Below, piece by piece: positions 1 to 64,000 of a DNA stretch of 64,000 nucleotides. Each line of letters begins with the position of its first letter. Position 1 is the first letter of the stretch. This stretch comes from Fistulifera solaris (taxonomy: Eukaryota). The stretch spans positions 558,001 to 622,000 of the forward strand of contig AP026127.1 of the NCBI GenBank assembly GCA_030295235.1, in the 5' to 3' direction. A model generated the notes under the pieces. It made no database searches. It was not told the DNA's origin and saw nothing but the letters and a program-made list of their open reading frames with translations. The position numbers were made by a program, and so were the translations under genes.

Positions 1-3000
1 GCATCTCGGTGCGAACGGAGCTCGAATAGGCGATATTTAAGTGTTGAAATATTTTGTTCCACATAATTGATCCATTCATCAAGTGCAAGGAAGTAAGGAA
101 CAAGACAAGGAATCACGGAGCATCGAACTGAGCTTTGTCCAACCTTCCCGTACGACACCAGGTAAGACAGTTCAAGGACCGAGACCCCGACGAAGCTAGA
201 ACAACTATCTCGCTTCGTTTCCAAATTTTTCTCCCAAACATGCTCTTGAAATAAGTAAGGGACACGATAAATCAATCGCCAATCGATAAATTCGTTGTAA
301 CTTTCGGAAACTGTTTTGCGGTCGGTAAGAAAGCGATGAATCCATCTTGCCCCCCTTCTCAGTGTAGAAAAGATTTGTGACAAGTATAGTTTTCCTCGCC
401 CCTCTGTCATCACGGACGACAAGACTAGTACAATAAGATGATCCCGTATGAAATCGGCACTCCCATCAACCACTAAGATACCCTGAAAACTAGTCTGGTG
501 TGTTATCCAGTCAGTAGATGCTCGATCCTCCTGTAGATATGATTGTAAGACACGAGCACGCCATCTGATATCCGCGAGTTTGGGGTCGATAAGCCAATCG
601 TCGCGAATAGACAAGACATCGACTAATGGCACAGAATTAGATAGCTGAGGACATCTAGAGTTTTCGTTCGACAAAAGACCCGCTTCACAAGTTTCGCGGT
701 AGCTGTTAAGCGATTGAAAACATAAACCTCGTCGGATCAAGGATAAGGCGACGGTCATGGTTGGCCGTAAATGTGTCAACCCGCTTAGCGAGGAAAACGG
801 TTTCGAAATACACGAGGACTTGGTTCCTCCCCCCTTCTTAATAGTCGTCATGTCAATTTCTGTGTTCAGTTCGTTAGATGGAACGAATGAGATCTCAACA
901 CAACGGTTTCTCATTGCTCTAGACACCTCTCCGTAATTCGGATCACACGACAGAAAAATTCGAAAAGACGGATGGGCAAAGATCTCTCTCGCAGAGACAT
1001 CCTGTTTGTCATGTCCTCCTTCAGCCAGAAACAAGCTGCCGCCTGGTTCCATGACCGGATTAAGACGATCCAGTACGGATGATGGACAAACATTAGCATT
1101 CTTCAAATGCAACCAATAGCCATTTTTCATGGCTTCGACGAGCGGTCCATCTTTCCAAGTAAATGATCCCTCTTCACCACGCTGCTTTCCCAAAATGTAT
1201 TTATCAAACAGTGATTTCGCACGCGAAAGAAAGCTAATGTCGTCGGAAGAGAAAAGGCCCTGCTTTACCTCCTTCACTATTGCCAAAAGGTTCAGGGATT
1301 TCGTTACACTATTTTGTAAGTCGACTTTGGACTGCTCGATCGAAGCTTTGAGATCTTGTATAAGTGAGCCTAAAGCACGAGACGTCTCGGCGTCGGCAAT
1401 CAAGGTAAGTAACCGCTCGCTCAAGGAGAGAAGTATAACTATCGACGAAACGACTTCTTCAGACGCATCAGCCTGTTCAAAAGTCCCAACAAGCTCAGAA
1501 ACGTCAGAGGAAGAAGAAAGAGCCACTTCTATTGTCCTAGCTCCAACCACATCAGCCAGCGCTCTGACCACCGATGTTTTACCAACGGCAGAATTCCCAA
1601 CTAGTAAGCACGGCCAATTCATCATCACACACCGACTTGCTGCACGCAAGCTTTCACGCTGGGCAAAGAAAGGAATTGTGTCTTCGTAAAGTGGCTCTGT
1701 TTGTTCACAATCAATGGCTTTGTTTCGCTTTACAATGACGTCATCAATAGAGATATCACCAATTGAAGTACGAAGCTCTGTCTTTGGCGCATGACCCATT
1801 TCCCCGAAATACTCTTTGCACAGTTGCCGTACTGCTTCTCGGTCCGCCGAAACGCGGAAACGTTGAATGTATAAATCACTCAACACAGCAAGCACATTCT
1901 CACTTTGTTTGCTCATTACAGCCAAAAATCGAAAAACATCACGCAAGTTGAACTCCCAAGGGCTCCCTGAAGTTCCGAGACGACCGCAGCATGTCTCTGA
2001 ATGGAGGCGGGTATTAAATCGGACAATTTGCTCCACAAAACATCTATTTAATGAGGCAGAACTCCCCAAACAAATTTCAACCATATCAGTCTCAGTAAGT
2101 TCGTCAACATAGACCTTGCTGAATCTGTTTAAAAAAGATTTCGGCAGCCCTTTCCTGCCCCCCTCCTTGCCCAAGCGGGTTTTGAGCCGCAAAAACACGA
2201 AATGTAGGGGGGCACTCAAAGGTAGAACCCAGCTCTGGGATAAAGACACTTGCTCTGTGGTCCAAGCAGCTATTTAGGCCTTCAAGAACAGATTGTGGTG
2301 CGAGATTCAGCTCGTCAAGCAGAACCCAATCGCCGTTTTTTATTGCCGTCAATAAAGCACCATCTCGCCAACGAAATGAATGTTGAGAAGTTCCTGATCC
2401 GTTTTTCTCCACTACAGGGAGGTCAGTGCCCATCAAATCAGAAATGTCAGTCTGCTCCGAGAGATTAATCCGAGTCAGACGGTGACCAGAAGCAGAAGCA
2501 AGGGCAGCAATCAATGTTGTTTTTCCTACGCCAGGCGATCCTTCCAAAAGTATCGGCTTCGTGAGCTGCATGGCTCGTAAAACTCTTTGGATGTTAAGAG
2601 CTGGAGTCTGGGCTCTGAAAGAAAAAGGAGGATCTATTACCAAGTGTCCGCCTATGGGGATCTGAAATGGACCTGCTCCAAAATGACCATTAACGCATCG
2701 AACAGGAGACGAAAGCGAATCCTCTAAGGTCGTATGTGACATGTAATCCTTAATTCGGCTTTCTGATAGCTGTTTGAGCTTCAAAATGTCGTCAACTGAA
2801 ATTCCCCCCTGTACCAAGACCGAGTCCATCCAGATGCATCATTCTTGCGCCATGCAAAATAGCATCTTCAATGGGTATACAAGCTGATTTAGAGCAAGCT
2901 GCTATGAACTCTGTCCATGTAATCATGTCCCTGAGTGAGAGCGTAAAGGCCCTGTACTGACTTTGAGAATCTTCGCACACGTTTTTATTAAACCATTCGA

Positions 3001-6000
3001 TGTATTTCAAAATTGGTGGCATTATTCGAGAAACAGAGGAAGAGTCTAGTGATATTGATAGTGACTGGTCAAGGACAAGCTCAATGTCTCTCATCTCGGA
3101 GATGGGCGGAACCCATATTTCTGTAAATCGGCTTCTTAATGCTGGACTGAGCTCTCGCTTACCAAAATCACCACCAGGATTCATCGTAGCGAAGAGACGA
3201 AATCGCTTATGACTCTTGATTACTAAATCTTCCGGTGACAAAGAGCCTTTTTCTGCCAAAACCAGCGTTCGGGCAGGTTCGAGAACAGAATTAAGCCGCT
3301 CAAGAACTGCGTCTTCAGCCAAGCTCATTTCATCCAGTAATATCATGTGACCTTCTTTCATAGCTTGAACCAACGAACCGTCAATCCATTCAAAGAGTGC
3401 GTGATGACGCTGAATAAGGAGTTCTAAATGACCTAGTTCGAAAGGTACATCGACTTCAGGGAAAGGAATGGCTGTGCTATCTGCGGAATTTAATTTTCGT
3501 CGTTTGGCGCTCATGTCGTGATCATCAAGGTGCTTTTCTTTTGCGCTTTTTAAAATGCTTTTCGCGTACCGGACAATAGCCTCATCATCTTCCTCTGAAA
3601 AATGCACAGCATCATGTTGCTCCAACAGATTCCTTACATTCAAGGGGACTTCGATCGTCTGTGGTAACCAGGGCATCTTGCTTGTGAAAAGGAGATCGCG
3701 AAGACAAGTCAAGAGACTTTGCAGTACTGCTGAACGGCCGCGCACAGGCCTAAGACCCCCAATAAGGTCTGAGATTTCGGTAGTTGCGTGACAGTTTACC
3801 ACGTCTAGCTTGTAGTCTAGAACTGATGCGAGATATTGTACAACGGTGGTCTTCCCGCAGCCAGTGTCTTGTAGCAGCGACGCGAAGCAGAATTTAAGCA
3901 GGATAACACATGATGAAGCAGGTAAATTGTATGCACGTACCTCCAACGAGCAAAACGGGTTCTTCATTCTTGATGCAGCGTAAAACTAAAGTCAAAAGTC
4001 TTAGCAGGGAACGAGTGGGCGCTATTCGGGTACCCTCGACATCGTTCTTCGCTCTTAATTGGTCAAGAAGAACCCTAGCCTCGGATAAATCCCCATAGTA
4101 TGCCTCTTCAATGTTAACACAAACTCCTAGCTTCTCTTCGATTTCACTCTTCACGCATTCCTTCTCCTCCAGCGACCTCAAGCGCTCAGCAAGTAACATG
4201 TATCCTTGTTGTGCAAGTTCTGACTTAGAAGAACAACCTCGTCCAGCCCAGCGAAGCAGATCACGAGGAGTAATTAAGCTGTCCCTGCCAAGAAATACAC
4301 CGCTGCTTCCTCTTCGTTGACGCAAACCTTCCATCACGGCGACGAGTTGTTTTGCGTGAGATAGAGGAGCTGAACACCTAAGATGCAATATATTCACCAT
4401 TTCATGGCTGGGTATGTCCGGAACAAACATTTCCACAAAACGGTTGCGAAATGCTCTTGACAAAGGCTTTCTTCCGCCATATGCTCCGCTTGGATTCTGA
4501 GTAGCAAATAAACGGAAACGCGGATGCGCTTTCACGGTTTCGTTTATTTCCGAAAGATAAAGCTCCCTGTTATCGTCAAGAAGGCGATTCAGGGCTTCCA
4601 AAATGTCACTAGGCGCTAGATTCAATTCATCCAATATAACCCAATCACCTCTTCGTAAAGCCCGCACAAGAAGCCCATCTTGAAATGTTAAAGACCCATT
4701 TGCATCAGCTGTGAAACCACCCGTATACTCCTGGATATCAGTGTGCTCATGATTATTTATGCGCACGACTCGGTGACCGCATCTGGCAGCGATATATTCA
4801 ACAATTGTTGTCTTTCCCGCCGAGGTAGGCCCTTCTAGCAGGACGGGCCATGGGCCTGCGGCAATGGATGCTGTCAATCTACGCAAATTTTTCTCAGTAC
4901 TGGGAGTTAGAATGAATTTCGACCGCGGTTCAGTTATAGTCTCGCTGGACCAGTCAATCGGGTCAAGCGGGCCTTTCTCGATCCAGAACGGTTTGATCAG
5001 CAAGTACTCGGAACCTTCGTTACCACCTGGACGCCTCCCAGGATGTTGCATCTCTTTTGATCCAAGACCTTTTCCTAAATTTGACATTATGGCTTTCTTA
5101 ACAATCTTTGACGACTTTTCATCAAGCACGCCCTGAAAAGCAAGGGTAAAGCCTTCTACTAAGGCTCTTTGCAACGACAAATGTTGCTTAAGCACAAGAC
5201 TTTTCGCAGCAGATAGCGCACGCGTCAGACTTCTCAGTGTATAGCGTGGTCGCTGACCATTACCATCAGCGAGCGAAGTCTGCGAAAGTGCACGGCATTC
5301 CAAGTATGTATCTACACAAGCAATGACTGATTCTACGTGATGAGGCTCTCTATCGCTTGCCGGTAGAGCACCACTCAGGTATCGTCCCGCTACTTTTCTG
5401 AGTTCAAGTGGATCAATTAGCTCATCCACGTAAAGTTCAGTAAAGCGCGATCGCACATTTGCGTTCAAATCTCTTTTCCCAGTATCTGTAGCTGGATTCA
5501 TGGCCGCGAAAAGTCGAAATTCGGGGTGTCGTGAAAGCGCGACGGAATCACCACGTTCTGTCAGCGTAATACTACTGTTGGAATCGTCTAAGAGCCCACA
5601 CAGCCTCTGGAGAGTTTCCGACGAAGCTAAATTGATTTCATCAAGCAAAACCCATGAGCCGCATCGTATAGCATCCACTAAAGCACCTTCCGTAAACACA
5701 AAAGCAAAGCCAGAGTCGCACGCTAAACGCTGCTGCTCGAAACGATCAGCCATACTCTTAAATCGATTCCACGACTCAAAAGAACTTTTATCGCTTGTTC
5801 CTTCTTTTCGTTTTTCTTCCAACTTTTCCAAACCTTGTGCCGCTGCACGGCGAAAGCACTGCGATAACTTCTTCCACTGCTTTTTTCTCAAGCATGAAGT
5901 AGTAAAATCGAGAAAGCTAGCATTCTGTTTGCGTGAAAAAGTGACAGTGAAGAGGTCTACAAACTGTTGATGGACGAGCCGAGCCACGTGTTCGATCTCG

Positions 6001-8198
6001 AGAGGACGAAAGCCACCCAACAAATCAGTCGAATCAGTTTGAAGTGATAAGTTTTGAACGATCAACTCGCGTCCGCAAAGGCTCGCCAGATGTTGCAATA
6101 CTGTCGTTTTACCGCAACCAGTTTCTCCTACCAGTAGCGTAGGCTCATTCTGGCGGACGCAGACAGCAATCGATTCCATAAGACGTAACGAGTTTTGAGT
6201 TTGAGCAAAGGTAGCAGTCTGTTTGCGGTTTAAAGCCTGGAAGTTGGATATGTGTATTCTGCATCTGCCCAACTCTGTAGCGTTCGGATGCAAAATAATT
6301 TCGGGCCCTCTGAAATTTACATAGCTTGTGGCGAGTTCCGCAGATATTCCCCACATCGGTGCAGCGATACTCCGTACGAAGTTATCTCTTTCATGAGAGT
6401 CAGGACAGGCTGCTATAAAAACATCAAAAGTTTCCCCCAGACAAAGAGTGCGTTGGCCTTCAGTGATATACTGCGCATTGGCCTCAAATGTAATAGTCTG
6501 CTTGATACGCGCCAGCAGTTTAAAAAGATCCCTGACACTTGGTGTGCGTCCGGACCATTTCAACATCTTATGGTCAGGCCCCTCCCCATTCCGCCCACTT
6601 GGATCCATAGAGCAAAATACTTTCAGAGCCGTTTGAATGACAATATTTGGTAGCTCCGGATAAAGCCCAGTAGCGACCTCTTGGAGTTCATTCGAAGTAA
6701 GCGGGTTAACCTCCACCTTTGCCAATATGCTGGAAACATTACACGTCCTTTCCCTGCCTTATTTGTGAGCGTAGCGAAAAGCCGAAAGCGAGGATGACAC
6801 CGCTCCAGTTTCCCATTTCCTAAAGGCAGCAAGCCGTCCTTAAGTAACTGAACTAACGAAGCCTGAATTTCGAAAGGAACCGTATCCAAATCTTCAAACA
6901 ACACCCATCGACCCTCCCGTACAGCCCGTGTCAATGCCCCCGGACGCCATTCAAATTGCCCAGGAATATCAGTAGCAGTGTAGGTTCCAATCAGTGTTTT
7001 TGTATCCGTTTCTTCGTCGACGTGAAGTTCTAGCAAAACGTCGTCGTTACTCCCGCCAAAGAGTCGAGCTACCTCACGCACCAAACTGGACTTGCCAGAT
7101 CCTTGCTGACCCGTCAAAAGAATGGGATAGGGAGCACAAAGAGCCGCTCCGAGACGCGTCAAGTTTTGGGCTGTAGTTTTGGTATGTACAAGGGATGCTG
7201 GTCTCAGCGAAGATATCGAGTTTTGAAGAGCGTCATGTTTCACAAAAGGATGCCCCGACCAACCTCTATCAAATAAGGGTGCAGAGGAATATGCTCACGA
7301 ATCAGCTCTGCCGAAGGCATATAGAACGACTCATCGTCGGTATTGGTCCACAATATTGTAGTTCGACCCTCCACATAAAGGGATTGCACAACTTCCTCTT
7401 CCCGATCCAGATCCCACGGATGCGGCACCCAAGGAACGAGCTCTTCCTCCACGCCACGATCCGCATAAAACTCGGCTTTGACTTGACTAGAAAGCTGAAG
7501 AAGCCACGCCACTGCTCTTACGGTGTGCCATTTTGTAGCAGGGTGATTGTCTTTCTCGTCCGAATTCAACCATCCAAAAATCGGAGCCCAATTCCACAAC
7601 GAGGATAGTACTTTGTGATGCCTCATTTGACGACAATAAAAACGACATAGTCGATGCGTAGCTTCAGCAAGCGACCAGTTTGGGATTTCCGTTAACGGGC
7701 ATTGTGGAAAGGTCCGAAACACGTCCGTGACAAGAGGCTCCAGATGAGGAGCGACCGGTAGCCAAATCGAAAAGAGGGAGAAAAAGCGACTGGTATTCCT
7801 CATTGAACGAGGTGCAAATACGTGCGGCGACATCCATCGCGACCGGAGCCATCGCACGAAGCAAAATGCGGAGATAGTCCACTCGGCGCCATTTGTACAG
7901 GACCTGTTCGTCTTCAATTTCGTCGTCTTCCGTCGGAGGGGGGATCATTCCGGGACTTCAGCTCTTGTCGCGCCGGCAAATCATCCACCGGAGTTTCTAA
8001 CGTGTCGAGATGCGAGGCTTGCAAAAGCAGTCTAGCAATCTGTTCTAAATAATCCGAAAGATCTCCTGCATCGCAGTCCATAGGATCCGAACGAGCAACA
8101 AGGGCCACCGCGGAACGAATACGCTGCAGGTACAAAAGCGTCAGATTCGCTGTATCCGCATCGACCGCTTTCGCTTCATCTCCCGCTGCAACACTCAT
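1..8198 (-). CDS. MDN1: Midasin/Rea1 AAA+ ATPase, 5' portion; runs off the left edge; at least one intron (~3869-3940) and several frameshifts
   Basis: Successive AAA modules with Walker A (GQQGSGKS, GETGCGKT, GPTSAGKT, GSPGVGKT) and Walker B (WVLLDEINLA, WVILDELNLA) motifs, plus FRLFATQNP...GGRKPLSRAFRNRF, across ORFs 6623-7243, 3894-6725, 2792-3967 and 2104-2829. Confidence 0.95.
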
Positions 8199-8356
8199 GT
8201 TTTCGTTTCTGTAAGCAACCGTAGGTCTTTTCTTTAACAATGTAAATTTCTTCACAATAAAAAACAATGATGTTTTTTTCGTTCCAACATTTTTTCGATG
8301 AAGAATATTTTCGCTGGCTCTGCGGCGAGAAAGTCAACTGACATCCGCACAGACGG

Positions 8357-8840
8357 TTCCAGAAATTTTGGACCAGTTGAATTTCATTGATACAGAAAAT
8401 CTGGGGAAGTCCAGAAATTCTGGGATGGTCCAGAAATTCTGGACCAAGTGTATTTCACTTATACAGAAATTCTGGGATGGTCCAGAAATTCTGGAGCAGT
8501 TGTATTTCACTTATACAGAAATTCTTTTCCAGAAACTCTGGACCAGTTGTATTTCATTCATACAGAAAATCTGGAGCGTTCCGAAATCATTTGACAAGGT
8601 GTATTTCATTCATAAAGAAGATTTGGGGCGATCTTCGGAAATTCTGGACCAGGTGTATTTCATTCACAGAGAAAATCTAGGTTGGTCCAGAAAATCTGGA
8701 CCAGTTCTAATTCATTCATACAGAAAATCTGTATTGTTCCAGAAATTCTGGCAAGGTGTATTTCATTCATAGAGAAAATTCGGAGAGGTCCAGAAATTCT
8801 CGTCCAGGTGTATTTTCAATCATACAGAAATTCTGGGGTG
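8357..8840. repeat. Degenerate minisatellite, ~52-bp unit with two CCAGAAATTCTGG-like cores
   Basis: Repeated CCAGAAATTCTGG-ACCAGTTGTATTTCATTCATA-CAGAAAATCTGG read directly. Confidence 0.9.
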
Positions 8841-9316
8841 GGTATCTTTTTATTACTCCGTACTCCGTATTTTTTAGAGTTCTACTGAAAACAGACTAAA
8901 TATACTATCGCGTTATGAGTTCGTTTACAGAACTCTCGACTTAAATTGATTTCAGTCCCGGAAAAACAATGGTTTACCAAGCTCTTTTTTTTAGCAAAGA
9001 GTCATTTCTTTAGACCGGTATGGTCTTTGATGCTTTAACAGTAGTCTAAGTTAATCTTGAACAAAAACGTCACCACAAATGTCGGACGCGTCTTACTGGG
9101 TTACTTATGAGACAAACAATTTGATTTTCATTTCCATCAACATAGCTTTCTATTTAAACTTTGTTCTAATTCAAAAGCCGTTCCTATGAGTATTTATTTA
9201 TTGGTGACCAGGAGCACAACGATGCGCACACGTCGAAAAATGCATTGGTTATGTTAGAGAACTGACGCAAAGTTGTTGATTGCTGACATTCAACAAAGAA
9301 TTCCTGTGTTTGATGT

Positions 9317-9894
9317 CTATGTCTCTAAGAGAGCCTTCCATTTATCCATCGCCTTCTCCGGAGTGTCTACGTGTCGAACACAATCACTGACACCGTCCGT
9401 GGTAAGGACTCGACCCGACGCCTGATCGAGAAGAATTAGAGTCGGAACCCCAAATTGTCGATCCTCGACGCCGACTTCCTGTCGTTCCACCGCCGCACAT
9501 GTCTTGAAATGACGCTTCAAAGCGGAACGCTCCAAACCATTTTCGTAAGGAATCGATTGAAAGACGGAATGATTGCAGCTTTTCATCATTTCCTCGGCAC
9601 TCCGATCGCTGCTGACGTAGTAAATCGCCAGATTGGACGCGTCGTTGGCTTTCGCCGCCTGGACCACCGTTTCGACCTTGGGTACATCTTTTGACAATCC
9701 GGACACCAACCAGCGGAGAAGAGCAAACCCACAATCTTGACAGGTTTCTGTTTCTCAGAGAACTCCGTCAATGAAGGAAATCGATTGGCTAAACTTTGCG
9801 CGGACATGGTTTCGACGCTGAAAGCAGCCGTACGCTTCATGGCCAGGGCGATTGCAGCGGTGGCAGAGAAGAGCAGTGTATCCATTCTTTTCAT
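9317..9894 (-). CDS. Nucleoredoxin/tryparedoxin-like thioredoxin, probably plastid-targeted; one frameshift near 9690
   Basis: LLFSAGWCPDC active site, IYYVSSDRS and FGVPTLILLD motifs; N-terminal hydrophobic stretch followed by AAF. Confidence 0.8.
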
Positions 9895-10482
9895 TTGATA
9901 ATCAATAAAATATCAACGGAAATTCAAATTCAATAAAAGAAACGGAGAAAAGCAATGATCTCGTCGTGTTGCAACCTTTTGTTGCTACAATTGCTTAACC
10001 TTACGCAACGACTTCCGTTTACCCCATCGTACCGGTAACTATTACATCGAAACGTAAACCCGTTAGGACATAGGCAACCAGAACTCAAAAACAGATGTCC
10101 ACGTCCAAGTTCTTTGGAGGTTTCGGAACTACAGAAAGAAAGGCTTCCTTTCCTGTACTGTCTACTCTACCGTAAAAAATGTTTTAACTTGGCAATACTC
10201 AGCAAGAACCCAAAAGAACTTCCTTGTCAGTACCATTTCTTGATACAGGAGAGTACGTTATCCGACAAGTCACGGAAACTAGTACTATAAGCTCTTATAG
10301 TGGAAAAAGACTATCTTTCGAAATGACAAATGATACATCCCACGCACGATCTTTTTGCAGCAGTGTTTCCGTGGGGCGAAAAAAAGTTGACACAGAATTT
10401 CTTCTCCACCCAAAAGATCCGCAAACGAAGTTGGACACAATCATCTTTCCTTCCAAAGCCGGCTTCAGAAGTTAGGATCACC

Positions 10483-13198
10483 ATGAAGGTACTTTCGGCG
10501 TGGCTATTCGCCGTGCTTTTCGCACCGTGTAGTGCGTACGACTACGCCGTTGTAGGGTGAGTTGACTTTCCGCTATGATTATTCGTTGTCCGGATCTTCG
10601 TTTTCTTTGACTCACCTTGTTCGTTCTTTGCTCACCCAACAGAGCGGGCGAAATCGAACTCATCGACAAAGAAACATCCATCCCTGGAATTAAAACTATC
10701 TTCAAAGACAAACCGGCCCTGGTTTCCGTCAGCGGCATCGAATGGGAAGCGAGCGAAACGCCCACAAGTACTTTGACATTGAATTGGGTGACGCTCGTCG
10801 ACGGCGAAATCGTCACGAGTGGCTCCGTCGACTTGGACAGCACGTCGCGAGAACTGCTCACCAGCATCGATGCGGGTGAAATCATCATCAGTGATCGAGG
10901 ACGTTCGACCGTCGAAGTGCGTCTGCAGGTCGACAATTCGTCGGCGAGCACGACCGCTGAGTTTCAAGTCTTTGGTGCGGGTGCCGCCATTGCTCCTCTC
11001 CTGATCATCTTGTTCTTGGCCATGACAACCAAAATGGTAAGTGAATTGTTGCTTGAAATATGTACTGAAGGATACCTCCTCTCACTGTCGTATAGGTGGA
11101 GTTTTCGCTTTTCACAGGCGTCTTTGTGGGTGCCTGCATGATCGCCGGAAACATCAACGACGGCTTCAAGTCGACTCTTGACACGTACATCCTCGGAGCC
11201 ATCAATGATGAAGGACACGTCTTTGTTGTGCTTTTCACGCTCTTCTTGAGTGGAATGGTTGGTATGATGCAAAGGTCGGGTGGTATGCTCGGCTTTACCA
11301 GAGATGTCAGTCGTTTTGCGACGACGCCGCGCCTGGGACAAGCCGCCTGCTTTGCGGTAGGCTGCTTTATTTTCTTTGACGATTATGCCAACTGCTTGCT
11401 GGCAGGAGAAACGATGCGTCCTCTTCTTGACCTGCTGAGCGTTTCGCGAGAGAAGCTCGCTTTTCTCGTCGACGCCACGGCCGCTCCTGTTGCGAGTATC
11501 TCGCCAGTATCCAGTTGGGTGGGATTTGAAGTCGACCTCATTCAACAAGAAATCGACAAAATCATTGAAATTGAAAGCATCCGACAAGGTGTTGACAATC
11601 CGGTAGGTTCACAGCTCTAGATTGTTTCGTCGATCATCCACTCACATTTTGACCTTTAATTCACAGGAAATCAGCATCAAGACTTCTGGTTTCGCAGTTT
11701 TCTTCCAAAGTATTAAATATCGTTACTATGTAAGTGCATGGAGACGTGGTGACCGTAGACATGATCGTTGAAACCTAACCCTTCGTCTTCACATTGCAGC
11801 CTATTCACATGATCCTCTTTATCGTTGTTATGATTTACTCGAACCGCGATTTCGGCACGATGTTGATCGCCGAACGCAAGACACGCGTCTACCAACGTAA
11901 GGATGGAGGCGATGGAAAAGGTAGAGCCAGCGAACTTGAGGAAAAGGCAGAGAACCAGCCCAAAGATGACACCCCGCTTCGTTCCTGGAATATGCTCTTG
12001 CCAGTTTTCCTTTTGATATTCTTCATCTTCTATTTGCTCGTCAAGAGTGGTGAAGTTGAAGGAGAAGACCAAAGCATCATGGATAAAATTGAGGTCTCAG
12101 ATAGCTATGTGGCCCTCTTATGGGGCACCATGGCAGCAGCCATGTGTACACTTCTCATCTATCTTGTCCAAACGGTCAAGGACGGAGACTTCGTTCTTCC
12201 TACTACAGGAATGTCGGAAATGATGTCCAACTTGTTCAACAGAGATCGCGACAATGACGGAGTTTCGAAGGCTCGCTCACTGATGAGTGTGAACGATTCG
12301 ATCGAAGCCTTTTTATTCGGCATGGGACGAATCTGTAAGTCATCGCATGTCACGACTTTTTTCTTGTAAAGAAATCTAATCCTTGGAATTTTAGTTCCTG
12401 CATTGATTGTGCTGACCTTAGCTTGGGCCTCCGGAGCAATCATGGTCGCTGTCGGTGCAGACCGTCTCTTTTCCGCAATCATCACGAATGGAATAGAAGC
12501 GAAATGGCTTCCTACTCTATCTTTCGTAATTTCTTTGTTCATGGCGTTAGCGACTGGTAAGGATGTTTTCAACAAAATTCAAATTATTGACTTACCGTTA
12601 CCATGGCTTGCGAACTCATCATTGCATCTCATTTACAGGTACATCATGGGGTACAATGAGCATTCTCTTCCCTCTCATCTTGATTCCAACATACGATGCT
12701 GCGAATGGAGACGATACCATTTTCTACGCTGTCACGGCTGGCGTCCTCAGCGGCAGCGTCGCTGGCGACCACGTTAGTCCCATTTCGGACACGACTGTGC
12801 TAAGTGCACTAGCATGCGACTGCGACCTTTTAGCTCACGTGAGCACTCAAGCTCCCTACGCTGCTTTTGTTAGCGTGATAGCTATATTACTTGGTACCAT
12901 TCCAATCGGCTTTGACGCATTCCCTAACATCGTCGGACTATTGTTGGGTTGGGGTGTTATCATCGCATTCATTTACTTGGTGTGCGTTCCGGTAATCAGT
13001 GAAACTGGAAAATATGACATTGTGACTGAGCTGTATCTCAAAATTCGCGGCGGAGACGACACGCCGCTCGCAATTCTCAAGGAAGACACAGCAAAAGCCT
13101 TTGCCGGCGAGTTAGTTATAAAAGAGAAGAATTTGGAGAGCTCAGGCAGCGAAGGCGAAGAGGACCAAATTCTCAAGGATTTGGGAGATGAATCCTAA
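10483..13198 (+). CDS. NhaC-family Na+/H+ antiporter-like transporter, multi-exon, with signal peptide and soluble N-terminal domain
   Basis: IFFDDYANCL, SREKLAFLVDATAAPVAS, GTSWGTMSIL, GDHVSPISDTTVLS motifs; several short GT-AG introns. Confidence 0.88.
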
Positions 13199-13412
13199 GA
13201 TTTTCGGTCACAAAATCGTTCGCTGCGCCTTTTCTGGGGCATTCCAGGTGGCGGTAGATGTGTGTTTATGTTGAATTCGTTTGTGAACATGATTACCTTT
13301 TTTACGTACTCTTATATGATTAAATTGTTGTTTCGATACGCTTCGACGTAGACGTCTGACATAAGCACTAAATATAATAAAGGTATATCTAACAAATGTA
13401 ATAGGCCAGAGC

Positions 13413-15785
13413 CTAAAAACCAACGAGAGCCAGAAGAAAGATACCGGTCGTCGCTACAAGGGAAGCGGTGATGATTTCTCCAGATGAGGCCTCGAGCACA
13501 CTACATTGATTATCAGAACACTCCACCATCTCGGAAACGTCACCCTCGCATGGCAATCCACCATTAGCAGGAGCAGGGTTATTGCAAGCTCTGAAACGAG
13601 TCATGGTACCTCTGCAACAAGTAGTATAAGCTCCCCATTCTTGAATCGAGTGAATGAGGTCCCGATCAATGAAAACAAATCAAATTGAATCAACTCTCAC
13701 TTACCGCTCCAGCCTCCGTCAACAGGCTCAATCACCTGCTGCAAACAGGTTGTCACAGTCCAACCAAAATGCTCGTTGCAACAATCCTCAGGGTTCGAGT
13801 ACTGCTCTGTCACCGATGCGCCCTGTGGCGGTGCTTCCGGATCCGTAACACGCACGCAAATTTGGCGGTTGTAATTTGGCGAGTAAAACGATGTGCAAGT
13901 ATCCTCGGAGCAGGTTTGAGTCTCCTCCGCCTCGCCTTCACATTCTGAGGACGCTTTTAAGCATTCACGAGTCCGTGATTGTTTTCGGTCGCAACATTCG
14001 CCAAATTCCGACCAGTCCGACCAACCGCCATTCTCACATGTGTCACTCGTACACGCCTGTATAATGCGATCGCTGCCTTCGCATTCAACACCACCATTAG
14101 CAGGAGCTGGGTTTGTACAAGTACGTGTCATTAGTTGTTCGAGATCACAACAGGGTCCAACGCTCGACCATTCCGACCAACCTCCATCGATCGGAGGGTT
14201 CGCACCAGCGTTTATACAACTTTGCAATGCAAAATCAAAGTTGTCGTTGCAACAATCTTCATAGTCGTTGTAGGCTAGATTGGGATCAACTCCTACGGGA
14301 GGCCTTCCTGTAAGAACGCACGTTGTTGTCGAGTAGTCGGGATAAAACTTGATCACACAAACATCTGGCGAGCAAGCCGTTTCTTGTGTTGCCTCCCCAA
14401 TGCAACCACGACCAGAATTAATATCCGGTGAAGCGAGGCATTCTCGCGTTTGTCTCTGTTTCCCTTCACAGCACTCATCCGGTTCCGTCCACTCGGACCA
14501 TCCCGAATTCGGACAGTCGACCGGAAAACAAGCGACGGATCGCAACGACTCTCCCACACACTCGGCTCCGTTCCCCGCCGGTTGTGGATTGGTGCAGGAT
14601 CGATTCTCTAACCGCAATTCATCGCAACAAGGCCGCGTCGTGTCCCAGTCACTCCAATTTCCATCAATGTCTCCACAACCCGACGACTCCGTACAGGTAC
14701 CCGCATCATCTTTACAGTATCCCTCAAAGCAAGTGCACGAGCACGAGGCATAATCAAAGTCGCCGAATACACAATCGGCCGGAATGGGAGTATAGCACGC
14801 GCCTTGGTCACATTGAGAACGGTAGAGATTGGTAGTCACCGGTGCACGCATGTACTCAATCACGTCGGAAATGGTGACAAAGAAGATATCACTGTAAGCC
14901 GCATTCGTGTCTTCAATAAATCGCTTTAATTGAAAATTGTTGTTGAGCATCCAATTCCCTGTCACAGCAATGTGCAAAGGAGCCTTGTTGCCCGTGTAAC
15001 GACGCTGCAGGTTCTGAGTCAATATTTCGTACACATTCTCCGAACTAAAGTCAATCGGATTCAATACTGTGTTATCCAGTCCATAGATGGGACCCATCGG
15101 AACTTCCCACAATCCTGGCAACGTCGCATTCAAACAATTGCATCCAATTTCGCCATATCCGACGCCATCGAACGTGAAGGGCCACAACGTATTGCTTCCC
15201 GCACCCCGCTTGCGCATTATCGGGCAACGCAATGGACGAATCGTACAATAGTTGCAAACTATACATAGTTTGCAGAGTCTCGAACGTATACGCCGTCGGC
15301 GGAGCCCGGTATCCCCGCAATTCGTCCGTCCCCAAACCACATCCGGCGAGAAAGGCCAAATTCCCCTGAATTTCTTCCGGAGGAGGATTGATAGACGACG
15401 TACCGGCAATCTCGTGTTCGCCTTGACGCAAGGCCTGAATCATTTGACACGTCGTGTCGTTCGTCGGTGTCACAAAGAATGTGGCTTGAATGCCACAGCC
15501 AAATTGATTGCGCACTTCGGTCAAGGGCCGAAAGGCCCGCAACGACGATTCGGACGCCGGGTCGGTCACGGAAAGGATGACAAACTGCGGAATATCGGCC
15601 AATGCAATGGTGTTGGTCAGTGGAGATGTGGAAGCTGCCATATTGTCCTGTGGGGAATGAGAAAAAAGGTGAGGAAGCAGTCGAGTGTGCGTGCGACGTT
15701 ATTGCATGTGCAAGACGTACCTGTGACCGTGTCAACCCCAAAGGAGGGACGCTCCTAGGAGCCGAACAATCAAATCTAATCTCAT
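13413..15785 (-). CDS. Secreted, probably GPI-anchored protein: CE4 polysaccharide-deacetylase-like domain, EGF-like segment, 5 TSP1 repeats and 2 Cys-rich modules
   Basis: PQFVIL..., ATFFV, HEIA, GYRAP, LWEVPM, GNKAPL; WSxW...CC...R.R.C repeats; hydrophobic C-terminus; introns ~15648-15720 and ~13642-13703. Confidence 0.85.
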
Positions 15786-16521
15786 TGGTGACTTCCTCTC
15801 TTTCGACTACTATAAATTAATCAAGATCCTTGTCACCTTCTACTATGTTTGTTTGAATGAAAGGTTACCGACCGATGATCCATAAAAGTGATGAATGAAT
15901 GTGGATGCGGCCTTTTGTCGCGCAACTTCGTGGAAGCAAGTCTTGGCGCGGGTATCAACATTAGTGTACAGGGGTGGTGCAGACACCGTGCGCGCCAGCC
16001 GGGAGTTGGTGGCATTTCTCCCCCTTCTTCCTCCATAAATCCACCCGAAACGTGAATGAAATAAGGCGAACGAATTCGCTCTGCCATTTACACAACAGTC
16101 GATACTGCGTGTCGCTCCGGTCGTGGATGATCCAGACAAGAAAAGCAAAGACGGGAGTGAATCAAGTGGGATTGAGATATCAAAAAAACGTGTTCTTGTT
16201 GATAGTCTAAACAAAGGTTAAACTTTGGCATAAGCTTGCAAACTTTCCATTTTGTTATCTTGTATTGAGATCCATACTTAGCATAATCATTCGTAGGTCC
16301 TCCGATAGCTTGTCAAAACAACTTTCTTCGAAATAACACCGAGGTGGCATTTGACTCCAGAATCCAGACTATCAAGATTGGCGCTCATCGCAATGCAATT
16401 CTTCGCTGGAAACCGCAAGGTATATTATTGGTGCATACCGCTGGGTAAACAATTCCGGTGTGCTTCGCTAGAAACGGTGAATGTCTATAAATTGGAGAAG
16501 CACCAACCGATACAAGACGAC

Positions 16522-17250
16522 TCAAGTATCCATATCCGTCGACGCGTCGGTCTGTATATTACCTTGTTCTCGTTGAAGCAGCATGTTTTGATACGCATCT
16601 CCCGTCAATAGCTTTTCCGCACCACCTACGGCTTGCAGAAAAGGATCTTCCGCGTCGGACATGTCTTCGTCACTCTCATCCAAATCGTCGTCTTCATCAT
16701 TATCATTCTTCTTTTTCTTCTTTCGCTTGGCCGCCAAAGCTCTCTCTTCTTGACGTTCCAGCGTTTTGACTTCTCGTAATTTCAGTTTCCGACCCGTCGG
16801 CTCGGGCGTGTCTTCCTCTTGATCGGCGAGACTGCGAATCGCCGGTTCTTTGACACACATGGCACACGCCCGGTAGTACGTCCGCGCGGAAGCCGTCACG
16901 GCAGTGTCATCGTCGTCATCTGCGGCAGGTTGACGGTTGTTCCATTGCTCTAACAAAGCGAGGGACTGCGGTGACGACCGCGTGCAGGATTCGCAAATAG
17001 TATGATAGGCAGCTTTGACGTTGCGATTTCCACAATGATTGCATTTGGCGGGTGCCGTCAATGGCTTGTATTTGCGGTATTGTTTCTTCCATTCAATCTT
17101 TTCGTGGCATCGTCGACAGACGTGTTGAATGGGAGACGCGAGAATGGCGGCGGTTTTCTTGGACTTTGGATTGTGATGAAACGCAAACTTGTTCTGGTGA
17201 ACGGGTGCGTGGCCTTTTTTCTTTTTCTTGACAGCTTGATCCTGCGGCAT
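16522..17250 (-). CDS. C9orf85-like (DUF2039) Cys-rich basic protein
   Basis: HQNKFAFHHN...CRRCHEKIEWKKQYRKYKPL...CNHC...AYHTICESC. Confidence 0.85.
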   Translation of the reverse strand: MPQDQAVKKKKKGHAPVHQNKFAFHHNPKSKKTAAILASPIQHVCRRCHEKIEWKKQYRKYKPLTAPAKCNHCGNRNVKAAYHTICESCTRSSPQSLALLEQWNNRQPAADDDDDTAVTASARTYYRACAMCVKEPAIRSLADQEEDTPEPTGRKLKLREVKTLERQEERALAAKRKKKKKNDNDEDDDLDESDEDMSDAEDPFLQAVGGAEKLLTGDAYQNMLLQREQGNIQTDASTDMDT

Positions 17251-17612
17251 GTTACAGCAGTGTTTAGTAAGAATTAATAGAGGATTACAAATGAAAAGAT
17301 CGAAGTTACGAGGCGATGGGCTCCGTCCTGTTTTTTCTTCTTCGTTTCATCACATCATCATAATTTAGGTCTATTTCATTTTGGTGGAGGGCGAGAAAAT
17401 TATACCGACGGTCGAGAACAGACATTTGTATGGTACCGGTACCCGATATATACCCGATGCGATGTTCGCTTTGCACTTTGCACCGAAAAAACATGGCCAT
17501 TCGTTTGAATGAAGTGTTGATTGCTATTGCGTTAAAACGAAGCAATCTCAGCATGTTTCAATAGAAATTGATCGGAAGGTGTAGGTAGCAGTCGGGTTTA
17601 AAACAATATTAA

Positions 17613-18212
17613 TTCTGGAACGTGCACAGCATTTCGGTAGGATCAAAAAGGTGGTCCAGAATTTCTGGACCACTACAGAATTTCTGTATGATTAGAAATA
17701 TGGCGATTCCAGAATTTCTGGAAATCGCACTTTCTTTCGTTATGACCGAAAACAAGGTGTCGAGAATTTTTACAACGTGCACAATATTTTGCTAGGATCC
17801 AAAGCATCGTGTCCAGTTATTCTGGAACGTGCACAGCATTTCGGTAGGATCGAAAAAGGTGGTCCAGAATTTCTGGACCATCACAGAATTTCTGTATGAT
17901 TAGAAATATAGCGATTCCAGAATTTCTGGAAATCGCACTTTCTTTCGTTATGACGGAAAACAAGGTGTCGAGAATTTTTACAACGTGCACAATATTTTGC
18001 TAGGATCCAAAGCATCGTGTCCAGTTAATCTGGAAACGACGTTAAAATTAAAGTAATGACCCCTGTTTATCGTATTTCTTGATTTAGCCGTTTCTGGCCT
18101 ATAGTAAAATCACCAAAGTCCTAATTTTCGGCGATGCCCCCCCACCCCCTTGTCACAGCGAAAGTAAAACTTTCCGGATATAGCGATTCCAGAATTTCTG
18201 GAAATCACACTT
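17613..18212. repeat. Two ~208-bp tandem copies plus a partial third, built from CCAGAATTTCTGG palindromes
   Basis: Units start at 17613 and 17820; contain GTGGTCCAGAATTTCTGGACCAC and GCGATTCCAGAATTTCTGGAAATCGC hairpins; a further copy of the latter at ~18183. Confidence 0.9.
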
Positions 18213-18390
18213 TCTTCATTTTCTTGACACGATAACTCCTCGGCGCTTCCAGATTTCCCGGTAACTCGGAACATCAACAACTCAGTTTCCCTTCAAACAA
18301 ATATTTCAAACGAAGCTCTTTTCTCATTTTGGCGCTTTCAATTGCAACAATCCATTCTTTGGGTTTCTACAAATATACACCCACTGATTT

Positions 18391-18737
18391 ATGATGGCAA
18401 AAGGAAAACAAGGGCTTTATTTAGAAAGCTGGAAATTTGCCGTCTACTTAGCGGTTCCCATTGCTGCTTCGTGGTATTATTCCGACCCAAAACGACAAAA
18501 AGAATCGGCCGACTACTGGCAATACGTCAAATATCCTGAAATCCCAACGTAAATATGAAAGAACAAATTGAAGCTTTGGCCGCCCAGCAAAAACAAAGAA
18601 GTGTGTATCGAGAGCAAATGAAAGAATTGCAGGCGCAAGCCGCGCGGGCGGAACAAGCGAGAGAAGAAACATCACGTCGAGGATGGTGGAGTTGGATTGG
18701 ATTTGGGAGAAACAAAAGTGCTACCGAAAGTGATTGA
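18391..18737 (+). CDS. PET100-like cytochrome c oxidase assembly factor; one frameshift near 18540
   Basis: Manual translation MAKGKQGLYLESWKFAVYLAVPIAASWYYSDP... joined to coiled-coil ORF 18555-18737. Confidence 0.6.
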
Positions 18738-18869
18738 TGAAATTTGTATTATAGGCGTCAGCTTCAAAGCGTTTTAAACGCAGGTAAACTTATATTAAAA
18801 TGTGTTGCACAGAGACAGACTCAATCACGATGGCACAGAACAGAATGTAATACTTTACATTTAGCAACT

Positions 18870-20227
18870 CTATAAATAAAATGGGGTTTCTTCTTCTTCC
18901 ATCGCTGGCTGTTCCTCTTCTATCTCTTTGTTCAACGGGATCATATATGTCTCTTCGTCCTCCTCCTCCAAAATCAAAGGCGGAGGTTCGCAGGTCAAAG
19001 CATCACCACAATCACGCAACGAATTTTTAGCCAAATGCCAAAGAGGCATCAAACGGAATGGTTCCTCTGTCATTATGCTAATCTCGTCCAACCCTATCAT
19101 TGTGTACGCCACCGCTGTCGTCGTTATGAAGGTTGCGACACTATCGAGCATGTTGCTTCCGCGCAGCGCGAGCGGTAAATGGAAAAGGTAAAACAGTAAA
19201 AGCCGCGCCGTATGGGTCGTATAAACGGGAGGAATCGGACTGGCTTGAATGCGTTCGGTAATCATGATGCAGTAGTTCAGTTGCTGCACATTGTGATCCA
19301 GACGAGAGGCTTCCGATGTCGTCAATAAACCACGCGACAACATGAGCGCGAAAATTTGTCGCAGTCGAGTCACAACTGCCACGGGTCGTTTTCTTTGCTG
19401 CAAAATGTAAGCAGCATCTGCACTCAATCCGTCAACCGAAGCCTTCCTTTCTTTCTGGGAACACGGCAGCATGACACGCAGAATATCTTCATCCGTACCA
19501 TTGACTTCGTCGCCCCGCAAGAACCCTTTCAGTAGCCACGCAAAGAGAGCTACATGCCGGGCCGCCTTGAGTCCGAGGGCTCGATCTTTTGGATACACAT
19601 TGGATGCAATCAATTGCGCCATATCGCGTGTATAGAGTACGACTTTGCCAAAAGCCAATCGACCTTCATTCAAGCGACTGAGCCCTTGATTCGATCGGAG
19701 CGTCAACAAAGCGGCAACAAAGGTACTAACGAGCGACAGTGGGGCCATGGAGATTATGTGGGTGGGTGCCGCGCAGCGATCGTAGACCCAACACACGAGA
19801 CAAGTCCAAGCCATCAGGACCGCCAACGGGGGAGCGACGCGGGCTAATATGCGGCTTCTATGAAATGCTAAAATGTGATCAATATACCTTCTTCTTGAAC
19901 TGTGTCTCTTCCATTCTTCCAAGGTCCATGTGTTGGTGAAGGAACGTTTGCGGTGATGAATTTTCGGCACGGTGGGGTCGTAGTAACTGGAGCGAAGCTC
20001 AAGGACCTTTGTATGTCTCGGGCATACTTTTCCAGTGAATCACCAGTATATTCGATAACGCTATAGCGTTTCACAGGGGAATGAATCCTATTGTTTTGTT
20101 GAGTTTGTGTTGACAATATTTTCCAGCATGGTTGATGATACCGACGAAATGTCAACTGTACATAGGCATCACATGTCGTCGAACAAAAACCGAAAAAGAC
20201 GAGCGCAATCAGCAGCCAAAAAGGCAT
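18870..20227 (-). CDS. Bacterial/plastid-type bestrophin (UPF0187) anion channel, probably plastid-targeted; frameshift near 19975
   Basis: LLTLRSNQGLSRLNEGR, ERIQASPIPPVYTTHTAR, GLDEISIMTEEPF; signal peptide ending CDA-Y. Confidence 0.88.
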
Positions 20228-21273
20228 TTGTCATAAAGTCGCTCGTCGCTCTTTCGACCTTTTGAAGTAATAACAGCAATTGCTAGGAAAAATGTTTATC
20301 GTTTGATGTCTGTGGAGGGAGTTCAATGCAAACAATTATTATAAATGCCTCGCTTTCTGCTATCTTGGATTTTTGTCGTTGTCGTTGAAATCGTTGAAAA
20401 ACAAACTGTCTTTCTTTGTGTTTACCACGTTGAGTGACGTATGCAACTGCAAAGAAGTGTACATGGGACACGTTGAAGACGTCATCACGTTTTTTCTCAT
20501 TTGTCATCTGGGAGCCGGTACGACAAATGTACGATTGGTTATACTGTATGTGAATCGTAGTACTATAGCACCATCTTGTAGACAACATTCACCAGGACTG
20601 CATTTGAGTCATGAACTAATAACACACTGCCGAATGAGACTGCTATTTATGCTTCGTTCTTCCTATGAAATTGTTAAGCTTACGTCGGTCTTGATTATAT
20701 TGCATGGCTTTCATCACCATTTGTAATGCGAGCAGAAAGTCTTGATGTCGTCAATCCTTGGAAATGGCCTTCTCCCGGATTTATAGACCAAAGTCTAGAT
20801 CAACTTAACCACGACTGCATTTCAGTCATGAAATCACGATTTTCATTCTCGTGCCATAGAGACACGAACGACGATGATGATTCTTCTATTCTAAAGGTAT
20901 GATTCGTAAATGTGTTCTAGGATGCCTTGGTAGAAGGTTTCATTCAAGGTCCTATTCCCGTTGGCTTTGTATGCTTGCCATTTTTATTCAAGATTCAAGA
21001 TGGACGAGCTTTACGTCTGTCAGGCGTGCGTCCCCATAGCCGACACAAGACACAAGACGCAACGGACATAGCGGGTGACGGATGACGGATGCACCTTTTT
21101 CCTCTTCGCTCTTCGTGTTGTTCGTTCGCTCTTTCGCTTTTTTTGTCATTATTTATTTTCGTTTCATCCTTTTCCTTCTCCGCCAAGGCCATTGGAACAT
21201 TTCACGACAAACAAGTACATTTTACAACTTTATCCGTGTAAAACCGTCCGAATTGACAAAGAAGTAGTGTATA

Positions 21274-22101
21274 ATGGGCGGCACGAAAGACTATCCTCGC
21301 GAATATCTCATTGCCTCGGCATTGGCCGCTACCATCAACTACCCATTGTGGCGTGCTTCTGCCATAGGGCAATCGGGATTTGTGGTAGAATCGGCACGGA
21401 TTCCGGCACTCTTGTCTCCGTACGTCCACGCCTTTGCTCCGCCGTACAAAGGCGCTCTAGCTACAGTACTGGGCATGACCTGGGCACGGGCGGGCATTTT
21501 CTGGGGTTCCGATTACGGAAAAGAGCAATTGATGCAAATGGGTATGGCCGAGAGCGCAGCCACGGTTCTGCCTCCGTTGGTAGTCAGTACAGTTGTACAA
21601 TGCGTCAATATGCCGCTCGTGCGGGCGACCATTACCATTCAAGACCCGCAATCGAAATTGCCCAATGTGGCTGCCGCCTTGCGGTACATTTATCAAACAC
21701 ACGGTTGGGCGGGACTTTGGCACGGTACATCGGCGGGCGTGTTAAAATCGGTTCCGAAATATTGTACTGCCGTCGTGGTCAAGGGATTCATGGAAGACTG
21801 GTTGCCGCCACCGACGGATCCGTCGGAGCGATTGTGGCGGTCTGCGTATAAAAGTGCGGCGGCCGGGATTGCCGGAGCGGCATTGACCAATCCACTCGAT
21901 GTCATTCGCAATGAAATGTTCAAAACGAATTTAGAGTTGACTGCTACGGTGCAAAAGCTGTGGCGGGAGTTGGGTGTGCGTTTCTTGGCGCGGGGGCTGG
22001 GCAAAAACATGGTTGCTGTGGCGATTCCTGTGGCGTGTACCATATTTTTTACGGATGCTTTGGTGCACCGAACGCAACAACGGCAACGGCGAGTCACATG
22101 A
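21274..22101 (+). CDS. Mitochondrial carrier (SLC25) family protein
   Basis: NYPLWR, NMPLVRATITIQ, TNPLDVIRNEM repeats; GWAGLWHG. Confidence 0.85.
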   Translation: MGGTKDYPREYLIASALAATINYPLWRASAIGQSGFVVESARIPALLSPYVHAFAPPYKGALATVLGMTWARAGIFWGSDYGKEQLMQMGMAESAATVLPPLVVSTVVQCVNMPLVRATITIQDPQSKLPNVAAALRYIYQTHGWAGLWHGTSAGVLKSVPKYCTAVVVKGFMEDWLPPPTDPSERLWRSAYKSAAAGIAGAALTNPLDVIRNEMFKTNLELTATVQKLWRELGVRFLARGLGKNMVAVAIPVACTIFFTDALVHRTQQRQRRVT

Positions 22102-22439
22102 ACGAAGGAAGACCAGACGACAAATCCTTTTGACTGTCTCTTTCTCACGCATGTCATTTTTCATCAAGCCGTGTAAGACGCAATTTGGGATCTTTCTTGC
22201 GGTATTACAACTGGCAGCAACCCAGCTCAGGAGCAGTTGCGTCAAATGGAATTTTTGCATCACTCCATCTTGACGATCGGTCATTTCGCAGTATAATTCT
22301 TTTGAAATGTTTTTGATGAAGGATTTCAGCATTCATCATGTCGGTAAGGTTTGCTCTGAATTGAGCCCATGCTCGGCTTATCCAATGAAACGTGTCTATA
22401 GTATGTTGTTAATAGCTAGACTTTAAAGCAAAATGTGCA

Positions 22440-22962
22440 AAACACGCCGTGATTTTTCATTCAAATTCATTGTGGTGGTTAGTGACCACCACGACTTCAT
22501 TTTCAGTCATGAATCATCATCAATTTTGCGAGCGGCACTGCTTATTCCGTCCGTTCTGCTAGCTTGTTGAGCATCTATTATCTACATCACAATGTATGGC
22601 CCTCAATTGCAGTTGTAACGCAAATTTCGATTGTTTCCGTCAAAAATTGCATGCTAATATTTGTCTTCCTAATCCACTATACGCCCAATGTGTTGTCCGT
22701 TTTTACCATGAGTGCATTTCCGTCATGAGAAAGATTATTGCGAATGACGCTGCTTACCCTGGTATCATTTTCCGTTCGTTCTGCTAGCTGGATGAGCAAT
22801 ATTATATCAACTTTACAACGCCATCCCCTTCAGATGCATTTAAGAAGTGTTCTTGTCGATTCTTTACGTCGAAATGTATTGCGAATCGTCGACTCCCGTC
22901 ACGACTGTAGGTTAAGAGTGTAGGTTCTACGACACCACGACTTCTTCATTTCAGTCACGAGA
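22440..22962. repeat. Degenerate ~220-bp tandem repeat (about 2.5 units) related to the 49421-51014 satellite
   Basis: TTCCGTYCGTTCTGCTAGCT twice; CACCACGACT...ATTTCAGTCA-like motif at ~22487, ~22704 and ~22933; TTTACGTCGAAA shared with the satellite. Confidence 0.7.
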
Positions 22963-23107
22963 CATGTTCCTCGTTTTCGCACGCCCGATGATGCGATGAC
23001 TTTCATTGCTGTCGACAGTCTGCTGACAACACAACCATTTGGTTTGAATATAAATAAAGAAGCCGTTAAACACGTTATTGGAAACTCGTAAGCTGCTGAA
23101 AAGAGTA

Positions 23108-24131
23108 ATGACGGAAGTGCCCCGGACCCGACGAGGCAAAATAATGGCAGCGAGTGTGACACTGTCGAACCTTTCTTGTGACGACAACGAGTACTCGTCA
23201 ACTTTTACCCTATCTCAACTCCCCGAAGAACTTTTGTTCCGCACTTTTTCGTTTCTCGACGTCATTTCGCTAATCGATATGGGGATGACAAATCATTACT
23301 ATCACGCCCTTTGTCAGCGCAATCAAGCGGGATGGACGAATCTGTGTCTCCAATTGTGGAAAACGAAAATTCACGTCGCACCCGCCGCACGATCGCTAGT
23401 GCAGGAACACGCACTCGCGGCGTACCGTTTGGCGTGCGCCGATGCAACGCAACGATCCTATGTCACGAAACCCGAATTTTGTTACAATCCCGACACGCAT
23501 CAAGGGACCGTGTGGAGTTTCCGTTTCAAAGAGAGTGCCGGTACCGATTGGACCTCGGTGGATCCATGGTATCGGGGATTGCCGTGTCGACAAATGGTGT
23601 TTTTGGAATCAGGAAAAGGCATGCAGTACGTCAATGATGATGAAGATAGTCCTCGTCTCCTCGATCCGCCCGTTCCTATTGCTTGGAGATTCTTGACACG
23701 CCCCATGGATTTACCGGAACGACCATTGGGAAGTTATGTACGATTCACAGTCGCGGGCGGGATGTTCCGACGTACAGTGTGCGTCGATCGCCCAATGGAA
23801 ATTGGGGTTTTGTGATGGAATCGTGTTGGGGGTTGTACGCTAGCTACCCGTTGCCGCCGCGTCGGAAGAAGATCCTGCGCCGTGCGGGGAAGAACCGACG
23901 TGGGTTCATGCTGACGAGGAGGATTGGACATGTTGGCGAAACAAACGAATCCGTACACGGCGACATCTACACGCTACGCTACCGCACGACCCTTTGCAAG
24001 ACGATTCGCAATTGTTAATAACGAACGAAATCCAGTGGCGCGAGGCTTTTCTTTATAATGTGGGAGCTCGTGTACTGCCGGAAGGTGATCAAGCCATTGA
24101 TGAATTTGATCGAGCGTGGGGTGGCGTATGA
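23108..24131 (+). CDS. F-box protein; frameshifts near 23760 and ~23900
   Basis: LSQLPEELLFRTFSFLD F-box; coding-like sequence continues as RSPNGNWGFVMESCW and ITNEIQWREAFLYNVGARVLPEG...GGV* ending at 24131. Confidence 0.75.
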
Positions 24132-25340
24132 TGGACAATGATGTAATGTGCGTTGTTTTTGAAGCCAACGAACCCCTTGAAAGAACACACCGCGCTACCA
24201 ATCGTGGTGTTATGTGTGGGACTGCATACCAGTATGGTGTTGTTAGCGTGAAATCTAATAAATGGAATGTGGCTTCCTGGTGCGACATGTTCGTCTAGCA
24301 CCGAAAAATCTCGCTGTTGAACGAGGGTCGTTTTACAAACACATATATGCATACAACAAAGGACCTTGCGTTGACGAAGACGATAACAGAAACAGAACCA
24401 ACTCCATGATCACGGCAAACTCAAAAAGTTTCATCAGCGGCAATTGTTGTTTCTCATGATTTTGTTGAACGCTTGAAAAGAAAAGAAAATTCGAACAACA
24501 AGCTATCTAAGTGCTAGAGGATGTGCGTTCAACTGTACACTGCAGATTTTCCGTCCACAAGCAAGATGGGTGACCTATTCGTAGCGTGACCAGAGCTACG
24601 CGATCGGTCGCAATTCAATGCTCAGCAAGGAATCATATTGTTGGATAGTGCCGACTGGTCGGATCATCGTACCGCTGTGTGACTAACTCACAAAACTCGG
24701 TTTGATTCTTGACAAGAGAGACCTCGTTGTGGATGTATCGTTACAACCGTCGGTGGCTTCGGTCAAACGGCACCCTGAAACACGGTAGCCATTTTTTCAC
24801 CGTCACACATTCGATTCGCTCGACTGTATCCATCCCACGTGAGTTGAATCACATCTTGATAATCCTTAGGTGTGATACAAGCAAAGGAGGTGAAAACGTC
24901 GCTGATATACATTGTCACTGATCTCCCATGTTCAACGAAATTATCCATCCGCAACACGTAAAACTCGTCACCAGCGCGGAAGCCAGAATTTGATTTCCCA
25001 CGGGCACAATCTGTATCTTAGTGACATGAATTTTAGTGAAGAATCACCAATATAGAATCAAAATTCCTGATCCGCTTGACTGGCGCGTGTTCCGTTCCTT
25101 TCTACCCGAAGAACAAGCGCTTCAGCATGGAGGCATGTTTCCGCGGAACTGTCTCCCTTGCCCATCCAGACCGCAAGACACTGTAGAGCGGCGCTATGCA
25201 CCTTATGGTGTTCGACCATGACTTATTAGATATCAAAGGGGTAAAGAGAGACTAATGGTAGATCACAGGAAAGAATCATTGACTTCCGTTCATCGTGTCG
25301 GAAAAAACGAATGAGGGGGCCGAACATTTTTCTTCGAACT

Positions 25341-25716
25341 TTTTTCATTATTTTTGCCTTGCTATCGCCTTGCAAAATCTTACGGATTTCGCTTAGTGAT
25401 ACGACATGAAAATTTATGTTATATACTTAAGGGCCGAAAACCACTTCATTACTGTGGTCAATAGTGTGGAGAGAAATCCATAAGGGAGATTGACTTTCAT
25501 TCAATTAATTAAGGTTATCTCCTTAAAAGCTGGATAACCTTAATGTGAGAGATCGATCCGAGCGTAAGATTATGGATACGAGACTACACAAACTAAATAT
25601 AGTCGCATTGTGGTTTTTATGTATTAAATATAATCCATGACATTTTGTGTCGTTTAGCTAAGTAAAATCCGTAATATTTTGCAAGGCAATATAGCAAGGC
25701 AAAAATGAAAAAAAAA
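25341..25716. repeat. ~375-bp imperfect palindrome (foldback/MITE-like)
   Basis: Outer arm ATTTTTGCCTTGCTAT..GCCTTGCAAAAT.TTACGGATTT matches the reverse complement of ~25665-25706; central 12-bp stem ATTAAGGTTATC/GATAACCTTAAT at 25508-25544. Confidence 0.85.
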
Positions 25717-26420
25717 CAACCACGATGATGTGCGCGAGTGCGAGGGTAAAAGCCGAAGTGAATAGAATCGCGGAGACCATTATAGATTCAACTGATCGAG
25801 CACTTCTGAAATAAACAAAACACAGCCGTTACAGTGAATTGCTGACTTGGGAGACAAGAGCCGCAAAGAAGAAGAATGACTACAAATGTAGTTGCGTGCG
25901 ACGTCTAAGTCCTTGTCAAGGCTCATCCTGACGACGAGTGCATGTTCTTTCTACCCACAAATCGATGTTTGCAGGACAAAGGGTGCGATCTTCGACTTCT
26001 TTGCTTGACTACGGGAATTTATGACGGATTAGGGAAGATTCGTGCTCGAGAACTGCTCAAGACTTGTCAAGAAATTCTTGCAATTCAAAATTTCCGCTTG
26101 ATGGACGATCCACTGTTAAAGGATCACCCGACACAAACTTGGCCTTTAGACCACGCTGTTCGTATTATTGAAACGTATTTGCGGCAAGTTTTGTCGTCGA
26201 TCACATGAGACTTCACATAATAACCTTTGATTCGTACAGAGTATCAGGACACGTCAATCATCGTGATTGTGGGCTTGCGCCTAGTATGAGGCGTAAAAGT
26301 GAATTCGTGAATGATTGTTGATCGTGAATGAATGGCGATGATCGATTGAGGAAGGAAATAAGCGTTTTGATGATTTTCGTTGTCATTAAAATGTATTGTC
26401 GAGGTTATATATTATTATCT

Positions 26421-26990
26421 TTAATTGTGTTTATTCTTCATTTGGAATCGTTTTTGATCTAATACGTCGCGAGGGTCAGGTCGAGTTGTTGCAAATTCGG
26501 AGTCGACTAAGCGGCTGCCAATTGGGAAGCCGTCTTGTTGGAGTTGTTCGGAAAGGTCTGTTTGGTAGGGGTTGAACAACGCGCAAGCCAGAAGGTAGTG
26601 GTTTTCAACAAAGTTTTCATCGAGCATGGTGTGGAGTCTTTTCCATAAAATCTACAATCTTCATCAATGATGTAGAAGTCAAGTGAGACAAGGTTCCCGT
26701 CTTCTGGGTTCTTTTTGTATGTTACGGTGGTGGCTGGGTCGTAATTGTTGTGATACTGTTCGACTGTATGCGATTCATGTTGGATGCAGCGGGCAAAGTC
26801 GTGTAGGTCGCGTAACATGTCTTCTATTGTTCTCGTTGGAATTCTGTGTTCGAAGGTATAGACGCACCATCCATATCTACAAACAGAGACTTCGCGCCCT
26901 TCGTCTTCACCGCTTCTCGGATTCTATTTTTCTTGGTAGAGCTGATCATAATACTCGCGGTCTAAATCCAAAAACGTTGAAATCGAAGTT
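26421..26990 (-). pseudogene. Decayed ORF of unknown family (in-frame stop and frameshift)
   Basis: ORFs 26507-26818 and 26421-26627 join by a frameshift; the frame extends upstream through a TAG (LDLDREYYDQLYQEK*NPRSGEDEG...). Confidence 0.4.
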
Positions 26991-26992
26991 AT

Positions 26993-27088
26993 CGCACGAT
27001 TCCGGATCACATGCAATGATGTTACGGCATGAATAGATGAAAGCGAACGCACGATTCCGGATCACATGCAATGATGTTACGGCATGAA
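26993..27088. repeat. 41-bp direct repeat, two copies 55 bp apart
   Basis: CGCACGATTCCGGATCACATGCAATGATGTTACGGCATGAA at 26993 and 27048. Confidence 0.9.
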
Positions 27089-28302
27089 CACGATACACGA
27101 CGGTTGCGGCGAAAAAACAAAAACCAGAGAACATCGAAATGAGAAGATCGCATGGATCACGGATCACCGAAGCCGCAAAGAAGAAAGAAACAAAACTCAG
27201 TCGGAAATCATTTCAGGAAAATTAGGAATAAATATGATACACTCTAGTGCTTTTTCAATAAGGCTAAACTTATACTGTATTTACTAAATAGAAATAGTCA
27301 TTGCTAACATCTCCTTTACAATACGGCACTTAAAGTTAGAAGCTATAGGCTACTTTTCATCAGACACTACATGTTTCTAAGCTGTCATGATCAAATTAAG
27401 ACGATAATAGATAGGCTGTTTCTTGTTCTTTCAAATAATTTAGCTGCCTATTTTGATACAAAATAGTAATCTTCTTAAAAATGACCGCAATTGACTATAC
27501 TTCTTCTAAGTAGTCGGAAAAACCTTGCCCGATTTTTTTTAGTACCTTCTGAACTATAGTAAATAGCCTAAAAATAGCCTGAAAAATAATGATGACTTCA
27601 AAAACCTCACCCCCCAAACCCCCCCTTCATCATCGAGCCGGTACACCAAAACGAAACGTTTCACTTTTTCGGACACCTTCCGAGCGGCGCAAGCACTAAT
27701 GCATGATACACATTTACCTTTGGAAGTGTGGTCCTTGAAAAGTGTACACAATCCAGTTGTCAAGTATATTCCTGTATTCATCTGGTGTCTGGTTGTGTTG
27801 CACTGGTTCGGTTTCTTACCAGCGGTTCAGGCAATTGACGACGAAAGACGGTGTCATATCTATCGACTGCATACGCCAAGCTTGAACTGGATAGCTATGG
27901 CTTTTCACGTTTAGCAATGGGTTTGGTATCGAAAGGCTGTTTGTTCTGTTTTCTTGCTCTACCTTTGTGAATCACTTTGAAAAAAGTTTCCAAGAAAGCG
28001 TATAAATTTAGCGCACTCGCAAAGCTCGGACCTCAGAGAAAAGTGAGACGGCATAGTAATGGCTGCTTAATATTGAACAAAACATAGGTTAAAGTAATGA
28101 ACGCACTCAATATTTAATATTGTATATGAGTGAATTCGACCATTTCATTATTGTTCGATTCCGGTCGAACCAGTTACAGAGGGCCTTCTTCTCCAGGCAC
28201 GACAATCGGTTCGCACACGACGATTTCCAATACATAGCGATTCCAGTATTCCCGTGCTTTTCGACGAGATTCAGGCGGAGCGTGGCGGCACATGCAGTCG
28301 TT

Positions 28303-28671
28303 TTATTTCTCTCCATACACGGCCCAGCAATCCGTTTCCTTGGGACCGCCACCGTTGACAACCTTCACAAAGCCGTTCCTTTCTAAATATTCCTTGGCCA
28401 TTTGTCCTCGACTTCCCGCACCGCAATGGGTAATGATGGGCGTATCTTTGGGGACCGACGGAAGGGGCATCCGATCCGTGGTGCGATCCCAAATCAAATT
28501 GATTGCTTTTGGTCGATACGTTTCGGACGGTAAAGCGGTCCGCGCAATGCTCTTCACGTCTTCTCCCTCCGGGTCTGGACTGCGTACATCGACGACGAGC
28601 AGTCGATCGCCGGCCTCCGTGACAAATGCTTCCAGCTCTTCGGCGGATGCGACTCCTTCTTTGCGTGTCAT
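28303..28671 (-). CDS. Single-domain rhodanese/sulfurtransferase
   Basis: VVDVRS, KAINL, PIITHCGAGSRG, GFVKVVNGGG. Confidence 0.9.
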   Translation of the reverse strand: MTRKEGVASAEELEAFVTEAGDRLLVVDVRSPDPEGEDVKSIARTALPSETYRPKAINLIWDRTTDRMPLPSVPKDTPIITHCGAGSRGQMAKEYLERNGFVKVVNGGGPKETDCWAVYGEK

Positions 28672-28948
28672 GATACAATGTCACCCTTGACGTCTTTGGT
28701 ATTGTTGAAGATGAAGGATGAAAACAGCAGATGAAAAACGCAGTTGTGAAAAAAGCGGAACTTACTTGCGAAAAATAATACGATGACGCAGACCCAGACC
28801 TCGCGCACCTCTTGGTTGACTGTACGCATTTGAGTTGTTTTGGTGACATGCAAATGTTTTTTACATAAGCGATAAAAATGACACGGTACTGGATTGGTAT
28901 TTCAGAAACTCAAAAAGCTTTCTATGGTGCAATCTTTGCGTGCGACGG

Positions 28949-29342
28949 TGTCAGGTTGAGGGTCTGGACGTCAATCAGAGTGGCTTATATATCATGGATC
29001 GGGGTAGAAATACGACGTGATTGGGTTGGCTCTGTGGTTCGATTCCACAGTACGTTAGTATTTTCAACATGGTAACGTGCAGGGTTCGAACCCTGGCGGA
29101 GTGAGTTTGTTGCCGACTCCTGTGAAGCCGGGAGGATAAAAGAACAGGGCTTGAAGCGGTCTCAAGCGAGGAGGCTGAAGGGCAAAACAGTACGATCATG
29201 ATAGTATAAGGCCAGGGAGGATGTCAGGTTGAGGGTCTGGACGTCAATCAGAGTGGCTTATATATCATGGATCGGGGTAGAAATACGACGTGATTGGGTT
29301 GGCTCTGTGGTTCGATTCCACAGTACGTTAGTATTTTCAACA
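28949..29342 (+). mobile_element. TRIM (terminal-repeat retrotransposon in miniature), non-autonomous LTR element
   Basis: Identical 121-bp TG...CA repeats (28949-29069, 29222-29342); TGG-initiated PBS at 29070; purine-rich AAGGCCAGGGAGGA before the 3' LTR; CGACGG target-site duplication at 28943-28948 and 29343-29348. Confidence 0.93.
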
Positions 29343-29473
29343 CGACGGCGTATCTGCTTTTGCTTTTTCCACATCATATAAACACAACAACAATGAATAA
29401 TCATCTACAGTCGTGCTAAGTTATTACGAATGAATTACGTTTCCTTATCTTCTATGCGACTCTTATCAAGGCG

Positions 29474-30334
29474 ATGATGCCTTTTATATGCCGCTGCAAG
29501 GTCTTCCAGCGTGTTCTCGTCGTAGGGTTATTCAGCATCTTTATTTTCTCGAGTGATGCGATTGTCGTTTGCCGACGCGCTTTTCTCGCTTCGACGCTCT
29601 CCGTTGCCTTGCCATTAATTCCCTCTCCTTCGCTCGTGTTAGCTCCGGAAGTTGCAGCTCCCTTCCAATTAGCGCATTCGAACAACAATTCACCAGATTT
29701 TGTGTATTCCGATTCTTGGACCGGTACCCATCTGCCCCGCATCAACCTCACGGATGCTACGTCAACCAAGACGACAGTCTGGCCCATGGGACGATGGCCC
29801 GATCCGGTGCTCCGCCAACCGGCGGAATCCGTCTCATCCGAATTCTTTGGATCAACAGAATTGCAACAAGCCTGTTTGCTGTTACAAAACACAGCTCGGC
29901 GCCATCGGGCCGTCGGATTGGCGGCGCAGCAATGTGGTGTGAATGCCCGCATCGTGTACCTGGAGCGTCCTTTTAATAGTCTTACCATGATCAATCCCCG
30001 GATCGTTGAACGTTGCCCCGAAACGGAAATGCGGGTGTGGACGGAACACTGTTTGGTGTTACCCCCAACGTTTGCGGCCACCGTCTTGCGCGATGCCTGG
30101 ATTGTTGTCGAATATCAAGAAGCTTCGACGGGAGTATGGAAGTCGGTGACTTTGCGGGGTGAATTGGCACGCGCCGCACAACACGAATTGGATCACGATC
30201 GAGGGATTCTAGTGACGGATCACGTCGAACTCTCCGAATTGGAGAATGATGTCATGCGATCCATAGAAACACCGGGACACGCGTACCGCATGGAAATGGC
30301 TTACAGTAGGGCAGTGGAAAATTCAGTGTTCTAG
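29474..30334 (+). CDS. def: Peptide deformylase, organelle-targeted
   Basis: PDPVLR, VGLAAQQCG, MINPRI, EHCL, QHELDH motifs; hydrophobic N-terminal presequence. Confidence 0.9.
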   Translation: MMPFICRCKVFQRVLVVGLFSIFIFSSDAIVVCRRAFLASTLSVALPLIPSPSLVLAPEVAAPFQLAHSNNNSPDFVYSDSWTGTHLPRINLTDATSTKTTVWPMGRWPDPVLRQPAESVSSEFFGSTELQQACLLLQNTARRHRAVGLAAQQCGVNARIVYLERPFNSLTMINPRIVERCPETEMRVWTEHCLVLPPTFAATVLRDAWIVVEYQEASTGVWKSVTLRGELARAAQHELDHDRGILVTDHVELSELENDVMRSIETPGHAYRMEMAYSRAVENSVF

Positions 30335-30921
30335 AGTGGCTAATAGACAGTAATACGGAGTTGCGACGGGCGTATCAGCGTTGGTACATCAGTGGTTTTC
30401 GCCGTGCTATAAACCCCGAGTCACCTTCCCAGTTGTGGGATCCAACAACCGTTTTCCGGTTTAGACTACTTTTCACTCTCAAATGCTCCAAAAACATTTT
30501 TCGACTAGTGGTTTGCTAATATCTGAACTACATTGAAGCAACTTTGATTCAATAGCTAACACTCCTTCGCCTGCCGATACCCCATCGATGGATGATTCGT
30601 CTTCGACGGACGACAGTTCTTCATGGGATACCGATCCAGAATCATGTTTGAGCGCCAACTCCATTGCAGCAGAAGAAGCCGTCATTCAGATGCAAGCAGT
30701 TAGCTCCCGTTGATGGCGAGTCCTGCTTCCTCACCGTGATTGCTGCTTCGTTGGCATACTTTACTCTTTAGAGACGGATACAGTAACTCAATTCTTCGAT
30801 AAACTGATACAGACAATACTTCGTTTCTCTGTCTGGTGCCGGTTTCGCTGAAGGTACTCGACGCAACGGCCTGACCTCACTTTTCTGTTGTCGTGTTTTG
30901 TATAGAGGACTATCGTCGCAT

Positions 30922-31786
30922 TCAAGTAGCATCGCTTGTGATCGTGTCGAGCCAGGATCGAGCCTTCCATTCATTGTTACGACATTTCAGTTCGATCCAT
31001 CGACTTTGATCTCCATAGGCTTGATTGACCCACAGAGTCAACGCCTTTTCATCGGTGTCACATGCCACAGTAACATTACCCGGCAACCCAAAGGCATGCT
31101 TGATGTTTCCGTCGAGTGCGGCGAGATTTGTCGGAATGCAAAATTGATTGAGTGAACTCTCCAGGGCACGCAACTCGGGTCCAACCCATCCCGACACTGA
31201 CCGAGCATCCAATCCTCCACCATCGGCGCGACGACCTTCGGTACTCGTTTCGGAGATTTTGCGTTCCAAATACAACGAAATCGGTTTTTGGAGACTGCCC
31301 GTCGATACATCACAATTCAAAACGACACGCGATCGATGATTGTTTGGCTGAGCAAAGACGCATTCCAGGCGGGACGAAGACACGTACACAGACGCTGCAA
31401 TATTTTCGTTCGTTTTCCACAAGGGCGTTCCCAGTGTTTCACGGCGTTGCAAAACTTCCAGATTGTCGAGTCCACAGCCCGTTTCAGGCAAGACGGTCAA
31501 AACATGTCGCGTGTCGTCCTCATTTTCCGACACGATCACTTCCAATGCCGAGGGTGCTTGTCCCCATTCCAACAACGCTTGCGGTACATAGAACTCGGGT
31601 ACCGAAATGTGCGTCCCATCGATATCGTATGTCACATGATAGCCCGCATAGTCTCCGCGTGCCTTAAGTCGAGACAAGGATCGATGCGGTGGTCGTGTGA
31701 GTGACGAAAAAGGCAACGGCGGGCCCCACGCGAAAAATGGAAACAAGCAAAGGTAAAGCGACGGATCTGTGCGACAAATGAATCAT
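30922..31786 (-). CDS. Hypothetical protein with N-terminal presequence
   Basis: 274-aa ORF with protein-like composition; ATG at 31786 joined through a probable frameshift. Confidence 0.6.
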
Positions 31787-32810
31787 GCTTGAAGAATGAA
31801 ATTGTAACAAATAAATACGGAGTAGTGGTTATTACCAGTAAACGGAAACAATGAATGTGATAAACACAATCATGCAAGGCAATAAAAAATTGCAATCATG
31901 GCGATCGACCTCGTGCCACAACCAAAACAAGAATGTGTCGCAGCATTACTGTAATGGGAAAGAGTGAGTACTTCGTACCGTAGTATTGAGTATCGAGTCT
32001 ATACCTGGTAACCTGGTAAGGTTAAGGATTTTAGGGAAAAAGCACGATGCCAAAAGGATTGCCTTTTCCTGTCTTCCAACACAACAACAGCAATTTGCAT
32101 TGTACCAGGTACTGTACGCACCTGGTAACTAAACCGAGACTATGAACTATGAAATTTATAGTCTTTTTGCCATTATGCCGACGTGAAAGAATCAGTCAAC
32201 TCGGTTGCTTCTTTTTCTTTCGTCCAAGATCTAAAAACAGCTGATTTCAGATAGGGAACATGACGAATTCGAAAGAATCAAAGGCGGAACTACAAGGAGC
32301 AGCTCTTTGCTCACCGCTGCTCTAGGATCGTAGAAGGAGAGGAGAGGAGATTGCGGATTTCCGAAAAGGAGTAGAGAGACGGTGGTCAGTGGTCAGTAAT
32401 CAAGAGTCAAGAGTCAAGGATTTGTCAAAATACCAGTAATGATGCAAGAATAGAAAGAATTGTCCTATTTCTAGAAACTAAAGGTGAAGAGCCAGAGCAG
32501 AATTGGCGATTGGCTGGTCCTACAGTACTACTCACGACTCATAATCTACTTGCAATCTGTGACTGGGAGCCTTAAGAAGATCGTGCATCATGAAAGACAT
32601 GCATGCGTCACGCCCTCCGTGACGTAAAAACGCTTGAACTTTGAATCGTACCAAATAGGAAACGGTTGACGACGACTCCTAATGCAAAGCGTCATCCTCT
32701 CCCGATTCTAATTATGCGATCTTGCTCGCTCCTCGCTCACTTCCTTTGCAATCACAATTATTTTAACGAGTATTTGCCTTTTTAACGTCAAAACAAGCAA
32801 CAAAAAGATC

Positions 32811-33481
32811 ATGAAGTTTTTCACTTTAGGCATCATCTTCTTTGCTTCTTTGGTCAGCGCCCAAAACAATCGCGCTCGTCCCAACAATCAAGCGGCGCAA
32901 TCGTCAACAAAGCAATAGCAACTCCCGGGATAACCGTCCTAACAACAACCGAGCACGCCCCGCCTGTTAACAACAACCGTCCCCGTCCTAACAATCGCTC
33001 AAGAAGTAACAGCAATTCCCGGGACAACCGCCCTAACAACAACAACCGCCCCAACAACAACCGCGCCAGGAACAATGATTCCGATTCCAGTGATTCTCGT
33101 CGCGGCCTTCAGAACTACGTGGACTCGGTTGACAATACGGCTTCTTTCGACAGTCCTTCCATGGACTCCGTCGACAGTCCTCTCGTGAACAGTACTTCCT
33201 ACAAGGACAGTGCTTCCGTCGATGATACCACGTCTGCAGACAACACTCCCTCTATCGACAATCCTTCCGTCGATGATCCAACTTCGGCAGACAGCACTCC
33301 CTCCATGGACGACGGTTCTTCTTTAGGCGATTCCTCGTCTGCCGACTCGGCCGCCGCATCTCTTAGCGAGAACGCTAGTGTCGTTCAGATGCAAGAAGTC
33401 AGCTCGGCCTCGATGACGAGCGCTCCTATCTTCATGAAGGCAAGCTTGATTGCTGCATTGGTTGCTTACTTTGTCATTTAG
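32811..33481 (+). CDS. Secreted low-complexity protein: N/R-rich block, RRGL, D/S-rich block, GPI-like tail
   Basis: Manual translation MKFFTLGIIFFASLVSAQNNRARPNN...; two apparent frameshifts in the N/R repeats; ends with ORF 33119-33481. Confidence 0.8.
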
Positions 33482-33706
33482 AGAAAGATAAAATAGAATA
33501 AAGCTCAATAGCACCATTTGTGGTCGTCGTGCCGATTCGCTCACTTGTACCCTCTAGTCAGCTTCACGGCATCACATCCCTTGTAGCCGACTGAGACGTC
33601 TCGATGCTGTTCCCTTTCAAAGTGTAGTGAATCCAAACTCTTTTCAAGTCCAAATTTGTTCAGTTACATTGCACATCATAACCTTCTTTCCCGCATTACC
33701 ATCCTC

Positions 33707-34776
33707 TCAAACCCCCATCAATTCCAACATGGCATCCCCGAAGGCGACACCGATATCGTAGTATGTATCCGCGTGGCCATGATAGTGAAAACCTGTATTG
33801 TAGTGTTCGGTACGGTTCTCGTGCGTGAAGGCTCGTGCATCCACCAATTGGCTGGTGTTAGGAAATAATTCCGTCACGGCTTTCTGTGCGTCACGGACTC
33901 GTTGCAAATTTTCCTGGTCCTTGGGTTTTCCTCGGTATTGCCCACATTCACCAATGACAAAACATAAATCGGGGACATCCAAAGCGCTGCGAATGTCTTG
34001 AATCAAGTGCACCAAATTCGTCTTGTATTCACTATTCTTCTGAGGACTTTGATCCGCCCATCCCTGAAACCAAACGAATCCCTTGATTTCGTACGGCTCA
34101 TCGAGTGCGGCTAAGGAGTGGTTCACAATTGACATCATCTCACGATAGGCGGCACCGTACTTTTCGTCAATAAACGGTTTGTGTCGAAAATTCGTGTAAT
34201 TGCCCAAACCCGCCGATGGCGGTCGAAAATTACCGCCAAGGAATATCCATCCCAAGCTGTTTTGATAATCAGAATATTGTGCTTCGGAAGAGCTTCCGAA
34301 ATCGTCCATCCAAACCCGAGTTCCGGTCCTATAAAACTCTCATTGAAGCCCAATCCGATCGTCAATGACTCTACTTGCCGGGAAGGAAGGACGACACGTA
34401 CGCGAGATCGGACACGCCACTGGTCGTTTTCATCCACCAAATGAGTATAGTTTCCTTTCTCGATGAGTGAATGAAGATGCTGGACGCTCCCAAAGCCCAC
34501 CATGTTTGATTGTCCGGCCATGAGAAAGACTTGTACCGGTTGCGACGTTTCCGATAACCAATCGTCTTCGTCTTTCCATACAACGGCAAGTTCACTATCG
34601 AGTGAGTTGATGGGTTTCGTTATGCCGAATAAAGCAGAAAGAGATAAGAGTAGGAATACGAGAACGGTGTAGTAGGCATGACGGCTGTGTTGGGGTGGAG
34701 AAACCGATCCGGTCATTTGAGGAAGAAGGCCATCATACTCGTCATCCTCTTCCTTCCGTTCCATTTCCAAACGCAT
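33707..34776 (-). CDS. SGNH sialate O-acetylesterase-like (SASA/DUF303), type II membrane; frameshift near 34230
   Basis: VFLMAGQSNM, GPELGFG, IIKTAWDG, GFVWFQG, FHYHG. Confidence 0.88.
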
Positions 34777-34947
34777 CCTTCACCCGCGTCCTTCAACGTC
34801 ACTGCCTTTCTCGCTTAGTTAAGCATAATTCTGTACTAAGTGATACAGCTTGTCTTGTTGTTGTCTATTCATTCATTCATTCATTTTCATTCGCTTAAAC
34901 CAACTTTTTTATTACTCGAGAGCGAGCGCGTCAAGTGCCTTTGCGTC

Positions 34948-35245
34948 ACCAAATAATCTGGAAGTGCATTTTTACGTACACAAATATTCTGTGGTGAAGT
35001 GTTATGTGTGTGTTTACATAACCAGAAAATCTGGGAGTGGAGTTATTATGTGTCTTTGTCTTTGAGAAACCCAGAAACCAGAAGATTTGGAAATGCATTT
35101 TCAAGTATACGGATAATCTGTGGGATATGTGTCGATGTCTTTGCGTAACCAGAAAAATCTGGAGTTTCATCTTCACGTATACAAATAATCTGTGCGATAT
35201 GTGTCTCTATGTTCAAGTTAAAATATTAGCCAGAAGATCTGGCAG
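34948..35245. repeat. Degenerate minisatellite with CCAGAAAATCTGG core
   Basis: Recurrent CCAGAAAATCTGG / ATAATCTGTG...ATATGTGTC / TTCACGTATAC elements. Confidence 0.7.
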
Positions 35246-35927
35246 GGAGACACGGGAACGCACCTCTGCTTGGTACATTTTTCTACGCAAGCCTACGTGA
35301 GTGTACACTTTTTCCCGAACCTTCCAGTGCACTTTCAGGAACACGGAACAAATAATACTGTCCGAGGCTCAAGGTTCCTGAGGCGAAACGGTTATACCAA
35401 AGAGCAAGACACCATGAGATACGTGTAAGCCATACAAATTGATTATACATTTTTGCGCTTTCATTTTGTGGCCCTTTTGTCGCATTTATAATCTTTTTCC
35501 GTACGTGGAGCGTGACGCGTGACTGGTGGTTTGCCTGAACCAACACATTGATCCTATAGTTACCCTGGCAGTCAACTATCCGGATGCATTTTCGAAGGCG
35601 TAAATCAAGATGTTGCGATTCAAATGGAAATCATTCATTTACCTTGACACTCATAAAGCTTTTAATTCATTTTACACTTTGTGCTATTATTTGTGGCCCT
35701 CTTAACGACCACATTAAAGGTTTTCATTCATGACTGCAGTCGTGGTACAGTAAAGTTGATTCTTCAACAGTTTGGGTGTATAGTGATTATTTGAGAATCA
35801 TCTATTTGTTTGCTGCATCTTGCGCAAAGATAAATAATTCATTCTGTCTTTATACTTTTCTTCATTATAACTAGAGAAAGCGCTAAATTTGTTGGGTGTC
35901 ATTGAGAAGTGTGCACAAAGGCATGCA

Positions 35928-37274
35928 TTAATCAAAATAATTGAGTGGAGAGATCGACGATAAACCATCCACTTCATCTCTCATTCCTGGATGCATTTGT
36001 GATGGTGCCAGATTCGTCGGCGGCTGACCGCTATTGAGAGGATCCATGGTAGATGGGTAGCGAGAAAAGCTAGGATATTGCGCGTAAGAACTGTTTTGCG
36101 GCTGCAATCCCATCATTGATTGGTCGCTTCGCAGCTGTTGCCCGTATAGGGGCATCGAATAATACGAATGATTTGGGACTTCAGTGCCGGAAAAACGACC
36201 AAGGTCCGCGTAATTGGTGTTGTGATAGGCTTGGTCTCTTAACGAATGATATGCCTGAGAGGACATGTTTGTGACAGCACCCGTACCCCACACGGATTGC
36301 ATGCTTTGCAATGGAGGCGGCCCCATTGAGTCGACATAGTCTCTCAGCGATGTTCCCGACCCAGCCGCAGAGTTTGATTGAATATAGCTTGCTTGATTCA
36401 CCGCTGGCGGGAGAAACGTCGATTGCGCTGATAAAGACATCCCCGAGTGCATGCTGCTGACTTGATTTCTCGACGCATACAAGCGTTGCTGATCGAAAAA
36501 ATATGGATCATTCTCTCCACGATGCAAGCCGGAGTAGATGCCTTGACTTAATGGAACATTTCCTCCCAATGTTTGCCTGTATAAAGCGCTCGAAAAATCA
36601 TACGTCTGAGGTTGCGTGGTTTCCACATCTTCTCGCAAAGTCAACTTTTGTTTCGAAGTGGTTATGTCTTGCGATGTTTCTACACTCTTTGGTTTCTTGC
36701 GTTGCTGGACAAGCTTTTTGGCTTTTCGAGAAGATGGTGCGGCTTCGGCTTCTTTCAGCTTGCTGTCTTTCGAAAGCTCTCCTTTCTCTGCTTTATACAG
36801 ACTCACCGCTTTTTCATAACGAATTTTTTCAACGTCGGCTCGTCTCTGAAACATTTCCTTGGATTCCGGATCGAGCTCTTTCCATTTGGTTCCCAACATC
36901 TTGGCCAGTTCGGTGAAGCCAATCACGCCATGTTCTCGACGATGTCGTCGCTTCGCATGCCTCCGCGTATCCACATCGATTCGATCGATATCAGCTTGCT
37001 GCAATGGGATCAACGATTCACCCGCCAAAAGTCGCTCTCGGCCCCATTGAAAGAAAAGATTGTAGGCACTCAACGGCCGCTTGGGATGATCGGCTGGCTT
37101 TTTCCATCGTTTCCGTTGTTGCTTCTTCACAGTACCAGGCGTTGTTGAAGCCATATCCTCTTCTTGTTCTTCCTCTTCATCGTCTTCTTCTCGGAACGAG
37201 AGGATTTCGGAAAGTGGTGAAGGAGGCGCACGTAAATCTGAAGTGGGCTGTGGCGATAGACTAAAATCTGCCAT
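35928..37274 (-). CDS. HMG-box transcription factor
   Basis: KPADHPKRPLSAYNLFF...HGVIGFTELAKMLGTKWKEL...RY; long S/Q/Y-rich tail. Confidence 0.9.
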   Translation of the reverse strand: MADFSLSPQPTSDLRAPPSPLSEILSFREEDDEEEEQEEDMASTTPGTVKKQQRKRWKKPADHPKRPLSAYNLFFQWGRERLLAGESLIPLQQADIDRIDVDTRRHAKRRHRREHGVIGFTELAKMLGTKWKELDPESKEMFQRRADVEKIRYEKAVSLYKAEKGELSKDSKLKEAEAAPSSRKAKKLVQQRKKPKSVETSQDITTSKQKLTLREDVETTQPQTYDFSSALYRQTLGGNVPLSQGIYSGLHRGENDPYFFDQQRLYASRNQVSSMHSGMSLSAQSTFLPPAVNQASYIQSNSAAGSGTSLRDYVDSMGPPPLQSMQSVWGTGAVTNMSSQAYHSLRDQAYHNTNYADLGRFSGTEVPNHSYYSMPLYGQQLRSDQSMMGLQPQNSSYAQYPSFSRYPSTMDPLNSGQPPTNLAPSQMHPGMRDEVDGLSSISPLNYFD

Positions 37275-38462
37275 GTTTGAACGTTCACGTTGGAAAAGAT
37301 AACAATGCAGAGAAGATTTCTCCTTTGTACTTTCAAACAACGATTGACTTGGATAACTCGCTGTCAGCATCTATCGCATTGCTCTTGAGGATCGTCGTGC
37401 TTTTTGGGACAAGAATAATGTGCAGTTAGTTTCACCAAACTCCCATCCAGTTAAAGATTACAAGACGGCGAGAAGATGGTTTCAAAAGTAGCAACAAAGG
37501 TACCTCACGCAAGGTTTACTCTCTTATCATTCCAACTCCGCTAGTGATTAGTGATTCAAACAAGATAATGGATGAGATGCCTGTGAAAGATGATTAAGCC
37601 GGTCCTGTTGCCAACTTGGCTGCCTCGATGGTGCGATTTCGTGGTTGAAAAGGCGTTTGTCCCGTAGCTTTCCATTTTCCCTTGATACAAAGAGTAGTGC
37701 TTGGTCAATTCGAAGTTCCGACCCTTGAAGTTAGGACAATTGTTTACGGAACTTTATTCCTCATTTTTCTGAAGGCAATAGTAAGCAAACAATAGCCTAT
37801 CAGAAGTGGTCGGCCTTCTCTCAGTAGGTTAGGCGCGATTCAGTCTTGACAGCATAATCTGTGTTTACAAGTAAATTCTATACTTGAATCTTCTTGCAGT
37901 ATTGTGTCCTAAATGCTAAAACTTTGAGTTCTCTGCTTCCAAGAAACGGCACTCCGTTTCGGACACCGTTTTCCGATTGTCAAGAGTCAAGAATCAAGAT
38001 GGTTGATATCATATTTATTCCTAATTTTCCTGAAATGCGGATGCTTTTTCGACATTTGACTGAATTTTCCACTGGTTTTTCTCTTTTGGCACAAATATTT
38101 TTTTCTTTCTTTCAGAAACTCCGATTTCTGAATCACTGTACCACAGTTAGTAGTAAAGCGACAAACCTGCGCCGGTTTCCCAGTGCGGAGGATTGCGCTG
38201 TGGCGCGCCATGGTTGATTGCTTATTCCCCCCCCCCTCCGCTTTTCGTGTTTCTCCGGAACGAGTGTTGTGCAAGCTCCCTTAAGAACCGGGCTATGTGA
38301 ACCGTGAATGGATTTTGTGACTGAATGACTCCTCCTCGGAGGACGAGAGACGAGAGACGCAAAAACGCGAAAAAGACATCTTCATTTTTGAAGCAAAGGA
38401 GCCAAAGCTGCCTCTATACGCTATGAAGAACGTACTCAGCAAATCGATATGAGATAGAAAAT

Positions 38463-39885
38463 ATGGCAGCATCCAGTAGTCGAGGAACGTCGGTTTTGTT
38501 GATCCTCCTTGCCTTGCTAGGAATGATGGGAATGTTCTCCGACAGTATGACCGTGATGACTGCGACGAACGAAATGACTATTGAGACGAAGAGTGAAGAT
38601 GATCTAAAACCACGTCCTCCAAAGAAGCCCAAACATGAAATCGCCAATTTTCTTCCCAATGTGTTATCAGGGATGCTGGATGCTCATCCGTTTGACTTGC
38701 CGAACCGAGTCGCGGTTTCCTTGCGAGGAAATTCGACCTTTTTATCAGTCGGACAAACAATTCACTTTCTTCAACAACATTGTGACAAAGTTTCGGAATC
38801 TCTGTCATCGGCCGATTTTCGCGTGGGACTGTCGTTTCTTGAACTTCGACCGCGAGGGACGAGTATGTCGTTTCCTTCCATGGTCGAATATCTTGTTTTG
38901 GCCTATCAATCGTTGCATTCCTTGGCAGCTGCCTGTTCGGATACACCCACACATCGCCGACCCGAGCACTGGTCTTCTTTAAGAAAAGGAAATCCATCCG
39001 TTCACGTCCCGTGGATATACATTCCCACGCTGAGATATCAAAGGCATGGGGGACGTCTATTCGATGACGATCGACGCCGTCTTGCGCGCTTTTGTGAGCA
39101 CCGCAACGCGCAATCGACCGACTACCAAGTTTTTCGGATACGAGGCAAATGATGATAGCACTCGATCACAACTGGAACAACCTGCAGATCTACTTACGGC
39201 GCATCAGAAAGTTCAATCTCATGTGCGATACCACGAAATGGTGGCAACGGCCGATGCACTCATTTTACTGAAGAGTTCGAATGTGCCCAAGGACAACTTG
39301 TGGCTCGAAATGAATAATTTCCCCTTTGAAGAATGGCAGAATGATGTGCAAAAGGCATTAGAAAGTCTCACTCCGACGATTGAAAATAAACTGAACAAAA
39401 CAATTCTCTGCTATCTCGATCAACAAAACGACAAACAATACATGCTCCCCGTTGGTTATCACAAATTACTCAAGCAGCACTTTTCTATACACCGTGAAGT
39501 CGATCTGATAACGATTGATTCCGCCAATCCTCTGGATTTACTGTATCTTCGTGGTCGATGTCCCATCTTGATGGGTTCTCGGAGTCCGCTGCTATCGTCA
39601 ATCACTCTCTTTCTGCCACCCGGCACTAAAATCATTGAGCACGGGTGGGATCCCGAGCCTACTGCCTATGTTTCCGCTCAAGTACTCGCGCATGGACTCA
39701 ATTATCCGTACTTGAGAGTGTTTTGCGGCCAGATGGTCGACGTGGAGTCCAACCACGTACCCGACCCTCAACTGGATACAGAAATCTTGCGACAAATCAT
39801 GTTCAAGGGATTTGCGCCACTGGAAAACTTTTTAGGAGTTAAGCCTCTTCGCATTAAATCAGGCGGTAAACGTTTGAAAGAATGA
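38463..39885 (+). CDS. Type II membrane glycosyltransferase-61-like protein; frameshift near 39000
   Basis: N-terminal TM anchor; C-terminal LFLPPGTKIIE...LAHGLNYPY resembling the GT61 motif. Confidence 0.5.
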
Positions 39886-40059
39886 CTGACGAACAATAGA
39901 AATTTACTATCGTTTTCTTTCTGAAGATGACTCCAGATTTCAAGAATGTATAGATGGCATCGCTATGTCCCTCGATCTTAAATTGTAAAGATTCATAACG
40001 CAGAAACGTTTTGTAATTTACATTTTAGGGTTCAAAAGCGAATCATCACTCTTCTGAGA

Positions 40060-40658
40060 CTACCACAAGCCCCATTTTTTCATCACCATATCTGACGAAC
40101 TCTGTGCTTTCTTTTCTTCGGCTAACTGTCGTTCTAGTTCCTTCACTCGCAAGTCGAGCTTATGCAAAGCAGCTTGTAAAGCATCCCGTTCCGCTTTCGA
40201 GGCTTTTATTCGTTTCTCTTCCTTCTCTAAATCTTTCGCTTTACTCCGATTGTACTCCAACACGACCGTCGTCCCGGATACGAGCAGAATGAAAAATTCC
40301 CCAATAAACTCGGCTCCCGTTTTCATGGCATTCTCGTCTTCGAGAGGTTTGATTTCACGGACTTTGTATCCAGCGCTCCAAATGGTCATGCGACTCGACA
40401 CCTGATGCGAGGCTTGGCCAATGCCGATCAAGACGCGTTGGGTGGCCGCGTAGCGCGAGAATTCGTGTTTGATCCGTTTCGATAATGGCTTGGCCAGTGT
40501 TTTGACAAACAGTGAAGCTAATTTGGTGACTCTTTTGAAGGAGGCAATCAAATCAAAAGATAATCAACATATATGAGCTTGTGTAAAAGAGGAAAGCAGA
40601 AGAATTTCAAATGCGCCTTGAAGGACACAACAGGAACTTACGGAAGTGCAGTTGCCAT
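40060..40658 (-). CDS. OPA3: OPA3-like mitochondrial protein, one intron
   Basis: KLASLFVKTLAKPLSKRIK, IKPLEDENAMKTGAEFIGE, EYNRS plus coiled coil. Confidence 0.9.
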
Positions 40659-40833
40659 GGCTGCAAAAACAAAAGCGATCTGTAATTGATTTTTGGAAGG
40701 AGTGTTATTATCTGTTATTTTATCAACGTTATTGTTGCTGATTTTTATCATTCCTTTCATCGTTATGTCGCCGGCAATGAGTTTCGTCGGCGGCGGTCCA
40801 TCATTTTCTATCATGCGACATGCGCGTGTTTCC

Positions 40834-41440
40834 TGTTCCAGAAAATCTGGAAAAAATGTTTTGGGTCATACAGAGATTCTGTGGACGTTCCAAAATTCTG
40901 GAATAAGTGATGTGGGTCATACAGAAATTCTGTGGCTGTTCCAGAAAATCTGGAATCATCGGTTTTTTGGTTCATCAGGAGATTTTGCGGACGTTTCCAG
41001 AAAATCTGGAATGAATGAATCGGTGTTTTGGGTCATACGGAGTTTCTGTGGAAGTTCCAGAAAGTCTGGAATCGGTGGTTTGGGTAATACGGATATTCTG
41101 TGGGCGTTCCAGAAAATCTGGAATCACTGTTATGGGTTGTGGACGTTCCAGAAAATCTGTAATCGGTGGTTTAGGTCACACAGAGATTCTGTAGACGTTC
41201 CAGAAAATCTGGAATTACTGTTTTGGGTCATACGGAGATTCTGTGGACGTTCCAGAAAATCCGGAATCGGTGTTTTTAGTCATACTGAGATTCTGGGGAC
41301 GTTCCCGAAATCTGGAATGAACGAATCGGTGTTTTGGGTCATACGGAGATTCTGTGGACGTTCAAGAAAATCTGGAAGTGGTGTTTCTATTAATACTTAG
41401 ACTAGAGTTTGTTTTTTAAAGGAAAATTCTGGAATCGGTG
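40834..41440. repeat. Degenerate minisatellite, ~50-58-bp unit with TTCCAGAAAATCTGGAAT core
   Basis: About 11 units of TTCCAGAAAATCTGGAATCGGTGTTTTGGGTCATACGGAGATTCTGTGGACG. Confidence 0.9.
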
Positions 41441-41465
41441 TTAAAGTAAACAAAAACCGAAACTA

Positions 41466-42153
41466 TTATTCAGTTACACGCATTTCATAAACTTCATCGC
41501 GCAACAAATGCACTCGTTGAATCTCTGTGGACGAACCCGAACTTCCATTATTCGATTCATGACGACGACTCTCATTGTTCGGCGCCATGAGCAAAGCCAC
41601 CTTATCGCCTAACCAAACTACCGCCGAACCAACCCCTAGCACGAAACGCTCAATCAAGTTGTGACGATGTACATAATCCGCCGTCGCACGGTATCCCTTC
41701 AAGAGACCCTGCTTCGTTTTTTTCCAAAATATGATGTTTCTCATCGGCTTCCTTGGCGCGCTGCCACAAGTTCGCGGCAGCCTGTTGCGATTCTTCCACA
41801 ATATTGTACTGCTCATCCAACTGTTTGGCTTTGTGATGTACCAACAAAGCCACTTCACCGACCGCACGCGCGGTATCGCGAAGGCCGGACGCATTCGGTT
41901 GTTCGCAGGCAAACTTGGCCCCCACACCCAAAACCACCGCCAAGATAGGCCCGCCGACCAAACAGCCCACGACGGCGGAACCGATACCGGCGGCTTTGGC
42001 GAGTCGTTGTTCTTCGAAAGCTGCATCGTGAGTATCATTCATTTGTTCGGCATTCACAATGACATCGTTTTCGTCGACGACGACAGTACTCGGTTCATTC
42101 GTCGATACGAGAGTGAACTCAAAGCTATCGTCTGACTTTTTGGATTGCGTCAT
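41466..42153 (-). CDS. Hypothetical membrane-associated protein; frameshift near 41720
   Basis: ORFs 41650-42153 and 41466-42038 join; Gly/Ala-rich hydrophobic hairpin GCLVGGPILAVVLGVG. Confidence 0.65.
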
Positions 42154-42642
42154 CTTCGTAAAGATGTTTTATGAAAAGAGCACTACTGTATGAAGAATGA
42201 AAGAACAAATACAAGTAAATGCACCTTGTTCTTTCATGTTCTGGTCAAAGATTTTGGCTTCGGTACGAATAAAATGAAGGCACCTCCACGACTTAATGTC
42301 ATTACAATAAGGTTCAGTGTAAGGGCTCGTCCGTCGTCCGCTCTTTGCGCGCAGCCAATGCGCGCAGCCGCAGGAAAACCGAAGTCACTAATAAAATGAG
42401 TCATGAATGAATCAGTTTGCGCTCTTCCCGCCGTCGTGTTGAGATGCGCGCGATGCGATCGATGATGCCAACCATCCGTCGATTATTGGCATCGAATGCG
42501 AATTCTGTCCTAAAGGAGAAGAGTTTCTTGTCTCTATTCAAGTCGATCTTTTGCAACCTTGACATTTGCAACAAGGAAAGAAGGGAAAATCAACAAGAAA
42601 CGACAAAGAGGTCCTTTGTTTGTGTGAGCGTGCCCCCGTGTC

Positions 42643-45239
42643 ATGACGAAGACGGCAGCACTTACCATTCGCGCCGTAGTATTTTGCTTGTGGCTCATGA
42701 TACGAAGCATTCATTGTTTCCAACTCAAACAGACATCACCTCGTACACTGACTAGAATCATGTCCACCCAAATCTCCAATCTAATACCCAGCAATCAAGA
42801 GCTGGTGCAACAGCGATTGCAGGTAGCGCGCGAAAAGCGAGCAGCACGCACGCGGTCGATTCAACAAATCCAGGAACGGAATATGCATCTCAAAAACATA
42901 CTTCATTCCAACCAAACAGTACCCATGTATGCGGTCAAAGTCACCGTTTGTGATGAGTTGAGAGACGAACTCAAATTGAGTGGACGGGAAAAGAGAGGAC
43001 GCGTGTTCTTTGAATCACAGTCCGACGCGGTGCGATCCTTGAAAGGACTGCGGTTTGAATTGCATGCCTTCTTTCGGGCGTTACGAAAAGGGAGTTTTAT
43101 GTTGTCGGCTGGATATCCCTTGGTAGAAGAAGATGGGACAATCAGCAGCAGCAAGACCGTGGATGATGTGTTATGGAAGATTGAATCCGATCAAGACGTG
43201 ATTGATACGTTCCAGAAAGCTGATTCGTTTTTCCAAGACAATACTTCTACTTTAAAACGACCGTCAATTGTAATCAAAGTACAAAAAGATCCGAATGCTG
43301 CTCCACCGCCACCTCCTCCCGCATACCTGCAAAATATGCCCGATCCGGCTAGCAGCCCGACGATAACTATGCTATCGTTCTACTCGTTTCCTCCTGGAGG
43401 AGTGGCTAATCCGGAAGACTTTGCGAATCTGTTGCGGAAAGCATGGAAGCCCTTTCAAGCCTTGGGTCGTATTTACGTCGCAAGGGAAGGTATTAATGCT
43501 CAAATGAGTGTTCCAACCAATGTATTGGACAATTTTATGGCATGCTGTCAAAGTATTCCTGAGTTGGGATCGTACATGGAAAATGGAATCAATATTGACC
43601 CCATTCCGTTGACACGTGACGAATTTGCGACCGCAGGAACACCCGCGGCAGGTGGTGAGCCCGCACCACCGTTCATGGGTCTCCACGTCCGCGTGCGCCG
43701 ACAGATCGTGGCCGATGGTTTGGACGAGTCGTTGGATTGGCAATCTGCGGGATATGACATGCCGCCCCTGGAGTGGCATCAAAAATTAAAGGAAGAAAAG
43801 GATAATCTGGTCCTTTTAGATTGTCGCAATACATACGAGACCGACGTCGGTCGCTTTGAAGGAGCAGAACCGTTGGGAACGGAAAACTTTCGAGACAGCT
43901 GGGCCGTTTTGGAAGATCGTCTCAAAGACCTTCCTAAAGATACCCCTATTTATGGTTATTGCACGGGTGGCATTCGATGCGTCAAAGTTGGCGCTTATGT
44001 GACACAAAAGATGGGCTTTAAGAATTTCACTCGTCTCGCTGGAGGTATCGTAGCGTACGATCGAACATTACAAGAGGAAGCTCCAACAGAAGAACCACTT
44101 TTTAAAGGCACCAATTTTGTCTTCGACGGGCGTCTAGGTCGACCTATTACAGAAGATTCACTGGGAACTTGTTTAACATGCGGAGGAGAGACATCTTTGG
44201 TGAGCAACTGTCGCAATGAGAACTGTCACAAACGTATGATTCAATGTGAAAACTGCAGGACTTCATTTCTGGGAACTTGTTCCGATGCGTGTCGACATCG
44301 CCTAGTTCGAGGAACTTCTGTCTCTATTACATCGCGACCAGAGGAAAGCAAAGTGTCGTTCAAAAATCTAGAGGACTATAGCTCGGGACACAGTTCGCCG
44401 ACGCCCACTGTGTACAAAGAGATCGAGTTCAATACCAAATCGCTTATTCCTTCTGGGTCCCATATGATATCAGGAGACGCTCAAGGTCGTCTACTGGCAC
44501 AACTTACCTCCATGACACGAGAAGGGCGTGTGTTGGAGCTCGGGACATTTACCGGGTACAGCACGATTTGTCTCATCGAGGGAGCAGGGAACGTGGCCAA
44601 GATAACGGGGCAAAAGGTACCAGAGAATCTGGTCCATTTGTGCTGACGATGGAACGAGATTCAAAAGCATTCAATGTTGCTACTGCTCACGTCAAGGCTG
44701 TGGCTGAACACGGTTTATTTGAAGCGGGCGCAGAAGCGATATGCAGCTTCCGGGGAGCCGATGTTCCATCTATAACGTCAAGCACTGTATCATTGTTGTA
44801 TGAAGAGTCGGTTGGTGTCGAACTTCGTCGTGTCTCGGATGCCCTGGCTGCCGTTGAAAGCATTGCAAATGGAGCAGAGGAGGATCTCTCTGCTTTCGAT
44901 CTGGTCTTTGTTGATGCGGACAAAACACGTTTACTGGACTACGTAGAGGCATGCTTGTTGAACGATCGTGTTTTGAAGAAAGGGGGTCTAATTGTTGTAG
45001 ACAATGTTCTCTGGAAGGGTTTGGTTTTGGATGCCAGTCGACACGATAGCTTCTCCTCGGCATCCGATGACGATGACGAGGATTCCGATGAAGAAACAGC
45101 GGAACTCCGCAGGAATCGACGAGCTAGAAAGCTAGCTAACAAAATGCATAGATTCAATGCAGCAATTGCCCAAGACAAGCGCGTTGAAGTATTGGTAATT
45201 CCAGTGCGGGATGGTTTAAGCGTCATCCGAAAAAAGTAA
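42643..45239 (+). CDS. Fusion of TrhO/YceA (UPF0176) tRNA U34 hydroxylase with a Methyltransf_3-type O-methyltransferase; plastid presequence; one frameshift at the G-run ~44607-44610
   Basis: GRIYVAREGINAQ, LDCRNTYETDVGRF, YCTGGIRCVK, FVFDGR, Cys-rich tail; then MISGDAQGRLL, VLELGTFTGYS, FDLVFVDADK, GGLIVVDNVLWKG, PVRDGLS. Confidence 0.9.
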
Positions 45240-45692
45240 TACTCCCTATAAATTTTTGGTTGGGTTAGGTGAAAAAAAATTTGTGCAAGGAAAAAAATCT
45301 TATTCGCAAACGAAGAAAAGAATAGCCGAAGAAGTGTTTTATCAAGGAGTAGTTAACAAACAATGCTATCCACTAGATTATAATTCCAGATAATCCCCAT
45401 GATAATTTTTTTCTCAACTTTTGAAACGCATCTCTAGATTTACTATGGCCGTAAGTGTAGATTACTTTTTTCCCGACTGAATTCCAGTCCTCAGTTTAGC
45501 GTCATCACGCATCACGCATTGGCGCATTGCGCATTTCGGTAGTCTTTATCCGTTATGCACCATTGTTATTCATAAATCACCATTTTTACATGATATATCA
45601 TGATATTTGTTACCTTTGTTCCTATTGCTGCCATGCTTGGTCATCTGAGAGGGTCAATCTACAGCAGCAGAAGGACAAACGATTTTAAACCA

Positions 45693-45945
45693 ATGATGGC
45701 TGATCATTCGAACAATGACGGCGATTTTTTGACGACTCAAGAAGCACAGATCTATTTTCCCACAGGACCCTTGACCCCTGAGCGTAAAGAGCTTTCGCAA
45801 TATATTCAACAACTCAAGGCCGAAAGGAAAGGCGATGATGTTAACGAAAAAGGCGGCCGTGCATGTACAGGAGAGCCGCGCGTAGACCCATCCCGACAAA
45901 TTCAACCCAATCAGGGGGGACTCGGAATGGGTCGATGATTGGTAA
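45693..45945 (+). CDS. Small hypothetical protein (possible frameshift)
   Basis: MMADHSNND...YFPTGPLTPERKELSQYIQQLK; alternative-frame end HPDKFNPIRGDSEWVDDW*. Confidence 0.35.
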
Positions 45946-46122
45946 AATTTTTCGAGAGAACTAGTTTGGGTTATCTGGCTTGAGACATTTGCATTGGCAG
46001 CGCAAAAAAGTCTTATATAATCGATCATACTGAAATGATATCACATTAGCACAACGAAAGAATCGATAAACTGAGTGACACAGGCGGCCTATGTTCCATA
46101 TTACGTTGGATTGCCGGGTATA

Positions 46123-47129
46123 CTATACATTATCGTCACAAGAATGAAAGGCGGTGGGTGCAGTACTCGAGGCTTTCGGATTCCTCACATTTTGCCCCGG
46201 TGGACTCAACAACACCTGACGAATGCCTGCCGGATGTTTCCCTAACGGCCAGGGCATTGCAAAGGAACGATAAATGCAGTTGGCAATGTGAAGTAGGGTT
46301 TTTGCAGCGCTTTACCGGATCCGGGCATGACGGAAAGCGGCTGCTCTCGAGGTTGCAACGGGCTAAAGATAGGATCACAAACCACCGGGGAGTCTCGGTT
46401 CATTTCGCGATGCTCGACGATTTTCGACAGAGTGTTCAAAAGCAATGCCTGCATGACATCTTTGGCAAACTGGTGATTGGCTATTCTGCGGATCGCCGAC
46501 CGAGAAAAGCGAAAGAATTGTGTCTTTTCCAGAGTCCGACAACGTAAATTGACTTTGACAAAGATACTCGAATTATCGAAGAAGCCGACATGCGCAATAT
46601 CAAACATTTCCGCCGAGCCGAGAATTCTGTCTACCTTCAAATCTGTTGAAGAACCGTCGTAGATCTTGAGACTGACTTGACCATGATAAATAATATAAAA
46701 GTAATGCTCCGTTGGAATATCCTCATCACTACCGAGGGTGACGAATTCCATGTCTGGCGCTACAATGGTCTTGAAAAGACGTCGGGATAATCCTCCCGTA
46801 CGATAAAATAAGCACCACAAGGCTTCTTCATTTTCATTCAGCGCCACGTAGCGTTCATCATTCAGAAGATTGACAAGCGAAGTGCCGTGCACGTAAAGTC
46901 CCACCACGGCCCAGATCAAGCTATCCAACGGCAAGCCATCGGCTTTACTGTCACCCCACAGTGGCGAACCAAGTAGCAAATTAAGAAGAAGCATCAAATA
47001 TGCAGCAAAGAGGAAGAGGCGAATAACCAGCAAGTCACCGTGCATGCCGGAAAGCATAAAGAACAAACTCGCAAGCTGCATCCATATTGACAATGGCGTG
47101 TAAATGGATTTCGCCGCCATTTCACTCAA
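46123..47129 (-). CDS. Popeye-domain (POPDC-like) membrane protein with cNMP-binding-like domain; frameshift near 46290
   Basis: Three N-terminal TM helices (QLASLFFML...DLLVIRLFL...IWAVVGLYVH), then EEALW..FY..GLSRRLF and FYIIYHGQV. Confidence 0.75.
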
Positions 47130-47459
47130 TCGGTAAGCTTATTCACTTGTTAAGATTAAAGCCCTGTGACAAGATTTTGAAGGAAAGGCATTGCTCTCAT
47201 TATTTTTTGTTCGAATTCTGCTTCTCATCATTCATTCCGTTTTTTTTTTCCATCATCACGCAAAAGATTTTTAAAGGCGAAAAAGGTTTAGAGTTGAGGG
47301 GACTATAGGTATCGCAGTATGACTTTCTCTTTTCCAAAATCTTATGCGAGCTGTTCTCATCACAGAAAGTCGCAGAAAAACGGTTCGCAACTTCGAAACT
47401 CCATGGGTCTTCGCCACATTTTGCGTTTCAAGTCACACAAAAACACAATTACATGAAGA

Positions 47460-48119
47460 ATGCCTTTGTTATTGTGGAAACAAATTAGAAGAGTACCAGC
47501 ATCGAACATCACTAAAATGTCGTTATTCTCCGGTAATCCTCAACACGATCTACGTCCCGAATGGACTACTCCCAAGAAGGAGGGCGACAAGGTGCCCGAT
47601 GTTCACTTTGTGACGCGAGTTCGCGAAGGCGGCCAATATGAGTGGAAGACGGTCTCGACGTCTCACTACTGCGCCGGAAAACGCATCGTCATTTTCGCGC
47701 TTCCCGGAGCTTTCACGCCTACTTGCAGCACTTCGCATTTGCCCGGATATCATGAGAAGTATGAGGAGATCAAAAAGCAAGGCATTGATGAGGTCTACTG
47801 CCTATCCGTGAACGATGCCTTTGTGATGCGCAAGTGGGCCCTTTCGCTCGGTTTGAAGGAAGAAAACGGTGTCTTTACGACCGTCAAGTTGATTCCCGAT
47901 GGAGCGTGTGCGTTCACTCGTGGTATGGGCATGTCCAATGTTTGGTCGATGGAGCGTGGCTTTGGTGAGCGATCGTGGCGTTACAGTATGGTGGTGAAAG
48001 ATTGTGTCATTGAGAAGATGTTTGTGGAGCCGGGAAGGCAGCAGAATTCGGGCCCGGATCCTTTTGAAGTGAGCGACGCCGATACTATGCTCAACTATCT
48101 CAAGTCTACCAGCTCTTAA
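47460..48119 (+). CDS. Peroxiredoxin, Prx5/type II class
   Basis: IFALPGAFTPTCSTSHLPGY, YCLSVNDAFVM, RSWRYSM, FEVSDA. Confidence 0.95.
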   Translation: MPLLLWKQIRRVPASNITKMSLFSGNPQHDLRPEWTTPKKEGDKVPDVHFVTRVREGGQYEWKTVSTSHYCAGKRIVIFALPGAFTPTCSTSHLPGYHEKYEEIKKQGIDEVYCLSVNDAFVMRKWALSLGLKEENGVFTTVKLIPDGACAFTRGMGMSNVWSMERGFGERSWRYSMVVKDCVIEKMFVEPGRQQNSGPDPFEVSDADTMLNYLKSTSS

Positions 48120-48731
48120 GTCCTTTAGAGAGCCGCTGAGACGAAGGGACAAAAAGAAGGCGGAATATTATTCATGTTTTAACGAACTACACCACTTACT
48201 ATGTACATCAAATTTCAATTCTTTAGCCAGGTCTATCTGACAAGATCGAATGTGGCTTGTACCATGAAAGCTAAACTTATTCATTTGATTTTTATGTTTT
48301 TAATTGTGTGCGAGTTTCGCTGCCTAGTTCGGGACTGAGTCCCAGATGAGTCGTCACATCGAGTCTCCATTCAACTTTGTATAAGCGAATAATCGACGGT
48401 CGCTTTTCTCGAAGCGCTCCAGCAAAACTAGTTGAGAGCAGTCGCATCGATTACCTTCCATGCTAGTACTTGTGGCATTGGACGTGCAAAGTACCTGTAT
48501 GCAGAATAATTTTAGTTCAATATTGAGGTCATTCTGTCCAGGACTAGATTCTATTTGAGTTTACCATAGTAATCTTGGATTTTCACGACTGTCCTTCTGT
48601 CCTCAAATGGCCAAGTGCCACCTGGAACCTCGACCACGAAATCGACAAAAACATACTCACAACATCAATGACGACGAAAGCAAGCATTATTATAATATAA
48701 ATAATCAAGGCTTAACAACACACAACTTATC

Positions 48732-49382
48732 ATGTTCAAGATATCATTGGCTTTTTTCCTAGCTTGTCTTGTAGCTACAGCTACATGCAATCCTCAACAT
48801 GAGCTAGCGGTAGACTGGACGACTCCGAAGAAAGAGGGCGACATGCTCCCCGAGGTCGATTTTATTACCCGAGTTCAAGAAGGAGAGGAATTTGCATGGA
48901 AGACTGTGTCGACGTCGCACTACTGTGCGAACAAACGCATCGTTATCTTCGCTCTTCCGGGTGCCTTCACGCCGACCTGCAGCGCTTCGCATTTACCCGG
49001 GTATCATACCAATTATGCCGATATCAAACAAGCGGGTATTGATGAAGTGTATTGTTTGTCTGTAAATGATGCCTTTGTCATGCGACAATGGGGACTGGCG
49101 ATGGATCTAACTGAAGAGAATGGTGACTTTACCACCGTTAAGATGATTCCCGATGGTGCTGCTGCTTTCACTCGCGGCATGGGCATGTCCACCGTTTGGT
49201 CGTCCGAGCGCGGTTTCGGTGAACGCTCATGGCGCTACAGCATGGTGGTGAAGGATTGCGTTATCGAAAAGATGTTTGTAGAACAGCCGATGCTGCAAAA
49301 CTCGGGCCCCGATCCTTACGAAGTGAGCGATGCCGATACCATGCTTCGATACTTAAAATCGAACGGCTTGGACGAATTGTAG
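48732..49382 (+). CDS. Peroxiredoxin, Prx5/type II class, with signal peptide and C-terminal DEL
   Basis: Same motifs as the upstream paralogue; MFKISLAFFLACLVATATC; ends GLDEL. Confidence 0.95.
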   Translation: MFKISLAFFLACLVATATCNPQHELAVDWTTPKKEGDMLPEVDFITRVQEGEEFAWKTVSTSHYCANKRIVIFALPGAFTPTCSASHLPGYHTNYADIKQAGIDEVYCLSVNDAFVMRQWGLAMDLTEENGDFTTVKMIPDGAAAFTRGMGMSTVWSSERGFGERSWRYSMVVKDCVIEKMFVEQPMLQNSGPDPYEVSDADTMLRYLKSNGLDEL

Positions 49383-49420
49383 AATGAATAAAGGAAACTT
49401 TATGTAGGTGAGATGATAAA

Positions 49421-51014
49421 TTAAAAGTTTCTTTTTTTTTTACGTCGAAAATCCGAGGATCGCCACTTTGATTTTTTTACTATGAAACGGAGTGTTGGTT
49501 TACGGCAGCCAAGACTAGATTGTACAGTAGTCATGAGTCATGAACCGAACAACAAAGGGTTTCGTTTTGCGTCTCTCGCATCCGTCCATTGTCAATCAAC
49601 TGCGAATATAATTATAATTACGGGTAGTTAAAGTCGCAACAATGATGATTCTGAACTACTTGCTAAAAGTTTCTTTTTTTTTTACGTCGAAAATCCGAGG
49701 ATCGACACTTGATTTTTTACTATGGAACGGAGTGTTGGTTTACGGCAGCCAAGACTGGATTGTACAGTAGTCATGAGTCATGAACCGAACAACAAAGGGT
49801 TCCGTTTTGCGTCTCTCGCATCCGTCCATTGTCATTCAACTGCGAAAAAATTATATTCACGGGTAGTTAAAGTCGAAACAATGATGATTCTGAATTACTT
49901 GTTAAAAGTTTCTTTTTTTTTTACGTCGAAAATCCGAGGATCGACACTTTGATTTTTTTTACTATGAGATGGAGTGTTGGTTTACGGCAGCCAAGACTGG
50001 ATTGCACAGTAGTCATGAGTCATGAACTGAACAACAAAGGGTTCCGTTACTGCGAAAAAATTATATTCACGGGTAGTTAAAGTCGAAACAATGATGATTC
50101 TGAATTACTCCGTACTTGTTAAAAGTTTCTTTTATTTTTACGTCGAAAATCCGAGGATCGACACTTTGATTTTTTTTACTATGAAACGGAGTGTTGGTTT
50201 ACGGCAGCCAAGACTGGATTGTACAGTAGTCATGAGTCATGAACCGAACAGCAAAGGGTTCCGTTTTGCGTCTCTCGCATCCGTCCATTGTCATTCAACT
50301 GCGAATATAATTATAATTACGGGTAGTTAAAGTCGCAACAATGATGATTCTGAACTACTTGCTAAAAGTTTCTTTTTTTTTACGTCGAAAATCCGAGGAT
50401 CGACACTTTGATTTTTTTACTATGAGATGGAGTGTTGGTTTACGGCAGCCAAGACTGGATTGCACAGTAGTCATGATTCATGAACTGAACAACAAAGGGT
50501 TCCGTTACTGCGAAAAAATTATATTCACGGGTTATTATGAAGTCGAAACAATGATGATTCTGAATTACTCCGTACTTGTTAAAAGTTTCTTTTTTTTACG
50601 TCGAAAATCCGAGGATCGACACTTTGATTTTTTTACTATGAAATGGAGTGTTGGTTTACGGCAGCCAAGACTGGATTGTACAGTAGTCATGAGTCATGAA
50701 CCGAACAGCAAAGGGTTCCGTTTTGCGTCTCTCGCATCCGTCCATTGTCATTCAACTGCCAATATAATTATAATTAAGGGTAGTTAAAGTCGCAACAATG
50801 ATGATTCTGAACTACTTGCTAAAAGTTTCTTTTATTTTCACGTCGAAATTCAGAGGACCGACACCTTGATTTGTTACTATAAAACGGAGTGTTGGTTTAC
50901 GGCAGCCAAGACTGGATTGTACAGTAGTCATGAACCGAACAACAAATAAGCGCTCCTTTTTGCGTCTCTCGCATCCGTCCATTGTCATTCAACTGCGATT
51001 AAAATTATAATTAC
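49421..51014. repeat. Tandem satellite, about 6.7 units of ~242 and ~217 bp
   Basis: (T/C)ACGTCGAAA landmarks at 49441, 49683, 49922, 50139, 50381, 50597 and 50839. Confidence 0.97.
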
Positions 51015-51290
51015 GAAAGCTTTGATTGCCAAAAAGTGATTGTCTTCCGCATCGGATCATCATCACGACGGTAAAACTTTGTCTTCCAGATATTTACTAT
51101 AGGCCAAAGTGAATATTACTTTTGCCACGACTGCATTCCACTCATTACTTCTTATGAATTCATTTGCTCCCCGCCGTTTGCGTGTACCAGGTACAGTATC
51201 AAGTTTTCTTTTTATTGCTTGGTACCTACCACTGTTGATCCTCATGTCCAGTCTATTGTCACTTGATTAAGACGTCGGTATAGAGACACT

Positions 51291-51874
51291 ATGACGAAAA
51301 GAGGACCCGCGATGAACGCGAAGACAAGAAGGATGATGCTTATAGAAAGGCCTACGAACGCTTCAGCTATACGTCGGTGCCATCAAATGCCTGTCTTGGT
51401 TCGCCGCATCGCTATTTTGAATCTTCTTATATCGTTCGGCCGACAAACGACAATTTGCTTCAAACCTTCTCAAGTATGCGAATACATCGGCATGCGAACA
51501 ATCTGTGTGTTGTTACCGTTGGTAACTTGATTTCGGACAAAATCATTGAAAGCGTTCAGTTGCATCACCAGGAAGCACCTCCGTCGTCGGCCGGGAACAA
51601 ACGGAAGCAGCAATCGAAACTATTACGAGGAAAAGAAACTTCTGCATCAGGCATCGTTCGACCGGATGATATTCTCTGTACTATAAAAATTTCAGATCAA
51701 TCGATTATTGAGGTACCGTGTGCTGTTTGGGGGACGGTGGTTGAAGTTAACTCAGCTTTGGTTAACGACTGCGCCAGAATAAAACATGATCCCCTTTTTT
51801 CGGGATACTTGGCAGTAATATTGCCCACAGGTCCGTTCCCTCCCCCGAAAAGGATAGTGGAGGAGTCAAAGTAG
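51291..51874 (+). CDS. Abitram/FAM206A (GcvH-like fold) protein; 5' frameshift likely
   Basis: HRHANNLCVV, VPCAVWGTVVEVN, DPLFSGYLAVILP. Confidence 0.75.
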
Positions 51875-52044
51875 AAAGAAGGATCCAGAATCGTCTTTCT
51901 TATTGTTTGTAAACATTAAAAAAGGCCGCCATGAGGATTGAGAACCATGGACGAATCTAGCTTTTCAGCTCATCATTATCAATACGAGTCAAAGTTTGTT
52001 TTTATAACTACAAAGATTCATGTTTTCATCCCAATCCCTCGATC

Positions 52045-53740
52045 TTAAGCGGCATTATCTGCTTCTCTCTCTTCTCTGTACTTCTTCATGAGTTCTTCTT
52101 GAATATTTCTATTCACCTGAACATACTTCTTGTACTCCATCGTGAACTCTCCTTTACCTTGTGTTTGACTTCGTAACTCTGTCGAATAGCCAAACATGTT
52201 GGAAAGAGGAACGTCGGCTAGAACTTTGATGCCGCTTCCGTCTTCATTCATATCGCTACTCATAATCAACCCCATTCTTCGATTGAGAGCTGCGACCAGG
52301 CTCCCTGGAACTCGCTTGGAACATTGACTTCGACTGCCATCACAGGTTCCAGAATAGACGGGTTGGCCTTTCGCATGGCGTCACGCACGGCGTTCGCCAT
52401 GCATGTTCGAAACGCCATGTCCGAGGAATCGACCGCATGTGCAGCACCATCTTGGAGCACAACTCGGACTCCTTCGACCTCGCAACCTACAAGGGCGCCT
52501 TCCTTCATAGCATCAAAAGTTCCCTTTTCACAAGATGAATAATATTCAGGCGGAATGTTTGTTCCAACGCATTCGTTCTCGAAAGAGTTGACTTTACCAA
52601 GCTCTTTCTTTTCCTCGTCACTGATTGGCTCAATGTATCCAATAACCTTCGCATATTGACCAGCACCACCAGTTTGCTTCTTGTGGAGCCATTCGAATTT
52701 TGAAGAGAACCAATGGTTTCCTTGTAATTCACATTGGGTTGTCCCGTAATGCATTCAACACCATATTCGCGATTCATTCGTTCGATGTAAATTTCCAAAT
52801 GAAGCTCGCCCATTCCACTTAAAATTGTTTCTTTTGTATCATTGTCAACTTTGACACGAAGAGTCGGGTCTTCCTTTGTGAACTTATTCAGGGCCTTGGC
52901 AAAGTTGTTCTGCATCGTCGATTTCGCCGGTTTGACCGAAAGTGACATGACAGGTTCCGGGATGAACATTGTACTCATAGCCAAATCCAAGCTTCCATCC
53001 GAAAACGTATCCATCGATTTACAGTCAATTCCGAACATAGCCGCAACTTCTCCAGCTCCAGCTTCGGTAATGTCTTCCATTTCATCGGAATGCATACGCA
53101 CAATTCGAGCAAGCTTTGTCTTCTTTCCCGTATCAACATTGGTAATGTAGCTTCCTTTCTTTAGACGACCTTGATAAACTCGCATATATGTAAGTTGACC
53201 GAATTGAGTCTCATTTAGTTTAAAAGCGAGAGCTAATAGAGGGTCGTCGTCTCTCCCTGAAACGAGCACGGGCTCCTCATTCTTTGTGCGATCTAAAGCG
53301 TAGTTTGCCTTTTCCTGAGGCTTTGGGAGATAATCAATAACTCCATCTAACAGCGGCTGCACTCCTTTGTTTTTAAATGCAGATCCCATGAATACAGGTA
53401 CAAACTAGAAGCAAGAAGGTGAGAAACGCGTATATAAATAGCCCCCAGAATGACAGCCTTAGTTTTCGTCGTGACAAATACAGGTTGATCCCATACCTTA
53501 CAAGTGATAACGGCCCTTCGGATACCCGCCTTCAACGTCTCAATATCTGGTACCTCTTCCATAAGAAAAGCTTCAGCAATTTCATCATCAGCATCGGCTA
53601 AACGTTCCAACAATTCCATTCGTTTCTGCTCGACAAGATCGAGCAAGTCCTCCGCAATTGGGCCTTCCTCAACAATTTCACCGCGATCACCCTTAAACGT
53701 GTATTGTTTTTGTTCTATCAGATCAATAACGCCTTCGTGG
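52045..53740 (-). pseudogene. GFM1: Mitochondrial elongation factor G lacking the N-terminal part of the G domain; one intron and frameshifts
   Basis: [55 protein letters not shown]; homology stops at HEGVIDL. Confidence 0.8.
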
Positions 53741-53904
53741 CTGGCTTTTGGTGTTTCTAGGCGCTTATCAAGTCGATACCTGCCGAGCTGGCGGCTGGCG
53801 ATGAAATTCTCACTTCGAAGGATATCTTTTTTGATATTGTAAGACAGAGCGCTTGAACCACATCACCAAAGAAGGGAAAATGCACAGCTTTTTAAAGACA
53901 CTGA

Positions 53905-54447
53905 TCAATTTGGACTTTGTCCTGACGACTCACTTCTTTCAGTCTCGTCGACGGAACTATCGTCAAGCAATCCTCCTTCTGCAGTACCTCGACGCTTCTT
54001 CGACGGCACATAGGGAGTGTGAAATATTTGAAGGTTGGCCAACGACGGGTAGCCACGTGCGGGTATATCCCTTTTCCGGATGCGGCGCCCGTTGCAGTCA
54101 AATTCGTCATCGAGGCGGTCCAATCGTTGCGCCAATTCCGTGTTCCTAGCCTCCCGCAGCGATTTGCGAAAATGATAGGCCGTAAAGCAATTGGGATGAA
54201 AGGCTTTCTGACACTTGGAACACTCAGTTCTTACTTTGTGCTCCTCTCCTGTACCTTCTATCTTTCCAAGTCGTTTGCAAAGGAAACAGTGCGCGCCGGA
54301 CGTTGACGTTTCTACGATGTAGCAAATGTCTTCGAGGACAATGACGTCGAGCATGATACGGATGGGACCGATCTCCTGCTGAAGGTCCGACCTCTTTGCC
54401 TTGCCTTGTTTCGGGGAGCTCATTTTGTCTGTCAAATAACACGTCAT
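53905..54447 (-). mobile_element. ORF with a piggyBac-type C-terminal Cys-rich zinc-finger; probable transposon remnant
   Basis: CFLC-x15-CSKCQKAFHPNCFTAYH; no DDD catalytic core or TIRs visible. Confidence 0.5.
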
Positions 54448-54913
54448 TATTTCTTTCTTGAGGTTTGAACTTTGCAGTTATCAGCATCAGCATCATCTCT
54501 CTTTTCTTACCAGGTATTCATTCTTTTTGGCGGAATTTTTTGACATGAGACATGAGAGCAAGCCGGCCCCGGATACTTAGTACACTCAGGTCGGTATTCT
54601 CAATCCTACTCTAGGTAATAGTGTATACTTATTCACGAATCTTGTACAATTAAACCGATAAATAGTATCATTGCTTAGGGAGTCACGCGAGAAGCTAAAC
54701 TTAATGTCCGGTACTCAGATGTACACTTTGAGTAACGTGTTAGTTTCTACGGAGCGCCCCTCAGACGAAGAACGACAACCGCATGTTGTCACGACGTGTG
54801 TGTGCGCATTTGATAACAATAACATGTTGTCGTTCAAAGGGTTCATCCTTTTCTTTTATCAGCGAAAGCTACTCCTTTATCTTATTCAGCTGAGCAATTA
54901 ACAATTCAACAAT

Positions 54914-57069
54914 ATGCTTTGGCGATCAGCGTACGTCGCGACTCTTTCTGTTGGTATCTCTACGAGCACAAGCTCTGCCTTTGCCCCCGTTCATGGTGAC
55001 AAGCGGTCGCAGCAGAAAGCCCCCTGGATCAGCGAACTATCTGTCGGCGGACTCGGATGGGATAATGACGATTTTCTTGAATCGCTCTCAAAAGGAAAGG
55101 ATGCACAAGCACAAGCGAATGAGCGCTATCGCTCTATGAGTCGTTTTCCTGTCGAAGATGATTTGGACCAGGAAGTGACTGCCGGAGCCGAGCTCACCGA
55201 AGAAATGAAAGCAAAAATCAAAGCTTCGCGTGAATCAGAGGAGTCATCACAAGGTGGTGAAATGTTTCGCAAGCTAATGGAGCGAGCACAAGAAAACAGC
55301 CGCGCCGTGCCTCCACCTCGTGCTCCGCAGACACCGAGTTTCGAAAACATGTCAGTCGAGGAACAAGCACGCATGTTCCGTGAAATGATGCAACAGCAAC
55401 AACAAGGCGAATATTATCCGCCACCGCAGCAAAGCTATGAGCCTCCTCAGGTCACGAGAAATTATATGGGCCCGGGTGTTGCGGAGGACGGCCGAAAGAT
55501 CGGACGCAATCGAGACGCCGACGCCATTGTCAACAGTGCGGACTTGTATTTTGCTCAATTGAAGCGTGACTCTTCGGTTCGTAACATGGCACGATATTCC
55601 GGTGATGATGAATACGCGAATCAGGTGTTTGCTGATCCGAGTATCAAGGAAATTTCGATGCACGTGAACCCTTACATGGAAAAGAAAAGCTTCTAGTCGA
55701 CACTTCTCCTGATGAAATGATCTTGCCTACGATGTTTTTAAATGATAGACAAGAACAAGACGAATCGTACGCTGGTATTAGCTACAAAGAGAGAATGATG
55801 CAAAAACGCAACAAGAAAATGGGAGTAGACACAACAACCGGTGCTCCGTCCTCTCCTGCTCCGGCTGCTGTACCAGAGCCGCCGAAAATGGAACCTCTCC
55901 CCACGGCTATAGCGCAAAACGAAGAGCCTTTCGTTTCGTTTCCTCCTCCACCATCACCAAAGGTGGAATCTGTAGTAGCACCTGAACCTGTGCGCGAAAT
56001 ACCTGTCGCGCCCCGTCCGGCACCCAGGGTTCCGCAAGTCACAGGTGACTTTCACAAGGACACGCGCACCTTAATGGGTTTAACGTTAAAGCACAGAGGA
56101 GGACCGGGATTCGGATCTGGCAGATTGCGCGGCGAAGAGGTCCAACGATACCAAGAGCTAGCTAGCAATCTGATGAAAGCCCTCCAAAACGAACAGCCCG
56201 CTGTCTCCGCTGAAGCAAGTCGCCAACCGAGCACTCCACAGTCAACTGCTCCCCCAACGCAGCAAGAGATGAGCGAATCCCCCGATCGCACCAAGTCGAT
56301 GGTATCACTTATCGAAGGCGCTGTTCAACTGTACAAGAACAGTCCTCCACAATTGCAAGAAAGCATGCTCGGAGCTGTTCGTGCAGCACTGTCGTCAGCT
56401 GTGACGACTTGTAACGAAGTTCTTCAAACTGAAGAACAGCAAGTTTTCGCTCCGATGGGATCTTCATCGGCATCAAACAGCGATCGTGCGGCATCGATGA
56501 TAGCTTGTGTCGAAGGAGCAACGTTGATGTACAAGAATAGCCCGGTCGAGCTTCAATCGGCTGTTCTTCCCACACTCCGAACCGCGCTTCTCTCGGCCAT
56601 TGCTTCTTGCGACTCCATTCTTGCGAACGATATAGTCGAACCGGTCGCGGCAACACAACAAACGTTTGCAACAGCACCCACAGCTACTTTTGAAGCACCT
56701 AGCATGGCTTTCGAAGAGAAATTAGACACTTCTTCTGTTCATGTTCCTACTGCCGTCCCTGAGCCCGCTTCTAACCTTAACACGGAAAACTCAAAGATTC
56801 TGGAAGGTATTTATTATAAGCTACAGAGAGCGAGCGGTGGGGGTAAAATGGGTCTGCGAGAAGACCTCTCTCCAGATGAGGCCGACGACCTCGCTGATGA
56901 TTTGGTCCAAGTGAGACGCATCTTGGTGGACGAGCTCAACGATGTTCCATCGCCCTCATCATCACCTAAAGTTTCAAGTCCCACAGATGAACCCTTGAAT
57001 CCATCTATTTCAAAGTATCAGGAACTTCTTGCGAAAGCGAAGTCATCGAAAGAAGCAAAAGATCAATAA
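54914..57069 (+). CDS. Plastid-targeted protein of unknown function, paralogue A; frameshift near 55680
   Basis: SSA-FAP cleavage motif; core RKIGRNRDADAIVNSADLYFAQLKRDS; KHRGGPGFGSGRL; two helical repeats. Confidence 0.8.
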
Positions 57070-57299
57070 TCATTTATGCTACATACTTGTGTTTGTCTCT
57101 AGTCACTTCTAAAGGATTCTCGTTATTATGTTTTCTGAGTAAGGTTAGAGAGAGCTCGTGACGTGGAACTCGCAGCGCGTCTATCGCGTCATTATTATTC
57201 TCAAACGTACACCACCGCCATTCTCGTAAAACTTCATCACAGTATTATTGACGTTTAATAGTAATCGACCATTGCTAGAATCCTTTTCTGCAAATCAGT

Positions 57300-58625
57300 A
57301 TGCGCTTGCATTTCCATCATGCTCTTCTGGGACTTGTAGGCGCATCGCAAGTCTTTCAAGGGTGCGCCTTTTCCGAATTGCGACCTTACCGCTCACCAGT
57401 TTCTCGTCGTGTGGCAAGCGCGGACGACTTTGAAGATCTGAGTGATGGCTACACCGATGGAGCGGAGCTGACCCCGGAAATGAAGGCCAAGATCAAAGAA
57501 TCGCACACTTTGGAGGAGGAAGCATCACAGGGTGGCCAAATGTTTCGGAAAATGATGGAACGAGCTCAGCAAGGGGGAGGAATGAATCATCGCCCACGCC
57601 CGCATCAGCCCGTGGCCCCGTTTCCCAGTCCACCGATGCCAGCAACAAATTTTAACAACATGTCAGTTGAGGATCAGGCACGCATGTTTCGTGAAATGAT
57701 GCAACGACAACAGCAAGGAGGATACGCTTCACAGCCAACGTATCAGCCTCCACCCCCTACTCCAAATTATCTGGGGGCAGGAGTCGCACCCGATGGACGG
57801 AGAATCGGACGCAACCGAGATGCTGACGCGATTGTGAACAGCGCTGACTTGTATTTCGCCCAGTTGAAACGCGATTCTTCGGTTCGAAACATGGCACGAT
57901 ATTCGGGCGATGAGGAATACGCCAATCAGGTCTTTGCCGATCCAAGTATCAAAGAAATATCGATGCACGTGAACCCGTACATGGAACAAGCGAAAAAGGA
58001 AAAAGACCTTGTCGAAACGTCGATGGATGAAATGATTCTTCCTTATATGTTAGTTGAAGAGGAGAAACAAGACCCTACCTCTGCAGGTGTGAGGTACAAA
58101 GAGTTGTTGAAGAACAAGCGTAAGAAATCTTCGTCTGAGCCAACAAACAATAGGGGTAGTCTTGATAGCGATTCTCGAGCTGCGACATCGGAGCAAGATG
58201 AGACCTCCGTCTCCAGTCACTCGGTTAACTCGCCCAATACCTCTACATACGAGCAGAAGGCCGCCACGGCTGAAAGTGCGTTCTCCGTTTCTGATAGTAT
58301 CAATTCACTGATTCTTGCTATGGAAGGAGCGATCAAGGTTTACTACAACGTGGACGTTTCCGCTCGATCAGTCGCCCTAGTTTCAGTGAAGGAATTTCTC
58401 TCACAGCTGGTGGCTCTCGCTGTCCAGAACGGAGCAACCAAGCAAGTGAATGTACCAGTGCTCGAGGAAGAATCATTGATAAAGATCCTGGAAGCACTAG
58501 TTCTGACATTCAAGAACATTCAGCCCGAGGCCCGACTTACCATGTTGCTTTCATCACAAGTATTGATGCAATCCGCACTCGTCTCCTGTGAATCGAGGCT
58601 TGGCAGTGTGGCGCAGCTCACTTAG
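57300..58625 (+). CDS. Plastid-targeted protein of unknown function, paralogue B
   Basis: Signal peptide plus GCA-F; same core as paralogue A. Confidence 0.82.
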   Translation: MRLHFHHALLGLVGASQVFQGCAFSELRPYRSPVSRRVASADDFEDLSDGYTDGAELTPEMKAKIKESHTLEEEASQGGQMFRKMMERAQQGGGMNHRPRPHQPVAPFPSPPMPATNFNNMSVEDQARMFREMMQRQQQGGYASQPTYQPPPPTPNYLGAGVAPDGRRIGRNRDADAIVNSADLYFAQLKRDSSVRNMARYSGDEEYANQVFADPSIKEISMHVNPYMEQAKKEKDLVETSMDEMILPYMLVEEEKQDPTSAGVRYKELLKNKRKKSSSEPTNNRGSLDSDSRAATSEQDETSVSSHSVNSPNTSTYEQKAATAESAFSVSDSINSLILAMEGAIKVYYNVDVSARSVALVSVKEFLSQLVALAVQNGATKQVNVPVLEEESLIKILEALVLTFKNIQPEARLTMLLSSQVLMQSALVSCESRLGSVAQLT

Positions 58626-58778
58626 ATGCCAAAACGAAAAATCGAACCCCCTAGTAGAATAAATTAGAATAATTAGTAGGCAAGTTACTGAGAATCGCGA
58701 TAGTACAACGTTAACAATTTAGCAACACATAGCCGCATTTTTTACGATATTGTGAATTAGTTTTTCTTTTCTAATTAG

Positions 58779-58854
58779 TTGGAGTTGACTTAGATAATGT
58801 TGAAAACCTTTTTCAGTTGGAGTCGACTTAGATAATGTTGAAAACCTTTTTCAG
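58779..58854. repeat. 38-bp tandem duplication spanning the eIF5B stop codon
   Basis: TTGGAGTYGACTTAGATAATGTTGAAAACCTTTTTCAG twice. Confidence 0.9.
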
Positions 58855-61833
58855 TTTCACAACTAATCGCCAATCCTCATTTTCAAGAGCGTCTTTGAAA
58901 TTCTCTTTTAGAGCATCAATGGAGGCGCGTGTCAATGTGGAATACAACATATTTGAAGCGTCAAATTGCCTGCCGTACGTTATGTTTGGGTTGCCCTCGT
59001 TCACGATTCTCACCGCCACAGATGATCCCTTTCGAGCGCTTTGTTGTTCACGCCCGTTACTTTCAATCGAAGTAACTTTACCAACATGCAAGCCGCCCAG
59101 AGCAGGCACGCAAAGAGGCGTGCCAAGTTTGAGGATACCTTCTACGACCTCTACACCGACGATAATCGGATCCTTTTGATTAAAGATGTGTTGCGGCAGA
59201 ATCTTGATTATGCTGGGGAAAACAGCCACGGCCGCTGCTTCTTCCTGCCGACGCTGCTTCAGCTCGTCCATAAAACGTGTAAATTGATCAAATAAATGAT
59301 AAATAATGTCTGCCGTCATGATTCGCACATTCATTTCTTGGGCGTATTCTCTGGCCTCCCTTTCGACGTCAACATCAAAAGCAAGAACCGTCGCATATTC
59401 GGGATGGCCTTTTTCATTCATGATTGAAATCTTCGTGATGTCGCGTTTGTGGATGGTACCAATACCGATGGCACTTACTGGAATCGGCGGTTTTGTGTCT
59501 TCACGAAGGAATTGAAGCAAAGCTTCCAACGCTCCCAATGTGGACGCTTGTACAAGAACCCCAGCTTTTTCTGTGCTAAGCTTTCCTTTGAGCTTGGTTA
59601 GATCAGACATAACTTCGGCTTTGATGTCTTCTTCTTCATCGTCTGGACCCACAACCATGACGGGAGTACCGGCCATTACCTTATCAAGGTTATTACCAAT
59701 TACTTTCACTCCCAAAGCACCTTTCACTGATTTGTGGTGAATGTATTCAGACTTAATGCGCATTTCTCTACTGGGTGGAGGCGTCAGTAGACCACGAATT
59801 TCGGTGACAATAGGGCCATCAAGTGTACAAAAAACGGCTTTGTCACCTTCTTTCAAATGTCCATTTACGACGAGAACATCGACTGTCATCCCTAGGCCAT
59901 CAATCGCTTTTACTTCAAGGACTGTGCATTGAAGGTTTGCATGCCACATCAGCTTTTTTCTTCAAGCTTCTTTTGCGCCATCTGACACAAAAGAAGCAAC
60001 ACGTCTTGAACTCCTTCACCGGTGACAGCAGAAGTAGGGACAAGAGGAATGAAATCTGAATTCGACCAATCATCGTCGCCCATTTCCCAGTACAAATTGG
60101 AGTTTACTCCTTGCTCCTGCAACTGAACTTTAGCATCGGTAGCTCGACTGCGGAATTCCATCAGTGTTCCTTCATCCTGTCCTTTTAAAGCCTCTCGAAT
60201 AGGAGTATCTTTAGCTGTCTTCCAGCCATAACATCGATCTACCTTGTTTAAAGCAACAACAAACGGAACGCCTCTCTTCCGAAGCATTGTCAAACTCTCG
60301 ATCGTTTGTTGTTCAAGACCGTGCATCAGATCTACAACAAGGATGGCGACATCACATAGCGAAGACCCGCGAGATCGTAAGTTCGTGAAAGACTCGTGCC
60401 CAGGTGTATCAATGACAAGCATACCGGGTACTTTGAGCTCGACCTTCTCTGTTGCGTTCAAGCGGGCCGTCTGCGTCTCCAGTGTTTTCTTCTCGAAATA
60501 GGTTGCTCCAATCTGCTGAGTAATACCACCAGCTTCACCTTCTTGAACATTCGTCTTTCGAATTTTGTCTAACAATTTTGTTTTTCCCGTGTCGACGTGC
60601 CCCATGATAACAACAATGGGACAGCGCAAATCGTCTGGTGAACGAGCTTCAAGATTGCGCTTCTCCATTTCAATTCGTTTACGCTTACCCTCTTCACGCT
60701 TTTGAGCTGCCAATGCTTCCTGACGATTGAGCTCTTCCTGTTCTGCTTGCAACTGTGCTCTCTTTTCAGCTTCAATGCGTTCACGCTCGGCTCTTTCGAT
60801 ACCGAGCTGCTTGAGTCGCTCTTGTTCTTTCTTCTTTTCTAATTCCATAAGATCAAGGTCTTCGTTTTCTATATCCACCTTCTGTAGCCTAGCAGCAAGA
60901 TCATCGAATTTATCGTCCTCATCATCGCTGACATCCCAATCGTCGCCTGAATCATCTTCAGCATCACTTTTCTCCTCATCACCGCCCTTCACTTCTTCTT
61001 GCTTTTCTTCTACAGCATCCGCTGCGGTCTCCCAATCATCTTCATCGTCAGCTTTCTCCAACTCTTCTTCCGTGGGCTTTTCTACTGCTTCTTGTTGTGG
61101 AGCCTTGGCCGGACCTTTTTTCTTTTTGCTATCGTAGACGACTTTTTGCTTCACCGCTTCTTGATTGGGGAGCATCCCAGCAGCTTTCATGGCCTCTAGT
61201 CGTTGTTCGGCCAGCTTTTGCTTCGCCTTCTGCGCTTTAGTCATGTAGGTTCCCTCTTTCTTTTGCTTGTCAATCTTTTCCTGTTTCTTTTGCTTTCGTT
61301 TCTGACGCTCCTCTTCTCTCAAACGCTCTTCTTCCGCCTCTTTGGCCTCAATCTCTGCAATACGACGTCGCTCGGCTTCTTCCGCCTCTCTTATTCGTTC
61401 TTCTTCCTCTCGTTGCTTGCGAAGCTTTTCCTGAATGAGTTTACCTCGCGCCGATATCTGATAAAAGAATAAATTGTTAGACAACGCTCTTGGATAAATT
61501 GTGTCTGCAACACCTCAAACTTACCTTTTCTTCTTTCGGCTCGGCTGCTCCAGCGGGTTTCTTCTTCTTTTTCTTCTTTTTGTTTTTACCTCCTTCTTCA
61601 CCATCTTCCGTATCGAGGAGACCTTGTGCGGCAAGAAAGGCAGCAGCTGCATCCATGACGGGCGGTTTTTCGGGCGCTTCATTCTTTGTTTCTACAGCGG
61701 CTTCCTCTACCTTCTCAACCTTTTGTTCGGTCTGATTGACTTGAGCCTCCGCTTCCAGAATGGCATCCCAATCATCGTCGTCCGCCGACTGGCTGGCCTT
61801 GCCTGCTCCTTTCTTCTTATTCGCTTTTACCAT
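58828..61833 (-). CDS. EIF5B: Translation initiation factor eIF5B; one intron (~61458-61524), frameshift near 59952
   Basis: [59 protein letters not shown]. Confidence 0.96.
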
Positions 61834-62243
61834 GATATCGCGGTTTATCTCCTATTTATCCACTTCTTCTGTATTTTTAATTGAAAACAAAAGGAAAACT
61901 AGTCTCTATGATTAGTCTTTTGCGTGTCAACAAGACGAACTTGTCGAGTTCAACATCAATGAGTGCGGGCTTGAATCTCTGTGCTCAATTTTTGTGGACG
62001 AGAAAAGAGCACACGGCTGCATTTTTGCGGACGAGGTTTTTAGTCATGCGCGATCGGGACTCACGTCACTAATATGATCCGCCTCAAGACGCAAGGAAAT
62101 AACACCATCAAGATCGTCTAATCCAGAGACGAAGTTAAGTTTTAGCAGTACTAATCAAAGCGTTCTGTTCAACAAAGAAAACATACTTGCGTTCGCGCGC
62201 ACAGGAAGAAACAATGTAAACGGTTTTTTATATTTTCGCACCT

Positions 62244-63125
62244 TTACAGTTCGTCCTTGCCGGCCGTTACCTTTGCGTTCAAAATATTGTCGTACCCTTC
62301 TTTCACAGCTTCCTTCCACTTTTTAGGATCTTTTACAATATCTTTCATGTCCTGCGAGTCAAAAGCATCTTTCAGCAAGGGATCATCGTTGAATCCTCCC
62401 GCTAGGAGCTTCAAACGCGCCTCTTCGATCTGGTCGTCCGACATATCGCCCATCATTTCGGCCAATCCTGCAAACACACTTTCAGGATTCTTCATAAGTT
62501 CGGCAACATTTTGCATAGCGTCTGTTGCGTATTTCAGATACTCGGGGTTAGTGAATACTTGTTGCATTTCCTCAAACGATTCTCTCATTTTTAACTCGAA
62601 GTAAGCGTTGTCTGTTTTATAACGAGCCAACTCCTCCGGCGGCACCGCTCCGGACGCTTCCAGGTTTTTGATGACATCGTCTTTGTTCTTTAGAACTTCA
62701 GTAAGCATGTCTCCTTCTGACAACATTTTCATGGCTTCGGCCATTTGCGCTTGTAGCTCTTCCGGTGTCATTTTCGACAATTGCTCCATCGCCTGTTCAT
62801 ACTGCTTCAACGTTTCTGGATCGTTAAAAGCTTCGGCGAGCATTTGGGCCATGTCATCGGCATCGGCGCCCGCAGTGGCTTGCGCGGCTCGGTTTTGCAG
62901 ATCTTGAAACTTGGTTCCCTCTTGTTGCCGACGATTTCCTCCGACACCGAATTGAGCACATACGGGCTGAAAGAAAAAGCGTCAGATTGTATTCGAAAAT
63001 ATGATGAAGGAAGTACAAAGGGGATATTGGATGAGTACATCAACCACTTAGAAGCTGCTATCGGAACTTACCGAGAGGAGAAACAAAGCCGAAAGGCCAG
63101 CAAAATGCACTAATCTTGTCCACAT
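62244..63125 (-). CDS. ER-lumen protein with STI1/DP-like Met-rich helices and KDEL; one intron
   Basis: Signal MWTRLVHFAGLSALFLLS|PVCA across a GTAAGT...TTTCAG intron; NDP/NPE motifs; ends KDEL. Confidence 0.8.
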
Positions 63126-63384
63126 ATTATTACTACGTCTTCTGTTTCGCGCGGAATAAGGCTTCCTTTTGTATAAGAGCAATAATTCGACTATCAAGAA
63201 GCCTACCAGGTATACTTGATCAATTAATTGATAATGACAACAAATAAAATCGAAGTCGGACAAGAAACACAAAAAGGTTTGAGTTCCGCGTGGCGATCGC
63301 AATCACGCGAACTGCGCTGAACTGTCGGTCGGTCGCACAAACGTTCGTAGTGGGGTGTTTTGTCTTTTATGTTGTCTTTGTCAC

Positions 63385-63740
63385 TTCCAGAAAATCTGAG
63401 AAAGTCTACGGAGTATTTATTTTCACGTGTCCAACAAATGTGGGCGCGTGATATCTTCACGTCTCCAGAAAATGTGGGAGAGTGATATTTTCACGTATCC
63501 AGAAAATGTGGGCGAGTGTTCTTTTCACGTGTCACGTGTCCAGAAAAATGGGAATGTGTCTTTTCACGTCTTCAGAAAATGCGGGAATGTGTCTTTTCAC
63601 GTCTCCAGAAAATGTGGGGGTGTACTATTTTCACTTGTCCAGAAAATGTGGGGGTGTGTTCTTTTCCCTTGTCCAGAAAATGTGGGGGTGTTTTCTTTTC
63701 ACGTTTCCAGAAAATGTGGGGGAGTGGTATTTTCACGTGC
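63385..63740. repeat. Minisatellite, ~33-bp unit with TCCAGAAAATGTGGG core
   Basis: About 10 units of TTTTCACGTSTCCAGAAAATGTGGG... Confidence 0.9.
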
Positions 63741-64000
63741 ACATTTCGCGATTTTGTTGCGATGATTATATTGCGAATTGCGATTGAAAAGCGACATTGT
63801 TTTTTCATGTCGTCAACAAATTGGAGACACTCATGAAGATCCTTCCCAGAAACCACTCAAACGCTTTTAGAATGAAGGCATGGATGTCATTGTGTCTCTT
63901 ATTAAACTTTTCCGATGGATTTCTCCTCTCTGAACAATTTCGACGCGGTCATCTGCGGTTGCATACCGCTAGTCTGGACGAGATCAATGAAACGAATCCT

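Follow-up and report, generated by a model that had tools for sequence, protein, structure and literature searches.

A yceA-trmR fusion in Phaeodactylum (spelled 'Phaeodatylum') and Phytophthora provided the clue that identified the tRNA hydroxylase TrhO (Sakai et al. 2019, Nat Commun 10:2858). In the available passages of that paper, the fusion serves only as a comparative-genomics clue, its holders are called 'bacterial species', and the presence of xo5U-type wobble modifications in eukaryotes is left open. TrmR belongs to the methyltransferase family PF01596, has a SAM-binding motif and binds its metal through Asp/Asp/Asn ligands, and its subgroup accounts for about 3% of that family (Ryu 2018). 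A 2023 review could find nothing on the function of TSTD2, the human TrhO homolog. The usual view is that U34 of plastid family-box tRNAs is unmodified and that these tRNAs decode by four-way reading. According to a review, the land-plant chloroplast tRNAs for Pro, Ala and Val bear an unidentified U34 modification, and mass spectrometry of Chlamydomonas did not detect xo5U. In Synechocystis RNA, mo5U is present. A preprint on Arabidopsis chloroplast tRNA modification makes no mention of ho5U, mo5U, cmo5U or TrhO. Searches for literature on xo5U in plastids, or on this fusion in diatoms, returned only the 2019 study, and the literature searched held no activity, localisation or nucleoside data for any eukaryotic member.

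The window analysed here is a 64,000 nt stretch of the Fistulifera solaris genome (contig AP026127.1, positions 558,001 to 622,000, forward strand), and all coordinates below refer to it. Positions 42643-45239 (+) encode one polypeptide of about 865 aa that comprises, in order, a putative bipartite plastid-type presequence, a predicted helix with a PB1-like domain, the TrhO module and, last, a cation-dependent class I O-methyltransferase. As assembled, the coding sequence is divided between an ORF of 667 aa (ORF1, 42643..44646, +) and one of 196 aa in the next frame (ORF2, 44649..45239, +). The diatom nuclear gene is nevertheless intact, and its sole frame break is an assembly error, because the read-derived contigs of all four public runs show an additional A in the A4 run at 44612..44615 (+), inserted behind 44611. 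The A5 form is present at full depth in each run (27.8/27.8, 113.8/113.8, 202.6/202.6 and 10.5/10.5), and the extra A restores the reading of all the orthologs across the apparent frameshift site (GQKGT, continuing as ...GQK|GTRESGPFVLTMERD). The preliminary description had placed the break at a G-run; it actually lies in the A-run, one base past the G-run at 44607-44610, and the genuine frameshift that the same description had allowed for is not seen in the read-derived contigs. Its view that the fusion junction is independent of the break was sound, on the evidence of Pfam, orthologs and contigs. In the alignment to orthologs this is the only interruption of the window's reading, so that no intron is needed. 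The only spanning GT..AG pair seen on inspection by eye (44617-44658) was considered as the cause of the break and rejected, since its removal would delete the conserved LTMERD and, at 42 nt, would keep the frame.

The same runs contain two versions of the locus that differ by about 9%, so decay of one copy could have taken place, and the frameshift is present in the assembly as given. The window copy might accordingly be a true pseudogene, the genome having two diverged copies of which this one has genuinely lost 1 base. This is very improbable, however, because contigs that otherwise match the window at 100% still hold the extra A (for example record 23 of run X3, which covers 44170-44863 with 0 other letters and 1 gap, the extra A), and the 2.6 kb contain no further stop or indel. 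Moreover, the A4 form appears in none of the contigs of the four runs, these being assemblies in which rare variants drop out, and the best-matching run may be the source sample.

Among the best 120 relatives, 117 carry both the TrhO and the methyltransferase segments. On the evidence of Pfam, orthologs and contigs, the fusion reported in the preliminary description holds in both domain order and continuity as one polypeptide; the extra N-terminal domain of about 200 aa that it had noted is likewise present, and is shared by 115 of these relatives. Several of the relatives come from transcriptomes (MMETSP) as ORFs flagged complete, which places both modules on one mRNA in those organisms. Named holders of the fusion comprise diatoms, bolidophytes, a raphidophyte, a synurophyte, a pelagophyte, Vitrella, Paulinella, two red algae, an oomycete and an amoebozoan. 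Every named member of the algal clade has a plastid or, in the case of Paulinella, a chromatophore, and within this clade the diatoms branch together with red algae and Vitrella, not with the oomycete (SH-aLRT 85 and 92). No Viridiplantae were seen among the 9 organism-named clusters of the 30 looked up, a sample from which absence is not concluded. The fusion is real and old. It is also found in Lagenidium and Protostelium, neither of which is known to have a plastid, and a reading of the fusion as plastid-specific does not survive its occurrence in an oomycete and an amoebozoan. Nor is the fusion new: besides the published examples from Phaeodactylum and Phytophthora in the passages cited above, automatic JGI names of relatives already read 'predicted sulfurtransferase/predicted O-methyltransferase YrrM'. 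With the fusion in print, and both the fusion and a near-identical ortholog in databases, the locus itself adds little to what is known.

The ORF begins with MTKTAALTIRAVVFCLWLMIRSIHC|FQLK, and an in-frame stop lies five codons upstream of the ATG. By a heuristic reading of the sequence, residues 1-25 (42643..42717, +) resemble a signal peptide that ends in AVVFCLWLMIRSIHC and is followed by Phe26, while residues 26-47 (42718..42783, +; FQLKQTSPRTLTRIMSTQISNL) have a composition like that of a transit peptide, a function they would serve, with 3 K/R, 0 D/E and 7 S/T in 22 residues and a charge of +3. The N-terminus therefore runs, on our own heuristic, from an uncharged hydrophobic stretch through IHC|F to 22 residues without an acidic residue. 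Diatom plastid proteins have bipartite presequences of the 'ASAFAP' type, in which the residue at +1 of the signal-peptide cleavage site is Phe, or else Leu or another aromatic residue, and a transit-peptide-like stretch comes next. The orthologs were scored with the same crude heuristic and shuffled controls. Of the 72 whose N-terminus extends by 35 aa or more, an uncharged hydrophobic stretch is present in 41 (shuffled mean 9.0, maximum 17), and 27 show a small residue and then Phe after it (shuffled mean 2.7, maximum 7). On this measure, the plastid-type presequence of the preliminary description is a pattern that comes back in orthologs at well above the shuffled level, and its recurrence was not found in the literature searched. 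A database protein 96% identical to that of the window is modelled from the second Met and lacks the presequence.

The remaining 31 of the 72 long N-termini have no hydrophobic stretch by this crude test, and several diatom orthologs (e.g., P0029, P0020 and P0017) begin with an Arg/Ser-rich segment without a hydrophobic core. The second in-frame Met of the window protein, at residue 40, would yield a presequence-free product, and in the fused forms of the oomycete and the amoebozoan the substrates can only be mitochondrial or cytosolic tRNAs. These observations would fit the same bifunctional tRNA enzyme acting in mitochondria, or in both organelles via alternative starts, instead of in the plastid alone. 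We regard this as unlikely, given that the window N-terminus, like those of 27 of the 72 orthologs, shows the hydrophobic stretch, small residue and Phe, and that N-termini without such a stretch may often be truncated gene models. In addition, the heterotroph forms branch apart from the algal clade, and an HMM of the PB1-like N-domain does not match them at E≤1e-3, so they may represent a different paralog or usage.

Residues 41-240 were modelled with AlphaFold2 at a mean pLDDT of 90.8. The conserved N-domain opens with a predicted long alpha-helix (residues 51-88, 42793..42906, +; model residues 11-48, 38 residues), and this is followed by a predicted beta-grasp domain at residues ~95-215 (42925..43287, +). 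When the model was compared with 48,161 chains using VIA-align, all nine matches with Z≥8 were PB1 domains (Z 9.8 to 8.3), the best being 1wmh_B (Z 9.8, rmsd 2.4 A, 82/82 residues aligned). The best Foldseek matches were also PB1 domains, in weak agreement (E 3.5e-3), with none at E≤1e-3, and the Pfam PB1 profile did not match the window protein at E≤0.01. The model thus suggests that the N-domain is PB1-like, an assignment not found in the literature searched, and it may have a role in oligomerisation or partner binding. A proline-rich linker, PPPPPP in the window (43303..43320, +) and conserved in orthologs with the consensus PNAPPPPPPPAYL, connects the N-domain to TrhO.

The TrhO module is complete, as had been stated from the sequence, with all three Pfam domains above their cut-offs. 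It begins with the acylphosphatase-like UPF0176_N domain (43366..43707, +; PF17773, residues 242-355, 55.9 bits), continues with the rhodanese domain (43771..44061, +; PF00581, residues 377-473, 37.5 bits), and closes with the Cys-rich Rhodanese_C tail (44104..44295, +; PF12368, residues 488-551, 61.5 bits), the cysteines of which are nearly invariant in the ortholog alignment (A3). In the first part, the strand HVRVRRQIV (43684-43710, +) aligns with KVKLRKEIV of 4f67, so its basic residues are kept. The active-site loop CTGGIR (residues 440-445, 43960-43977, +) lines up with CTGG(V/I)R in both 9j5o and 4f67, is nearly invariant in 48 sequences, and has exactly the E. coli sequence. Within the CXGGXR loop of E. 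coli TrhO, the C, T, second G (G203) and R are reported as essential in the passages available of Sakai et al. (2019). The best PDB match of the module is 9j5o, a 'tRNA uridine(34) hydroxylase' (4e-29). The cut-off of 170 bits for the NCBIfam TrhO equivalog NF001133 was not reached by ORF1 of the window (160.0) or by P0001 (160.9), a shortfall of 9-10 bits, and an insertion breaks the match on ORF1 into two stretches.

The O-methyltransferase extends across the frame break. Its N-terminal part lies in the ORF1 frame (44392..44616, +), where residues 584-655 match positions 4-73 of Methyltransf_3 (PF01596) at 21.9 bits, just below the cut-off of 22, and include the SAM motif LELGTFTGYS (44533-44562, +). 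The C-terminal part and stop codon are in the ORF2 frame (44616..45239, +), with PF01596 positions 101-204 matched at 80 bits. The latter part carries FVDADK (44907-44924, +) and VDNVLW (44997-45014, +), and both the GTFTGY motif and the metal-ligand columns D, D and N, which are invariant in the alignment of relatives (A2), are present in the window. The preliminary description had assigned this domain to the same O-methyltransferase family as TrmR, which is correct at the level of Pfam (PF01596) and does not extend beyond it: Bacillus TrmR (5zw3) ranked only 27th of 45 PDB sequences, at 29 bits and behind 3cbg, 2hnk, 5lhm and 3tr6, while the second solved TrmR, 8k1f, gave no match in the PDB sequence search at E≤1e-3, so that the domain was not placed in the TrmR subgroup of PF01596. 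The C-terminal half likewise matched none of the methyltransferase families of NCBIfam at E≤1e-3. At the site taken, by position only, to correspond to Glu-85/Arg-86, diatoms and Cyanidiococcus have ER, whereas Rhodosorus, Chattonella and Mallomonas have DI, EI or DT. An insertion of about 35 aa in the methyltransferase is specific to diatoms and bolidophytes.

Phylogenetic analysis did not place the fused domains with TrhO-adjacent bacterial enzymes; the eukaryotic methyltransferase domains are sister to the O-methyltransferases of mycosporine clusters, with 35-40% identity and an SH-aLRT of 94 for the joint clade. The bacterial sample for this tree is biased, having been drawn as the best 80 matches to a red-algal domain, and it included no validated TrmR and no Bacillota among the 80 loci. 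Within it, the nearest relatives are O-methyltransferases inside mycosporine-type clusters with DDGS and ATP-grasp genes. The O-methyltransferase of such clusters is known as MysB. A clade of the fused domains with three TrhO-adjacent bacterial enzymes, a group named post hoc after the tree was seen, was rejected (p-AU 0.00026). One of the bacterial loci is an operon with the methyltransferase directly upstream of TrhO (L035), and a second TrhO-adjacent paralog occurs in Nostoc (L084). In a search of a large protein collection for stand-alone relatives of the methyltransferase, each of the 120 matches listed was a piece of the diatom fusion protein. On these sequence comparisons, the methyltransferase appears to group with neither validated TrmR nor TrhO-adjacent bacterial enzymes, a placement not found in the literature searched.

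The affinity to mycosporine-type clusters, the distance from both solved TrmR proteins and the insertion specific to diatoms and bolidophytes raise the question of whether the substrate is something other than ho5U34, such as a small molecule of mycosporine or catechol type, another RNA or a protein group, with the TrhO product being ho5U or another compound. We doubt this, because the fusion has been kept in red algae, ochrophytes, a chromerid, an oomycete and an amoebozoan, which argues for two steps of one pathway, and because metal-assisted O-methylation of an acidic hydroxyl is the chemistry that ho5U needs and TrmR performs. Distance from TrmR is in any case a weak argument, since TrhO-adjacent bacterial PF01596 enzymes are also far from the Bacillus protein (for L035, 5zw3 is at rank 35).

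The preferred reading is that the two catalytic modules act in sequence on one tRNA. The TrhO module would hydroxylate U34 of family-box tRNAs to 5-hydroxyuridine in an O2-dependent reaction, the fused methyltransferase would methylate the hydroxyl of ho5U34 to give mo5U34, and the tRNA might not be released between the two reactions. In diatoms, synthesis of mo5U34 would be located in the plastid. The methyltransferase is physically linked to the ho5U-forming enzyme across nearly all of the best 120 relatives, and as a proposal, the two-step route through ho5U to mo5U put forward in the preliminary description stands, the same reading having been drawn from the fusion in the passages available of Sakai et al. 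(2019). That mo5U34 occurs in plastid tRNA is a reasonable conjecture, for which the recurring presequence, the plastid-bearing algal clade, the U34 modification of land-plant chloroplast tRNAs and the mo5U of Synechocystis speak; the Chlamydomonas result, the usual view of a bare U34 and the fused forms of Lagenidium and Protostelium speak against it. The modification may, as the preliminary description suggested, extend wobble decoding by the plastid tRNA set. For the whole reading, of an intact diatom gene with presequence, PB1-like domain, TrhO and methyltransferase that makes mo5U34 in the plastid, we judge the chances to be about even.

A wider proposal, which we offer tentatively and with distinctly less confidence, is that in red-lineage plastids (those of red algae, diatoms, other ochrophytes and chromerids) a nucleus-encoded PB1-like/TrhO/O-methyltransferase enzyme installs mo5U34, its methyltransferase having come from the mycosporine-type lineage independently of Firmicutes TrmR. 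If true, family boxes of red-lineage plastids would not be decoded by bare U34, and the enzyme would represent a second, convergent origin of ho5U methylation as well as the first eukaryotic xo5U pathway. The gene family offers a knockout-ready candidate, in transformable diatoms, for mo5U in organellar family-box tRNAs.

Compared with known systems, the window gene has the same make-up as the fusion of the diatom Phaeodactylum in the 2019 study, a single gene in which a PF01596 methyltransferase comes after TrhO, and shares the inferred logic of two consecutive steps of xo5U synthesis, whereas the available passages of that study do not deal with targeting, an extra N-terminal domain, a wider distribution or a eukaryotic product. 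Bacterial TrhO/YceA (E. coli, and the solved homologs 9j5o and 4f67) has the three Pfam domains, CTGGIR, basic strand and Cys-rich tail in common with the window module, but the latter has an insertion in the acylphosphatase-like domain and sits between the PB1-like domain and the methyltransferase. The predicted N-domain has the beta-grasp fold of PB1 domains (Par6, aPKC, p62, NBR1, MEKK/MEK5, p67phox), and differs from them in its low identity (8-19%), the lack of a Pfam match and the 38-residue helix in front. The O-methyltransferases of mycosporine clusters form the nearest sampled bacterial clade to the fused domains, yet they are stand-alone enzymes for small-molecule substrates within a biosynthetic cluster, fused to TrhO in 0 of the 6 loci seen. 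B. subtilis TrmR/YrrM (5zw3, 5zw4) and 8k1f are more distant in sequence, as the scores above and the lineage-specific insertions of the window methyltransferase attest, but have PF01596, the SAM motif and the Asp/Asp/Asn ligands in common with it, and it is their reaction that is proposed for the fused enzyme.

An ORF scan divided the gene, on the forward strand, into ORF1 (667 aa; ATG at 42643, stop at 44646), whose ATG has a stop five codons ahead of it, and ORF2 in the next frame (196 aa; 44649–45239). Pfam returned UPF0176_N (residues 242–355, 55.9 bits), Rhodanese (377–473, 37.5 bits) and Rhodanese_C (488–551, 61.5 bits) in ORF1, whose end holds the opening third of Methyltransf_3 (profile positions 4–73), while the remainder (positions 101–204, 80 bits) lies in ORF2. 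Because of these matches, the domain order read from the sequence alone, a TrhO module followed by a split O-methyltransferase, was correct. Neighbouring ORFs at 41650–42153 (reverse strand) and 45600–45938 (forward strand) had no match in Pfam, and the next downstream ORF (46242–47120, reverse strand, 292 aa) matched POPDC1-3, the Popeye domain (34 bits, cut-off 28.1).

Aligned orthologs are uninterrupted across the break (...AK(I/V)xGQK-GTRESGPFVLTMERD), whereas the window agrees with them in frame 1 until QK and, from GT onward, in frame 0, and therefore one base is missing within CAAAAGG (44611–44617). Contigs of four public runs, three from one organism and one a wetland metagenome, were aligned to the window. 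An extra A behind 44611 was found in all four at full depth (27.8/27.8, 113.8/113.8, 202.6/202.6 and 10.5/10.5), this evidence being from contigs rather than reads, with the best-matching run possibly the source sample itself. One contig with the extra A is otherwise identical to the window over 44170–44863. Thus, the A-run at 44612–15 is A5 in the organism, the methyltransferase is not truncated by a genuine frameshift, and the fused gene is intact, with a product of about 865 aa. The preliminary description had placed the break in the G-run at 44607–10; the true site, the A-run, lies downstream of it with a single base between them. The same runs (X1, X2, X3 and X5; window 42400–45400) also contain the whole locus in a second form that differs by about 9% (e.g., 48 differences in 532 bases). 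It has a 6-base insertion at 42909–42917, corresponding to two extra residues of the best database protein, F. solaris FisN_2Lh249, which is 96% identical, but not identical, to the window protein. The two versions look like diverged copies in one genome, either homeologs or alleles.

The TrhO–methyltransferase fusion is genuine and occurs widely. Of 8000 candidates scored in a search of 5.8 billion proteins, 3411 matched at E ≤ 1e-3, and of the best 120, PF01596 and TrhO domains occur together in 106 by the precomputed Pfam column. Using phmmer with three parts of the database relative P0001, the TrhO and methyltransferase segments were both found in 117, and the N-terminal domain additionally in 115; the three without methyltransferase are short (535–642 aa). 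Sources among these 120 include Seminavis, Cylindrotheca, Nitzschia, Pseudo-nitzschia, Thalassiosira, Cyclotella, Epithemia and the bolidophyte Triparma, and several are MMETSP transcriptome ORFs marked complete, so both modules lie on one mRNA in relatives. HMMER, run exhaustively on 1.84 billion cluster representatives, found 6098 matches, and many of the best 150, at 700–930 aa, retain both modules. Organism names were attached to nine of 30 clusters looked up: Chattonella (raphidophyte), Mallomonas (synurophyte) and Pelagophyceae sp., the chromerid Vitrella, Paulinella micropora, the red algae Rhodosorus and Cyanidiococcus, the oomycete Lagenidium (a low-quality 1563-aa model) and the amoebozoan Protostelium. 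Fused database proteins include P0318 of P. micropora (915 aa) and P0366 of Protostelium nocturnum (707 aa, transcriptome).

At the N-terminus, an uncharged hydrophobic stretch runs up to IHC|F, and the 22 residues after this boundary include three basic, no acidic and seven Ser/Thr residues. Hydrophobic stretch, small residue and Phe together form the pattern of diatom plastid presequences. The signal-peptide-like start noted earlier is present in the window, and by our own crude heuristic, applied to the window and 101 orthologs with the anchor motif and a Met start, the pattern recurs. An N-terminal extension of at least 35 aa was found in 72 sequences; the hydrophobic stretch is present in 41 of these (shuffled mean 9.0, maximum 17), and in 27 a small residue and then Phe come after it (shuffled mean 2.7, maximum 7), as in GASAF|QQ, SVASF|QP and SQAF|QV. 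An AlphaFold2 model of residues 41–240 (48 sequences, mean pLDDT 90.8) has a 38-residue helix followed by a beta-grasp, and this N-terminal domain is predicted to be PB1-like. PB1 domains were the best Foldseek matches in the PDB (E 3.5e-3, none at E ≤ 1e-3) and the top nine in an independent structure alignment against 48,161 entries (Z 9.8 to 8.3), with 1wmh_B superposing at rmsd 2.4 over 82/82 residues. The domain profile matches Mallomonas, pelagophyte and three algal-clade proteins, all outside its training set, and has no match at E ≤ 1e-3 in Lagenidium, Protostelium or Paulinella.

The closest solved relatives of the TrhO module are 9j5o, a 'tRNA uridine(34) hydroxylase' (4e-29), and 4f67, and its basic strand HVRVRRQIV aligns with KVKLRKEIV of the latter. 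The active-site loop CTGGIR does not differ from that of E. coli, four residues of which (C200, T201, G203 and R205) are essential (Sakai et al. 2019). The NCBIfam TrhO equivalog model scored 160 bits, below its cut-off of 170, with the match split by an insertion; by every sequence feature except this curated cut-off, the module is taken as TrhO. When the TrhO-domain tree is rooted on three bacterial TrhOs, all eukaryotes form one group (100) with amoebozoan and oomycete forms basal, and the fusion as such is therefore not a plastid invention. Diatom sequences cluster, without strong support (SH-aLRT 85 and 92), with those of red algae, Vitrella, Paulinella and other ochrophytes, which fits a fusion of older eukaryotic origin that has a plastid-linked form.

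No account of the fusion was known to the preliminary description, but one is already in print: in Sakai et al. 2019, a yceA-trmR fusion of Phaeodactylum and Phytophthora was among the clues by which yceA was chosen as the second tRNA hydroxylase, and the discussion takes eukaryotic trhO homologs to suggest 'the presence of an xo5U-type modification in eukaryotes'. Several matches also carry the automatic JGI name 'predicted sulfurtransferase/predicted O-methyltransferase YrrM'. The original interpretation is reasonable but was largely anticipated by that paper. The literature searched holds no further paper pursuing the eukaryotic fusion, nor one on the conservation of the plastid-type presequence, on the confinement of the PB1-like domain to the algal clade, on a host range of the fusion that extends from red algae to an amoebozoan (the Sakai et al. 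supplements may list more fused species) or on a methyltransferase that groups apart from TrmR. For the human TrhO homolog TSTD2, a 2023 review states that function is without any information. In publications not on diatoms, a review of chloroplast tRNA modification reports an unidentified modification at U34 of tRNA Pro, Ala and Val, and xo5U not found in Chlamydomonas; another paper restates the usual view that plastid U34 is unmodified; mo5U is present in Synechocystis RNA; and a coconut survey lists ho5U and a TrhO homolog predicted to be chloroplast. The chances that diatom plastid tRNA would carry mo5U34 are about even.

The methyltransferase module has the SAM motif and Asp/Asp/Asn metal ligands of TrmR (Ryu et al. 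2018). It is not close to validated TrmR, however: Bacillus YrrM (5zw3) ranks 27th of 45 PDB sequences (29 bits), behind 3cbg, 2hnk, 5lhm and others, and 8k1f, 'tRNA 5-hydroxyuridine methyltransferase', is absent from the PDB matches at E ≤ 1e-3. Diatoms and Triparma share two insertions, one of about 10 aa around GQKGTRESGP, the site of the assembly error, and one of about 35 aa behind the ERD motif; neither is present in red algae, Chattonella or Mallomonas. A scan of prokaryotes (one genome per species), with aligned domains of red algae and ochrophytes as the query, matched 600 stretches, of which 593 were confirmed and the best 80 kept (31–40% identity). Six of these 80, L005 (4490–7970), L006, L022, L027, L029 and L066, lie between DDGS-like cyclase and ATP-grasp ligase genes, the layout of the mycosporine-like amino acid cluster, and are the closest cyanobacterial and actinobacterial relatives (best 80 of 593). 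In a Nostoc genome, TrhO is adjoined by a different PF01596 paralog (L084), not the mycosporine-layout one. A quick maximum-likelihood tree of 124 domains placed 39 of 40 eukaryotic domains in one group (SH-aLRT 92), sister to a group made up of the mycosporine-cluster enzymes and a single cyanobacterial sequence (joint clade 94), and apart from three TrhO-adjacent bacterial enzymes. Grouping the eukaryotic domains with those three was rejected (p-AU 0.00026), the group having been named after the tree was seen.

That the fused domain would methylate ho5U is suggested by the conserved fusion and family chemistry, not by orthology. A TrhO gene lies within the flanks at only two of the best 80 loci, L035 and L063. 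At L035 (5971–7540), from the single-cell genome of an alphaproteobacterium, one base separates a 219-aa PF01596 methyltransferase from the 302-aa TrhO downstream of it on the same strand, the pair being flanked by a 491-aa ORF (gatB-like by eye) and a 159-aa ORF. This TrhO-adjacent methyltransferase is likewise distant from solved TrmR (5zw3 at rank 35), so that an enzyme remote from the Bacillus one may still have the activity. The L035 operon is an unfused bacterial counterpart of the eukaryotic TrhO–methyltransferase fusion.
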